Assembly: GCA_963783575.1 (NCBI GenBank)
Contig: CAWAOD010000013.1
Location: forward strand, 1-64,000
DNA length: 64,000 nt
Reading direction: 5' to 3'
Source: an uncultured Spirochaetota bacterium
GTDB taxonomy: Bacteria > Spirochaetota > Brevinematia > Brevinematales > JAOACQ01
Shown here: piece by piece, positions 1-64,000 of the stretch
Numbering within the stretch: the stretch's first letter is position 1
Layout of the letters: the number at the start of each line of letters is the position of its first letter
Made by a program: the position numbers and the translations under genes
The notes under the pieces: generated by a model
The model's input: the letters and a program-made list of their open reading frames with translations, nothing else
What the model was told of the DNA's origin: nothing
Databases searched by the model: none

Positions 1-92
1 AATTTTATAAATGTGGTTAAAGTATACGCCTTCTTGCGAAAAAAGAATGGAGAGTTTAAAATAATCGGTATTGTTTTTTTCAGGAGAAACCG

Positions 93-1061
93 ATGGATGA
101 AGAGATAAAAAGATTGACCGAAGAAGCTGTTGAACAGGTTAAAATTGTTGAAAAAATAAAGGATGAGTTTGGGAAGGTTATTGTAGGTCAGGAAAATCTT
201 CTTAATAAAATGATTTCAGCATTAATTTCAGGAGGTCATCTTTTACTTGAAGGAGTTCCCGGTTTAGCCAAGACATTATCGATTAAAACATTAGCGCAAA
301 TTCTTGAGCTTGACTTTAAAAGAATACAGTTTACACCCGATATGCTTCCGGCAGATATACGCGGGACTTTGATCTATAACCAGCATAATGGGAGCTTTGA
401 AGTAAAGAAGGGCCCGATTTTTACAAACTTCGTTCTTGCCGATGAAATTAACCGTGCTCCTTCAAAAGTTCAATCGGCGCTTCTTGAATCAATGCAGGAA
501 AAAACGGCAACTATCGGTGAAACAACATATCAAATTCCCGATCCGTTTTTTGTAATGGCAACACAAAACCCCATTGAGCAGGAGGGAACATATCCATTAC
601 CGGAAGCCCAGATGGATAGGTTTTATATGAAGGTATTTGTTGATTATCCGAACAAAAAAGAGGAGAAACGGGTAGTTCACAGAATGAGCGGTTTAACCTA
701 TCCGGAACCGAAAGCCGCAGCCACAAAAGAAGAAATTTTAGCTCTTCAAAAATTTGTCGAAAAGATATATGTTGATGAAAAGATATATGATTATGCCGTA
801 AATATCGTTTTTGCAACCAGGAATTATGAGAAAGGGCATGTCAAGTATGGAGCTTCCCCAAGAGCTTCAATCAATTTCATTAAAGCTGCAAGAGCCGAGG
901 CCTTTTTTGACGGACGAGGGTATGTCATTCCTGAAGACATAAAGGCCGTGGCTTATGAAATTCTCCGTCACAGGATTATTCTCAGTTTTGAGGCCGAAGC
1001 CGAAGGAATAACGACAGATAAAGTCGTTGAACAAATTTTAAATACTGTTGAAATACCATAA
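93..1061 (+). CDS. moxR: MoxR-family AAA+ ATPase
   Basis: Walker A GVPGLAKT, RIQFTPDMLPAD, Walker B LADEINRA, ATQNPIEQEGTYPLPEAQMDRF, GASPRA motifs. Confidence 0.93.
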   Translation: MDEEIKRLTEEAVEQVKIVEKIKDEFGKVIVGQENLLNKMISALISGGHLLLEGVPGLAKTLSIKTLAQILELDFKRIQFTPDMLPADIRGTLIYNQHNGSFEVKKGPIFTNFVLADEINRAPSKVQSALLESMQEKTATIGETTYQIPDPFFVMATQNPIEQEGTYPLPEAQMDRFYMKVFVDYPNKKEEKRVVHRMSGLTYPEPKAAATKEEILALQKFVEKIYVDEKIYDYAVNIVFATRNYEKGHVKYGASPRASINFIKAARAEAFFDGRGYVIPEDIKAVAYEILRHRIILSFEAEAEGITTDKVVEQILNTVEIP

Positions 1062-1253
1062 ATTTTTGATAAACCTTTGAGTCATCGTTTTCCTCTAATT
1101 GATAAATCGAATTATTTAGTTAGAAAATCTGGAAAAATTTCTGATAAAAATACAGCAGAGTTTGCTGTGAATTTAACTTGGGTCAAGCGGCACGCTTGTC
1201 TTAATTCAATATTTATTTAAAATTAACTATAAAAAAATATTTCTTGCAAAAAA

Positions 1254-1282
1254 TTGACTAAGAAAATGGCTCATGCTATAAT
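1254..1282 (+). promoter_or_regulatory. sigma70 promoter of rRNA operon
   Basis: TTGACT-17 nt-TATAAT with extended -10 TG, about 140 nt upstream of 16S. Confidence 0.75.
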
Positions 1283-1423
1283 CTTCCTCGCCTGTAGAGA
1301 TTCAGGTAGATGAAATTATGTAATAGAACTAAGGTGAGTGTTCAGTGAAAAAGAAAAATCCAGCGAATACGAAGGAATTCGTATTCAGCTGAATCAGGTC
1401 AAATCTAAAGGTATAAGATATTT

Positions 1424-2956
<1,533 letters not shown>

Positions 2957-2986
2957 ATAGGGAGAAAATAATGTGGTAGTAGAGTA

Positions 2987-3014
2987 GTAGAGACACAAGA
3001 GATTGTGTCTCTAC
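2987..3014. repeat. GTAG-type REP-like palindrome in ITS
   Basis: GTAGAGACACAA-gaga-TTGTGTCTCTAC, perfect 12-bp inverted repeat. Confidence 0.6.
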
Positions 3015-3061
3015 GAAAGCCACACAAAAAGTCTGAACACTCATCTTTTATATATAAGTTA

Positions 3062-3135
3062 ATTAGTCAGTTAGTTTGCCAGTCGGATAGTCGTAGATGA
3101 CTGAAAGGCTGGCTGACTAACCGACTAATCGACTG
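3062..3135. repeat. octamer (TTAGTCRG)-based inverted-repeat element, copy 1
   Basis: ATTAGTCAGTTAGT...GACTAACCGACTAAT; related copies at about 12894 and 59075. Confidence 0.6.
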
Positions 3136-3140
3136 TATTG

Positions 3141-3214
3141 GGGTGTATAGCTCAGTTGGTTAGAGCGCAGCCCTGATAAGGCTGAGGTCGGTGGTTCGAA
3201 ACCACCTACACCCA
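3141..3214 (+). tRNA. tRNA-Ile(GAT)
   Basis: cloverleaf GGGTGTA..TACACCCA, anticodon loop CTGATAA, TTCGA T-loop; CCA not encoded. Confidence 0.96.
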
Positions 3215-3219
3215 TGTGC

Positions 3220-3292
3220 GGGGATATAGCTCAGCTGGGAGAGCGCCTGCCTTGCAAGCAGGATGTCAGGGGTTCGATTCCCCTTATCTCCA
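3220..3292 (+). tRNA. tRNA-Ala(TGC)
   Basis: GGGGATA..TATCTCCA acceptor with G3:U70, anticodon loop TTTGCAA-type (CTTGCAA). Confidence 0.96.
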
Positions 3293-3519
3293 GAACATCG
3301 TGTTCTTCGGCAAATCAGAGATTTGCCATAGTTTAAGTAAAAGGGAAGATATCATGGAACATCCTGTTCCCATTGTTTAAACGTATGGTAGAAAGGATAT
3401 TTCAAATAAATGTTTTTATTTAAGATAAAAGTAGTGGAGAATTCGTTCAGAATTCTCCTAAATTCAAAAAGCTTTGCGAAGCAAAGCGCATTTGAATAAG
3501 GTTATAGGAATAAGGTAAG

Positions 3520-6437
<2,918 letters not shown>

Positions 6438-6462
6438 TCTTTCCTTATTCCAGACAAGGGAG

Positions 6463-6486
6463 GACAAGGGGTTTAAACCCCTTGTC
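6463..6486. repeat. 24-bp perfect palindrome in 23S-5S spacer
   Basis: GACAAGGGGTTTAAACCCCTTGTC. Confidence 0.6.
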
Positions 6487-6508
6487 GTTTACCTTGCCGT
6501 CTTTTTTT

Positions 6509-6615
6509 GCCTGATGACCATAGCGAAGGTGTTACACCCGGTCCCATTCCGAACCCGGAAGTTAAGCCCTTCGTCGCCGATGATACTCGCAAGGGGAAAG
6601 TAGGTGTCGTCAGGC
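6509..6615 (+). rRNA. rrf: 5S rRNA (short helix IV)
   Basis: GCCTGATGAC..CCCATTCCGAAC..GTTAAG..GTAGG..GTCAGGC. Confidence 0.93.
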
Positions 6616-6639
6616 TTTTTTTTTGGTATAGGTGAAAAT

Positions 6640-6711
6640 GCGGGTGTAACTCAGAGGTAGAGTGTTAGCTTCCCAAGCTGAAAGTCGCGGGTTCAAATCC
6701 CGTCGCCCGCT
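6640..6711 (+). tRNA. tRNA-Gly(CCC)
   Basis: GCGGGTG..CGCCCGCT acceptor, anticodon loop TTCCCAA, GTTCAAATC T-arm. Confidence 0.95.
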
Positions 6712-6717
6712 CATAAT

Positions 6718-6750
6718 GGCAGAGAGGATTTTTCTCTCTGCCTTTTTTTT
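6718..6750 (+). terminator. rho-independent terminator of rrn/tRNA-Gly transcript
   Basis: GGCAGAGAG..CTCTCTGCC hairpin followed by T8. Confidence 0.85.
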
Positions 6751-6848
6751 AGCAATTTAAGATTTTCTTTTTTTTAGTATTTCTGTTATAATCATAATAA
6801 ATATTGTCCAATCTAAAATATTTCAATAATATTAATGAGGTATTTTGA

Positions 6849-7952
6849 ATGCTGCATTTCTTATTATTTTCATTAAAATCAAAATTCATATTATTTAACT
6901 TACTCAGATATATAACATTCCGCTCACTTGCTGCTTTTATTACCGCTTTTCTTATCGGATTATTCATTGCACCTTATTTTATAAAAAAATTTAAAACTTT
7001 CGGTGTTAAGCAATCAATACGTGAAGAAGGACCGCAGTCGCACTTATTAAAATCAGGAACACCGACAATGGGCGGTATATTTATTATTATAGCGGCTATA
7101 ACTTCAATTATACTATGGACAATTTTTAATTATTATGTTTTTGTTGTAAGTCTTTCCATTTTATTATTTGCTTTAATAGGTTTTATGGATGATTTTTTAA
7201 AAATTAAATTTATGAATTCCAAAGGGATTGAGGCAAAGCTTAAATTTATTTTACAGATGCTGGCATCTTTTATTTTAATTACTATATTATATTTCAATCC
7301 AGCCAGACCGGATATATTCTGGTCATTTTATGTTCCCTTCATCGGAAAACCTGTATTTATCTGGCACCCTGCACTGGCATATGTATTTTATATGTTTGCA
7401 ATGATTTCATTTTCCAATGCAACGAATTTTTCGGATGGTCTTGACGGGCTTGCCTCAGGAATGGGTATAATTTTATATATTCCATTCGGTATTATCGCTT
7501 ATGTTATAGGAAACGCGATTACGGCGCAATATTTAAAGTATCCTTTTATAAACGGAACCGGGGAGCTGGCTGTGATTGTATCGGCGATGATCGGCGGATT
7601 TGCGGCGTTTTTATGGTATAATGTACATCCTGCCGATATTTTTATGGGCGATACGGGATCGCTTCCAATGGGGGGAGCGATAGCCGTAATAGCTATTATA
7701 TTAAAGCAGGAATTGCTTCTTGTAATAGCAGGCGGTATGTTCGTACTGGAAAATATTTCCGTAGTTATTCAGATCACTTATTTTAAATATACAAAGAAAA
7801 AGTACGGTGAAGGGAAACGCTTTTTCCTGATGGCCCCGATACATCACCATTTTGAAAAAAAGGGATGGAAAGAAATACAGGTAGTGATCCGGTTCTGGAT
7901 TTTATCGGCATTATGCGCTCTTGCGGCATTATCAACCTTAAAGATTAGATGA
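6849..7952 (+). CDS. mraY: phospho-N-acetylmuramoyl-pentapeptide transferase
   Basis: KSGTPTMGG, MDD, NFSDGLDGLA, FMGDTGS, MAPIHHHFE motifs. Confidence 0.97.
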   Translation: MLHFLLFSLKSKFILFNLLRYITFRSLAAFITAFLIGLFIAPYFIKKFKTFGVKQSIREEGPQSHLLKSGTPTMGGIFIIIAAITSIILWTIFNYYVFVVSLSILLFALIGFMDDFLKIKFMNSKGIEAKLKFILQMLASFILITILYFNPARPDIFWSFYVPFIGKPVFIWHPALAYVFYMFAMISFSNATNFSDGLDGLASGMGIILYIPFGIIAYVIGNAITAQYLKYPFINGTGELAVIVSAMIGGFAAFLWYNVHPADIFMGDTGSLPMGGAIAVIAIILKQELLLVIAGGMFVLENISVVIQITYFKYTKKKYGEGKRFFLMAPIHHHFEKKGWKEIQVVIRFWILSALCALAALSTLKIR

Positions 7953-7962
7953 TGGAAACTAA

Positions 7963-8514
7963 ATGAATAAACTAAAACTGACGAAAGATCAAAAGAAAAT
8001 TCTGATTAATACCGTTCGTTCCTCAATCGAAGAGAAGCTTTTCGGGAAAAGTATAATTGACTGTTCCGGACTTGAAGATCCGGCTTTTTCAAAGCATTAC
8101 GGATTATTTGTAACAATAACTGCTGATGGTAATTTAAGAGGCTGCATCGGTTATATAGAAGGAATAAAACCTATTCGAGAAGCCGTGAAAGAAATGGCTA
8201 TTGAGGCGGCATTTCATGATCCGCGTTTTTTTCCATTGACAAAAGAAGAATATAAGCGGATTAAAATTGAAATTTCAATACTCTATCCGGCAGAAGAAAT
8301 TAAAGATATTAATGAAATTCAAGTCGGCCGTGACGGTATTATTCTTGAGAGAGGGTATCATCGCGGACTGCTTTTGCCGCAAGTCGCTATAGAATACGGA
8401 TGGAACCGGGAAGAATTTATAAATCAAACATGCCGGAAAGCCGGTCTTGAAAAAAACTGCTGGAAGAATGGCGCTAAAGTTTTTAAGTTTGAAGCTGAAA
8501 TTTTTAAAGAATAA
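7963..8514 (+). CDS. AMMECR1-domain protein (AmmeMemoRadiSam protein A)
   Basis: GLFVT..LRGCIG, DPRF, GLLLPQVA, CRKAGL motifs. Confidence 0.92.
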   Translation: MNKLKLTKDQKKILINTVRSSIEEKLFGKSIIDCSGLEDPAFSKHYGLFVTITADGNLRGCIGYIEGIKPIREAVKEMAIEAAFHDPRFFPLTKEEYKRIKIEISILYPAEEIKDINEIQVGRDGIILERGYHRGLLLPQVAIEYGWNREEFINQTCRKAGLEKNCWKNGAKVFKFEAEIFKE

Positions 8515-8537
8515 AAAATAATTACAAATGGTAAATT

Positions 8538-9341
8538 ATGAATAAAAATTATGTTCATGGTTATTCCGTGAGAGAATCATTCAGGTTATACGATCAGGCA
8601 AATACTCTAACCGATATTCTGCATTACGATACAACATTTCCGGCGGGAAGCCTTGTACTTGAAGCAGGATGCGGAGTCGGAGCGCAAACTGTCATCATAT
8701 CAAAGAAAAACCCCGATTCAAGGTTCATATCTATGGATATTTCTGTTGATTCTTTAAGGAATGCAAAAGAACTTATTCAAAATGAAAATATAAAAAATGT
8801 AGAGTTTCAAGCCGGAGATATTTTTAATATGACTTTTGCAGACAATTATTTCGATCATATTTTTGTCTGTTTTGTACTGGAGCATCTTCCGGAACCGGTA
8901 AAAGCACTTCAGGCTCTGATAAGGGTTCTAAAGAAAGGCGGATCAATAACCGTAATTGAAGGAGACCACGGTTCCTGCTATTTTCATCCGGATAGTGAGT
9001 ATGCCCATAGGGCAATAAAGTGCCTTGTTGATATTCAGGTGTCTATGAAGGGAAATGCACTTATCGGGCGGGAACTGTATCCTTTACTGGTAAAATCGGG
9101 ATATCAAAACGTACATATCTCACCAAGAATGGTTTATGTCGATTCAAGCCGCCCGGGACTTGTCGATGGCTTTACCAAAAATACCTTTACAGCCATGGTT
9201 GAAGGTGTTAAGGAACAGGCTTTATCTCAAAATTTAATTGACGAAAATTCATGGGACAAAGGTATCGCCGATCTATACCGCACAGCCGGTCCCGATGGCG
9301 TATTTTGTTACACATTCTTTAAAGGGGTCGCAGTTAAATAA
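8538..9341 (+). CDS. class I SAM-dependent methyltransferase
   Basis: VLEAGCGVG motif I, FDHIFVCFVLEHL, LKKGG. Confidence 0.88.
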   Translation: MNKNYVHGYSVRESFRLYDQANTLTDILHYDTTFPAGSLVLEAGCGVGAQTVIISKKNPDSRFISMDISVDSLRNAKELIQNENIKNVEFQAGDIFNMTFADNYFDHIFVCFVLEHLPEPVKALQALIRVLKKGGSITVIEGDHGSCYFHPDSEYAHRAIKCLVDIQVSMKGNALIGRELYPLLVKSGYQNVHISPRMVYVDSSRPGLVDGFTKNTFTAMVEGVKEQALSQNLIDENSWDKGIADLYRTAGPDGVFCYTFFKGVAVK

Positions 9342-9478
9342 ATGATTATCACTCATTTATATTTTATTGCCAATATAATTATGGAAGAAAGATAATAACT
9401 TCATCTATTTTAAAACAGGTACTAAGTATGGGATTTAGAAGCGGTCATATAAATACATTCAAATATACAAGAAGCCGG

Positions 9479-10201
9479 TTATTCCGTCAGCATCGGAAGA
9501 TTTAAAACCTTTGCTTTTTTACCAAGGAATTTCTGAATTGTTTCCGCATCCTTTTTTGTGAGTTTTGTAGGATAATAATGCATAGGTATGACAAATTTAG
9601 CACCGGTATCCAGTGCGCTTTTCTCCAGGGCTTCTATGTTAGTACTGTTATCCATCGGATATAACATACCTATCAGGATATCACACTTAATATTTTTCAT
9701 CTCCGGTATATTTCCCGATGCTCCGGTATGATAAATCCTGACGCCGTCTATTGTGATAACATAGCCGTTATAATTGCTGCTTTTTGGATGATCTTCTTTA
9801 TATGCCGGGACTGCTTCAATAAGAATGCCTTTAATGTTGGTAGTTATACCAGGCCTCATAACAACAGCTTGATAAAAAAGCTTTGCCGATACGGCGGCAT
9901 CTTCTGAAACCACAACAATAGTTGAAGCATTGGTAAGCATATTAATATCAGCACTGGAATAATGATCAGGATGGGAATGTGTAATAAGGATTAAATCGGC
10001 CTTTGCATAATTCTGCCGACTGTCAATTTGAATAGGATCAAAATAAACGGTTTTGCCTCCGGATTGGATCTGAAAACCTGCATTAGCTATCCATTTAATT
10101 CCTTTGACCATTTCATCCGATGTCAAATTTTCCGGATACAAAGTACCAAGCAAACAGAAAGCAAACAAAACCGGTAACAAACATTTTACAATAGATTTCA
10201 T
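9479..10201 (-). CDS. secreted MBL-fold metallo-hydrolase (UlaG/RomA-like)
   Basis: ITHSHPDH, IYHTG, IPMHY; N-terminal signal peptide; start chosen after GGAGG. Confidence 0.8.
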   Translation of the reverse strand: MKSIVKCLLPVLFAFCLLGTLYPENLTSDEMVKGIKWIANAGFQIQSGGKTVYFDPIQIDSRQNYAKADLILITHSHPDHYSSADINMLTNASTIVVVSEDAAVSAKLFYQAVVMRPGITTNIKGILIEAVPAYKEDHPKSSNYNGYVITIDGVRIYHTGASGNIPEMKNIKCDILIGMLYPMDNSTNIEALEKSALDTGAKFVIPMHYYPTKLTKKDAETIQKFLGKKAKVLNLPMLTE

Positions 10202-10451
10202 ATTTTTATCCTCCATATTTGATTGCGTATTGTCAAAAATAGGGGGGCAGTCCCGGTTTTTTAAATAATCCGAAACTGCCTATGTATAAGTATTAATTAT
10301 AATATGATATAATTTTTAGGTAATGAAAACAATAGTCCATTCGGCTCAAATTTTGAACTTTAAGCGGCAGGAATTGTTTTTATAAAAAATTTTAATAATT
10401 TATCTAAAACAGTTATAATAATACTGAAACAAACAAAAAAGGAGCGATAAA

Positions 10452-11525
10452 ATGAGTATTCAAAAATCTTTATTCGGAAAAATGAAAGACGGGAAGGAAG
10501 TTTATTTGTTTACAATAATTAATAAACATGGAATGACTGTAAAAATAACAAATTATGGTGGAATTGTCACATATCTGATGGTTCCCGATAAAAAGGGAAC
10601 TATGGCTGATGTGGTCCTGGGATTTGATACCCTTGAAGAGTATCTTGCAGGGCATCCGTATTTCGGCGCTTTAGTAGGAAGATACGGGAACCGCATAGCC
10701 AAGGGTAAATTTACATTAAATGGCAAGGAATATATTCTGGCAAAAAATGACGGTGAAAATCATCTTCATGGTGGTATTAAGGGTTTTGATAAGGTTATCT
10801 GGGACGCAGAAGAAATCCGGAGCAATGACGGTGAAGGCATTAAGCTTTCTTATCTATCTAAAGATGGGGAGGAAGGATATCCGGGGAATCTTGCATGTGT
10901 TGTAAAATATCTTTTAACCGGCAGGAATGAATTATCAATAGATTACGAGGCGAAAACTGATAAACCGACAGTAGTGAATCTTACGCATCACAGCTACTTT
11001 AACCTCGCAGGGGCAGGAAATGGCGATATTTTAGGACATGAATTGACTATCAATTCAGATAAATACACTGCCGTCGGAGAGGGACTGATCCCGACAGGGG
11101 AATTTAGGAAACTTGCCGGTACACCTCTTGATTTTTTAAAATATCATTTGATCGGTGAAAGGATCGGTGATGTTTCGGGCGGTTATGATCATAATTATAT
11201 CTTAAAGAAAAAAGGAAATAAATTAGCTATAGCTAATAAATTAGCTATAGCTAATAAATTAGCTTTTGCCGCAAGAGTCAGGGAACCGGGCAGCGGCAGG
11301 ATTATGGAAGTTTTTACAACGGAACCGGGTATTCAGTTTTACTCTGGAAATTTTCTGACAGATAATATGAAAGGTAAAGATAAGCAATATTATAAAAAGC
11401 ATGGCGGTTTATGTCTTGAGGCTCAGCATTTTCCGGATTCGCCTAACCATGAGAATTTTATTGCAACAACCCTGAATCCAGGTGAAACCTACCGGCAGAC
11501 TACGGTTTACAAGTTCATCCGTTAA
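10452..11525 (+). CDS. galM: aldose 1-epimerase (galactose mutarotase)
   Basis: GRYGNRI, HLHGG, GYPGNL, NLTHHSYFNL, YDHNY, CLEAQHFPD. Confidence 0.95.
   Translation: MSIQKSLFGKMKDGKEVYLFTIINKHGMTVKITNYGGIVTYLMVPDKKGTMADVVLGFDTLEEYLAGHPYFGALVGRYGNRIAKGKFTLNGKEYILAKNDGENHLHGGIKGFDKVIWDAEEIRSNDGEGIKLSYLSKDGEEGYPGNLACVVKYLLTGRNELSIDYEAKTDKPTVVNLTHHSYFNLAGAGNGDILGHELTINSDKYTAVGEGLIPTGEFRKLAGTPLDFLKYHLIGERIGDVSGGYDHNYILKKKGNKLAIANKLAIANKLAFAARVREPGSGRIMEVFTTEPGIQFYSGNFLTDNMKGKDKQYYKKHGGLCLEAQHFPDSPNHENFIATTLNPGETYRQTTVYKFIR
11217..11264 (+). repeat. 18-bp in-frame tandem repeat (NKLAIA x2.7) in galM
   Basis: AATAAATTAGCTATAGCT x2 plus AATAAATTAGCT. Confidence 0.9.
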
Positions 11526-11528
11526 AAG

Positions 11529-11984
11529 TCAGTTAATATTCTTAAATTCAAATGCTGTAATTAGAATCAATACAAAGAAGAGAACATAATAAATTGCGTT
11601 CAGTAAACCTGTGAAAAGATTAAACCCCAGGCAATTGAATATTAAAATGGGGAAGCAGAATCCGCTTATGCCGATAAGAAGATACGCGGCTAATCTGACA
11701 AATATATTTTTACTGTCAATAAATAGCGATATTGCTGTAAATATAAAAAATGTTATTTCAAAAAGACTGAAAAAGTTAAAGAGGTTTAATAAGCCGCATA
11801 AAATAATCAGACAAAGATTAATAATAGTTAAGATGTCTTTTTTATTTTTTTGCTTGTATAAAAATGACAGTAATATCAACCCATAACCAAGAAGCGAATA
11901 AATAAAAGTATATTTGCCGTTATTAAGGTTAAATGGGGATAGTGCGAGAATTATACCGATTAAAAAACCAATTTTCCAGCTCAC
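11529..11984 (-). CDS. hypothetical membrane protein
   Basis: very hydrophobic 151-aa ORF overlapping the pyrK stop (GTGA coupling). Confidence 0.65.
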   Translation of the reverse strand: MSWKIGFLIGIILALSPFNLNNGKYTFIYSLLGYGLILLSFLYKQKNKKDILTIINLCLIILCGLLNLFNFFSLFEITFFIFTAISLFIDSKNIFVRLAAYLLIGISGFCFPILIFNCLGFNLFTGLLNAIYYVLFFVLILITAFEFKNIN

Positions 11985-12724
11985 AATTTTACCTCATTCC
12001 ATCTAAAAACCGGCCCATCTTTACAGACCAGCTTGTAATCGCCTTCAGTATTTTCAATTACACAGCCTTTACATGCTCCTATACCGCATCCCATGATCGT
12101 TTCGACTGAATAATAAGCCGCCGCTGACGGGCAGTTTTTTAATAATTTACTTATAGCATGGAGCATCGGATTTGGGCCGCATGCAAAAACAGTATATTCT
12201 GAAAGGTCGTATTGTGCCAGTAAATCTATGACTGTCCCTTTTTTTCCGATACTTCCGTCTTCTGTTGCCGTTTGAATATTGCAATATTTTTCGAATTCAA
12301 CCAGTTCAGGCAGAAAATCCATATTTTTTATTCCTAAAAGTAGGGTTGAACCGGGATATTGCTTTGATAAAAAAAGGAAGGGGGCTATTCCTATTCCACC
12401 TGCCGCAAACAACACTTTTCTATCCACTTCAGGAAATCCATTTCCCAGAGGGCCGATGATGTTTAAAAAATCGCCCGGTTGTTTTAATAATAAATTATTT
12501 GTTCCTAATCCTTTGATAAGGATCATTAATGTAAGCAGATCACCGTACACATCTGAAATTCCAATAGGCCTTCTCAAAAGGGGGCTGAAAGAATCGTTTG
12601 TACGGATATTAACAAACTGTCCGGGTTTTGAATATTGAGCGATATTTTTTGTCCTTACTTTTAATACCAGATAATTGTTATATATTTTTTTATAAATAAC
12701 AGGGCAATATTCCTTATATTTCAA
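11981..12724 (-). CDS. pyrK: dihydroorotate dehydrogenase electron transfer subunit
   Basis: KPGQF, LRRPIGI, AGGIGIAP, CGPNPM, MGCGIGACKGC..VCKDGPVF 2Fe-2S motif. Confidence 0.92.
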   Translation of the reverse strand: MKYKEYCPVIYKKIYNNYLVLKVRTKNIAQYSKPGQFVNIRTNDSFSPLLRRPIGISDVYGDLLTLMILIKGLGTNNLLLKQPGDFLNIIGPLGNGFPEVDRKVLFAAGGIGIAPFLFLSKQYPGSTLLLGIKNMDFLPELVEFEKYCNIQTATEDGSIGKKGTVIDLLAQYDLSEYTVFACGPNPMLHAISKLLKNCPSAAAYYSVETIMGCGIGACKGCVIENTEGDYKLVCKDGPVFRWNEVKL

Positions 12725-12893
12725 CCATTTTCTCCCGATTCTATAAAGCGGTTTTTATTCAAAATCATGATTTTATTAAAGAATTCGCCTCATATAAAAT
12801 CTTAAATAATTTAACATAAATTTTAAGGGTTTGATTATTTTTAATTGGAAATATCATAAAGTAATTAATTCCGATTGTCAAAGATAGATCGTA

Positions 12894-13045
12894 TTAGTCG
12901 GTTAGTCTGTTAGTTGGTTAGTTCATTAGTAATTATGCCGAAAAGAATATTTTAATATCATGTTGTTAATAAATCTGAAATTATATTCAATTCCCGGCCA
13001 GTTGACCGACAGATTAGCTAACTGATCTACTGATTGATTGACTGA
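12894..13045. repeat. octamer (TTAGTCRG)-based element, copy 2
   Basis: TTAGTCGG TTAGTCTG TTAGTTGG TTAGTTCA TTAGT, then a degenerate complementary tract at about 13000-13045. Confidence 0.6.
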
Positions 13046-13099
13046 TAAAATATTGTGTAAAAATATCTTTTCTTGTAAAATAGTAATAGAGGCAGAAAG

Positions 13100-13744
13100 G
13101 TGAATATCAAACTGATATCAATTACCGAAAGTCCGGAGAAGCATATAGAATATTGTGCCAGAATATCTAAAGGTGATGCTAATAATATAATCACAGATTT
13201 TCAAAATCAATTTTTACAGGATTTCCTGATGAATGGGCACCTTTCAGTTTTCGAGCATGCCTGGGCATCGTTTTTAATTGAAGGTATTTCAAGGGCTTGC
13301 TCACACCAGCTTGTCAGGCAAAGAATCGCGAGCTTTACTCAGAGATCGCAAAGATATGTAAAGGAAGAAAAATTTAATTATACCATACCACCGGAAATAC
13401 AGAAAAATCCCGAAACAATTGAGGTTTATCAGGAAGCCATGATGAGGGTTCAGGAATCTTATAATCTTCTGATTGGCCTCGGTATAAATAAGGAAGATGC
13501 CCGCTTTTTACTCCCCAATGCAATTCATACTGCTTTGACAATGACAGCAAATTTTCGTGAGTGGCTGCATATTATCGATATAAGGGTTAGCCGGGATTCT
13601 CAATGGGAAATCAGAGATTTATCAATATTAATCTGGAAGGAACTTTACCATGCCGCTCCAGCTGTCTTTGATATGTGTTATTTTCAGCAATGGGGCTGTG
13701 ATTCGGATTTTAAAAATGAAATCTTCCATGAGCGCATATGTTAA
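13100..13744 (+). CDS. thyX: FAD-dependent thymidylate synthase
   Basis: GHLSVFEH, ISRACSHQLVRQRIASFTQRSQRY (RHR motif reads RQR), EDARFLLP, NFREW, SQWEIR. Confidence 0.88.
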   Translation: MNIKLISITESPEKHIEYCARISKGDANNIITDFQNQFLQDFLMNGHLSVFEHAWASFLIEGISRACSHQLVRQRIASFTQRSQRYVKEEKFNYTIPPEIQKNPETIEVYQEAMMRVQESYNLLIGLGINKEDARFLLPNAIHTALTMTANFREWLHIIDIRVSRDSQWEIRDLSILIWKELYHAAPAVFDMCYFQQWGCDSDFKNEIFHERIC

Positions 13745-13778
13745 TAATATCTAACTAAAAACCGAAGAAGGTATTAAA

Positions 13779-14129
13779 ATGAAAAAAGTTGATATTCAGC
13801 GTGTAAAAGGCATTAATGTAATCAAACCTATGGGTGAGATGACATTTTTTTATCTTGAAGAATTGGATAGTTTTCTCAGAGAACAGGTAAAAAACAATAG
13901 TTATAAATTTATTTATGATATGACTGCTGTAACCTGGATCGATTCTATCGGGTTAGGGCTTCTGGCTTTTACGGTTAAGTTTGCAATTCTTAATAATCTT
14001 AAAGTCTGCCTTATTAATCCGAAAGAAAATATACGGCAACTGCTTAAATTGTGTTCACTGGCAAATATTGTTATGTTTATGGATAATATAGACCAGGCTA
14101 TTGAATATTTTGAAAAGCAAGATAAATAG
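13779..14129 (+). CDS. STAS-domain anti-sigma factor antagonist
   Basis: DMTAVTWIDSIGLG with phosphorylatable Ser; 116 aa. Confidence 0.85.
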   Translation: MKKVDIQRVKGINVIKPMGEMTFFYLEELDSFLREQVKNNSYKFIYDMTAVTWIDSIGLGLLAFTVKFAILNNLKVCLINPKENIRQLLKLCSLANIVMFMDNIDQAIEYFEKQDK

Positions 14130-14165
14130 ATAATTTATGCCGGTATATCCGGTAGTTTATTGTAT

Positions 14166-15680
14166 TTAAAAGCTTAAATCCATTTCATTCGGGTTAATAT
14201 TTTTAATATCCGGCCATTCTATGGGATCATTTATATAGATGCAGTTTCCACCGCTTCTTTTTGATTGATAAAGTTTGTCATCTGTTTTTTGCAGCAAAAG
14301 CTTTGATACTCCATCAAAATATTCATATGGGACAGGACGTGCTATTTCGGATATTTCAAAATTTGCGATCCCAACGATTCCAATTCCGATACTGACATGA
14401 ATTGGAATTTGCTGTGAAGGCCCATCAACGTTTTTATCTTTCAAGAGTTCCAAAATTCTGTTCGAAACAAGTTCTGCTCCCTCGGCAGAAGTGAATGGGA
14501 GTAAAACAGCAAATTCATCACCTCCCAGCCTGCCGACAAAATCAGTATTCCGTGTTGCCTGTCTCAATACTTTACCTAATATTGTCAATGCCTGGTCGCC
14601 CATTAGATGTCTGGCTGCGTCATTAATTGCTTTTAGTCCATCCATATCAATCATCAGAAGACTTAGAGGATTTTTTGACCTGAAACAGATACGCAGTTCC
14701 CTGAGCAGCCATTGATTGAAAAACCTTCTTGCAAATACTCCCGTTAAAGGGTCAAGTGTAGCCATTTCATATAGCCGCGTATTTTGGATTGCAACAGCAG
14801 CCTGATTCGCGAAAATCTGAAGCAGTTCTATATCCTGTTTCTGTTTAATATTTTGATCCAGAAAAATAATACCAACAGGCTGGTCTCCGGCGCAAAGAGG
14901 AACGATTGTTGAATTTTCATTAATCTTAATTATTTTAGTTTTAAGGATTTCATGAAATTCATATAATTCGGATTGATTATGGAAAGAATCCAGATTTCTG
15001 TTTATTTTTTTCTGAGATGAATATCGTCCGGTTGCAGCCCTGATTATAAAATTTTTTTCTTCCTCAATTATTGCCAGATAACCATCCGATCGTCGTGCTT
15101 CTTTATTAATGTTTTCGGGTATAACGGCTAAAAATGAATTGACTGTTCCTAATAGACCTGAGATTTGCAGAAGAATTCCCTGGAGCAGTTCTTCAAGGGG
15201 CTGTATTTTATGTAAATCCGGCGTAACATCGAGTATGAAGCGCAGTCCCTGGCGGCTTTTATATAAAAGCTGAACCGTATAAGCCGCTTTAAGTCCGACG
15301 TCAACCCACATCAGAAGTTTATCGGGGCCGTCGGATTTGTCATGATATCCCTGGATATCAAGACGCTGAAGCATTTCCCGCGGAGGGTAATCACCCGAGT
15401 AGCCGGTTTGAAGAATAATCTGGATATAAGGATTGAATGTTCGGAGATTTTTGACCACATCCTCGCCTGTAATTCCGCCAGGCATATAATAATCAAGCAG
15501 CAAAAGATCGAAATGTTTTTCTTTTAGGAGCTTTAATCCTTCTTCCCCGCTAGTGGCCGTAGTTATGTTATGCCCTTCACGTTCCAGTAGAGGTTTTGTT
15601 GTTATTATATAATCTTCCTGATCATCAATCAGAAGAATGTACTTTCCAGTTTCTGGCTTGCTTAAACGCAATCTCGGCAT
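14166..15680 (-). CDS. response regulator diguanylate cyclase (REC-GAF-GGDEF)
   Basis: LLIDDQ/LLDYYMPG receiver, IFANQAAVAIQN GAF end, DPLTG..GRLGGDEF. Confidence 0.92.
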   Translation of the reverse strand: MPRLRLSKPETGKYILLIDDQEDYIITTKPLLEREGHNITTATSGEEGLKLLKEKHFDLLLLDYYMPGGITGEDVVKNLRTFNPYIQIILQTGYSGDYPPREMLQRLDIQGYHDKSDGPDKLLMWVDVGLKAAYTVQLLYKSRQGLRFILDVTPDLHKIQPLEELLQGILLQISGLLGTVNSFLAVIPENINKEARRSDGYLAIIEEEKNFIIRAATGRYSSQKKINRNLDSFHNQSELYEFHEILKTKIIKINENSTIVPLCAGDQPVGIIFLDQNIKQKQDIELLQIFANQAAVAIQNTRLYEMATLDPLTGVFARRFFNQWLLRELRICFRSKNPLSLLMIDMDGLKAINDAARHLMGDQALTILGKVLRQATRNTDFVGRLGGDEFAVLLPFTSAEGAELVSNRILELLKDKNVDGPSQQIPIHVSIGIGIVGIANFEISEIARPVPYEYFDGVSKLLLQKTDDKLYQSKRSGGNCIYINDPIEWPDIKNINPNEMDLSF

Positions 15681-15916
15681 AATAAAAATCTCCCTTTAAT
15701 TTTATAAGATAATATTAATTATGCTATTTGTCCAAAATATTCTTTTAAAGTTAAATATAATAATAAATTTCGGAAATAATGTAAAAAAATCCATTAATTA
15801 CATGGAATATTTATGAAACCTGAATTTTATTGACTTAACGTCAAGATGAATTAAAATATGACCGGTTTGAAAATTTCATCCCATATTTAGAAATATTTGT
15901 TTAAAGGAGGAATCTT

Positions 15917-16186
15917 TTGAAAATTAAAGTAGAGAAACCTGCAGAAGATTTTTTGAATAATCTGGGAATTAAAAAATGGCCTGTATGGACAAAAGAGAAG
16001 AGCCGGTTTAACTGGGTATATGACACTAAGGAGATTTGTTATATTCTTGAAGGGAAAGTAAAGGTAATAGCTAAAGATGGTGAAACCGTAGAATTCGGAA
16101 AAGGCGATCTGGTTACTTTCCCGAAAGGGCTTGAATGTATCTGGGAAATACAGGAAAATGTGAAAAAACATTACAGGTTTGAATAA
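15917..16186 (+). CDS. cupin-domain protein (DUF861-like)
   Basis: WPVW..EICYILEG..GDLVTFPKG..W..KHY; TTG start after AGGAGG. Confidence 0.85.
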   Translation: MKIKVEKPAEDFLNNLGIKKWPVWTKEKSRFNWVYDTKEICYILEGKVKVIAKDGETVEFGKGDLVTFPKGLECIWEIQENVKKHYRFE

Positions 16187-16202
16187 AAGTATCCATTATC
16201 TT

Positions 16203-17113
16203 TTAATTATTAGCCCTGATTTTATTAATATCGTTATTATCCTTTAATGCTCTATTTCTTATAGAATTTATCATTTCAAATTCTGAAATATTTTTCCAGT
16301 TATCTATGTCTTTGCTATAAGAATAAATAATACCTCTTGAAGAAGAAATTATAGCGCCGTTTCCATTTTTATCAAAATATACTTTCAAATCTTCAGCTTT
16401 TCCGCCTTGAAAACCCAAGCCCGGGACAAGAAAAATAGAATAAGGTAATAATCCTCTAATTTCTTTAGCAATATCCGGATAAGTTGCAGCAACAACAAAA
16501 CCGATGAAAGAATAATTTTTATCCCCCAATGTATTTTTAGTCAATTCCAAAAAAGTTCCTGCCATTTTTTGATAAACCATTCGGCTGTCATTTAATTTTA
16601 AATTCTGTATTTCATTAGATGACGGATTTGAAGTTTTTAACAGAAGGAATAATCCTTTATTATTTTCTTTTGCAACTTCAATGAACGGATTGTATCCATC
16701 TGAGCCTAAAAATGGATTAACAGTAACCATATCGGCAGAAATTGGGCTTTTACCAAGATGTGCTTTTGCATAGGCTAAAGAAACCGAATCTATATCCCCT
16801 CTTTTGCATCATTTATGACTAATAAACCTTTTGATTTTGCATATTGAATTGTTTTTTCAAGCGCTCTGACACCATAGCTTCCAAAAAGTTCATAGTAAGC
16901 CAATTGGGGTTTGACAGCCAGGGCGAAATCATAAACACAATCAATCACAAGCTTATTGAAGTAAATAATAACATTTTCAATTTCCCGGTAAGAATCGTTT
17001 TTAATGTTTTTAGTTAAAAAATATGGGAAATAACTTAAATCAGGATCAAGCCCAACTACAAGAACACTGTTTTTTTCTTTGCTTACTTTAATCAAATGAT
17101 CTGCAAAATTCAT
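16203..17113 (-). CDS. pyrF: orotidine-5'-phosphate decarboxylase, split by a 1-nt frameshift
   Basis: VGLDP, KPQLAYYE, DAK(R)GDI restored by one extra A in the run at 16802-16805, VNPFLG, KTSNP, LVPG.G.QGG, SSSRGI. Confidence 0.9.
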
Positions 17114-17126
17114 TTAATACCATCCT

Positions 17127-17862
17127 TTATAAATAATGCACTTCGCTTTTAAAAATATTTTCATCAAGCTCAATCAATCTCCAGCCGGGCTGTATGCTTT
17201 CAATTTTCATGAAATTAACCGAATTATCAAGTTGAAAGAAAGTCGAAGGCGTTAAAAATATTTTCTTATCTTCTATGGCGATAACTTTGTCCGTATGATA
17301 ATGGCCGCAGAATATCCTGTTTATATTTTTACATTTTCCAAGATATTCCATTACTTTTTTCCGGTTTTTCAGAGGATATTTACTGTCCATATACCTGCAG
17401 CCGCAAATAGTGGGAGGATGATGGATGAATAATATTATCTCATTGTTGATTTTGTTGCATTCACTCACCAGCCATTCAAGCTGGATAAAAAGGTACATAT
17501 GCCCTGGAACTGTCCAGGCATATCAGGTGATATCCCGATATTTCCTTATGATAAAATAAAAAACCGTTATGAAGATCTTTTTTTAAATGAAAAACTTCTG
17601 CCAGCTCGGTTGTTATATCATGATTTCCTGGCATAATTAGATAATCAATTCCGCGATTATCAAGCTGTTTTTTTATCCAGTCATAATCCTTATCATTTTC
17701 TTTATATGCCAAGTCGCCCGTAAGAACTATCAAATCTGATTTTTGCATATCTTTTGCATTTAAAACCCTAAAAAAGTTCTGCCGGGTAAAAACTCCTTTT
17801 ACAGGAAAGTCTTTCTTATTAATATGCATATCGCTGATTTGAGCTATTCTTAATGAACCCAT
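17127..17862 (-). CDS. metallophosphoesterase (CpdA/Icc-like), split by a 1-nt frameshift
   Basis: ISDMH, TGDL, PGNHD, then HHPP and CGHYH; removing one T near 17487-17491 joins the halves. Confidence 0.85.
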
Positions 17863-17887
17863 TTTTTACTTCTAATAATATTTTTAG

Positions 17888-18373
17888 CTACAATGCTATT
17901 TCATCTGCCGAAAATTTATCCAGAAATTCTTTTATAACTGGCCTGTCTGTCGGATTTATATTTTGCGGTAAATTTTCAACATCAAAAAATTTAACATCTT
18001 CGCTTTCTTCTGGGTTGGGACTTATTTCGCCGCTATAATCTGTTACAATATATACAGCTATGACATAATAAACTTCATCTTTATTCGGGTAAAGGAAATG
18101 CTGGTTTTCTCCTGAAAATAAACTGAAAAATTTCGGATTATTTATAATAATCCCGGTTTCCTCAAGAACCTCTCTTCTAGCTGTTTCTTCGAGTGTTTCT
18201 CCCAATTCCATAGCTCCTCCGGGAATTCCCCAGAAATGGTTGTCCGCTCGAAGCTGAAGCATGACCTGCCTGTTGTCATTTATTATAAGCACTCCTGCGG
18301 CACACAGCATAATCGGGGCATGCCCGACGCATTTACGAATCATTTTAACATAATCGGATTTTTTTTCTTCCAT
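17888..18373 (-). CDS. NUDIX hydrolase
   Basis: Nudix box GGAMELGETLEETARREVLEETG. Confidence 0.93.
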   Translation of the reverse strand: MEEKKSDYVKMIRKCVGHAPIMLCAAGVLIINDNRQVMLQLRADNHFWGIPGGAMELGETLEETARREVLEETGIIINNPKFFSLFSGENQHFLYPNKDEVYYVIAVYIVTDYSGEISPNPEESEDVKFFDVENLPQNINPTDRPVIKEFLDKFSADEIAL

Positions 18374-18927
18374 TTATAATTCCTGCCTGTAAATTCTCAA
18401 TTTATCATTATAATCATTGGTTTTATCAAACCCGCAGGTTTTCAATTCCGGGCAGAATCCACGGTAAACACATTCGGGGACGCAAACCTGAAAATACTCG
18501 GTTCATGTTCTTTGAGTGCCCCAAGAAATTTCTGCCAGGCTTCTATTGTTTCAACGGAGGCCTGCCTGCATAGCCTTTTTCTGGAAATATTTATGATGGC
18601 CTGGGCATTGGCTATGCATTCATGAGATACAAGGGAAGACTGCGGTTTTACTTCACGGTCTGTTCCCTTTCTGTCTGTTCTCTGGGTACTGACAAAATGT
18701 TCAATGCCGATTTTATGCCGGACGAAATGGACGCTGACCCAGTATTTTAAATCAGTCCATTTCCAGCGGAATATTAAAAGTCTGACCGGTGAATGTTCGG
18801 CCAGAAGTATCCTTTTTTTCCAATGGGGTGAGGGTTCTTTTGACCCTTCTTCAAGGCCTTCGGTCGTCCGGGCGGCATCGGCGGCCTCCCTCCAGGTGCT
18901 TTTTGATTTGAAAAACGCAATTTTCAT
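18374..18927 (-). CDS. divergent ThyX-like protein, frameshifted near 18495
   Basis: AEHSP..VHFVRHK..STQR..RKRLC; alternate frame gives CVPECVYRGFCPELKTCG..* ending at 18374. Confidence 0.7.
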
Positions 18928-18952
18928 TTGATGCTTTCTCCGGAAAATAAAA

Positions 18953-20456
18953 TTAAATTGTTACAACCTTTATCATATTGGTACTACCGGGTCTCTCCTA
19001 TCGGGATTCCTGCGGTAATTACCACATGATCGCCTTCGTTGACCATTTCCTTGAATTTGAGCACCTCGGCTGCCCCTTCAAGAATGTCATCGATTGTAGC
19101 GGCATTGCCAAGTTCTATCGGTGTAACTCCCCAGATTAAAGCCATCCTGCGGATGGCTGATTGAACCGGGCTTATTGCGACTATCGGCATAACCGGCCTG
19201 TATTTTGATATTTTCCGTGCGGTTCCCCCGCTGTGAGTATAAGTTACGATATATTTTGCGCCGATCTTAGCTGCCAGTTCAACAGTGGCAAAGCTGACGG
19301 CTTCTTCAACATTTTCTCCTGTAAGTCTTAGCAACTCCTCATAATTGAGATTTTTTCTGAAAACGGTTTTCATAAAAATATCGCTGGATTCAACCTGAAT
19401 TGCTATATCATTCATTATTTTTACCGATTCAACCGGGTACTTACCTGAAGCGGTCTCACCGGAAAGCATTATCGCATCTGTACCATCCAGAATGGCGTTG
19501 GCGACGTCATTAGCCTCAGCCCTTGTGGGGCGTGGATTATTGATCATCGAGTCGAGCATCTGTGTTGCTGTTATGACCGGTTTTCCCAAAATATTGCATT
19601 TGCTGATTATCTCTTTTTGCATTATTGGAACTTCCTGAGGGGATGTTTCGACTCCAAGATCACCCCGTGCCACCATTATTGCATCAGAAACTTTTATAAT
19701 ATTGTCAATGTCTATGTAAGCTTCCGGTTTTTCTATCTTGGCTATAATGGGAATTTTTCTGTCGTATTCTTTTAGCATAATTTCAATAAGTTCCAATATA
19801 TCCGTAGAATTCCTCACAAAAGAAAGAGCTACATAATCAAGGTTATTGTCAAACGCAAACTTCAGATCGGAACGGTCTTTTTCAGTTATTGCCGAAATTT
19901 TGAGTTTTACATTCGGGAGGTTTACACCTTTTCTGGGTTTTAATTGCCCTCCATGAATTACTTTTGTTATAATATCCTGCCCCCGGATTCTATCAACCTT
20001 TAATTCAAGAAGCCCGTCATCAAGGAGTATCCTGTCTCCGGGCATAGCTTCATTGTGAAGGTTTTTATAATCAATCGGCACCTTCTTAATAAGCATAACC
20101 TGTCTGGCACTAGGCAGGCCGCTTAATCCAGGTGTATTATCAGGAGAAATGCCGCCGGTTATATCCTCTGTTGTTAATATTAATTCTTCACCGTCAATGA
20201 GTTCTATAAAATCCGAGTCAAGCCTGCCTATTCGTATTTTAGGGCCCTGTAAATCCTGAAATATAGCTATCGGCTTATCAAGTTCATTTGAAATCTGTCT
20301 GACAATATTTACGGAATTAAGATGATCCTTAAAGCTTCCATGAGAAAAATTCAGACGGGCAACATTTACACCCTCAATTATCAATTCCCTGATAACTTTT
20401 TCATTATTAGAGCTTGGCCCCAGTGTAGCTACGATTTTAGTAAATTTTCCATTCAT
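18953..20456 (-). CDS. pyk: pyruvate kinase (frameshift in last codons)
   Basis: TKIVATLGP, RLNFSHG, DLQGPKIR, AKIEK, MVARGDLGVE, ATQML, MLSGETA; alternate frame gives the conserved end PGSTNMIKV. Confidence 0.95.
20099..20118. repeat. short palindromic element within pyk coding sequence
   Basis: CCTGTCTGGCACTAGGCAGG; encodes LPSARQ in an apparent insertion. Confidence 0.55.
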
Positions 20457-20549
20457 TATAAACCTCATTATCATTTTTAATAGTTTAAGGGATAGTAACC
20501 CAAATGTCAAAAGTCAATAAAAGGCTTATTAAAATTATTTATCTTTTCA

Positions 20550-20578
20550 TTGACTTATTCCAACTTCATATCTATACT
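20550..20578 (+). promoter_or_regulatory. sigma70 promoter for radical SAM gene
   Basis: TTGACT-17 nt-TATACT. Confidence 0.6.
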
Positions 20579-20798
20579 TTTATAAATGATATTAAATGCA
20601 CTTCGGAATAATCCAATCTTTTCATTTCGTTTTATTTATTGAAATAAAAAAGTGATTGATTTTGAGCATGTGGATTTATTGTAAATCTTCATGTTATTAC
20701 TCTCAAGAATTATCCGGAATTGAATCGGAATCTCTTAGAGATATGTTTATATTATAATATTATTTTTAATAAAATATAATAAATAAAAAGGGGTTTTT

Positions 20799-22796
20799 AT
20801 GAGGAAAATATTAATGGTTTATCCGGATTTGCCGGATACTTACTGGGGTTTTAAATATAGCCTGAGGTTTATCGGGAAAAAATCAGGATATCCGCCGCTA
20901 GGTTTATTAACGGTTGCAGCTTTGATGCCTGATGGGTATGAAATCAAATTGATCGATATGAATGTGGAAAAATTGAATGATAAAGACATCAAAGAAGCGG
21001 ATATGATTTTTATTTCCGCAATGATTGTTCAGAACGAGTCAATGAAAAAAGTGATTGACAGATGCAGAGTATTCGGGAAAATAATTGTTGCCGGCGGGCC
21101 ATATCCGACAAATTCTTATAAAAGCATTGAAGGAGTGGATCATTTTGTTCTAAATGAAGCCGAAATCACACTGCCGTTATTTTTAAAGGATTTTGAGAAT
21201 GGCACCGCTGAGAAAATATATACTTCTGACATAAAGCCTGACATTACAAAGACGCCTGTGCCGAGATTTGACCTTGTCGATATGAGAAAATACTCCGCAA
21301 TGATCCTCCAATATTCAAGGGGCTGTCCTTTTACCTGTGAATTTTGCGATATAATCGAACTGTTCGGACGTGTTCCCAGGACAAAACTGCCGGGACAATT
21401 TCTTACCGAGCTTGAAAAAATTTATAATACCGGGCACAGGGGTTCGGTTTTTATTGTTGATGATAATTTTATAGGCAATAAATCTCATGTAAAAATTCTT
21501 TTAAAAGAAGTAATTAAATGGCAAAAAGAACGCCGCTTCCCGTTTTTCTTTTATACAGAGGCAAGCATTAATCTGTCTTCGGATGAGGAATTGATGGATT
21601 TGATGGTTGAAGCCGGCTTTAACATGGTTTTTGTCGGGATTGAGACGCCTGTTGAAGAATCTCTTGTTTTGACAAAGAAAAGTCAAAATACAAAAATTGA
21701 GTTGCTGGAAAGCGTCCGTACTATTCAGAATAAAGGCTTGGAAGTATCTGCCGGTTTTATTATCGGGTTTGATAATGATCCTGTAAATATATTCGAGTTG
21801 CAGTCTAAATTTATAAGGGAATCCGGAATCTCAATGGCAATGGTCGGTCTGTTGACAGCACTGCCGAAAACCCAATTGTTCAAACGGCTGGAAGCAGAGA
21901 ATAGAATTTTAAATGAATCATCGGGGAACAACACTTTTGACCTTCAGGTAAATTTTGTTCCGAAGATGTCTCCTGATTTAATGATAGAGGGCTATAAGAA
22001 AGTAATTTCGGAAATTTACACACCTGAGGAGTATTTCAAACGTTGCAGATTATTGATCAATAATCTGCCCAATAATTATAGGTTTGGACCGGATACCCCA
22101 AGTGTTTCAGAACTGGCAAGGGGCGGGATGGCTTTTATTGTTTCATTATTTAAGCAGACATTTTCAGGTTATGGTCAGCATTACCTGGGATTTTTAGGTT
22201 ATGTAGTTCTTCATAAAATAAGGCTATTTCCAAAAGCCGTGCAATTAGCTATTCTTGGATATCATTTTATTAAAATGACCGGTTTACAGATTTCCAGTAA
22301 AAATGAAGAATTAATCCGCTTTAAATATTTTCTTGAAAGAACTCTTGATAATCTTCATAAGCGGATCGCTGCGGTTCAAAATCTCAATCTAAAGGATATT
22401 TTCAGTGATTTGATAATCCTTCGTAAAAAAATTCTTCCCGAAGTGCAAAAAAGGTATTTACAGGTATGGAAATTTTCAAATCATGCCGTAGAAAGCTATT
22501 TCAGGAGATTGGCGGACAGGTCCGGTCAGTATCTTGAAAAAGCCAGTACAATATTGAAGGCCAGAATCGAGAAATTCGATATTACAGGCCTTCAAAATGC
22601 CTTACTGGCTTTAATGAAATACAAAATAGAAGTACTGTCTGAGATTCAAAATAAATACGGTGATTTAAATAAAAATATAAGGGACTATTCGAAGGAAATG
22701 ATTGAGAAAATCGATATGATCCTGAATAACCTGGTATCTGAGATTGAAAGATTGATCTACCAAAAAGCCAAGGAATCGAACTGGAATCATGCTTAA
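20799..22796 (+). CDS. B12-binding radical SAM protein (DUF4070 type) with extra helical C-terminus
   Basis: PPLGLLTVAA, SRGCPFTCEFCDI (CxxxCxxC), VDDNFIG, FVGIET, GFIIGFD. Confidence 0.9.
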   Translation: MRKILMVYPDLPDTYWGFKYSLRFIGKKSGYPPLGLLTVAALMPDGYEIKLIDMNVEKLNDKDIKEADMIFISAMIVQNESMKKVIDRCRVFGKIIVAGGPYPTNSYKSIEGVDHFVLNEAEITLPLFLKDFENGTAEKIYTSDIKPDITKTPVPRFDLVDMRKYSAMILQYSRGCPFTCEFCDIIELFGRVPRTKLPGQFLTELEKIYNTGHRGSVFIVDDNFIGNKSHVKILLKEVIKWQKERRFPFFFYTEASINLSSDEELMDLMVEAGFNMVFVGIETPVEESLVLTKKSQNTKIELLESVRTIQNKGLEVSAGFIIGFDNDPVNIFELQSKFIRESGISMAMVGLLTALPKTQLFKRLEAENRILNESSGNNTFDLQVNFVPKMSPDLMIEGYKKVISEIYTPEEYFKRCRLLINNLPNNYRFGPDTPSVSELARGGMAFIVSLFKQTFSGYGQHYLGFLGYVVLHKIRLFPKAVQLAILGYHFIKMTGLQISSKNEELIRFKYFLERTLDNLHKRIAAVQNLNLKDIFSDLIILRKKILPEVQKRYLQVWKFSNHAVESYFRRLADRSGQYLEKASTILKARIEKFDITGLQNALLALMKYKIEVLSEIQNKYGDLNKNIRDYSKEMIEKIDMILNNLVSEIERLIYQKAKESNWNHA

Positions 22797-22797
22797 T

Positions 22798-22830
22798 AAA
22801 AAAGGGAAGGGCACTAGCCCTTCCCTTTTT
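22798..22830. terminator. bidirectional rho-independent terminator
   Basis: AAAAAAGGGAAGGGC-acta-GCCCTTCCCTTTTT between convergent genes. Confidence 0.85.
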
Positions 22831-22856
22831 GTTAATATTAATGCTTTTTAATTTGT

Positions 22857-23807
22857 TTATTTCCCACCGCTATTGGTTGTTGGAATAGTTTTATCCTGCT
22901 GGCTCTGCATTCTGTATTTTTCCTGCTGATAAAGATAAAGGTTTTCCGAAAGATTTTTATTTTCTAATTCCATTCTGTATTTACTTTTCGAAGTAATGAT
23001 TCCCCAGACTTCTTCATCCTTTATATCCTGGGTTACATCGGAATCAACAATATAAGGAGTATATTCCATTTCTATGGATTTTACATAAGTAATAAAATCA
23101 CCGCCTAGCTGGTCAGCCGGTCTGTAAATAACTATCGAATCAAGAACCATATAAGGGATTGAATAAGGATAGAGAGGTTCTCTTGTTAAGGTCTTAGCGG
23201 CAATCTGGTCTGTAAAATTCGGGTTATTGAATACCAGTTTTCTCCATCCGTCAAAATAAAGCCATCCCATAAAGAACTCATGGATTTCTTCATTCCTGTC
23301 TTTCAAGCGGATGGCAATACCGTAATTATAATTTTTTCCGCTGACCCAAAGTGATATTGATTTAACTTCCGAAACGTTCGGCATGACTCCGTTTCCGGAA
23401 TTTGCATAAAGGCCGTTTTCATCATATATTTTTATAGGGAAAGGTGGTTTTATAAGAGCATAAGTATTATTGTTCCAGTTTGGGAAATGAACTCTTACTC
23501 CAAGTACCGTACCGAAACGCTGGCTTGTTACCGGTTTACTATAACTAAACACGCGGTTTTTAATATCGTTTGCGGAAGAATTCAATTCCACTCTCCAGTT
23601 TTCAAGCAGATAGTCTGTATAACCCAGAACTACCTTCGGCGTTCCGTCAATATTTGTAAGATAGCTTTCTGCCGGTGTAGGATACTGGCTTTTTATATTT
23701 TGATCATAATTAGAGAAGTCGATCAATGTCCTCTGTAAGACTGCATTACCGCTTATGACAAACAAAAATATAAATAATCCAACAGCGACGACTTTTTTAC
23801 ATTTCAT
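22857..23807 (-). CDS. flaA: flagellar filament outer layer (sheath) protein FlaA
   Basis: signal peptide, LIDF, WRVELNSSA, VLGVRVHFP, VKSISLWVSG.NY, L.FDGWRKL..NP, REPLYP, GDFITY: spirochaete FlaA pattern. Confidence 0.85.
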   Translation of the reverse strand: MKCKKVVAVGLFIFLFVISGNAVLQRTLIDFSNYDQNIKSQYPTPAESYLTNIDGTPKVVLGYTDYLLENWRVELNSSANDIKNRVFSYSKPVTSQRFGTVLGVRVHFPNWNNNTYALIKPPFPIKIYDENGLYANSGNGVMPNVSEVKSISLWVSGKNYNYGIAIRLKDRNEEIHEFFMGWLYFDGWRKLVFNNPNFTDQIAAKTLTREPLYPYSIPYMVLDSIVIYRPADQLGGDFITYVKSIEMEYTPYIVDSDVTQDIKDEEVWGIITSKSKYRMELENKNLSENLYLYQQEKYRMQSQQDKTIPTTNSGGK

Positions 23808-23822
23808 ATTCCCACTCCTTGA

Positions 23823-23864
23823 TATTTATAAAATAAATTTTATTTATAAAATAAATTTTATTTA
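23823..23864. repeat. 18-bp AT-rich tandem repeat upstream of flaA
   Basis: TATTTATAAAATAAATTT x2.3. Confidence 0.75.
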
Positions 23865-23890
23865 AAATAAATGATAAAATATTATTCATT

Positions 23891-23917
23891 AAATCGGCAG
23901 TTTTTGAAATACCATTA
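23891..23917 (-). promoter_or_regulatory. possible sigma28 (FliA) promoter for flaA
   Basis: minus strand TAAT-15 nt-GCCGATTT versus consensus TAAA-15-GCCGATAA. Confidence 0.4.
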
Positions 23918-24194
23918 TCTTTTTTAAATAAAATTAATGAAAATTTGGCTTAAACCATATTATTCTTTAAAATATTATTCTCAATAATTTTTCCGGCTTG
24001 AATTATATTTATATAAATCCTATATTGAGTAATTTTTTATATTAAACATAGTTTATTAAACAACTTATCAAATACTACTTTTAAGTTTTTACTTTATACT
24101 TTCTTCTGATACAATGTATAGGTTTATTAGATTATTAGATAAATATTTGATAAGAATCGTTGTTTAAGTAAATATAAAATAAAGGAGACAATTA

Positions 24195-24728
24195 ATGGCT
24201 GTTCTTGAAGTGATGACTTATGGCGCGCCAGTTCTTAGAAAAGAGGCTGAGGAAGTTACTGAAGTTAATGACGAAATAAAATTATTAATCAAAGATCTTG
24301 AAGATACACTTGCCCAGCAGGATGGCATAGGATTGGCAGCTCCGCAGGTAGGTGTACCTAAAAAGTTATGCTTCATTGATCTGACAAAGGCCAAGGGGGA
24401 AAGAAAAATAGTTTTATTAAATCCAAAAATCATATATCAATCTCATGAAGAGACAATTTATGAAGAAGGTTGTCTTTCAGTACCCGGTGTCTGGGGGAAT
24501 GTGTCCCGTCCTAAGACCGTTAAAGTGAAAGGTATTCTGCCATCAGGAAAAAGTTTAATTATTGAGGCTGATGATATGTTTGCAAGAGTTCTGCAGCATG
24601 AAATGGATCATCTTGAGGGGAAGCTCTTTATAGACTATATATCCAAAGAAGACAGGGATAAAAATTTAGAAAAGATCCATGCGATTATAGAACAGAGCAG
24701 AAAAAAGCTTGGTAAGGTCAATTTATGA
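24195..24728 (+). CDS. def: peptide deformylase
   Basis: GIGLAAPQVG, EGCLS, QHEMDHL. Confidence 0.97.
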   Translation: MAVLEVMTYGAPVLRKEAEEVTEVNDEIKLLIKDLEDTLAQQDGIGLAAPQVGVPKKLCFIDLTKAKGERKIVLLNPKIIYQSHEETIYEEGCLSVPGVWGNVSRPKTVKVKGILPSGKSLIIEADDMFARVLQHEMDHLEGKLFIDYISKEDRDKNLEKIHAIIEQSRKKLGKVNL

Positions 24729-25702
24729 AAGTGGTTTTTTGGGGCAGTTCGGATTTTTCAATGCCTTCGCTTAAATTGATCAATATTAACCATACTATAT
24801 CTGCTGTGATTACAAATCCAGATGCCTGCTGTGGGCGCGGAATGAAGGAATTATGTGTGACACCTGTAAAAAAATTTGCGCTTGAAAATATATTTTCTAT
24901 TCTTCAGCCAAATAATTTGAAGGAAGAATCTTTTTATAATGATCTTTCACAGATAGAAGCAGATCTTTTTGTTGTGGTTTCTTATGGTATGATCATACCA
25001 GAGAGGCTTCTTAAAATACCTCGCTTTCATTCTATAAATTTACATGCTTCACTTCTTCCAAAGTACAGAGGGGCATCACCGATACAGGCGGCGCTGGTCA
25101 ATGGCGATTCAAGAACAGGGGTGACCGTTCAATTTATGTCTAAAGAGATGGATAAAGGGGATATTTTATTACAAAAAGAATCGGCTATTTTTGATCATGA
25201 TAATTATTTAACCCTTTCAGGCAGACTTTCGGAGGAAGGTTCGGTTTTATTGAACCAGGTTGTTGAATTGATCGAAAAAGGTGAAACAAAAGCTTTAAAA
25301 CAAAATGATCCTGATGCGACTTATACAAAATTGATAAAAAGAGAGGATGGAAGAATATCTTTTTATAAAGAGACAGCGCGGCAAATTTTTAATAAATGGA
25401 GGGCATATTACTCATGGCCGGGGATTTTTACCGAATTTAAGAATTCGGAAAATCATTCAGATATAGGCGATTCTTCAGATCAGGGAAAAAAAATAATTGT
25501 TCATTTAACGGAAATAAATCTTGCTGAAGGAAAAAGAAATGCCGCTCCAGGCGCCATTCTCCGTGCAGATAAACAGGGGCTGGTTGTGGCATGCAGAGAT
25601 GGGGCAGTGCAGATTAAGAAATTAAAACCGGCAGGGAAGAAAGAAATGGATTATTTGAGTTTTACCAATGGGTATAAACCATCGGAAAAAAAGTTTTTCT
25701 AG
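24725..25702 (+). CDS. fmt: methionyl-tRNA formyltransferase
   Basis: INLHASLLPKYRGASPIQ, MDKGD; follows def. Confidence 0.96.
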   Translation: MKVVFWGSSDFSMPSLKLININHTISAVITNPDACCGRGMKELCVTPVKKFALENIFSILQPNNLKEESFYNDLSQIEADLFVVVSYGMIIPERLLKIPRFHSINLHASLLPKYRGASPIQAALVNGDSRTGVTVQFMSKEMDKGDILLQKESAIFDHDNYLTLSGRLSEEGSVLLNQVVELIEKGETKALKQNDPDATYTKLIKREDGRISFYKETARQIFNKWRAYYSWPGIFTEFKNSENHSDIGDSSDQGKKIIVHLTEINLAEGKRNAAPGAILRADKQGLVVACRDGAVQIKKLKPAGKKEMDYLSFTNGYKPSEKKFF

Positions 25703-25723
25703 GGATATAATAGGAGAATTGGA

Positions 25724-26836
25724 ATGGAATTTAATAAACAAAATATTGTACAGTTATTTATGAAATTGAGAGTATTTATTTTAAGAATAGAACAACACAC
25801 AAGGAATTATTTCAGCGCCAGGGGCGCAGATATTTATACCCGCTTTGTAAGAAGAATGTTCTTTATATTCATTATCGCATGTTTTGTAGCCGGTATAACA
25901 ATCTTTTTTGTACTTTTTATAGCGAGCATGGCAAAACCACTGACAAAAGTGCCTTCAGTAAAGGGATTGAATGTTGTGGAAGCAGCACTTCAGATTCAGG
26001 AGAAAGGGCTGGCTGCCGAAATCGATAGTAAATTTGACCCGGATTTTGATAAATTTACGGTCATAGAGCAATATCCGAGAAAAGGTGCCACTGTAAGGTT
26101 GGGGCGGACAGTGACTTTGCTGGTAAGCATGGGTAGAGATGTTTACATCACACCGTCTTTAATCGGTTTAACCAGGCAGGAAGCTGAAAAAAAACTCTCG
26201 CAGCTTAATATAAATTATGAAATTACCATTATACAGACATCCGATTTTCCTGTAAATACTATTATCAGCCAGGATATCCCTCCGAATAAGCAAATGGACA
26301 GATCTGTAAAACTGAAATTGCTTGTAAATTCCGATGTGAGCAGGGGAGAAATCAAGATCGGTGATTATACACGGCAGAATGTCGACACTATTGTAAAAAC
26401 TTTGTATTTAGGATCAATCCAGCCTGTTCTTGAAAAAGTAGCCACAAAAAACTCCGATGATGATGGTCTTGTTTTATCTCAAAGTATTGCGGCCGGTAAT
26501 GTTGTCCCTAAGAATTCGGAAATCAAGCTTCAAATCGGTGTTTATGGGGAAGATGACCAGGAAAGGGATAAATATAATTATCACATTTTTACATATATAC
26601 TGGCGCCTGAAATAAGTCTGTCATCCAGTAATACCGTGTCTACCGATTCCCTGCAGGGGCAGGACCAGGCAAATGTTGTAATCACTTGCGACGATGAAAA
26701 GAACGAACAGCAGGAAATTTATAATAAAACTGTTAGATATGGGGAGTTCATCATAACAACATTTAAGGCGTACGGCAGGGCAAAATTAAATCTTATCATT
26801 AACAACAGCTTTGTAAAAGAGGTTGTTTATGAATAA
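25724..26836 (+). CDS. membrane-anchored PASTA-domain protein
   Basis: one TM helix then three repeats of VP.V.G/Q.P..G..V...VS.G; no kinase domain. Confidence 0.82.
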   Translation: MEFNKQNIVQLFMKLRVFILRIEQHTRNYFSARGADIYTRFVRRMFFIFIIACFVAGITIFFVLFIASMAKPLTKVPSVKGLNVVEAALQIQEKGLAAEIDSKFDPDFDKFTVIEQYPRKGATVRLGRTVTLLVSMGRDVYITPSLIGLTRQEAEKKLSQLNINYEITIIQTSDFPVNTIISQDIPPNKQMDRSVKLKLLVNSDVSRGEIKIGDYTRQNVDTIVKTLYLGSIQPVLEKVATKNSDDDGLVLSQSIAAGNVVPKNSEIKLQIGVYGEDDQERDKYNYHIFTYILAPEISLSSSNTVSTDSLQGQDQANVVITCDDEKNEQQEIYNKTVRYGEFIITTFKAYGRAKLNLIINNSFVKEVVYE

Positions 26837-27503
26837 AAACGGAGCGCGGAATAAAATTGCGCCCTCAATATTTGCGGCCGACCTTTACGACCTGTCCAGG
26901 GCCGTTGAACTTTTTGAAAAAGCCGAAGTGGATTACATCCATTTTGATGTAATGGATAATAATTTCGTACCTAATATATCCTTCGGCGCTAAACTTATTT
27001 CCGATGTTATATCCAGGACGAATATTCCTTCCAATGTTCACTTAATGATTAACCTGGATAGCTGCCAGAATCTGAAACATTTTTTAAATTTGAAAGTTCA
27101 GCATATCACGGTTCATCTTGAGGCGACAAGGAACTATATTCAGAATTTTATTCAAAAAATTAAAAAAAGCGGTAAAACTGCAGGAATATCTATCAAGCCT
27201 CGAACTCCAGTTGAAGTGCTTGAACCGCATCTCGATTTTATCGATTTAATTCTCCTGATGAGCGTTGAGCCTGGATTTTCAGGACAGAGATTTATCCCTG
27301 ATTCATTAGAAAGGCTGAAAACATTAAAAAAAATGATTGGCGGCAGGAATATCGATTTACAAATTGACGGCGGTATAGGCAGGGATAATTATAAAGAGAT
27401 ACTATCCGCGGGTGCTAATTTTCTGGTTATCGGTACGGCTTTTTATAATGATAAAGATCCCTGCGAATGGGTCAGGTCTATAAAAGAATTTTCTTCCACA
27501 TAA
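26829..27503 (+). CDS. rpe: ribulose-phosphate 3-epimerase
   Basis: IAPSI, HFDVMD.NFVPN, MSVEPGFSGQ, IDGG. Confidence 0.95.
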   Translation: MNKNGARNKIAPSIFAADLYDLSRAVELFEKAEVDYIHFDVMDNNFVPNISFGAKLISDVISRTNIPSNVHLMINLDSCQNLKHFLNLKVQHITVHLEATRNYIQNFIQKIKKSGKTAGISIKPRTPVEVLEPHLDFIDLILLMSVEPGFSGQRFIPDSLERLKTLKKMIGGRNIDLQIDGGIGRDNYKEILSAGANFLVIGTAFYNDKDPCEWVRSIKEFSST

Positions 27504-28110
27504 GCCATCCGAGATAAATAAAAACAATTGAATATATGAGCAATCCTGCAGAAGCTAAAGGCCTCCATAATAATGGCCCGAAGCTGTAAAAAAGAGCTCC
27601 GATAATCATAATAATTCCCAGCCATATTGTTAAAGTTTTTGATTTTATCAATCCTATCCCAAAAAAGATATTTCCTGATGAAGCCGATATTAAAAATATT
27701 GATAAAAATAAAACAACCAGTGGTGATTTTATAATCAATTGATCCTGAAATAACGGCAAGGCAGGATTATAATTGGCAATAACGGGATACAGGCATATTT
27801 CCCATGTCAGCTCACTTATCTGTAATACGAAAGTTAAAGTTACAAGTATGAAACCTATCAAACCGATTATACCGGATTTTTCCATAATTTTGGAGTATAA
27901 AGCGATAATACCGAATAATGACAATAAAACCCCGGGAAAAACAAAACAGCTTACAAAAAGCCAGTTTTTATTGAGAACAAGAGAAGCGAAATCCGTTTTT
28001 GCAAGGTTTAGAGGCAGTAAAGCCTGCGATAAAAATACATAAACAATAAAAACTATCCCTGCAAGGATTAAAGATATTCCGCCGGTCTTTAAAACATTTT
28101 CTTTTTTCAT
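27478..28110 (-). CDS. hypothetical membrane protein
   Basis: about 6 hydrophobic segments; GAGG RBS. Confidence 0.7.
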   Translation of the reverse strand: MKKENVLKTGGISLILAGIVFIVYVFLSQALLPLNLAKTDFASLVLNKNWLFVSCFVFPGVLLSLFGIIALYSKIMEKSGIIGLIGFILVTLTFVLQISELTWEICLYPVIANYNPALPLFQDQLIIKSPLVVLFLSIFLISASSGNIFFGIGLIKSKTLTIWLGIIMIIGALFYSFGPLLWRPLASAGLLIYSIVFIYLGWLMWKKILL

Positions 28111-28296
28111 TAAAACCTCCTCAATAATATTTTATAATAAATTATAATTTATTTCAGCAAATTGGATATTAATTGAATTTATCGGTTTCAATATAAAAAA
28201 AGGTTTAATAATAAAATTTTGATCTTGATTTTTTTTTAACTATATACTAAATTTATGAAGCAGTCATTGAAAATAAATAAAATCTTGGAGGATATT

Positions 28297-28626
28297 ATGG
28301 AAAAGGTATGTAAAACTTCAGATTTATTAAGTGGAAGTATGAAAGGCTTTACAGTGAACCAAAAGCAGATTTTGATTGCGAATGTTGAAGGCAATTTTTA
28401 TGCGGTTGATTCCATTTGTACACACCATTATGGTTATCTGCCCAAGGGAACTCTTCAAAAAAACATAGTTATCTGCCCTGTCCATGGCGCTCAATATGAT
28501 GTTACAACCGGTAAAGTATTTAAAGATATACCCGGATTGATGAAAATGATGACAGGCGGCGGGGCAAAAGATTTGAATTCTTATAAAGTTGAAATTAAAG
28601 ATGGATTTGTCTTTATTGACGCTTAA
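28297..28626 (+). CDS. Rieske [2Fe-2S] ferredoxin
   Basis: CTH..CPVH motifs; start after GGAGG. Confidence 0.9.
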   Translation: MEKVCKTSDLLSGSMKGFTVNQKQILIANVEGNFYAVDSICTHHYGYLPKGTLQKNIVICPVHGAQYDVTTGKVFKDIPGLMKMMTGGGAKDLNSYKVEIKDGFVFIDA

Positions 28627-28670
28627 AAAGATTGGATAATTAGTCAAAAAATCAGTATTGGAGGAATATT

Positions 28671-29633
28671 ATGAAAGCCATTATAATTCATGAATTCGGC
28701 GGGCCTGAGGTTCTTAAATATGAAGATACACCGGTACCGAAGCCTTCGGCTGGCCAGGTTCTTGTCCGTGTCCATGCCGCCGGTGTAAATCCAGCCGATA
28801 CATATACCAGAGCCGGAGGTTATGCTGTTAAACCTTCTCTTCCTTTTACACCCGGAACTGACGGAGCGGGTATAGTTGACTCGATCGGGAGCGGTTTTAC
28901 AAAGTTTAAACCCGGAGACCGGGTATATCTTGCCAGGTCTTTGTCAGGCACTTATGCCGAATATGCTCTTGCGCTTGAATCGCAGGTGTACCGTCTGCCG
29001 GATAACATTTCTTTTTCACAGGGTGCCGGAGTTTATGTCCCTTACGGAACGGCTTATCATGCGCTTCATCATCAGGCAAACGCCAGGGGAGGAGAAACTG
29101 TCCTGATTCATGGCGCAAGCGGGGGCGTAGGCATAGCTTCGGTCCAGATAGCAAGGGCAATGGGCCTTACCGTATTCGGTACAGCAGGCAGTACCAGGGG
29201 TATGGAACTTGTCAGAAATGAAGGATCGCACAAAGTCTTTGACCATAAAAGTCCCCATTATCAGGATGAAATTATGAAAGAAACTGAAGGTAAGGGTGTA
29301 GATATAATCCTGGAGATGCTGGCAAATGTCAATCTTGGAGCCGATCTCAAAATGACTGCTAAAAACGGAAGAGTCATCATTATCGGCAGCAGGGGAGAAA
29401 CAACCGTCAACGCGCGAGAGCTTATGGGGCGCAGGGCCGCCGTCAAAGGTATGATGCTCTGGATTATCACGGATGATGAAGCTTCCGACATCCACGCAGG
29501 GATAATTGCAGGACTTGAAAACGGTACTCTCCGCCCGGTTGTCGGAAAGGAAATACCGCTTTCCGAAGCTGCCCGTTCACATCTGGATGTTATGGCTCCG
29601 GGGGCTTACGGAAAGATTGTGCTGATACCTTAG
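28671..29633 (+). CDS. qor: NADPH:quinone oxidoreductase (zeta-crystallin family)
   Basis: GGPEVL, GVNPAD, PGTDGAG, HGASGGVG, GKIVL. Confidence 0.9.
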   Translation: MKAIIIHEFGGPEVLKYEDTPVPKPSAGQVLVRVHAAGVNPADTYTRAGGYAVKPSLPFTPGTDGAGIVDSIGSGFTKFKPGDRVYLARSLSGTYAEYALALESQVYRLPDNISFSQGAGVYVPYGTAYHALHHQANARGGETVLIHGASGGVGIASVQIARAMGLTVFGTAGSTRGMELVRNEGSHKVFDHKSPHYQDEIMKETEGKGVDIILEMLANVNLGADLKMTAKNGRVIIIGSRGETTVNARELMGRRAAVKGMMLWIITDDEASDIHAGIIAGLENGTLRPVVGKEIPLSEAARSHLDVMAPGAYGKIVLIP

Positions 29634-29739
29634 TTGATTTAACACAGGCGCTTTTTTCATTGTTTTGATTTCATTTGTGCCGATTTTATAAATTTACCCA
29701 TTGAAAATATATATGCTATACTGTTTCAAGGGAGTGAAA

Positions 29740-30444
29740 ATGAAAAAAGCGGTTTTAAGAATTATTATTGTTCTTAGCATAATTATAGTCTTTTTATCAG
29801 TTGTAACTTTATTATATTTTTTAAAATTTAACAGTGAAATAAAAAAGATGTCGCCGTTGCCTACCCAATTTATAACTGATGGAATTTATTCGGTAAAAAC
29901 CGAATTTGTGAATTTTTATATCATTCAAAATGATGATAATTATATAGCAATTGACGCCGGGAATGATATTAAGTTAGCAAGTATAGAATTAAAAAATATG
30001 AATATAGATATTCAAAAAGTAACGGGTGTTTTTCTGACGCATAGGCATTTTGACCATATAGCAGCATTAAAGCTCTTTAAAAATGCAAAAATATATATCT
30101 CGAAAATTGAAGGGTATAATGCCAAATATAACTCAAATTATATTTTCTTAGAAGATAATCAGTTAATTGAAATAAATAAATTAAAAATTAAATGCATTCT
30201 TACACCCGGACATACAAAAGGCTCAATGTCTTATTTGATAAATGGTAAATACCTATTTATTGGTGATACAATGAGTTTGAATAACGGACATGCCGAATTG
30301 TTCAATAAGTTTTTTAATTCCAATTCCGAAATCCAAAAACAATCAATTAAAAAAATTAGTTTGATTCCTGATGCAAGTTATATTTTTACTGCACATTATG
30401 GTTATTCAAGTGATTTTAAAAGATGTTTTGAAGAATGGCAGTAA
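29740..30444 (+). CDS. membrane-anchored MBL-fold hydrolase
   Basis: THRHFDH, TPGHT.GS, FIGD, AH motifs; N-terminal TM. Confidence 0.82.
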   Translation: MKKAVLRIIIVLSIIIVFLSVVTLLYFLKFNSEIKKMSPLPTQFITDGIYSVKTEFVNFYIIQNDDNYIAIDAGNDIKLASIELKNMNIDIQKVTGVFLTHRHFDHIAALKLFKNAKIYISKIEGYNAKYNSNYIFLEDNQLIEINKLKIKCILTPGHTKGSMSYLINGKYLFIGDTMSLNNGHAELFNKFFNSNSEIQKQSIKKISLIPDASYIFTAHYGYSSDFKRCFEEWQ

Positions 30445-30567
30445 AAATATTCAAATCACACAAATACTCATTTTTAAAGCGGTAACCAATCTCCCGGGAT
30501 ATTATCCCGGTGCTGACGGGAAGATTGTGCTGTATAAAATCATTCAAGCCGAAAATATCTTAATGGA

Positions 30568-31713
30568 TTATATAAGCGTTGTAATGCCTTTTCGATTTTT
30601 TCCGCCGGATTCATCAAGAACAGCCTTTAAACCCGGTATTCTTATTATAAAGGATGCCGTTATCCAGCTCAATATAACAGTTAAAGCGGCTTGTAGCAGA
30701 AATTTTATAAAAGAAGGTATCATTATATTTCTGGTGAGATATTGAATTGTAAAAAGAATATTAAGATGAATGATATATACAGCAAAACTGCTTCTTGAAA
30801 TATTCCGCAAGAAAGGGGTATCTCTGTCCAGTGTTTTACGAGATACTGCGATAATAGTGAAGAAAAATGACATGGTTTGCAGGCAGCTTGTTGAATTGTA
30901 CAGCAATTTCCATAAAATCGTATCATAAATGTTGTTAACAATAATTATAATCATTATGATTGATGATATCAGAAAAATTGGAACCCAGATAAAAATATTA
31001 GGTGTAAAGCCTTTCTCGAACCATTTCTTCCTGTATGCGTATATGCCGAGTAAAAAATAACAGAAATAAACCGGTATTTTGATTGTTTGGAATTCAATGA
31101 TATAAAGCCTGGTCCACACATAATGTTTGACAAAGAGATTGATGAAGAGGCTTAAAATCGTTGTTATTATAAATAAGCCGGCCAGCATTGCAAAGGATGG
31201 TTTTGACTGTATTTCCTGCTCCAAATCCTTTTTACTCTTAAAAGATGAGTAAAAAATGGCGGTAATAAGAAAGAAAGTCATCAGGATTCCCAGGAACCAG
31301 AAATGGAATTGGGAAAAATTCTTGTACTGAAAAAAAGATATTATGAAGCCAATAAAATTAAAGGCTTGTCCGTCTGAGTAAGACGCCATTGCTTTTAATA
31401 GCGGGGCCAGGACCACCGATCCTGCTATAAGAGGAATTCCCAGCCGCAAAAGTTTCCCTTTTATGAAACCGGGCCCATTTTTTAACATCGACTTTGGCAT
31501 AAAAAATCCGGCAGCGAAGAACATTGGAGGCATCAATACGCAACTATCCAGAAAAAGGACAATTATCCAGAAGTTTTTATCAGGTCTCGGATAATGGATA
31601 AAATTGGGGAAAACCGGTGTGAGAAAAGCAATTGAAGAATGCAGTACAATTACAAGCAAAATGATGATTACCCTAAGGCCGTCAAGAAAGTATAACCTTT
31701 TAGACTCGTACAT
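30568..31713 (-). CDS. acyltransferase family 3 (OpgC/MdoC-like) membrane protein
   Basis: FLDGLR..H, FFAAGFF, RLGIP, HFWFL, SFAVYIIH. Confidence 0.85.
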   Translation of the reverse strand: MYESKRLYFLDGLRVIIILLVIVLHSSIAFLTPVFPNFIHYPRPDKNFWIIVLFLDSCVLMPPMFFAAGFFMPKSMLKNGPGFIKGKLLRLGIPLIAGSVVLAPLLKAMASYSDGQAFNFIGFIISFFQYKNFSQFHFWFLGILMTFFLITAIFYSSFKSKKDLEQEIQSKPSFAMLAGLFIITTILSLFINLFVKHYVWTRLYIIEFQTIKIPVYFCYFLLGIYAYRKKWFEKGFTPNIFIWVPIFLISSIIMIIIIVNNIYDTILWKLLYNSTSCLQTMSFFFTIIAVSRKTLDRDTPFLRNISRSSFAVYIIHLNILFTIQYLTRNIMIPSFIKFLLQAALTVILSWITASFIIRIPGLKAVLDESGGKNRKGITTLI

Positions 31714-31742
31714 ATAAATTTCTCCTTCATCAATAGTCTTAA

Positions 31743-32960
31743 TTATCCGTTTCTTAGCCGATGTATAATTTCACCTAATCCGGGTCTTTTACCATACATC
31801 AGAAGATAAATCCTGAAAACCCTGATTACCAAAAGCAGGCTTCCGATGATGAAAAGTACAAGAACAGCAATACTGACTGCCAGTTCCGGCGCAGGGATTT
31901 CCGATATACCAAGCCTGAGCATTGTTTCAACCGGAGCTGTGATTGGAAAAATCGTAAGGACAGCCCAGATTGGATTTTTGGGGAAGTATAATTGTAAGGA
32001 TAAAAACCATAGAGGTGTATAGCCAAGAAGCGTATAAATTAATGATAACTGCTGTCCTTCACGGGCATTGGGACAGATGGCGCCAATACCAACCGAGAGT
32101 ACGGCAAATAATAAATAACCGAGAATAAAATAAACGGTTCCAAGGATAATAAAGTTTGCCGGTATTTGTATATTGCCGATAAAGCCGCTAAAAGAAGCTA
32201 GAGCAAGGTTTAATAAAAGAGGAGCGGAGACCAGCCAGACTAAAACCTGCATAAGCCCCGCGGCTCCTAATGCCAGGACCTTACCGATAATTAATTGACG
32301 GATGGAAACCGATGACAGCAATATCTCCATAATACGGTTCTCTTTTTCCTCTCCCAATCCATGGATCAAGTAGCTTGAAATGAACATCAGGGAAAAAGCA
32401 AGCAGAAAGCTGAAAATTCCGGGTATTATGATATTTCCTATCCCGCTTTGTTCTTTGGCCTCTGTTCCGGTTTTTGTAAGACGGGTAATTTTCAGGTTCA
32501 ATTGGGATTCTATCAGGGTAACAATATCCTGAGGTACTTTGCCTGTAAGGAGATTACCTGTAATAAAATTCTTAATTAAAGCTTTTACTTCAGGAGGAGT
32601 ATCAACCTCTTTCTCAAGGGTATACCTGTGGATTGCCCCGCCTGTTAAAAAATCAGCCGGTATGATAAAATATTCCGAAATATCATTTTTGATTAGGGCT
32701 TGAACTGCATCGTCCTTACTATCGAAATAAACGAGCTTTATGTTTCCCTGATCATTATTACTGCTGAATTTGCCGGTTCCGTCAACATATCCGACGGTCT
32801 TTATTTTTATAGCCGGAGGCTTTGTAAATGCTGATACGAGCTGTCCGAAACCTATACCTAATAACACCAATAAAGGTACGATCAGGGTCATAATAATGAA
32901 CCCGGCTCTTTTTACCGTATATAGAAATTCATGTTTGAAAATCAAATATGTTTTATTCAT
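31743..32960 (-). CDS. ABC-2 type transporter permease (NatB/YhaP-like)
   Basis: EEKENRIMEILLSSV, GKVLA, multiple TMs. Confidence 0.9.
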   Translation of the reverse strand: MNKTYLIFKHEFLYTVKRAGFIIMTLIVPLLVLLGIGFGQLVSAFTKPPAIKIKTVGYVDGTGKFSSNNDQGNIKLVYFDSKDDAVQALIKNDISEYFIIPADFLTGGAIHRYTLEKEVDTPPEVKALIKNFITGNLLTGKVPQDIVTLIESQLNLKITRLTKTGTEAKEQSGIGNIIIPGIFSFLLAFSLMFISSYLIHGLGEEKENRIMEILLSSVSIRQLIIGKVLALGAAGLMQVLVWLVSAPLLLNLALASFSGFIGNIQIPANFIILGTVYFILGYLLFAVLSVGIGAICPNAREGQQLSLIYTLLGYTPLWFLSLQLYFPKNPIWAVLTIFPITAPVETMLRLGISEIPAPELAVSIAVLVLFIIGSLLLVIRVFRIYLLMYGKRPGLGEIIHRLRNG

Positions 32961-33849
32961 TTTTTTTACCTGCCAATTTTAAAAATATTTCATTAAGCGA
33001 AAGGGAAGCCATTTCAAAGCGGTTGATTTTAATTCCACGATTTAACAAATTTTGAAGAATCAGTTGAGGCGTTGTGTCCATATCCGGAATCAATTCAATA
33101 AAACCCTTCTGCTTCCTTATTTCTATTACACCCGGAATTTTGCCGGCTTCTCCCTCAATATCCACAAGAACAGAATGGTTTTTATATCCCGACTTGATTT
33201 CTTTCAGATTTCCGTATAGGACAGCTCTTCCATTGTTTATCATAAGTACGCGGTTGCAAAGTTCCTCAACGTCATTCATTTGATGCGTACTCAGTATTAT
33301 CGCTTTGCCCTGATCTCTCAAACTACCCAGCATTCGCTTCAATAAATCGGTGTTTACCGGGTCAAGACCGGAAAAGGGCTCATCCAGAATAATTAATTTT
33401 GGGTCGTGTATGATAGTAACAATTAATTGTATCATCTGACCCATACCCTTGCTCATTTCCTCAATCTTCATTTTTTTGTTCGCCTGCATACCGGTTTGAT
33501 TTAGCAGTTCATCGGCTTTGCTTTCAGCCGAATGCCTGTCAATGCCTTTAAGAGAAGCAAGGTAAATTATAAGATCAATAGCCGTCAGTTTTTTGTATAA
33601 GCCTCTTTCCTCCGGCAGGTAGCCGATTTGGTTCTTAATGTTTTCATTCATCAAATTGCCGAAGATTGTTATTCTGCCCGAATCCGGTTTGATAAAATCG
33701 AGTATCAGCTTGATGGTCGTGCTTTTACCGGCGCCGTTAGGGCCGATCAAACCTAAAATTTCTCCGGGCAAAACTGTAAAAGATATATCCCTGACTGCCT
33801 GTTTGCCTGAATAGGATTTGACTATGTGGTTGACTTCTACTGCTGCCAT
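32953..33849 (-). CDS. ABC transporter ATP-binding protein (YhaQ-like)
   Basis: GPNGAGKS, YLPEERGLY, SKGM, LDEPFSGLDP. Confidence 0.93.
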   Translation of the reverse strand: MAAVEVNHIVKSYSGKQAVRDISFTVLPGEILGLIGPNGAGKSTTIKLILDFIKPDSGRITIFGNLMNENIKNQIGYLPEERGLYKKLTAIDLIIYLASLKGIDRHSAESKADELLNQTGMQANKKMKIEEMSKGMGQMIQLIVTIIHDPKLIILDEPFSGLDPVNTDLLKRMLGSLRDQGKAIILSTHQMNDVEELCNRVLMINNGRAVLYGNLKEIKSGYKNHSVLVDIEGEAGKIPGVIEIRKQKGFIELIPDMDTTPQLILQNLLNRGIKINRFEMASLSLNEIFLKLAGKKNE

Positions 33850-33905
33850 TTCTGTTACTCCAATATTTTAAAATTTCAAAGTTTTGTATAATCCAACAAT
33901 CAATA

Positions 33906-34694
33906 TCAGGTATAAAAAAACTTAAAGAAAACAATAAGATTAAGTATCCATTTGCTGATTTGGGGGTATGCCTGCCGGATCAAATCTTTGATTTGAACCG
34001 ATGTTGCGGTGGTGGCATTTAGAATATATTTTCCCGTTGTATGCCCTCCCATTGCGACTACTCCATAGGCAACCCCGCCGCCGGATATTAAACCGAAGGC
34101 GAAGCCGCCAAATGCTGTAAGCCCGAAGACAATCCCTCCCGCAGCCAGTAATCCCGCGGCCACACCGCCAAACGCAATTATCCCTGCGGCAAAACCGCCG
34201 AAAGCAAGAAATCCGCCGCTGAAGGAACCGAAGGCGGCCAGCCCGACTGGAAACATACCGAAGCATAATCCTCCAAAACAGAATCTTCCAACCGCAATTG
34301 CGCCGATTGCCCGGTTACCGATTGCAATAATACCTCTGGCTGTGCCTGGTTTAGCATTCAGATGGCGGCGGAATTTAATATGAATAAGAGGCAGGCCAAA
34401 AATCTTTATTTTACTGCTGTATTCGAAGTAATCAGCCAGAAGCCTGCTGACTCTAAGACGTTCCCGTACCAGGCGTTCTATAACCTCACTTTTATTTTCG
34501 TAAACGGAATCCATAAACTCTACGGCCACTTCGGCAGGATTACCCATTTTATTGATTACAATATCTATGTCCTCATTTGATGAAGCTTCAGTGATATGCA
34601 AACGCAGGTCCTGCGCTATACGCTTTTTAAGCCCATCATCGACAACAAGACCGTCGATTACTCTATTAATAAAACCTTCAATCTTATTTTCCAT
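33906..34694 (-). CDS. HAAS-like N-terminal domain membrane protein with Gly-rich repeats
   Basis: DLRLHI..INKMGNPAEVA; C-terminal GLPLIHI/ARGIIAIG and (A/F)GG.A.G repeats; downstream of PadR. Confidence 0.7.
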   Translation of the reverse strand: MENKIEGFINRVIDGLVVDDGLKKRIAQDLRLHITEASSNEDIDIVINKMGNPAEVAVEFMDSVYENKSEVIERLVRERLRVSRLLADYFEYSSKIKIFGLPLIHIKFRRHLNAKPGTARGIIAIGNRAIGAIAVGRFCFGGLCFGMFPVGLAAFGSFSGGFLAFGGFAAGIIAFGGVAAGLLAAGGIVFGLTAFGGFAFGLISGGGVAYGVVAMGGHTTGKYILNATTATSVQIKDLIRQAYPQISKWILNLIVFFKFFYT

Positions 34695-35046
34695 TTTCGG
34701 GTTCCTCCTCCAGAATAAGGTTAATTCCATTGATTAAACCATAAAGTCCGGAAATGAGCCTTGCAAGTTCCGCAGTTCCTTCCTTCGTAATCTGGTAATA
34801 TTTTCTCGGCACTGGTCGTTTTTCGATACCTCCGCGGTCAGGTTCTTCCCAAAGGCTTGTTATAAACCCGTCATCCTCAAGCCTGTATAAAACCGGGTAA
34901 AGAGTACCCTCTTTCATTTTGAAAACTCCTTTGCTTTTACCGTCAAGTTCCTGCAGGAGCTGATAACCGTACATTTTCTCACGGCTTAAAAGCTTCAAAA
35001 TCAGGATCTCAATAACTCCTTTCTTAAGCTGGCTGGAATCACCCAT
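34684..35046 (-). CDS. PadR-family transcriptional regulator
   Basis: LKKG, MYGYQL, EGTLYPVLYRLE, RKYY.IT..G. Confidence 0.93.
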   Translation of the reverse strand: MGDSSQLKKGVIEILILKLLSREKMYGYQLLQELDGKSKGVFKMKEGTLYPVLYRLEDDGFITSLWEEPDRGGIEKRPVPRKYYQITKEGTAELARLISGLYGLINGINLILEEEPENGK

Positions 35047-35057
35047 AAAACACCTAT

Positions 35058-35116
35058 TTATACAATATACTTAGTATAACTAAGTATATTGTATAATAAA
35101 TTATTAGACTTGTCAA
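35058..35116 (-). promoter_or_regulatory. padR promoter with overlapping 18-bp perfect inverted repeat (putative PadR operator)
   Basis: minus-strand TTGACA-17-TACAAT (35116-35088); TTATACAATATACTTAGT-ata-ACTAAGTATATTGTATAA at 35058-35096. Confidence 0.75.
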
Positions 35117-35322
35117 TAGTTTTATAAAATAATATTTTTTCCAGTATGTTTCAAAATACGGATATGATTAAACATTAATCATATAATAATTTATGTGCAT
35201 AATATTTATTCTTGATATAATAATAATGTATTATTATTATGCATTTTATAAATCATTAAATACCATGATATCATCATATCATATAGAGAGTTAGTATTAT
35301 TAATGGTTAATATATAATCATA

Positions 35323-35340
35323 TTGGCATAATATATGCAT
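35323..35340 (+). promoter_or_regulatory. sigma54 (-24/-12) promoter
   Basis: TTGGCATAATATATGCAT: GG(35325-6)-10 nt-GC(35337-8), about 40 nt upstream of the permease ATG. Confidence 0.6.
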
Positions 35341-35380
35341 TATAAATATATATATTAATTTCAGAAAAAAGGAGGACTTT

Positions 35381-37282
35381 ATGTCTGAAAGACAAATTAC
35401 GTCTAAACAAATAGTACCGTCGCTTGGTCTAATGGGCGCCGCTATGAATGCAATGGCGCTTATAGCGCCCGGAGCTTTTCTATGGATCACGTACCAGCTT
35501 CAGACCGCAGCAACGGACCCCAGCGGTGCTTCTGCCGCCCCTGATATGTGGGCGGGTATTCTGGTGGCTTTGGTTCTTGCTTTTTTAACGGCTCTTTCTT
35601 ATGCGGAAATGGCAAGGATCTATCCGGAGGCAGGCTTTGCCAGCTGCGCTTATTTTGCGGAAAAGGCTTTTCTCGATTCACGCAAGGAAAAACGTGCCGG
35701 GCCGACTTCACTGGCGCGGTTGTCCAAACTTGTTACCGGATGGGCAGCCCATCTTTTCTACTGGGTTTACCCCGGCGTTATGGTGGCTATGATGGCAACA
35801 CTTATCGGCTACATATATAATGCTGTGACAGGACAGACGCTTTCCATACCTGTGCTTACTGTAATCGGCGTTATTTTCGCATTTGTCACAGGTTATATAG
35901 CATACAGGGGAGTCACCGGTTCGACAAAAACTAATATTGCAATAAATATAATCCAGTGGGTAGCGATTATAGTGTTTAGCGGACTTGCAATATGGTACAG
36001 GATATCGAATCCTGAACATGCCGCAACGTGGTCTTTTAACGGAGGATTCGATATTATTAAGTTCCATAATATCAAAGGCGTTCTGGTTCAATCAACGATC
36101 GCAATCCTGATCCTTGTCGGTTTTGAAAGCGCAACGGCAATGTCCGCAGAGACAAAACAGCCAGGGAAAAATATCCCAAAAGCGATAATCCTGGCTCTTT
36201 TTGTCCAGGGTGTTATCGCATACCTTTTTGAATACTTTGCCGCAAATCTTATGGTCAGTGAAAAACTGACCGGGTCAGTTGCCGTAGCCGCAACAGCAAC
36301 AGCCGCGGTATCAACAAAAGTAGTGACCGGCTTTGACGCGCTTGCGGTTTCTTCCGCTCCTATCGGTGATATGAGCAGGCTTATCGGCGATCATCTGTTA
36401 GGAGGTATAGGTTTTGGGCTGATGATAATCATGGCAATAACCGTAGCAATAGCTGTTGTTGGGACAACTTTGAGCTGTATGAATACGGCAGTGCGTGTAA
36501 CAAACGGCCTGGCTGCCGACAGGGAACTCCCTGAATTTCTGAGCTTCATTCACCATGATAACAGGACTCCGCATACGACAATTTGGGTGCTGGTCGTTAT
36601 CTCCTGTATAATAGCCGCTATTGGAGTCCAATCGGTTGTAGGTTTGACGGGTATTACCCTGGCATCGAACTTCGGTACTTTTGTCCTGTACGGCCTGGTC
36701 TGCGTATGGACAATAATAGCTTTTAAAGACCGCAAGGACTTTAACCTTTTAAGGCATGGCCTTGTTCCAGGTTTTGGGCTTATACTTAACATTCTTATGC
36801 TTGCGGGAATAATATACCTTAACTTAACAGGCACTGCGGATAATAAAGCGGAGGCAAAAATATGCTTTTACATAGCGGGCGGTTTTGCGCTCTTGAGTTT
36901 CCTGTATGTAATGGTAACAACGGTTAAAAAGAATTATAGTATGAAAATGATTACTGCGATGATACGCCCCGAAAAACTGGGAATACTGGTTGCCGTATTA
37001 AAAGACGAATCGCTTGTCCAGGGTATGACCGTGACAAAGGTTAAAGGTTTCGGACGTTCATACGGCAAGATAGATCTAGATGAAGCAATTGATGAAAAAA
37101 TCAGTTTTGTCCCTAAAACACGGGTGGATATAGTAGTAAATGACTGGGATGTCCCACATGTTATGACAATAATGAAAGAAGTGTTAAAAACAGGAAAATC
37201 CGGTGACGGTAAAATCTTCGTAATCGACGCAAAGGAAGCCTTAAGGGTTTCCTCCGGCGAAACCGGCGTCGAAGCGGTATAG
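35381..37282 (+). CDS. APC-family amino acid permease fused to C-terminal P-II domain
   Basis: about 12 TMs with SYAEMA, LVGFES, RELP..RTP APC motifs; last about 113 aa MKMITAMIRPEK..KGFGR..PK..TG.SGDGKIFV = P-II fold. Confidence 0.9.
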   Translation: MSERQITSKQIVPSLGLMGAAMNAMALIAPGAFLWITYQLQTAATDPSGASAAPDMWAGILVALVLAFLTALSYAEMARIYPEAGFASCAYFAEKAFLDSRKEKRAGPTSLARLSKLVTGWAAHLFYWVYPGVMVAMMATLIGYIYNAVTGQTLSIPVLTVIGVIFAFVTGYIAYRGVTGSTKTNIAINIIQWVAIIVFSGLAIWYRISNPEHAATWSFNGGFDIIKFHNIKGVLVQSTIAILILVGFESATAMSAETKQPGKNIPKAIILALFVQGVIAYLFEYFAANLMVSEKLTGSVAVAATATAAVSTKVVTGFDALAVSSAPIGDMSRLIGDHLLGGIGFGLMIIMAITVAIAVVGTTLSCMNTAVRVTNGLAADRELPEFLSFIHHDNRTPHTTIWVLVVISCIIAAIGVQSVVGLTGITLASNFGTFVLYGLVCVWTIIAFKDRKDFNLLRHGLVPGFGLILNILMLAGIIYLNLTGTADNKAEAKICFYIAGGFALLSFLYVMVTTVKKNYSMKMITAMIRPEKLGILVAVLKDESLVQGMTVTKVKGFGRSYGKIDLDEAIDEKISFVPKTRVDIVVNDWDVPHVMTIMKEVLKTGKSGDGKIFVIDAKEALRVSSGETGVEAV

Positions 37283-37292
37283 GAGGCAGGAT

Positions 37293-37631
37293 ATGAAAAG
37301 AATAGAAGCTATCATCAGGCCCGAAAAAGCGGGCGCAGTGGTTACAACCCTTGATGCAGTAGGCCATCCCGGTATAATGATAAGTGAGATTGAAGGGCAT
37401 GGAAAACAGCATGGAATGGAAGATAATGTCCGCGGTAAAAAATATAAAATCGACCTGATCACTAAAACGCGAATAGAGATAATTGTAAAGGATTCTGATG
37501 TAAATAGGCTTGTCAAAGCCATACGTGATATCGCTGTCACAGGCGAGATCGGCGACGGTAAGATTTTTGTCCATCCCGTTGATGATGCGATAAGGATAAG
37601 GACCGATGAAAAAGGCGATGATGCCATATAA
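37293..37631 (+). CDS. P-II family nitrogen regulator (GlnB/GlnK-like)
   Basis: 112 aa; IEAIIRP, G.GKQ.G, RG.KY, TGEIGDGKIFV, RIRT. Confidence 0.95.
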   Translation: MKRIEAIIRPEKAGAVVTTLDAVGHPGIMISEIEGHGKQHGMEDNVRGKKYKIDLITKTRIEIIVKDSDVNRLVKAIRDIAVTGEIGDGKIFVHPVDDAIRIRTDEKGDDAI

Positions 37632-37642
37632 ACCTTTAAGTA

Positions 37643-37679
37643 AAATACTCCGGGGTTTTGCCCCGGGGTATTTGTTTTT
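37643..37679 (+). terminator. hairpin/terminator after second P-II
   Basis: AAATACTCCGGGG-ttttg-CCCCGGGGTATTT followed by GTTTTT. Confidence 0.65.
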
Positions 37680-37727
37680 AAATTTCAATATGAATTATTA
37701 TACAAATTTAGCAAACCGGAGGCGGGT

Positions 37728-38024
37728 ATGAAAAGAATAGAAGCTTACATCCGGCCTTCCCGTCTTTATGAATTGAAGAACAAATTGTTTAAAAACGGGT
37801 TTGTCAATTTAACTGTCATTGAAGCCGGGGAATTTAAATCCAGGGAAACAGAATTGAATGCGCTGGATACGACGATGGTTCCTAAAGTAATTGTAATCAT
37901 TCTGGTGGCCGATGATAAAAGGGTTGGATCGCTGCTTCAATTGATGCATTCGGTTTGTTTCGACGGTGAATGCGGCGACGGCAGGATACTGGTTGAAGAA
38001 ATTAAGGAATGGATTTCGGTGTGA
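37728..38024 (+). CDS. degenerate P-II-like protein (short T-loop)
   Basis: MKRIEAYIRP..VPKV..GECGDGRILV; 98 aa, lacks the C-terminal RIRTG. Confidence 0.78.
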   Translation: MKRIEAYIRPSRLYELKNKLFKNGFVNLTVIEAGEFKSRETELNALDTTMVPKVIVIILVADDKRVGSLLQLMHSVCFDGECGDGRILVEEIKEWISV

Positions 38025-38026
38025 TT

Positions 38027-38863
38027 TTATTTTAAAGAATCCTTTCTCGCCGCTTCATACATCACAACGGCAAATGCGTTGGCGACATTCATGGAGTTCT
38101 TTACTCCCAGAAGAGGAATTTGTAAATATTGATCGCAAAGATTAAGGACATCCTCGGTTATCCCGAATTCCTCATTACCAAAGATGAAAGCCGTATTTTC
38201 AAATTTTTCAAACTCAAAAAGAGGGATTGAGTTTTCGACAGTTTCAACTGCCGCGATTTTATATCCCGAATCGCGGTAAAATTTTACTGCATTTGCTGTT
38301 TCCTTAAAATATTTCCATGGGACGGAATTGAGAGTTCCCATGGCGGTTTTTTCTAGCTTGATTGAAGGCGGATGAGGTGTTATACCGCAGAGGGCAATTT
38401 CACCTGTTCCCAGGCAGTCCGCGCTTCTAAAAATGCTGCCGGTATTGAAAGCAGAGCGGAGATTGTCCAGGATAGCAAATATCCGGAATCGTGCCGGGGG
38501 TTTAACAACGCCGGTATTACCGGAGTCAAACTGCTTGACATGAACCTCAAAGTCAGGTTCGTTTTTTGTTTTACCGATCAATTCGAGCAGTTCATAAAAG
38601 CAGAAATTCAGCCTCCCAATCTGCAGTTTTCTTCCCATAAGATTTTCAATATCATTGATATAACTGTTTATTATTTCCCCTGCTTTTAACAGTTGATTTT
38701 TATCCGGATCTTCACTGATATATTTCAGGTATGTTTTTATTTTATCCAGGTCTAATACATTTTTTTCAGCCAGAATGTTTTCTGTTTCGCGTACGCATTG
38801 TGTGATTTTATAAAGTTTCTGCTTTAAATTCAGGCTCTGGAAAAGAATCCCGCTGATCATCAT
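38027..38863 (-). CDS. TrmH/SpoU-family RNA methyltransferase
   Basis: LDNLRSAFNTGSIFRSAD, FGNEEFG, SMNVANA. Confidence 0.9.
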   Translation of the reverse strand: MMISGILFQSLNLKQKLYKITQCVRETENILAEKNVLDLDKIKTYLKYISEDPDKNQLLKAGEIINSYINDIENLMGRKLQIGRLNFCFYELLELIGKTKNEPDFEVHVKQFDSGNTGVVKPPARFRIFAILDNLRSAFNTGSIFRSADCLGTGEIALCGITPHPPSIKLEKTAMGTLNSVPWKYFKETANAVKFYRDSGYKIAAVETVENSIPLFEFEKFENTAFIFGNEEFGITEDVLNLCDQYLQIPLLGVKNSMNVANAFAVVMYEAARKDSLK

Positions 38864-38968
38864 GCTTCCTTTTTGAATAGATTGAATGGTTAGTTAATAC
38901 TTGACTATACAGCAAAACTATAAAAATTTTTAACTTCTCAGTCAATACTGGCTATTATTAATTTCTGT

Positions 38969-39112
38969 TTTACAGGAAGGCGGGAAGGCACGAAGTTTAT
39001 AATATTCAGATTAGTATAACATTTTCAATATTTAGAAAACAATATTTTTTTTTAATATACAATTTGATAATTGTAAATCCTCATTCTTCTTGCCTTACCG
39101 CCTTCCTGTAAA
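38969..39112. repeat. 27-bp inverted repeats flanking about 90 bp of AT-rich DNA (MITE-like)
   Basis: TTTACAGGAAGGCGGGAAGGCACGAAG ... CTTCTTGCCTTACCGCCTTCCTGTAAA (25/27 complementary). Confidence 0.7.
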
Positions 39113-39132
39113 TTTAAGCCACCATAATACAA

Positions 39133-40080
39133 CTATACATTTGCATGTCCCCTGCCGTTGACAATAATAAAATTTTCGAGTTCGAGATAAGCGAAATCTT
39201 CATGCATGGATTTTATTTTCAACTCAATCTTCTTAACCAGTTCGAAAACCGCGCTGACAAATTTCATATCTACAAATCCAGCGTATGTTCCGAGCATTTT
39301 AACCTCAAAGGGCTTAATCTTCAAAATTTGTACAAGCTTACTTTTATCCCTAACGGCGAAATAACCCCACAAATGCCTAGCGGTCCTTAGAAGCATCGAG
39401 TTAAGACGGGTTAAAGGCTCTCCGGTGAGCCTCAAGTCGGACATCGCATTCAGCGCTTTTTTAAGATCGCGCATAAATATGCCTTCGATAAGATCAAAAA
39501 TATCCATATTCGGAGTTCTTGCAAGAAGTTTTCTGGCATCCTCAATTGCGACCTTTTTACTGTTTCGTGAAAAAGTTATGAGCATATTCAGCAGCAAATC
39601 CGCTTCCTCGCTGTCCTCATTGGCCATGGAAACTATAAAATCGGGAATCTCATCTTCAAATTCTATTGAATTTTCAGCGAGCTTTTCTCGAATATAACGG
39701 ATCAGCTCATTTTTATAGAGTTTTTTAAATTCGACGGTTTCACCGCCGATAGCCCTGACTCTTGAAATAATATCCGGGTTAACCTCCGGTGTAAGAATCC
39801 AGAGTGATGCGGCGGGATTTAAATGATCCATGTAATTATTTAATCTGTCCTCAAAATCATTTCTGGATTTTTCGGATAATACGTCCAGATTTTTTACAAC
39901 AACTATATTGTTTGAACTGAATAGCGAATCCTGGCCGCACTGGGAGAATATCTCATCGAAACCGGTTTCATCGGCATAATAGACGGTTATTTCTTCTTTT
40001 GAAAAGTTTTTCAAGTTTCTTGAAAGGAAATCACGTTTAAAGGCCTCATTTGGCCCTGTTAAAATAACTATTGGTTTCAT
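39133..40080 (-). CDS. holA: DNA polymerase III subunit delta
   Basis: ILTGP, SLFSS..IVVVKN, DIFDLIE, size, and position after an LptE-like gene. Confidence 0.8.
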   Translation of the reverse strand: MKPIVILTGPNEAFKRDFLSRNLKNFSKEEITVYYADETGFDEIFSQCGQDSLFSSNNIVVVKNLDVLSEKSRNDFEDRLNNYMDHLNPAASLWILTPEVNPDIISRVRAIGGETVEFKKLYKNELIRYIREKLAENSIEFEDEIPDFIVSMANEDSEEADLLLNMLITFSRNSKKVAIEDARKLLARTPNMDIFDLIEGIFMRDLKKALNAMSDLRLTGEPLTRLNSMLLRTARHLWGYFAVRDKSKLVQILKIKPFEVKMLGTYAGFVDMKFVSAVFELVKKIELKIKSMHEDFAYLELENFIIVNGRGHANV

Positions 40081-40669
40081 TGGTAACACCTAAAAATTTA
40101 ACTTTGTCCGGCATCTTGGAATATTCAATCTGCCAGCCGTTTATAACGGCTTCGGTGGTATGCTTTGCGGCATTTTCCAGAACTACTTTTAATACGGTGT
40201 CGGGTTTGTAATAATTTGTATCCAGCACCAGAAGATCTTCAACAATGGTTTTATCATTTTGTAAGAATTTTTTATCACTGTCAATGACCGAATAGTTGAT
40301 TGTAAGTGTATATATCAAGCCGTCCAGGTTTGTCACCCTTTCCGCCGGCGATGTGAAATACGATTCAAGGCTTCCGCTGATAACAGCCTGAGCGTTCTGG
40401 ATTTTCTTCTCAACCGACAACCCGTTTTCAGCAAGATTGATTTTAAGGAGCCTGTCGAAATTGTTTTGAATCCTGGAATCTCCGATAAAATCTGTGAATA
40501 ATGTGACATAGACCTTATAAATGTTATCGGTTAACCCGGCGGTTTTTCCATGAATTTCTACAACATCATTGGTATAGATAGCCCTTTCTTCATTGTCTTT
40601 AACCGTTCTTCCGCAAGCTGTCAGTATTATAATAAAGCAAATTATTATATAATATTTTAAGAATTTCAT
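40046..40669 (-). CDS. LptE-like lipoprotein
   Basis: lipobox LTAC; AQAVISGSL; directly upstream of holA as in lptE-holA synteny. Confidence 0.55.
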   Translation of the reverse strand: MKFLKYYIIICFIIILTACGRTVKDNEERAIYTNDVVEIHGKTAGLTDNIYKVYVTLFTDFIGDSRIQNNFDRLLKINLAENGLSVEKKIQNAQAVISGSLESYFTSPAERVTNLDGLIYTLTINYSVIDSDKKFLQNDKTIVEDLLVLDTNYYKPDTVLKVVLENAAKHTTEAVINGWQIEYSKMPDKVKFLGVTNETNSYFNRAK

Positions 40670-40679
40670 ATTCAGCCGT

Positions 40680-41672
40680 TTAAATTTTTTTCATCCAGGG
40701 CATTAATCCCCGCAGCTTACGGCCTGTCTCCTCAAGCTTATGCTCCGACCAGATTTTTCTTTGAGCGTTGAAAGATGTTTTATTAGCAAGATTCTCAAGC
40801 ATCCATGACTTTGCGAATTCGCCTGTTTGGATCTTTCTTAAAACTTCCCTCATCCTGGTCTTTACCGAATCATCGATTATAAAAGCGCCTGATGTATAGT
40901 CCCCGAATTCGGCGGTGTTTGAGATGGAGGACCTCATGCCGGAAATACCTTCCGTATAAATGAGGTCGACGATTAATTTCATCTCGTGGATGCATTCGAA
41001 ATAAGCCATTTCCGGGGGATACCCGGCTTCGGTGAGGGTCTCAAAAGCGGCCTTCATCAAATTTGTAACCCCGCCGCATAAAACCGCCTGCTCGCCGAAA
41101 AGGTCGGTTTCGGTCTCGTCCCTGAAAGTTGTCTCGAGGATAGCGGCTCTCGATCCGCCGATGGCTCCAGCGTATGACAGGGCGATTTTTAGCGCGTTTC
41201 CGGTATAATCCTGGTGAACTGCCACAAGGCATGGAACTCCCGCTCCCCTCTCGAACTCGGCTCGAACCATTGGGCCGACTCCTTTCGGGGCAGCCATAGC
41301 CACATCTATATTCTCCGGGGGTTCGATCTGACCGAAATGTATGTTGAATCCATGTGAAAACATAAGCATAGAACCAGGTTTCATTTTTTTCTCAATGGAA
41401 TTTTTGAAAACGATTCCCTGAATCTCGTCGGGAATAAGCATCATTATAACATCGGCCCATTCCGCAGCCTTTTCTAAAGTCATGTTCTTTAAACCGTCAG
41501 ATTCCACTTTTTTTATTGATGAGCTGCCCTCGCGGAGCCCAATTGTAACTTCAACACCCGAATCCTTTAGATTTAAGGCCTGGGCGCGGCCCTGACCGCC
41601 ATAACCGATAACCGCGACTTTTTTTCCTTTTAAAATACCTTCATTTATTTCGGTTTTTTGAAATATCTTCAT
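40680..41672 (-). CDS. ilvC: ketol-acid reductoisomerase
   Basis: IGYGGQG, FSHGFNIH, APKG.G, ETETDLFGEQAVLCGG, SNTAEFG. Confidence 0.97.
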   Translation of the reverse strand: MKIFQKTEINEGILKGKKVAVIGYGGQGRAQALNLKDSGVEVTIGLREGSSSIKKVESDGLKNMTLEKAAEWADVIMMLIPDEIQGIVFKNSIEKKMKPGSMLMFSHGFNIHFGQIEPPENIDVAMAAPKGVGPMVRAEFERGAGVPCLVAVHQDYTGNALKIALSYAGAIGGSRAAILETTFRDETETDLFGEQAVLCGGVTNLMKAAFETLTEAGYPPEMAYFECIHEMKLIVDLIYTEGISGMRSSISNTAEFGDYTSGAFIIDDSVKTRMREVLRKIQTGEFAKSWMLENLANKTSFNAQRKIWSEHKLEETGRKLRGLMPWMKKI

Positions 41673-41674
41673 AT

Positions 41675-42148
41675 TCAGCCTCTTATCAGGGCGACCTTGC
41701 CTGTTCTGGCCATTTCTTTAATCCCGTAGGCCTTGAGCAGGTCGACAACGGCATCAATCTTTTTGCTGTCGCCAGTAAATTCAACAGCTATTGTTTCGTG
41801 AGAAATATCGACAACCTTTCCTTTGAACACATCGGCTATTTCGATTATTTCCCTTCTTTTATTTGCTTCCGCTCCAACTTTAATCAGTGCGAGTTCCCTC
41901 GAAATGTGGTCCTGTTCCGTTAAATCCTTAACTTTTATGACATCGATGAGTTTATTAAGCTGTTTCTTTACCTGGTCTACAACCCTGTCATCCCCTTCCA
42001 CTAGAATTGTCATATTGGAAACGGTCGGGTCTTCGGTCTCTGCAACGGCAAGGCTTGAGATATTGAAACCCCTTGCCGAAAATAAACCGGATACTCTTGC
42101 CAGGACACCGAAATGGTTTTCAACCAAAACTGATAGTGTATATTTCAT
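41675..42148 (-). CDS. ilvN: acetolactate synthase small subunit
   Basis: LVENHFGVLARVSGLFSARGFNI ACT domain, KQLNKLIDV. Confidence 0.96.
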   Translation of the reverse strand: MKYTLSVLVENHFGVLARVSGLFSARGFNISSLAVAETEDPTVSNMTILVEGDDRVVDQVKKQLNKLIDVIKVKDLTEQDHISRELALIKVGAEANKRREIIEIADVFKGKVVDISHETIAVEFTGDSKKIDAVVDLLKAYGIKEMARTGKVALIRG

Positions 42149-42211
42149 GGTTATTTCTCCTCAATAAAATTTCTATTACTCTGGTTCTTATAAAAACTCG
42201 GGTGAGTAATA

Positions 42212-43924
42212 TCAGGCAAGCCCTCCGATCATCTGCGTCAAATTGGCTCCTGCAGGAACCATCGGAAAAACATTTTCTTCCTTGCTTATGATAACATCCA
42301 GAATTGCGGGTCCGTCGTATGCGATCATGTCCTTAAGCGCGGCCTCAAGCTCGGAAGGTTTTGAAACCCTTTTCCCCCAAAATCCGTAAGCCTCAGCAAT
42401 CTTTACAAAATCAGGATAATACTTACCGGTAGATTTATTTTCATGATGCTTTTCAAGCAAAACGGCAGAATATCTTTTTTTATAGAACAGCTCCTGCCAT
42501 TGCCTTACCATTCCCAGATAGCTGTTGTCCATTATTACTACTTTGATATTAATGTCATTATTGATTGCTGTGGCGAGTTCCTGGATATTCATCTGTATTG
42601 AACCGTCTCCGGCAATATTGATAACCAGTTCCTTTTTTAATGCCGCCTTTGCTCCGATTGAAGCCGGCAGGCCGTAACCCATAGTACCCAAACCTCCCGA
42701 GGTAAGGAATTTCCTTGGGCTTTTAAAATTATAATATTGTGCAGTCCACATTTGGTGCTGTCCGACTTCGGTAGCTATTATCGCCTTACCTTTTGTCAAT
42801 TCGCATATTTTTTCTATGACATACTGCGGTTTTATTTCTGTATCGCTTTTTTGATATGCAAGCGGGTATGATTTCTTCCATTCTCTGATCTGGTCTATCC
42901 AGGGCTTTATGTCCAGAGGTTTAATATCTTTTAAAAATTCAGTTAAAACTTCTTTTACATCTCCGACGATTGGAATATCAACAACAACTGTTTTACTTAT
43001 CGAAGTCGGATCGATATCGATATGGATTATTTTGGCATTATGTGCGAATTCGTCAATCCTGCCTGTAACCCTGTCGTCAAACCTTGCCCCAATTGCTATA
43101 ATAAGATCGGAATGGTGGATTGCATAATTTGCGAAAACTGTGCCATGCATACCGAGCATGCCAAGGTATAGCGGATCATTTAAATCCGATGGATAAGCCC
43201 CTAAACCCATCAATGTGGATGTGCAGGGAATTCCGGTTTTATTGACAAATTCCGTCAATTCTTTTGAGGCATTGCTCAGGATTACGCCACCGCCGAAATA
43301 AATCAGCGGTTTTTTGGATTGTTCCAATAAATTAAGCGCCTTCTTTACCTGGCCCAGATGAACCCTGACTTTCGGCTTATAACTTCTCAATTCCACTTTG
43401 TCGGGATATTCGAATTCAGCATTTGAAGTTAAAACATCTTTCGGCAGATCGATAAGGACAGGGCCTGGCCTCCCTGTACCTGCAATATAGAAGGCTTCTT
43501 TTACTATCCTTGCTATATCATTTGTATCTTTTACCAGGTAATTGTGTTTTGTGATCGGCCGAGTAATGCCGGTAATATCGGCTTCTTGAAACGCGTCGCT
43601 TCCGATCATCGAAGTAACAACCTGTCCGGTTAATGCAACCATAGGAATAGAATCCATATAAGCCGTTGCAATGCCTGTTACAAGGTTTGTAGCACCCGGT
43701 CCGCTTGTCGCCAGGCAGACACCGACCTTGCCGGTTGCTCTTGCATAACCGTCGGCGGCATGCGCCGCGCCCTGTTCATGTCGTACATGAATGAGATTGA
43801 TGCCTTTTTCATCATATAATTCGTCAAAAAGCGGTATGACAACTCCGCCCGGATAGCCGAATATAGTATCCACACCCTCTTTTTTTAAGCTCTCTATCAA
43901 TATTCTAGCACCATTTAAAACCAC
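42212..43924 (-). CDS. ilvB: acetolactate synthase large subunit
   Basis: [46 protein letters not shown]. Confidence 0.97.
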
Positions 43925-44165
43925 TTTGCACCTCCTCCACTTTTTATCGTATAAATAATAATTTTATAATAATTTATATTAAATTACAAATATCCAAATA
44001 AAGCAATATTTCATACAATTGCTTGACATACCAAAAAAATGAAAAAATAATGCTTTACTTTTAGACTTTACATGAATATCACTTTATAATATCATTTACC
44101 TATAACTTAAATTGAGAAATTTTTAATAATCTTACGATAGTGATTATAAGTTTCAAGGAAGTTTA

Positions 44166-46313
44166 ATGAGCCAATATACAATGAGGTCGGGATTAAAGGT
44201 TTCCGAAGGGAGTCCATATCTTCTGGGAAGTACACTGGAGTCCAATGGATGCAACTTTGCCCTGTTCTCAAAAAATGCCACATCAGTGACCCTGTTGTTA
44301 TTTAATGATTATACCGACTCCAGGCCCGCATACAGAATTAGTTTTAACGATAAAATAAATAAAACCGGCGATATCTGGCATATTTTCATTTGCGGTATTA
44401 GAGCAGGGCAATACTACGGATATAGTGTTGATGGGCCTTACCAGCCGGTTAAATTTGGGCACAGGTTCAATAAAAATAAGTTATTAATTGACCCTTATAC
44501 AAAAGCTGTAAGCGGCCGTTATTACTGGAACGGAACCGATGCATACGGGTATTCGCCCAATTCCCGTTTAGGAGATCTGTCTTTTAACAAACAGAATAAT
44601 TTTGGCTCGGTTGTTAAAAGCATAGTTGTCGGGGATTTTAATTTCAATTGGGAGGGAGACAGGCCTCTTAACATACCGATGTATGAGACCATAATTTATG
44701 AAATCCATGTCAGAGGCTTTACACAGGATAAAACTTCCGGCATCAAGCATCCAGGTACATATTTAGGCATAGCTGAAAAAATAGATTATTTAAAAGACCT
44801 GGGTATAACAACGCTTGAGTTGATGCCTGTCCAGGAATTCAATGAACTTGAAAACATTAAAAAAAATCCGGTAACGGGGGAAAAACTTAAAAATTTCTGG
44901 GGCTATTCACCCTTGGCGTTTTTTGCCCCGGATTCCTGGTATTCAACAGACCGAACGGGATTAAGTGCCGTAATTGAATTTAAGGAAATGGTAAAAGCCC
45001 TGCATAAAGCAGGTATTGAAGTAATCCTGGATGTGGTTTATAACCACACCGGAGAGGGGAATGAATACGGTCCCACTTTAAGTTTCCGCGGATTGGATAA
45101 CTCAATTTATTACATGCTTGAAAATGGAAGGAATTATAAAAATTATTCCGGCTGCGGCAATACCCTTAACTGCAATCACCCGGTAGTAAAAAAATTGATA
45201 ATAGACAGCCTGAGGTATTGGGTCATAGATATGCATATTGATGGTTTCCGGTTTGATCTTGCTGCTATTCTTGGGAGGGATGAGAACGGCAATTGGGTTC
45301 CTAATTATTCCGTTTTATCGGAAATCTCACATGACCCTATTTTATCAAACACAAAGATAATAGCTGAAGGGTGGGATGCCGCCGGGCTTTATGAGGTTGG
45401 AGGATTCCCGCCGGGATGGGCTGAATGGAATGCTCAATTCCGTGATGATGTACGCTGTTTTGTAAAAGGGGATAATGACAAAGTTGAATCCCTATCAAAA
45501 CGGATTGCGGGTAGCGCCGATTTGTTTTCGTTTAAAGAAAGACGGCCTTATCAAAGTATAAATTTTATTACTGTTCATGACGGATTTACTCTGAATGATC
45601 TTGTTAGTTATAATGAAAAGCACAATGAAGAAAACGGCGAAAATAATAGTGACGGGTTGAATTATAATGCAAGCTGGAATTGTGGGAACGAAGGGCCGAC
45701 GGGCGATCAATCGATCCTTGAATTGAGAGACAGGCAGATGAAAAATCTACTCGCTTTGCTATTGTTAAGCCAGGGAACACCAATGATAGCAAGCGGCGAT
45801 GAAATGAAATTTACAAAAAGAGGGAACAATAATACATACTGTCATGATAATAGTTATAACTGGCTTGATTGGGAATCGCTGAGTAAAAACAATGAATTTT
45901 TTCAGTATTGTAGATTTTTAGTTAGTTTTCGGAAAAGCTATTCGGTTTTTAACCGTAAGAGTTTTATTATTGAAAATGAATTATCCGGAAACCTTATACC
46001 GCAAATTGTATGGCACGGGGTAATTCCATATAAGCCCGACTGCAGCGAGGAATCTCACTCTATCGCTTTTCAATTAATATTTCCAAGAGACGGGCAAAGG
46101 AAAATTAAAGATAGAAATTCGATTTATATGGCATTAAACGCATACTGGGAAGATTTGAATTTTACTTTACCACCTGCTGTTGAAAAAAAGGGCTGGTTGA
46201 TATTTGTGGATACTTCGGAAATTCCTTCTTTTTTTATTAAAGGAAAAGATGTTAATAGAGATGAGATTATTGTAAAATCAAGAAGTTTGATTATTTTATC
46301 GGATAGATTATAA
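44166..46313 (+). CDS. glgX: glycogen debranching enzyme (isoamylase, GH13)
   Basis: LLIDPY, NFWGY, DVVYNHTGEG, DGFRFDLA, IAEGWD, HDGFTL.D. Confidence 0.95.
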   Translation: MSQYTMRSGLKVSEGSPYLLGSTLESNGCNFALFSKNATSVTLLLFNDYTDSRPAYRISFNDKINKTGDIWHIFICGIRAGQYYGYSVDGPYQPVKFGHRFNKNKLLIDPYTKAVSGRYYWNGTDAYGYSPNSRLGDLSFNKQNNFGSVVKSIVVGDFNFNWEGDRPLNIPMYETIIYEIHVRGFTQDKTSGIKHPGTYLGIAEKIDYLKDLGITTLELMPVQEFNELENIKKNPVTGEKLKNFWGYSPLAFFAPDSWYSTDRTGLSAVIEFKEMVKALHKAGIEVILDVVYNHTGEGNEYGPTLSFRGLDNSIYYMLENGRNYKNYSGCGNTLNCNHPVVKKLIIDSLRYWVIDMHIDGFRFDLAAILGRDENGNWVPNYSVLSEISHDPILSNTKIIAEGWDAAGLYEVGGFPPGWAEWNAQFRDDVRCFVKGDNDKVESLSKRIAGSADLFSFKERRPYQSINFITVHDGFTLNDLVSYNEKHNEENGENNSDGLNYNASWNCGNEGPTGDQSILELRDRQMKNLLALLLLSQGTPMIASGDEMKFTKRGNNNTYCHDNSYNWLDWESLSKNNEFFQYCRFLVSFRKSYSVFNRKSFIIENELSGNLIPQIVWHGVIPYKPDCSEESHSIAFQLIFPRDGQRKIKDRNSIYMALNAYWEDLNFTLPPAVEKKGWLIFVDTSEIPSFFIKGKDVNRDEIIVKSRSLIILSDRL

Positions 46314-46329
46314 AAATCGGAGGTAGAAA

Positions 46330-47832
46330 ATGGGTGTACAATACGCGAGTAATGCAGTCGAAGAAAGCAAATTATTTCAGTCCATTTACCCAAAGGGCTA
46401 TGAACCATATAAAATTAAAGCATTTGATATCATTGTAGCTTTCATCCTGCTTATCATCGCATTCATCGCGTATGCAAAGAGTCTGGGACCATCGGTTATA
46501 GCAGGCGACTGCGGAGAGCTTACAACTGAAATTTATAATATGGGGGCATGCCATCCGCCGGGATACCCGCTTTACGGCATAATCGGCAAATTATATACAT
46601 TCCTGCCGATAGGCGATATTGCTTACAGGGTTAATCTTTTTGCCGCTACAGCCGGAGCCGGGGCAGTTTTTTTCTTCTATCTTATTGTTGTAAAGTTTCT
46701 TGGGCTGAACCGTGATACTGGAAAACTCAGCTTTAAGATCCAGCTTCCTGCAGTCTGCGCTTCATTCCTGTTCACATTCGGTTATTCAAACTGGTGGTGC
46801 GTAGTTGGGGGAAAGTTTTATTCATTGAACACCCTTCTTGTTGCATTGATGATCTTTGTAATGATTCTCTGGTATGAAGAAATTATTTGCTTTCGTAATG
46901 AGGAGCGTCTGCATTTTGCTGAAAGAATGACCATTCTTCTTGCATTCTGTATGGGGTTGTCGCTGACAAATCACCAGCTTCCATTATCGTTTATTCTTGC
47001 TTATGTAATTTTCCTCCTGCCGGTTGCGATTATTATGGTGATTTCGGACAGATCAAAGGTTTTTAAAGAAGAAGCCAAAAAAAGATCCGGCATATTGCTG
47101 GTTTTTCTTGTGATGGCTTGCATAAGCATCTATCTTTTCCTGACTCATGGATATTTTAACAGGCTTCTTATGCCCGAGGATGTCCCGCCGATACTAACAT
47201 TTATTTTTTTAGTTCCTTCAACTATGGCGGTTTATGCCATAGCTGTTAAACTATTAAAGCTTGCGCCTAATTGGGTTGACGATCTATCAAGAGTACTGGC
47301 TATCGGTATGTGGATGTTTATTTTTGCTGTGACACTTTATCTATATTTGATGATCAGGGCTAAAGCACTGGCGCCGCTGCCCGATCCCAAACCTCTAAGC
47401 TGGGGAGACACACAGACGCTTGATATCCTTTTCAACCATATGCTCCGCAGGCAGTATGGAATGGGCGGCGGAAGCGAATTCAACAATCTCCTCGGACAGA
47501 TTAAAGCTGTGGGCGGTTTTTACGCCGATCAATTCCACTGGGTGAATCTTGTTGCCGCCGGAATAGGTTTAATATATTTCTTTATGAAGGATAAGATCTG
47601 GCCGATTTATACAATTATTGCGGTATTAATTCATGATTTTATGCTGATAAAATTCATAAATTTTGAAATTGATCCCAGGACTTTATCGTTCCAGGAATCT
47701 TTTTTTAATCAGGGTTTTATTTTTACCGCACTTTACATTGCTTTTGCTTTTCAGTTTTTCATGGATTTAACTTCAAGAGATTTTATTAAAAATGTCAGGC
47801 TTAGTTTATTAAAAGGAAGTGAAAATAAATAA
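46330..47832 (+). CDS. DUF2723 membrane glycosyltransferase-like protein (GT-C/TMEM260-like)
   Basis: GDCGEL, HPPGYPLY, IAYRVN, GLSLTNH, YLMIRA, SWG. Confidence 0.8.
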   Translation: MGVQYASNAVEESKLFQSIYPKGYEPYKIKAFDIIVAFILLIIAFIAYAKSLGPSVIAGDCGELTTEIYNMGACHPPGYPLYGIIGKLYTFLPIGDIAYRVNLFAATAGAGAVFFFYLIVVKFLGLNRDTGKLSFKIQLPAVCASFLFTFGYSNWWCVVGGKFYSLNTLLVALMIFVMILWYEEIICFRNEERLHFAERMTILLAFCMGLSLTNHQLPLSFILAYVIFLLPVAIIMVISDRSKVFKEEAKKRSGILLVFLVMACISIYLFLTHGYFNRLLMPEDVPPILTFIFLVPSTMAVYAIAVKLLKLAPNWVDDLSRVLAIGMWMFIFAVTLYLYLMIRAKALAPLPDPKPLSWGDTQTLDILFNHMLRRQYGMGGGSEFNNLLGQIKAVGGFYADQFHWVNLVAAGIGLIYFFMKDKIWPIYTIIAVLIHDFMLIKFINFEIDPRTLSFQESFFNQGFIFTALYIAFAFQFFMDLTSRDFIKNVRLSLLKGSENK

Positions 47833-47846
47833 ATTACTAATTTATA

Positions 47847-47876
47847 TTGACTGTGCGGTGTATATAGTTATATAAT
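47847..47876 (+). promoter_or_regulatory. sigma70 promoter
   Basis: TTGACT-18 nt-TATAAT. Confidence 0.5.
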
Positions 47877-47883
47877 TAAATAT

Positions 47884-47996
47884 AAAAAAAAGCGAGGATT
47901 TTAATCCTCGCTTCACCCACAAAGTGGGTTTGCAGAATTGGGAGGGGAATCTAATTCTGCATAATTCAATTGAATTATCGGATGATGATGTCCGAA
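47884..47996. ncRNA. candidate structured small RNA or leader (five consecutive hairpins)
   Basis: GC-rich island in AT-rich spacer; abutting stems; A8 run gives a minus-strand terminator. Confidence 0.45.
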
Positions 47997-48311
47997 TTTA
48001 AAGATATTTATAAATATTTTTTCAAATTTGTTCAAAAATCAATAATTAAACTTTAAAAAATCCGCTTCTTAAACGAGGAATACTTTATTATAAACAAAGC
48101 TAAATTAATAATTTATTAAATGAAACCAATGAAATATTATTTAACAATGTTCATTAATTAAAGAATATAATACTGAATTATTTGGACAGGATATTATTCT
48201 TATGATATAATTCTTTAATAAATCTTAAAATATTATATTTTAATTGCGTTGCAGGACAATAAATAACATTCTTAATTGATAAACAAAGTGGTTGGTTAAA
48301 ACGGGGGGGCC

Positions 48312-49505
48312 ATGGATTACAGAAATGATGTTGTTAGGGTTGAGATTTTTACTAATTTTCTCTATCCCGGGATGATTTTAAAAGGCGATGGTTTCGATGA
48401 GAATGGAAACCAGGTAATATATAAATTAACTCCTATCACTCAGGAGCAAATAGAGTATATAAAGTCCAATGGAGTTAAGAAAATTACTTATACCAGGGAA
48501 AAGCTCAGGCTGAAAAAAGATGTCTCGAAATCCATGGTCAGCGAGAAAAATGTTGAAAAAGCTATTTCCATTATAGAAGATATACAGGGAGCAATAAAGA
48601 CCGAAGGGGTAAAAGCTAAATTACCGGCGCAGGAAATCAGTGAGATTGTTAATAGCTTTATAGATGATATAAAAGGTAATGATGATGCTTTTTTGAACTT
48701 ATTGGATCTATACCATTTTGATGATTATACATACACACATTCCATAAATGTCGCAACTATATCCATATTATTAGCGCACTCGCTGAAGCTTGATGAGGAA
48801 AAAGTTAAAATAGTCGGTACGGCAGGGCTTCTTCATGATATCGGTAAAACATTAATTCCGGGAAGTGTAATTGATAAAACCGAAAAACTGAGTGAGGAGG
48901 AATGGAAAATAATCAGGAACCATGCAGTTTATGGGTATAACATTCTTCATTCGGAAAATGTTTTTGTACCGCAGGTTGAGGCTGCAGTATTATGTCACCA
49001 TGAGTGCTATACTGGAGGAGGGTATCCTTTTGGAGTTACACATGATAAACAAACGGCATTTTCTCAAATTTTGTCGATAGCCGATGTTTTTGATGCGCTT
49101 ACTTCTAAAAGGCCATACAAGGAACCATGGCTTTTCAGCAAAGCATTTGCATATTTTATGGAAAATTCAGGGAAGAAGTTTAATCCGGCAATAACCCAGG
49201 TTTTTCTCAGAGATATGACTAAAAAAATTAATGAAGAGCCTATTTATCCTGATAAATCTTTTGTTGTATTAAATACCGGTGAAATAGGATATGTAGTAGG
49301 GCATAGGCAAAGTGTTTTTTCACTAAGGCCAATAGTTAATATATTTTTAAACAGCCACCTTAAAGGCGGAGCTGTTGACAAATTACTAAAACATCCCCTT
49401 CAGATAGACCTGGAAGCGGATTATTCCAGATATGTAATTAAAAGATTGATTGATCCTGATACCGTTAATAAATTCTTCGACCTTCTGGATAAAGAGCTTG
49501 AATAA
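48312..49505 (+). CDS. HD-GYP phosphodiesterase, paralog 1
   Basis: YTYTHS, HDIGK, HHE..G.GYP, ADVFDALTSKRPYK. Confidence 0.92.
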   Translation: MDYRNDVVRVEIFTNFLYPGMILKGDGFDENGNQVIYKLTPITQEQIEYIKSNGVKKITYTREKLRLKKDVSKSMVSEKNVEKAISIIEDIQGAIKTEGVKAKLPAQEISEIVNSFIDDIKGNDDAFLNLLDLYHFDDYTYTHSINVATISILLAHSLKLDEEKVKIVGTAGLLHDIGKTLIPGSVIDKTEKLSEEEWKIIRNHAVYGYNILHSENVFVPQVEAAVLCHHECYTGGGYPFGVTHDKQTAFSQILSIADVFDALTSKRPYKEPWLFSKAFAYFMENSGKKFNPAITQVFLRDMTKKINEEPIYPDKSFVVLNTGEIGYVVGHRQSVFSLRPIVNIFLNSHLKGGAVDKLLKHPLQIDLEADYSRYVIKRLIDPDTVNKFFDLLDKELE

Positions 49506-49643
49506 TACCTGCCTGAAAATTATGATTATCCAGTCTTAGGCTTCTTGATTTCTTTTTCTTTCAGTCAATTATAAATTAATTTTCTAATAATAAAATATTG
49601 TTAATAAAGCAACTGGATTTTATTGGTTTAACACATATAAAAT

Positions 49644-50849
49644 TTGGAGAGTGGTGAATTGAATTATAGAAGCGATGTAATGCAAGTCGAAATTTTCACA
49701 AATTTCTTGTATCCTGGAATGATCCTGAAAGGAAAAGGATATGATGAGAAAGGTAATATTGTAGTTGAAAAAGATATTCCATTGACAAAAGAGCAGATTG
49801 ATAAAATTAGAATTGATGGTGTCAAAAAGATTACATATTCCAGGGAAAAATTAAAATTAAAAAAAGATGTATCTGTATCAATGGTAAGTGATAAAAATGT
49901 TGAGAAGGCAATATCCATAATAGATGATATCCAGGGTTCCATAAAACAGGAAGGCTCAAGGGCGAGCCTGCCGGTACATGAAGTCGATGATATAATAAAA
50001 GATTTTATCAGCGATATTAAATCCAATGACAGTGCCTTCCTTAATCTTCTGGATTTATTCCATTTTGATGATTATACATACACACATTCAGTGAATGTCG
50101 CGACAATATCCATTCTACTTGGTTATTCGCTTAATCTTGATGAAGAAAAAATAAGGATTCTTGGAATATCGGGTTTACTTCATGATATAGGTAAAACCCT
50201 TATTCCGGAATCAATTGTTGACAAGGTTGAAAAATTGACGGATGTAGAATGGAAAATAATTAAAAATCATTCAGTCTACGGGTATAATATCGTTCATGCC
50301 GAAAAAATATTCGGGAACAATGTGGAAAACGCAATTTTACTGCATCATGAAAATTATATGGGCGGCGGATATCCTCTTGGAGTAAATAATGAAAAACAAA
50401 CAATTTTTTCACAGACTTTATCAGTTGCCGATGTTTTTGACGCTTTAACTTCAAAAAGGCCTTATAAAGAACCCTGGTCATTCAGTCAGGCTTTTTCATT
50501 TTTCATGGAAAATTCCGGTAAAAAATTTAATCCTAAAATTGTTCAGACCTTTCTTCGCGACCTGGCAAAAAAAATTAATGAAGAACCTGTCTACCCGGTG
50601 AAATCTTATGTTATCCTTAATACGGGAGAAGTCGGATATGTAATTGACCACCGTTTAAGCCCATATACTCTGCGGCCGATTATTAATATTTTTTACAACC
50701 AGCATATGAAAGAAGATGAACTGAAAAAAATGATTAAAATACCACTTCAAATAGACCTGGAAGGCGATTATACTCGATATATTATTAAACGGCTTATTGA
50801 TCCAGCACTGATAAAGAAATTTGATAACTTGACTGGAATTAATAAGTAA
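49644..50849 (+). CDS. HD-GYP phosphodiesterase, paralog 2
   Basis: same motifs, colinear with paralog 1; start uncertain (TTG). Confidence 0.9.
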   Translation: MESGELNYRSDVMQVEIFTNFLYPGMILKGKGYDEKGNIVVEKDIPLTKEQIDKIRIDGVKKITYSREKLKLKKDVSVSMVSDKNVEKAISIIDDIQGSIKQEGSRASLPVHEVDDIIKDFISDIKSNDSAFLNLLDLFHFDDYTYTHSVNVATISILLGYSLNLDEEKIRILGISGLLHDIGKTLIPESIVDKVEKLTDVEWKIIKNHSVYGYNIVHAEKIFGNNVENAILLHHENYMGGGYPLGVNNEKQTIFSQTLSVADVFDALTSKRPYKEPWSFSQAFSFFMENSGKKFNPKIVQTFLRDLAKKINEEPVYPVKSYVILNTGEVGYVIDHRLSPYTLRPIINIFYNQHMKEDELKKMIKIPLQIDLEGDYTRYIIKRLIDPALIKKFDNLTGINK

Positions 50850-50889
50850 AATAAGTTAAAATAATCTGTAGTAATATAAGGAAATTTGG

Positions 50890-51492
50890 ATGGTCGATTT
50901 TAATCAGATCAAATTTGATGAAAAAGGTTTTATTCGGGTAATTTTACAGGACGGACTTACCGGAAAAGTTTTAAAATTGGCGGCTATAGACAGGGTTTCA
51001 CTGGAAAAAACTGTGGAAACAGGAATTTTTCATTTTTTATCTGAGGATAATCAAGAAAATCCATACCGGAATTTAAAAGTATATGATATATTTTACGATA
51101 CAATTGAACCTTCATTACTGATTCAAATTAAAAGCGAAAGTCCGTCAGTTATACGGACCGATTACTGGTCGATTTACCGGGATTCCTTACTGGCTGATAA
51201 TAAGATTTCCATTCTTGATTTTGTTTATGAAATAATAATGGAAAGAAAAAAAACAAAACCTGAAAATTCTTATGTAGCAAAAAAGATGAGCGAGGGGTTG
51301 GACCGTATATTGAAAAAAATCGGTGAGGAAGCCGGAGAAGTTATTATTGCTTCAAAAAATGCTTCAAAAGAAGAAATCGGCTGGGAAATGGCGGATCTTA
51401 TCTTTCATTTATGGCTGATCTTAGGTTATTATGACCTGACTCCCGATATTATATATGAAAAATTATGGGAAAGACACCTTAATAAGACCTAA
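50890..51492 (+). CDS. hisIE: phosphoribosyl-ATP pyrophosphatase with degenerate HisI N-terminus
   Basis: C-terminal SY..KKIGEEAGE..EMADL.FH (HisE); N-terminal FDEKG..VILQD..TG.VL but no Cys motifs. Confidence 0.8.
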   Translation: MVDFNQIKFDEKGFIRVILQDGLTGKVLKLAAIDRVSLEKTVETGIFHFLSEDNQENPYRNLKVYDIFYDTIEPSLLIQIKSESPSVIRTDYWSIYRDSLLADNKISILDFVYEIIMERKKTKPENSYVAKKMSEGLDRILKKIGEEAGEVIIASKNASKEEIGWEMADLIFHLWLILGYYDLTPDIIYEKLWERHLNKT

Positions 51493-51544
51493 ATTGTGCA
51501 GTTTTTATATTTATGTAAAACTAATATAGAAACAGGAGAATAAA

Positions 51545-52276
51545 ATGAGAAGATTTTTTATACCTTCTGGTAATATAAACAATGGCAACGCAATTATTAC
51601 GGGCAGCGATGTGCATCATATTCTGGATGTTCTGAGGAAAGGCGTCGGAGATACCATCCAGGCGACAGACGGTTTGGGAAATATTTTAACTGCACGAATC
51701 ACTGGAATAAAGCAGCCTCAGATAAATCTTGAGATAATCGAAACAAAGCATCAGGAAGAAAGAAAAACTTTTATCAAATTGTTCCAGGCTATTCCAAAGG
51801 GCGGCAAGTTTGAATGGATAGTCGAGAAGTCATGTGAATTGGGTGTGAATGAAATTGTGCCTGTTATTACCGAAAGAACCATACCCAAATATAATAATGA
51901 AAGAGGGCTAAAAAAACTTGCACATTGGGAAAGGATAGCCCTTGAATCGATGAAACAGATAGGAAGAAATACTCCTATGTCGATCCATAAAACAATAATA
52001 TTCAAAGATGTTCAGAGGATTTTAAAACCCTTTTCAAAAAAAATAGTACTTTGGGAATTAGAGGAAACTGAAGAATTAAAAACATTTTTACGGGAAAATA
52101 ATAGTGCTGCAGAGTTTGAGATATTTATCGGGCCCGAAGGCGGATTTTCAATACAGGAAATCGATGATCTTAAGAATCTTGGGTTTATTACTGTTAGCCT
52201 GGGGAAAAGGATTCTCAAAGCCGAAACTGCAGCAATTATAGCAATCGGTAATATTTATTTTGAAATGGAAAACTAA
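51545..52276 (+). CDS. rsmE: 16S rRNA m3U1498 methyltransferase
   Basis: HH..VLR, EKSCELGV, IGPEGGFS, LGKRILKAETA. Confidence 0.95.
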   Translation: MRRFFIPSGNINNGNAIITGSDVHHILDVLRKGVGDTIQATDGLGNILTARITGIKQPQINLEIIETKHQEERKTFIKLFQAIPKGGKFEWIVEKSCELGVNEIVPVITERTIPKYNNERGLKKLAHWERIALESMKQIGRNTPMSIHKTIIFKDVQRILKPFSKKIVLWELEETEELKTFLRENNSAAEFEIFIGPEGGFSIQEIDDLKNLGFITVSLGKRILKAETAAIIAIGNIYFEMEN

Positions 52277-52423
52277 TGAGTTTGAATATTGATGATGCTT
52301 TATTTTATTGCTCCCAATAAAGACCAATGGACGGACTCCAAACTGGAAATCCGTCCATCAGCGGAGGTGCGATAAAATAAAACAAATACCTTTCTTTATT
52401 GATTCTATTCTATATAACCAATT

Positions 52424-52452
52424 ATAATATGAAATTATGAAAGAAAAGTCAA
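52424..52452 (-). promoter_or_regulatory. orphan minus-strand sigma70 promoter
   Basis: TTGACT-17 nt-TATTAT pointing toward the rsmE 3' end with no long ORF in between. Confidence 0.45.
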
Positions 52453-52652
52453 GGATTTTAAATATAAATTTGGCAATAAAAATTATATTTAAATAGCGCT
52501 TTTAGACAATAATTCAGATTAATATAAATTAAACCTGTAAAGAACATAAATTAATTTAAGACATTTATTTGTATTTAGTCATTTTTTGCTAAAAATAGTG
52601 TTTTTGATTAGAATATTAACCTCAAAACATTTGAGTATACTGATATAAATAA

Positions 52653-52785
52653 GGGCAGTTTTAAAAACTCAATAAAAGTCACCCTGAGCTTGACAAATGG
52701 GTGATAAGTTTTGAGTAATTGTAACCATACTTCGTCAAGCTCAGTATAATAATGGCAGTAAAAAATGAGTTTTTTAGAACTGCCC
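52653..52785. mobile_element. MITE-like element (133 bp)
   Basis: terminal IRs GGGCAGTTTTAAAAACTCA / TGAGTTTTTTAGAACTGCCC; internal palindrome CTGAGCTTGAC..GTCAAGCTCAG; no ORF. Confidence 0.7.
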
Positions 52786-52822
52786 ATAATTAATTATTAG
52801 CTATTTCTTTATGGAGATGAGA

Positions 52823-53395
52823 ATGAAATTATTCTGGAAAATAATCTTAATAATATTAGTCAGTTTATCTGTATTTTCAAGTTTATATTGTGATGATGAA
52901 GAACCAAAACAAATATTGAACGCCGCAGCGCTTGATCTAAGTCCGACTATTAATGGCCTTTTAAATAACGGCTACGGTATAGGAATTTCTTATGAATACG
53001 GATTCCTGGAAAGATTTTCCGCATTAATTACAGTCGGTTATATGGAAATTGGCGGCCCATATTTGACCAATAATATTTCCAATTATTATACAATCAGTTA
53101 TGGAATCGTATTAAGATATTATGCTTACGGGGAAGCCATAGAAGGCGGTTTTATAGGGGTAGGAGCAAGGTACGGTCAGGCGAATTATTTGCTTAATACC
53201 GGAGATAGCCTTGGCGGTACAATACTTTATATTCCAGGGGAAATCGGCTACAAATATATATTTACCGAAGCATATAATCTGTTTGTTGAAGTATCCGTCG
53301 GTATGAGTTTTTATTATGCCCTTAGCGGTTATAATGAGGGTTATATGAATTTTACTGCCGGTGATTTTGGATTACGTTTTGGCGTAGCTTTCTAA
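52823..53395 (+). CDS. small outer-membrane beta-barrel protein
   Basis: signal peptide, Gly/Tyr-rich alternating strands, C-terminal FGVAF. Confidence 0.7.
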   Translation: MKLFWKIILIILVSLSVFSSLYCDDEEPKQILNAAALDLSPTINGLLNNGYGIGISYEYGFLERFSALITVGYMEIGGPYLTNNISNYYTISYGIVLRYYAYGEAIEGGFIGVGARYGQANYLLNTGDSLGGTILYIPGEIGYKYIFTEAYNLFVEVSVGMSFYYALSGYNEGYMNFTAGDFGLRFGVAF

Positions 53396-53410
53396 AATCA
53401 TGGAGTTTTT

Positions 53411-53569
53411 ATGTCAAAAATGAAACTTATTATAGAATTCGTAGAATACCTAAAAAAAAATAAAAAGCTTTGGCTGATTCCGTTGCTGATAATACTTGGA
53501 ATTATCGGGATTGCCGTTCTGATATCCCAATCGCAGGCCATTGCCCCTTTTATTTATTCGCTTTTTTAG
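53411..53569 (+). CDS. DUF5989 (SxtK-like) small membrane protein, absent from ORF track
   Basis: MSKMKLIIEFVEYLKKNKKLWLIPLLIILGIIGIAVLISQSQAIAPFIYSLF*: KK.WL.P and APFIY.LF signature; GGAG RBS. Confidence 0.88.
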   Translation: MSKMKLIIEFVEYLKKNKKLWLIPLLIILGIIGIAVLISQSQAIAPFIYSLF

Positions 53570-53575
53570 AAGATT

Positions 53576-55397
53576 ATGGACAACAAATATATTTTAGGAA
53601 TATCCGCATTTTATCATGATTCTGCCGCATGTATCATAAAAAATGGCAGCATTATCGCCGCCGCGCAGGAAGAGCGGTTTACAAGGAAAAAAGGTGACGC
53701 GGATTTTCCCATTAATGCCATTTATTATTGCTTAAAAGCTGCTGAAATCAGTATTAGTGATCTAAGCGAAATTGTTTTTTATGACAAGCCGATACTTAAA
53801 TTCGACAGAATCCTTGCTTCATATATTCATAATGCGCCAAAAGGTGTGGAATCATTTGTCCAGGCTGTTCCATTATGGTTGAAAAGCAAGCTCTGGGTTG
53901 AAGATACTATAAAAAAAGAACTTAATTTTAAAAATGATATTCTATTCACTGAACACCATCAGGCCCATGCGGCCAGCGCTTTTTTTCCATCCCCTTTTGA
54001 TAAAGCGGCAATAATCACTATTGACGGAGTGGGAGAATGGTCTACAACTACCATCGGAACAGGAATCGGCAGTAAGATATCGCTTTTTAAAAAAATCGAT
54101 TTCCCGCATTCCCTGGGACTGCTTTATTCGGCTTTTACATATTACTGCGGCTTCCGTGTAAATTCCGGAGAATACAAACTTATGGGTCTGGCTCCTTATG
54201 GAAAGCCGGTATATCTTGATATCATTAAAAAAGAGATAATTACAATCAATTCTGACGGTTCTTATGTCTTAAACGAAAACTATTTCAACTATATTTCCGG
54301 CTTAAAAATGATAAACAGCCGGTTTGAAAAGCTTTTCGGGCATAAATCGCTCAAACCGGATCAAAAGCCCGGCCAGTTTTATATGGATATTGCGGCTTCC
54401 ATACAGAAGCTTTTTGATGAAATACTTGTCAGGATAGCAGTCGAGGCTAAAAGACTTACCGGGCTGGAAAACCTCTGCATAGCCGGCGGCGTCGGGTTGA
54501 ACTGCGTTTCAAACAGCGCCATCCTTAAAGAGTCTGGCTTTTCCGGCATATGGGTACAGCCTGCCGCGGGAGACGCCGGAGGAGACTCTTGGCGCATCTC
54601 TTTACGTATATTATCAATACTTAAATAATGAAAGAGTAACGGACGGTAAAACCGATTTTATGGAGGGGGCTTATTTAGGTCCTTCATTTGATAATAATGA
54701 AATCAAGGACGCACTGGACAGGCTGGGAGCGGTTTATCATAATACTCCAGCGGATGAGCTTTTAAAAATAATAGCCGCAGCCATATCATCAGAAAAGGTA
54801 ATCGGATGGTTTCAGGGGAGAATGGAGTTCGGGCCGAGGGCGCTCGGGAATCGTTCGATTTTAGGTGACGCCAGGTCTGAAAAAATGCAGTCAATGATGA
54901 ACCTTAAAATCAAGTTTCGCGAATCCTTCAGGCCGTTCGCTCCATCCGTTATGGAAGAAAAATCAACTGAATATTTTGATATCGACAGGCCTTCGCCTTA
55001 TATGCTTCTGACTGCACAGGTTAAAAGCGGCAAACTTGTAAAAGCAGATACCGATGGCAAAACCGGTATGGAATTACTTAAATTAAAACGGTCGGTAGTC
55101 CCCGCGATAACTCATGTTGATAATTCCGCGAGGCTGCAGACCGTTTCGGAAAAAACCAATCCATTGTTTTATAAATTGCTGAAAGAGTTTGAAAGTAAAA
55201 CAGGTTGTCCGCTTATCATAAATACATCGTTCAATGTACGCGGCGAACCGATCATCTGCAACCCTGTTGACGCATATAACTGCTTTATGGGAACCGGGAT
55301 AGATCTTCTGGCGATTGGTGACTTCATATTATATAAAGAAGAACAACCAAAAAATCCGGAGTTGAAGAAATGGAAAAAAAGCCTGATAAAGGATTGA
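53576..55397 (+). CDS. NodU/CmcH-family carbamoyltransferase, split by a 1-nt frameshift
   Basis: GISAFYHDSAA, EHHQAHAAS, GEYKLMGLA, GGVGLN, AGDAGG(AL G) restored by deleting one base near 54585, EFGPRALG.RS, NTSFN. Confidence 0.92.
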
Positions 55398-55786
55398 AAT
55401 TCAGGGAAACAAAAAAAATAAAAACGTTCGGCTATTATTTCGCACTGGGAATGGCATTACTTACATTAATCGGTTTATGGAAAAGCTTTAACCGGTGGAT
55501 TATTCTATTTACTATTATTATATGTATATACCATGCCGTCTGCGCATTATTTTTTTACAGACTTTTAACTCCCACTTACCGGTTTATAAATTTTATTGGG
55601 AAAATTGCCGGTAATTTTCTTACTTTAGTTATATTTAGCGTAATATACTATGTTTTATTCACACCGGTTGCGTTATTAATAAGGCTGGCCGGAAAGGATG
55701 TCATCAGGAATAATTCTATCATACCTCAATGGAATGACATTCCGGCTTCGGAGAATGATCCGGAAAGGATTAAAAAGCTTTTCTGA
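55370..55786 (+). CDS. SxtJ-like membrane protein
   Basis: TM helices, YYVLFTP..LIRLAGKD; adjacent to carbamoyltransferase. Confidence 0.75.
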   Translation: MEKKPDKGLKFRETKKIKTFGYYFALGMALLTLIGLWKSFNRWIILFTIIICIYHAVCALFFYRLLTPTYRFINFIGKIAGNFLTLVIFSVIYYVLFTPVALLIRLAGKDVIRNNSIIPQWNDIPASENDPERIKKLF

Positions 55787-55790
55787 AATA

Positions 55791-57615
55791 TTAATATAAA
55801 GGCTTGCCGTATTTACTGTTAAGTTCATCGATCAGATCATTACGCTTCAAAGTCGCGAAATTGTTTGTCATATCTTCATAAATTATGCGATTCTTTTCTG
55901 ACAACAGATAGGCAAACAGATAGTTTTTTTTGGACTCTTCAAAATTCTTTTCAATACTTTCCTCAAATTTGGCCTTTACATCATAAACATAATACATTCC
56001 AGGATATACAAATGTTCCGGAATCAAAATAATTTCGCGCGGAATTCGTATCATCTTTTTCAAGAAAATAATTTCCGAAAACGACAGGATCGACAAATTTA
56101 ATACCGGAATTATTAAAAATATTTATCAAACCCTTATCCATTTTATCAAGCGTGCCTAAATCACGGTTTATGTCAAAATCAAATTTGATCATCATACTGC
56201 TGAAGGGAGACTCTTGATATTATACTTTTTAATTTAAGCCCTGACTCGATCCTATAAGCGGGCAAATAATAAATATCTTTATCTATCGCATTATCATCTT
56301 TAAAATAATCCAGTACTTTCTTTTTTTCATCATTTGAATATGAAAAAACATCGGCAATATTGTCTGATATAATCCTTGCGATAATTCTCTGGCCATGCTG
56401 ATTGAAGTGAAGCTGGTCTATAAAAATATCTTTTCCGAATATCGAACCGCTGTATTCCTTTTCAAGAACTTCGGCCAGCGGTATATAATGAAGATTTTTA
56501 TAAACCTCCGATTTTGAGAGGCAATAATTCTTAAGCCCTTTTTGAAGCTCGCTTCTTACCCGGAACGGAATCGAATCAAAATCTTTGGCAAGGTTAAAAA
56601 GATCAAGCCGGTTGGTGCCTTCAAGAAAACTCTCGCATCGGGCGTCGAGGTAAAGTAAATTCGCGTTGCTGTTGAACTCATTATGTTTTTTCCTTTCTGT
56701 GTAATAAGACGATATCCGTGCTCTATCTCCTGTATTTAAAATATTTATATATTTAATGATCTCTTCTGAAAATTCCCCGTCATTATTCCCGGAAAAAGGC
56801 GGCATATCCAGGAGATTGCATATCGGCCCCGCAATGATAACCGGAATATTCATTTTATTGTAAAGTCTGACAATTTTATCGATATTATGAATGAAGACTT
56901 CCGAGACCCTTTTATCAACAGTATCGTTCTTCGGTACGAATTTTTCATTAAACTGTTTTTCCATCAAGCCGTCATGACTGTTTTTAACCGGATTCATCAG
57001 GTTAAAAATAAGCTGAAAAATTTTGAATTCTTTCAATCTAACATAAAGGATTTTGGAAAGGTAATTCCCCCCGGTTGTTTCGCTGATATTTCCATAATAT
57101 TCATTGTGCCCCGCATAAATCAAAATAAAATCCGGTTCATAATTCCTGATTTTTTCAGCCACATCGCGGATATAAAAACTCGACATCGCGCTTAAACCCA
57201 GGTTTATAATCTCAACATTCTTGAATTTGCCGCCTTTTTTTAAAGCCAATTCCGCGATTTTACCGAAAGACTGGTTTGAGTTGTAAGGAAATCCCTGCGC
57301 TGATGATTCCCCGATCAAAAATCCCCTTAATGTACCCTTTGGCTTGGGGCAATAAAAAATATTCCTTATTAAGGCGTCGTTAAGCTTTAATCTGCTGTTC
57401 TGCGCATACTTTGAAAAATACTTGTCGCTTAAGGTTAGGTTTTCATAATAAAGACCTGGAATGAACCTGGCTTTAATAAAAACCCTTGTATCGACGCCAT
57501 AACCTGTCAGGTTCAGGGTTAATTCCAGCAAAAAGAACGGCAGTAGTACAATTATTATAAAAATAATAAAAAATATAAAATTTTTCAGCGGTTTTTTTTC
57601 GTTTTTACCATCCAT
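55791..57615 (-). CDS. membrane-anchored SGNH/GDSL hydrolase-like protein with TPR-like tail, frameshifted near 56205
   Basis: LLELTL..GYG, GESSAQGFPY, INLG, YAGHNEYYG, FIDQLHFN; downstream 134-aa ORF continues in another frame. Confidence 0.72.
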
Positions 57616-57762
57616 AAAACCCCCGGATAAAACAAACCGATAAATATTAAGGCTGTATAAAAAGAATGTCAAGAATGAAAAAATCTCAACGGCAGTATTG
57701 ATCGCTTGTTTATAATTAAGCTTCCTTCTATAATAATAGTCAAAAATACGATGAGGAAAAAA

Positions 57763-59079
57763 ATGCTATCGAAAAATAAAAACTTTGAGCTTGTTTCTCC
57801 GGCCGGGAGTTTTGAAAAAATGCAATTCGCGTTTGAATACGGAGCAGACGCGGTATATCTTGGGGCAAAATCCTTTTCACTCCGTGAAGGAGCGGCGAAT
57901 TTTACTCTTGAAGAATTAACCGGAGCGGTTGAAACCGCCCATTTAAAAAATAAAAAAGTTTTCATTGCTCTGAATATTTTTTTTCATAACAGGCATTTAG
58001 AGGCCTTGAAGAATTTTATGAAAGAAATTAAAGACATACCCGCGGACGGCCTGATCATTTCCGACATAGGGGCAATTTCTTACATCAGGGAAAAGTATCC
58101 TCATTTCCCTGTCCATGTAAGTACGCAGGCAAATACGACAAACAGCTTTAGTGTAAAATTTTATGAAAAGCTCGGCGTGAAGAGGGTCATTCTGGCAAGG
58201 GAACTCTCGATCGATGAAATCAAGGAAATCAGGGATTCAATATCGCTTGAGCTTGAAACATTCGTTCATGGTGCAATGTGTATAGCTTACTCCGGAAGGT
58301 GCCTGCTTTCAAATTACTTTACAAATTCATCTTTATACAGGAAGGGTGAGAAAATCGGCAGTATGAAGAAACTGAAAACAAGGGACGCGAATCTGGGCGA
58401 TTGCTCCCAGAGCTGCCGCTGGGACTATTATCTTGTAGAATCCACAAGGATGAATGATTTTATACCTGTTGAGGAAAATGAGAACGGAACATCTATTCTT
58501 AGTTCCAAAGATCTCAATCTTTCATCCCATATGAAAGAATTGATGGAAGCCGGTATAGACGCCTTTAAAATAGAAGGCCGGATGAAGAGTATTTATTATG
58601 TCTCAAATGTAACAAGGGTTTACAGAAACATTATTGATAAAATTAAAACCGGCAAAGAGATTGACACTTTTGATGCCACGGAACTTGATAAAGTCAAGGA
58701 ACTTGATAAAGTCAAGGAACTTGATAAAGTGAGCCACAGGGAATACACAACAGGATTTTATTTCGGTGAGAATACGGCGCTGAATTCAACAAAAACCAGC
58801 AGGTACATCAGGGATTATAACTTTCTGGGTTATGTAAAAGAAATTATAATGCCGGGCCGTGCACTTGTTCGAGCAATGAATCAAATACTTCCGGGAAAAC
58901 CCCTTGAAATAATTACGCCCGATTACCGTGATTTTATCATGAATAAATACAGCCTGATTCATGAAAATGATAAGGTTGATAAAATTCAGCCGAATGAAGA
59001 ATTTATTCTTGAATGGAATGATAAGACTATTTTAAAGAAATACGATATTTTAAGAAGGAAATGCGAATCAGCCTGTTAG
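57763..59079 (+). CDS. U32-family peptidase-like protein (TrhP/RlhA-type hydroxylase)
   Basis: ELVSPAG, GADAVY, HVSTQAN, LARE, VHGAMC.AYSGRC, CSQSCR, FKIEGRMKS. Confidence 0.9.
   Translation: MLSKNKNFELVSPAGSFEKMQFAFEYGADAVYLGAKSFSLREGAANFTLEELTGAVETAHLKNKKVFIALNIFFHNRHLEALKNFMKEIKDIPADGLIISDIGAISYIREKYPHFPVHVSTQANTTNSFSVKFYEKLGVKRVILARELSIDEIKEIRDSISLELETFVHGAMCIAYSGRCLLSNYFTNSSLYRKGEKIGSMKKLKTRDANLGDCSQSCRWDYYLVESTRMNDFIPVEENENGTSILSSKDLNLSSHMKELMEAGIDAFKIEGRMKSIYYVSNVTRVYRNIIDKIKTGKEIDTFDATELDKVKELDKVKELDKVSHREYTTGFYFGENTALNSTKTSRYIRDYNFLGYVKEIIMPGRALVRAMNQILPGKPLEIITPDYRDFIMNKYSLIHENDKVDKIQPNEEFILEWNDKTILKKYDILRRKCESAC
58680..58730 (+). repeat. 18-bp in-frame tandem repeat (ELDKVK x2.8)
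   Basis: GGAACTTGATAAAGTCAA x2 plus GGAACTTGATAAAGT. Confidence 0.9.
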
Positions 59080-59135
59080 TCGGTTTCAATTTATTGTAGC
59101 AAAACTGGTTTGACCGACTAACCGGCTTACCAGCT
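59075..59135. repeat. octamer (TTAGTCRG)-based inverted repeat, copy 3
   Basis: GTTAGTCGGT..ACCGACTAAC perfect 10-bp IR; overlaps the U32 stop codon. Confidence 0.6.
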
Positions 59136-59268
59136 GAATTCTTGCATAAATTAAACCAGAATTCTAAAATGAAACAATGTCATAAAGAATACAATGTTGT
59201 CATTCTTCGTCCATTCGGCATCCCCGGCTGGAATGATTTTATTAATTGACCGGTTTAAGGAAGAAAAT

Positions 59269-61656
59269 ATGGATCAAAAAAAATTCCAGAATGAGAATAA
59301 ACTTCTGGGCATACTTTCACATCAGCTCAAATCACCGATAAATTCCATTGAAAGCATTCTGAAAGTTATAGTTGACGGATTTACCGGTGAAATCGATGAA
59401 AAAACCCTGTATTTCATTCAGAAGGCAATAAACAAGACCACTGATGCCAGAAATATTATCACAGATATGATAAATTATGAAAAATTATCAACAATGAATG
59501 AAATTATAATGGAAGAAATTGAAATAATAAATTTCATTCATTCGCTTTGCAGAAAATATTCTTTCCAGGCATCGGAAAAAAATATCCTGATCTCAACAGG
59601 CATACCTGAAAATATTAATATATATATTCAGGCTGAACCGGTAAGCCTCGGGATAGCTTTCGGCAACCTTATCGATAACGCCATCAAATATACGCCGAAC
59701 AATGGTAAAATAACAATTTCCATACATATTAACCAGGAAGCAAAAAAATGCCTGGTTATGATCTCCGACTCAGGCTATGGGATTAATCAGGAAGACATAC
59801 CAAAAATATTTGACCCTTTTTTCAGATCGCCCGGGCAAAAGTCGGCTATATCCGGAACCGGTTTGGGTTTGTCTATCGTTAAAAAGGTTATTGAAAAGCA
59901 TAATTTTGAGATAACAGTCGAATCAAGGGAAAATGCAGGGACATCATTTACGGTTACAATCCCCGGAATTAAAATCAAGCAGTATAAAAACCACAAAGCC
60001 AGGGACGGTAAAAAGATTGTCATAATCGGCGGAGTAACGGCAGGGCCTAAAGCTGCGGCAAGATTGAGGCGCCTGGACGAGAGCCTGGACATAACCATTA
60101 TTGAAAAAAGCGAATTTCTATCCTATGCCGGCTGCGGATTACCAGCCTTTATCAGCGGTAAAGTAAACTCGCCGAAGGAACTTATGTCGACATCAGATAA
60201 TACATTGAGGGACGTTAATTTTTTCGAATCGATAAAGAACATAAAGGTATTGAATCAGACAGAAGCGATTGAAATAAACAGGGAAAAGAAAACCGTCGGC
60301 ATTAAAGATTTAGTCAATCAGGTTAAGCATGAAGTCGATTACGATATTCTCATACTGGCTACAGGATCATCATGTTTATATCCTGATATACCGGGAATAA
60401 GGCAGGAAGGGATTTATTCCCTGCATAGCATTGAAGAAGCAAAAAAAATAAAAGAGGAACTGCATCAAAAGCGGGCGATGGATATCATAATAATCGGGGG
60501 CGGATTAATAGGCATTGAAGTTGCAGAATCCATTATGCTTACCGGGGCAAGGGTGACAATACTTGAAAAAAGCGATCAGATACTGAGAATTTTCGATAAG
60601 GAAATATCAAAAAAAATCGAACATGAACTCAACAAAAAGGGCATCAAGGTTTACTTAAGTACATTAATAAAAGAAATCCAAAAAACTGAAAAAAATTTTA
60701 TTATAAAAACTGAAGAAAATGATTTTGTCGCAGATATGATAATCCTTGCCTCGGGGGTCAAGCCGAACACGGCCCTAGCTGAAAAATCAGGTCTGGAGCT
60801 GGGACAGTTCGGCGGCCTGAAGATTAATGAGTATTTTCAGACATCCGATAAGAATATCTACGCAATCGGTGACTGCATAGAAAGCTGCAATGTTATATCC
60901 GGAAAACCTATTCTTTGGCCGCTCGGATCGGTATCGACAAAAATGGGAAGGATCGTTGCGGATAATATTTGCGGTAAAAAGGTTAAATTTAAGGGCCATG
61001 CCGCCACAGCGATGTTTAAGCTGTTTGATTTTAATATCGCAAGGACCGGCTTGAGTCTCCAGGATGCTGTGAACAGCGGCTATGATGTCGAATCCATTGT
61101 TGTCAGCGGGCTCGATTGTTCGCATTACTGCGGCGAGGCTCAGGAAATCACATTAAAGCTGCTTGTTGACAGAAAAACAGAAGCGATACTCGGCGCCCAG
61201 GGATATGGAAGGGGCAATATAGTTGAAAGAATTGAAATGCTTGCTTTTGCCGTGACACAGGGCTTGAAATTAAACGATGTTTACCAGGTTGACCTCGGTT
61301 ATTATCCATATTATAACAACCCGATAGATCTGATTCAAACGGCTTGCATAGCTCTTAAAAATAAAATAGACGGCCTGTACAGAACCATAACCTGTGAAAC
61401 GGTTGAAGCTGGCAGGAACGGCTATAAATTCATTGACGTTAGCCCGGCTTCGGAAAACCACATACTTTATATGTCGAACAGCATCAACATACCGCTTGAA
61501 AATATCCGCGAGGAAAAAATACCATATAAGTGTGAAGATCAGATCGTCCTATTCAGCAGAACATCAGCACGGGCTTATGAGGCTTACCGTTATCTTGTAT
61601 CAAAGGGATTTCAAAATATTTTCGTCCTCGAGGGCGGGTATTTGTTTTATAAATAA
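59269..61656 (+). CDS. histidine kinase (HisKA-HATPase) fused to CoA-disulfide reductase-like flavoprotein and rhodanese domain
   Basis: SHQLKSP H-box, NLIDNAIKY, DSGYGI, IFDPFF, GTGLGL; then IIGGVTAG..SYAGCGLP, GGGLIG.E, IYAIGDC; C-terminal LEGG rhodanese; single ORF. Confidence 0.88.
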   Translation: MDQKKFQNENKLLGILSHQLKSPINSIESILKVIVDGFTGEIDEKTLYFIQKAINKTTDARNIITDMINYEKLSTMNEIIMEEIEIINFIHSLCRKYSFQASEKNILISTGIPENINIYIQAEPVSLGIAFGNLIDNAIKYTPNNGKITISIHINQEAKKCLVMISDSGYGINQEDIPKIFDPFFRSPGQKSAISGTGLGLSIVKKVIEKHNFEITVESRENAGTSFTVTIPGIKIKQYKNHKARDGKKIVIIGGVTAGPKAAARLRRLDESLDITIIEKSEFLSYAGCGLPAFISGKVNSPKELMSTSDNTLRDVNFFESIKNIKVLNQTEAIEINREKKTVGIKDLVNQVKHEVDYDILILATGSSCLYPDIPGIRQEGIYSLHSIEEAKKIKEELHQKRAMDIIIIGGGLIGIEVAESIMLTGARVTILEKSDQILRIFDKEISKKIEHELNKKGIKVYLSTLIKEIQKTEKNFIIKTEENDFVADMIILASGVKPNTALAEKSGLELGQFGGLKINEYFQTSDKNIYAIGDCIESCNVISGKPILWPLGSVSTKMGRIVADNICGKKVKFKGHAATAMFKLFDFNIARTGLSLQDAVNSGYDVESIVVSGLDCSHYCGEAQEITLKLLVDRKTEAILGAQGYGRGNIVERIEMLAFAVTQGLKLNDVYQVDLGYYPYYNNPIDLIQTACIALKNKIDGLYRTITCETVEAGRNGYKFIDVSPASENHILYMSNSINIPLENIREEKIPYKCEDQIVLFSRTSARAYEAYRYLVSKGFQNIFVLEGGYLFYK

Positions 61657-61771
61657 ATTAAATCAAATAATGAAGATCTTTGGGGTTAAATTTGATATCC
61701 GGGGAAAAAATTAGCAGCAAATATTAAGCCGAATATTGAGAAGGAAAAAGCAAATAATTAGATTAAAAGAT

Positions 61772-62401
61772 CTACTTACCGCTTTTCAGAAGAAGATTTG
61801 CCGCACTTGCAAGCCTTTGATTAAAATCCGGACTGAACATATGCCTTTTGGACATAGTTATCAAATACGAAGCCGAAGACTTAGAATTATGCTTTAATAT
61901 GGCAATAAAAAGAGTTTCTGCTATGGTTTCGTCTGTAATCTGGGTTGTTAAATTGTTCAAAGCCGTTAATCCTTCAGGCGATGGATGGATTTCTCCGAGT
62001 GCCTGTATCAGCGCTTTTTGACCTTCTTTATCGGTAATATCTTTTAAGTAACTGGCAATCTCTATCGCGTCCTGATTGTTGCCGATTTGCCCCATAGTCC
62101 ATACAGATATAAGAAAGATATCTTTCAGTTGATTTATCCTTTTTTTCCCCTGATTGGCGATCGGATTGGACTGCGCCATTAAGCCGAAGATTTCTTGCCT
62201 GGCGTTTGTAAGCTTTAATTCTCCGATTCTTTTGATTCCTCCGTAAACCATATCCAAATCATCGGATATAAAAGACTCCACTATCTGGTCATAATTTGAG
62301 GCATCCATTGACTTAAAATATTCATCATAGGTAGTTATTTTAGAATATGAAGCTGTAACGGCAAAAACCATTATTACCAGGACAGTTATCAAATATTTCA
62401 C
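61772..62401 (-). CDS. secreted HEAT-repeat-like protein
   Basis: signal peptide; IKRIGEL, WTMGQIG, IQALGEI repeats. Confidence 0.65.
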   Translation of the reverse strand: MKYLITVLVIMVFAVTASYSKITTYDEYFKSMDASNYDQIVESFISDDLDMVYGGIKRIGELKLTNARQEIFGLMAQSNPIANQGKKRINQLKDIFLISVWTMGQIGNNQDAIEIASYLKDITDKEGQKALIQALGEIHPSPEGLTALNNLTTQITDETIAETLFIAILKHNSKSSASYLITMSKRHMFSPDFNQRLASAANLLLKSGK

Positions 62402-62451
62402 ACTTGTACTCCTTTATTTAAATTATATTATATTGCTCCAATTAAATGATC

Positions 62452-62832
62452 CTAATCGATTAAATTCTCAACCCTTTCTATAAATTGCTTGGGCTGAATG
62501 GGTTTGATAACATACTCATCCACTGGAAGCCAGTCCTCATCGCCCGCGGTCGATTTGAAATCTATATTGGTTTCATTATCCACATTCGTGAGCATAAGTA
62601 TTTTTATTTTTTCAAATTTTGCGTTATTTTTCAGTTCCCTAGCCATCTCGAACCCGGCGTTGCTGTTTTCCATCATTACATCCAGTATGACAAGATCGGG
62701 TATAAATTTTTCCAGTACCTGAAAACCTTCTTTCCTGGAACCGGCTTCTTTAATATCATATTTGCCGGAAAATATCACGGTCAATAACTCCCTCTGGTCC
62801 GGATCGTCATCTATGATTAATATTTTTTTCAT
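62452..62832 (-). CDS. single-domain response regulator
   Basis: ILIIDDD, PDLVILDVMM, LMLT, KP. Confidence 0.92.
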   Translation of the reverse strand: MKKILIIDDDPDQRELLTVIFSGKYDIKEAGSRKEGFQVLEKFIPDLVILDVMMENSNAGFEMARELKNNAKFEKIKILMLTNVDNETNIDFKSTAGDEDWLPVDEYVIKPIQPKQFIERVENLID

Positions 62833-63323
62833 AATTCCTCCAAAATACTATTCGCATCATTTGAGAATTTTAACCTAAGGACAGGAATTTTGCAAAAAAA
62901 CTCAAAATATTAATTCTCTATTATGCTATATTTTGCATATTTTTTTAGAGTATTCTAAAATAAATCATAGAGTAATATGTTTTGAAGCATAATTTTAAAT
63001 TATACTGCTTAGATTATTTTTGTGGTTAATTTTTAACCGGAATCAAAGAACACAATGATCTACGGTAAAAATTCGGGGGTGGAAAGACCGATTGTTAAAT
63101 GTTAAAATTTATTAAATATGATTGATGATAACCGTTTCCTGAATCGTCATTTCAACATCCATAACCTGAAAAATCAAATCAAATTAAAAAACGCTGAATC
63201 TTTTTCTATAAAAGAAGCATTAATACATATAGAAAGATCGTTTTAATTTTTACAAACCCCGGGGTATAAGTCCTGCCGATCATCTTTTACTTAAAACCGG
63301 CGGGGATACATAAGGATAATTAA

Positions 63324-64000
63324 ATGAAAGAAGCAATGACCATATGTTCGTTTTGCGGCTGCGGATGCAGCATGTATATGGCAAGCGAAGACAATTCCAT
63401 CACTAAAATCATTCCGGCATTGTCAAATCCTGTCAACCGCGGAAGCCTCTGCATAAAAGGCTGGCATATAAGCGAAGCCTATATCAATCAAAATAGAATT
63501 ACAAAGCCTCTGATCAAAACTAACGGAGAATTCAAAGAAGCGGGTTATGATGAAGCATTGAATCTGATTGCCGATAAATTCTCTTTTTATAAGAAATCTC
63601 AGAATTCAATCGGGGTAATCGGCTCCGCTAAAACTACAAACGAAGAGAATTATCTATTAAACCGCCTTGCCCGTCAGGCATTGGAAACAAACTCAATCGA
63701 CAGCTCTTTCACTCTGCACTATCACTCTCTTTTGGAAAATATCAACGGATTAAATCTAACCATCGGCATGGAAGATATCGAAAACGCGGATTTTATCATC
63801 GTTATCGGTTCGAACCTTCATACCGAAGCGCCTCAGGTTATAAAAAAAGTTTTGAAGGCTTCCGATAAAGGCGCGAAAATCGCGGTGATAGGTTTTCTTT
63901 CAGTTCCTCTTGCGGAAGTATCCGATTACTCGATCCCGATTAATCCGGCTGAGATATCTCAATTCCTGCAGAACTTTAAGGATATATTAAATTCCCCCGG
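63324..64000 (+). CDS. FdhF-like molybdopterin oxidoreductase family protein (partial, runs off window; absent from ORF track)
   Basis: TICSFCGCGC..NRGSLCIKG 4Fe-4S motif, RITKPL, SAKTTNEENY, IENADFIIVIGSN. Confidence 0.88.
   Translation, partial: MKEAMTICSFCGCGCSMYMASEDNSITKIIPALSNPVNRGSLCIKGWHISEAYINQNRITKPLIKTNGEFKEAGYDEALNLIADKFSFYKKSQNSIGVIGSAKTTNEENYLLNRLARQALETNSIDSSFTLHYHSLLENINGLNLTIGMEDIENADFIIVIGSNLHTEAPQVIKKVLKASDKGAKIAVIGFLSVPLAEVSDYSIPINPAEISQFLQNFKDILNSP

Follow-up and report, generated by a model that had tools for sequence, protein, structure and literature searches.

Background

Redox input to signalling, in some cases tied to hydrogenases, is known from NifL, HupUV-HupT/HoxBC-HoxJ and the group C sensory [FeFe]-hydrogenases, which rely on PAS/GAF cofactors, on Cys switches or on hydrogenase modules. 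Apoptosis-inducing factor (AIF) has been described as a flavoprotein in which a reduced FAD:NAD+ state that is long-lived, together with a conformational change, serves to sense NADH/NAD+ (PMC13217802). Among Npsr-type flavoenzymes, AfNpsr acts as a reductase of per- and polysulfides and as an NADH oxidase, without CoA-disulfide activity (PMC7969121), and turnover by EfCoAPR needs its rhodanese Cys (PMC9405070).

For HisKA kinases, the acidic residue following the phospho-His (position H+1) has been described as the general base for autophosphorylation, pairing with the first Asn of the N box (PMC3904827; PMC7005713). The CrdS substitution E372Q left phosphatase activity full and kinase activity absent, NtrB E140Q was described as behaving in the same manner, and CrdS E372D was also kinase-negative (PMC3510030). 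Because of this last result, the CrdS mutants may overstate the H+1 rule. In PhoQ, an active kinase, H+1 is Ser. A natural phosphatase with neither the H+1 acid nor the N-box Asn has been reported in DrBphP (PMC8292422). No description of a HisKA-flavoenzyme fusion was found in the literature searched (subscription journals and supplements lay outside the search) or, by term search, in bioRxiv 10.64898/2026.02.27.708494, and the terms 'NADH', 'oxidoreductase' and 'rhodanese' are absent from the main text of a review of redox kinases (PMC8534201).

Domain architecture of the fused gene

In the window analysed here (a 64,000-nucleotide stretch of a contig whose host was identified as a spirochaete by FlaA), a stop-free open reading frame on the plus strand (59269..61656) was translated into a protein of 795 amino acids, consisting of a HisKA core, an Npsr-type flavoenzyme and a rhodanese-like tail. 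The architecture proposed in the sequence-only reading was recovered in this single frame by Pfam, as HisKA (residues 10-73), HATPase_c (125-232), Pyr_redox_2 (249-544), Pyr_redox_dim (583-683) and Rhodanese (717-791); the HisKA match (23.0 bits) fell below its gathering cut-off of 26.9 bits, and HATPase_c lay above its own.

The DHp (HisKA) domain (59296..59487, plus strand, as are all parts of the gene) carries His18 (59320-59322), Gln19 at H+1 (59323-59325) and Ser22 at H+4. In the ATP-binding CA (HATPase_c) domain (59641..59964), the N box (N133, N137), G1 box (D167, G169, G171), F box and G2 box are intact, as previously claimed, and invariant in 120/120 members of set 1 (the window protein and 119 homologs, the best 120 of 3390 matches). 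A linker (59965..60012), variable in sequence (mean conservation 0.36) and constrained in length (13-17 residues; 15 in 107/120 of set 1, best 120 of 3390), leads into the Npsr/CoADR-type FAD, NADH and dimerisation domains (60013..61368), with Cys289 (60133-60135), a lid loop (308-314) and E433; these are followed by the rhodanese-like domain (61417..61641), in which Ser763 (61555-61557) replaces the sulfur-carrying Cys. The SYAGC cysteine (SYAGC289G) and both GxGxxG-type dinucleotide motifs, said to be kept, were found, and the Ser of FSRTSAR, read as standing in place of the rhodanese Cys, is S763, which aligns with that Cys in 6PFZ and 3ICR.

The view that the protein starts near the H box, with no N-terminal sensor or transmembrane segment, also held. 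His18 lies 17 residues after the ATG at 59269 (a start at the alternative in-frame ATG, at 59194, would lengthen the protein by 25 amino acids), and the first 80 residues hold no hydrophobic segment (maximum 19-residue hydropathy 0.87). In the homologs, 12-42 residues precede the phospho-His (set 1, best 120 of 3390), hydropathy above 1.6 was reached by 1/119 N-termini (among the matches listed), and no input domain other than the flavoenzyme was found in any fusion homolog listed. By sequence, the closest structural relatives were 6PFZ (A. fulgidus Npsr; over 250-794, E 1e-111) and HK853/VicK (over 2-233). An AlphaFold model of the fusion made with a 120-row alignment (mean pLDDT 88; low pLDDT in linker residues 240-244) matched the fold of 6PFZ including the rhodanese tail (TM 0.96, rmsd 1.9 Å, 36% identity).

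Distribution of the fusion

The fusion is a real and widespread gene architecture. All 119 homologs listed in set 1 (best 120 of 3390 matches) were full-length fusions, with 47-55% identity and 94-100% query coverage. A sister clade (set 2) consists of 120 of 405 matches to a Planctomycetota fusion query and has no overlap with set 1; Anaerobaca lacustris (P0272), a named species, is among its members. A scan of named genomes (14/64 parts; best 80 of 584 loci kept) yielded 41 fused loci and 39 'unfused' controls, so that at least 41 fused loci are present in named genomes of Spirochaetota, Fibrobacterota, Planctomycetota, Verrucomicrobiota, Lentisphaerota, Myxococcota and others. Database names for members of the family are 'FAD-dependent oxidoreductase' or 'histidine kinase'. 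The fusion was found in 0/40 relatives of the host, and fused forms of greater length (1393-3975 aa) did not appear at E<=1e-40, the latter being weak evidence. In a tree of the Npsr part (quick mode), fused and unfused enzymes interleaved, with six changes, making both a single fusion with losses and multiple fusions possible; the window-protein clade sat on a long stem (1.38).

That an assembly join or chance read-through had linked two separate genes, one of the conditions under which the sequence-only reading would fall, retains almost no probability. Indel-type errors or pseudogenes are suggested by split genes elsewhere in the assembly, but the 119 independent homologs refute a join by covering 94-100% of the query with a constrained linker. 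Across independent datasets, 239 further clustered proteins (among the matches listed) combine HATPase_c and Pyr_redox_2 across a constrained linker, and the 41 fused loci of named genomes (best 80 of 584 loci) speak in the same direction.

The split genes are two that are presumably carbamoyltransferase-like (window 53576-55397) and aspartate ammonia-lyase-like (C13:76548-77924), and an acetate kinase (C13:162325-163495). A U32 peptidase/TrhP-like gene contains a perfect in-frame 18-bp tandem repeat (58680-58730; 2.8 copies, encoding a repeated hexapeptide), which may be a true duplication or an assembly slip. One fusion homolog (L046:9149-11568) is split into two frames inside the flavoenzyme part.

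The flavoenzyme and rhodanese-like parts

The flavoprotein had been called CoADR/Npsr-like. The Npsr type was confirmed, with 6PFZ as best relative, whereas 'CoADR' proved imprecise, since the closest enzyme is of the A. fulgidus Npsr type, reported without CoA-disulfide activity; the fusion also fell short of the NCBIfam CoA-disulfide reductase cut-offs (387 bits against 578.8 for TIGR03385, and 354 against 458 for PRK09564). FAD-proximal Cys289 was kept in 237/240 members (sets 1 and 2, among the matches listed). E433, aligned with AfNpsr E183, the residue that selects NADH, was kept in 240/240 of them, and the lid loop is the same as in A. fulgidus Npsr. The elements with which EfCoAPR holds CoA (helix 1, the last reductase helix and the rhodanese core helix) are conserved, and this suggests that the fusion may bind CoA.

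At the rhodanese Cys site, Ser763 was present in 120/120 of set 1 (best 120 of 3390), within a conserved loop motif (S-x-T-S-x-[RG]-A), and Cys in 36/36 aligned unfused relatives (best 80 of 584 loci). Set 2 (120 of 405; n=117 at this site) had Cys in 78, Gly in 20, Ser in 11, Ala in 6 and Asp in 2, and since the sister clade thus keeps the Cys in most members listed, its loss does not define the design. The host encodes a separate, ordinary Npsr (C11:182065-183822) with both Cys residues, including that of the rhodanese domain. From the residue states and this separate enzyme, we infer that a redox-reporting module is a better fit for the fused flavoenzyme than a housekeeping enzyme.

H box, autokinase and phosphatase residues

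The H box of the fusion reads HQLKSP, with Gln rather than Glu or Asp after the phospho-His. Among aligned members, Gln was found at H+1 in 111/119 of set 1 (best 120 of 3390) and 118/118 of set 2 (120 of 405), 229/237 in total, and in 40/41 fused loci of named genomes (best 80 of 584 loci). The remaining 8/237 (among the matches listed) have Glu and form one nested subclade of the window-protein clade (set 1); on the tree, Gln is ancestral for the family. Other HisKA domains, collected by an HK-core profile search of a 50%-cluster library, had Gln in 11/303 and Glu/Asp in 292/303; as a family census the same search was discarded, being swamped by two-kinase proteins. An acidic H+1 was present in 23/26 HisKA domains parsed in the host genome, and Gln was also seen in the natural HisKA domain of L116.

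The phospho-His was kept in 118/119 and 118/118 aligned members of set 1 (best 120 of 3390) and set 2 (120 of 405), respectively, and the first N-box Asn (N133) in 120/120 and 0/120. The second N-box Asn, G1 (DxGxG), F and G2 (GxGxG) were invariant in 240/240 (both sets, among the matches listed). Measured against what a HisKA autokinase needs, the window protein has the phospho-His, N133 and the ATP site and lacks the acidic H+1. Its H+4 residue is Ser22, the canonical phosphatase residue being Thr or Asn; set 1 (best 120 of 3390) had Ser in 99/120, Thr in 5 and Ala in 13, so that a hydroxyl was kept in 104/119, and set 2 (120 of 405) had Ser in 84/120 and otherwise Gly, Ala or Glu. No paper testing Ser at H+4 in HisKA phosphatases was found in the literature searched, nor did usable precedents turn up for the H boxes of PhoQ and QseC.

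The sequence-only reading had the flavoenzyme regulating autokinase activity. A regulatory role is supported indirectly, by the lack of any other input domain, the separate Npsr, the retention of E433 and a co-travelling receiver (see below), but control of an autokinase is doubtful, as Gln at H+1 removes kinase and not phosphatase activity in the CrdS and NtrB mutants.

Five proteins (P0126, P0127, P0130, P0141 and P0190) have tandem HisKA-HATPase cores that differ at H+1 (Gln in the first core, Glu in the second), possibly a phosphatase/kinase pair in one chain.

A stand-alone receiver and paralogous kinases

A stand-alone receiver of 126 aa (62452..62832, minus strand; D8-D10, D51 and K110 kept) lies 0.8 kb downstream of the fusion, on the opposite strand. 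Between the two is a gene for a 209-aa protein with no Pfam match (61772..62401, minus strand), which is missing at the corresponding place in loci L021 and L037, where receiver homologs (54% and 59% identical to the window receiver, respectively) are directly convergent with the fusion. The receiver subfamily occurred within the locus in 10/41 fused vs 0/39 control loci (best 80 of 584 loci). Per genome (E<=1e-27), it was found in 37/40 fusion genomes vs 11/37 controls, the genomes not being independent and the controls being unfused at the scanned locus, with a fusion elsewhere in them possible. Two control loci were dropped from this comparison, one being a fusion cut by a contig end (L070) and one starting at a contig end (L056). 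With the members used for profile building removed, the count was 27/30 fusion genomes, and in the 40 fusion-less relatives of the host it was 0/40 (both E<=1e-27). Judged by this co-occurrence, the receiver is likely the cognate partner of the fusion.

The fused HisKA cores formed one clade (SH-aLRT 80), lying in a 97-supported clade together with eight kinases whose genes neighbour either this receiver or the fusion. These eight have an acidic H+1 in 7/8 and Ala/Gly at H+4 in 6/8, a pattern complementary to that of the fused cores, which suggests a split of paralogs into putative kinase-only and phosphatase-only proteins. A membrane kinase of the partner type (E<=1e-20) was found in 11/40 fusion genomes and 3/37 controls. 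None was found in the host genome (assembly 89.85% complete), where the fusion is the sole member of the lineage found; the host has an acetate kinase gene.

Three loci (L017:1130-2938, L019:8406-10690 and L023:4709-6247) hold a recurring cassette that encodes a helical protein of ~150 aa matching no Pfam family, the same receiver and a membrane HisKA kinase, the kinase having an unclassified membrane domain of ~210 aa and occurring in up to five copies per spirochaete genome. Another kinase beside the receiver (L123:1859-3376) has an N-terminal part which we take to resemble a group C [FeFe]-hydrogenase-type sensor.

Hydrogenase context

Divergent from the receiver, an FdhA-like gene starts within the window (63324..64000, plus strand) as the first gene of an operon continuing beyond it (C13:63324-74973), which includes AsrA/AsrB-like genes and ends in a membrane-bound group-4-type [NiFe]-hydrogenase. 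The FdhA-like protein presumably lacks the usual catalytic Cys/Sec. In L050, and probably also in L048, the same AsrAB and hydrogenase module comes after the fusion. The operon is a candidate target or context. Hydrogenase genes were located within 1.5 kb of the receiver in 12/30 best loci vs 0/74 receiver matches in the host genome; other neighbours among the 30 best receiver loci were AsrAB-like genes (2) and a membrane kinase (7).

Around the fusion itself, hydrogenase or hyp genes were found in 8/41 fused vs 3/39 control loci, a difference that was not significant (p=0.19) and for which the markers had been drawn from the fused loci. Pfam was applied to 265 neighbouring ORFs, where ~320 had been called inside 5 kb and a few lay further out. 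Among the neighbours were Hox operons (L038, L052, L094, L095), group 4 operons (L018, L050), Rex (L038, L048) and Nqr (L019), and in L041 the insertion lies between hypA and hypB; in most loci, the neighbours were unrelated. A scan for Rex-like operators gave 24 matches vs 24.6 expected by chance and none upstream of the fusion, and a promoter/terminator scan was near chance level.

Three group-4-like large-subunit loci (C13, C14, C18) and HypB were seen in the host genome, with no HypD match in the assembly (89.85% complete).

Proposed mechanism and alternatives

With no H+1 acid for self-phosphorylation, the fusion is likely a redox-controlled phosphatase for its partner receiver. Our preferred reading, held tentatively and at a little below an even chance, is that this soluble HisKA(Gln)-Npsr protein senses redox state through NADH, flavin and a Cys-CoA centre and gates phosphatase activity on the neighbouring receiver, itself tied to hydrogen metabolism. 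The protein would form a 2:2 dimer, both DHp and flavoenzyme dimerising, and each of the two CA domains would be tethered to a FAD domain by 15 residues. NADH would reduce FAD and the Cys289-CoA centre and, sulfur delivery by the rhodanese Cys being lost, the reduced state could persist and report NADH/NAD+ (or reoxidation by persulfide or O2). The redox state of the flavoenzyme would alter the dimer, pull the tethered CA domains and shift CA/DHp geometry, with receiver dephosphorylation via His18/Ser22 as the chief output. Phosphate for the receiver might come from acetyl phosphate or, in genomes that have them, from the paralogous kinases; the receiver, having no output domain, would affect hydrogenase expression, maturation or activity by protein contact. 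Against this reading stand Ser rather than Thr/Asn at H+4, the invariant N133 and ATP site of set 1, the Glu subclade, the failure to find a partner kinase in the host (assembly 89.85% complete) and the small share of fusion genomes with the membrane type (11/40), along with the CrdS E372D result, the Ser of PhoQ and the lack of significant hydrogenase enrichment around the fusion gene itself.

The protein might instead, in line with the sequence-only reading, be a bifunctional kinase, with the redox state of the flavoenzyme controlling both autophosphorylation of His18 and phosphotransfer to the receiver, and with Gln making for a slow, working kinase. Such a kinase would account for His18 in 236/237 aligned members (among the matches listed), the invariance of N133, N137, D167 and the G boxes in set 1, the nested subclade of eight with Glu at H+1 and the failure to find a second protein of this kinase lineage in the host genome, and natural Gln at H+1 has precedents in other HisKA domains (11/303; L116). 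We nevertheless consider it rather unlikely, given that the E-to-Q change kills kinase activity in CrdS and NtrB (as reported in PMC3510030), that the sister clade (120 of 405) is without both activating residues and that Gln is ancestral in the family. Signal flow could also be reversed. The flavoenzyme would then be the output, either reducing persulfides or polysulfides with NADH or oxidising NADH, and it would be switched when the kinase-like module binds nucleotide or the receiver. A sensor at a C-terminal position is unusual, conservation in the enzyme part matches or exceeds that in the HK part (0.64-0.76 vs 0.61-0.64), the sister clade has the rhodanese Cys in 78/117 (among the matches listed) and AfNpsr has reported NADH oxidase activity (PMC7969121); but the rhodanese Cys, reported as needed for EfCoAPR turnover (PMC9405070), is lost in 120/120 of set 1 (best 120 of 3390). 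Since E417 of the NADH motif, Glu in the window protein, is moreover Ser in 45/120 of set 1 (best 120 of 3390), and an intact ordinary Npsr is encoded elsewhere in the host, reversed flow appears improbable.

NifL and DivL are pseudokinase-type regulators and provide a model for a sequestering DHp. In the same way, the DHp of the fusion might bind and sequester the receiver or a paralogous kinase, depending on redox state and nucleotide, and be neither kinase nor phosphatase. The sister clade, with Gln at H+1, a variable H+4 (Ser, Gly, Ala, Glu), the first N-box Asn lost and ATP-binding residues invariant, would suit such a role, but His18, needless for a pure scaffold, is almost always kept and a hydroxyl is present at H+4 in 104/119 of set 1 (best 120 of 3390), leaving this alternative a small probability. 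A broader version of the phosphatase reading, to be regarded as possible though doubtful, is that a C-terminal flavoenzyme sensor on a dedicated phosphatase opposes paralogous kinase-only proteins on one receiver, as a widespread, undescribed NADH/NAD+-to-hydrogenase circuit in anaerobic Spirochaetota, Fibrobacterota, Planctomycetota, Verrucomicrobiota/Lentisphaerota and Myxococcota.

Were the phosphatase reading true, anaerobes would feed their NADH pool (or sulfane-sulfur load) straight into two-component signalling, by way of a metabolic enzyme put to new use on the C-terminal side of the catalytic core of a natural kinase-dead, phosphatase-type HisKA protein. Fermenting and sediment bacteria would thereby have a regulator of hydrogen metabolism, the H+1/H+4 rules could be tested on a natural family that includes a Gln-to-Glu subclade, and a soluble redox switch encoded by one gene would be accessible in a named species, Anaerobaca lacustris.

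Comparison with known systems

Judged from its residues, the fusion is probably a redox-sensing two-component-like protein that falls outside the HisKA rule at H+1 and the Npsr rule at the rhodanese Cys. It shares its fold, FAD-proximal Cys, lid loop, acidic NADH determinant and rhodanese tail with the A. fulgidus Npsr (6PFZ; as described in PMC7969121), the S. loihica Npsr, the CoADR-RHD 3ICR and EfCoAPR 8A56, and differs from these enzymes in the added N-terminal HisKA-HATPase core and in Ser for the rhodanese Cys. With HK853, VicK/WalK, CpxA and CrdS it has in common the DHp-CA core and all nucleotide boxes, but unlike them it has no membrane, HAMP, PAS or GAF input and no H+1 general base. 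DrBphP has been described (PMC8292422) as a natural HisKA protein with a non-acidic H+1 that is a signal-controlled, ATP-dependent phosphatase; the N-box Asn is lost in DrBphP and in the fusion sister clade and kept in the window-protein clade. DrBphP has an N-terminal light-driven sensor, His at H+1 and Glu at H+4, whereas the fusion has Gln, Ser and a C-terminal flavoenzyme. AIF offers a mechanistic analogy only, being eukaryotic and, as described in PMC13217802, without a kinase core or a Cys-CoA centre. Finally, MmoS, NreB, ArcB and SrrB resemble the fusion in bringing redox input, derived from cofactors or enzymes, to two-component signalling, but they do so, according to the review text (PMC8534201), with PAS/GAF cofactors or Cys switches, unlike the fusion.
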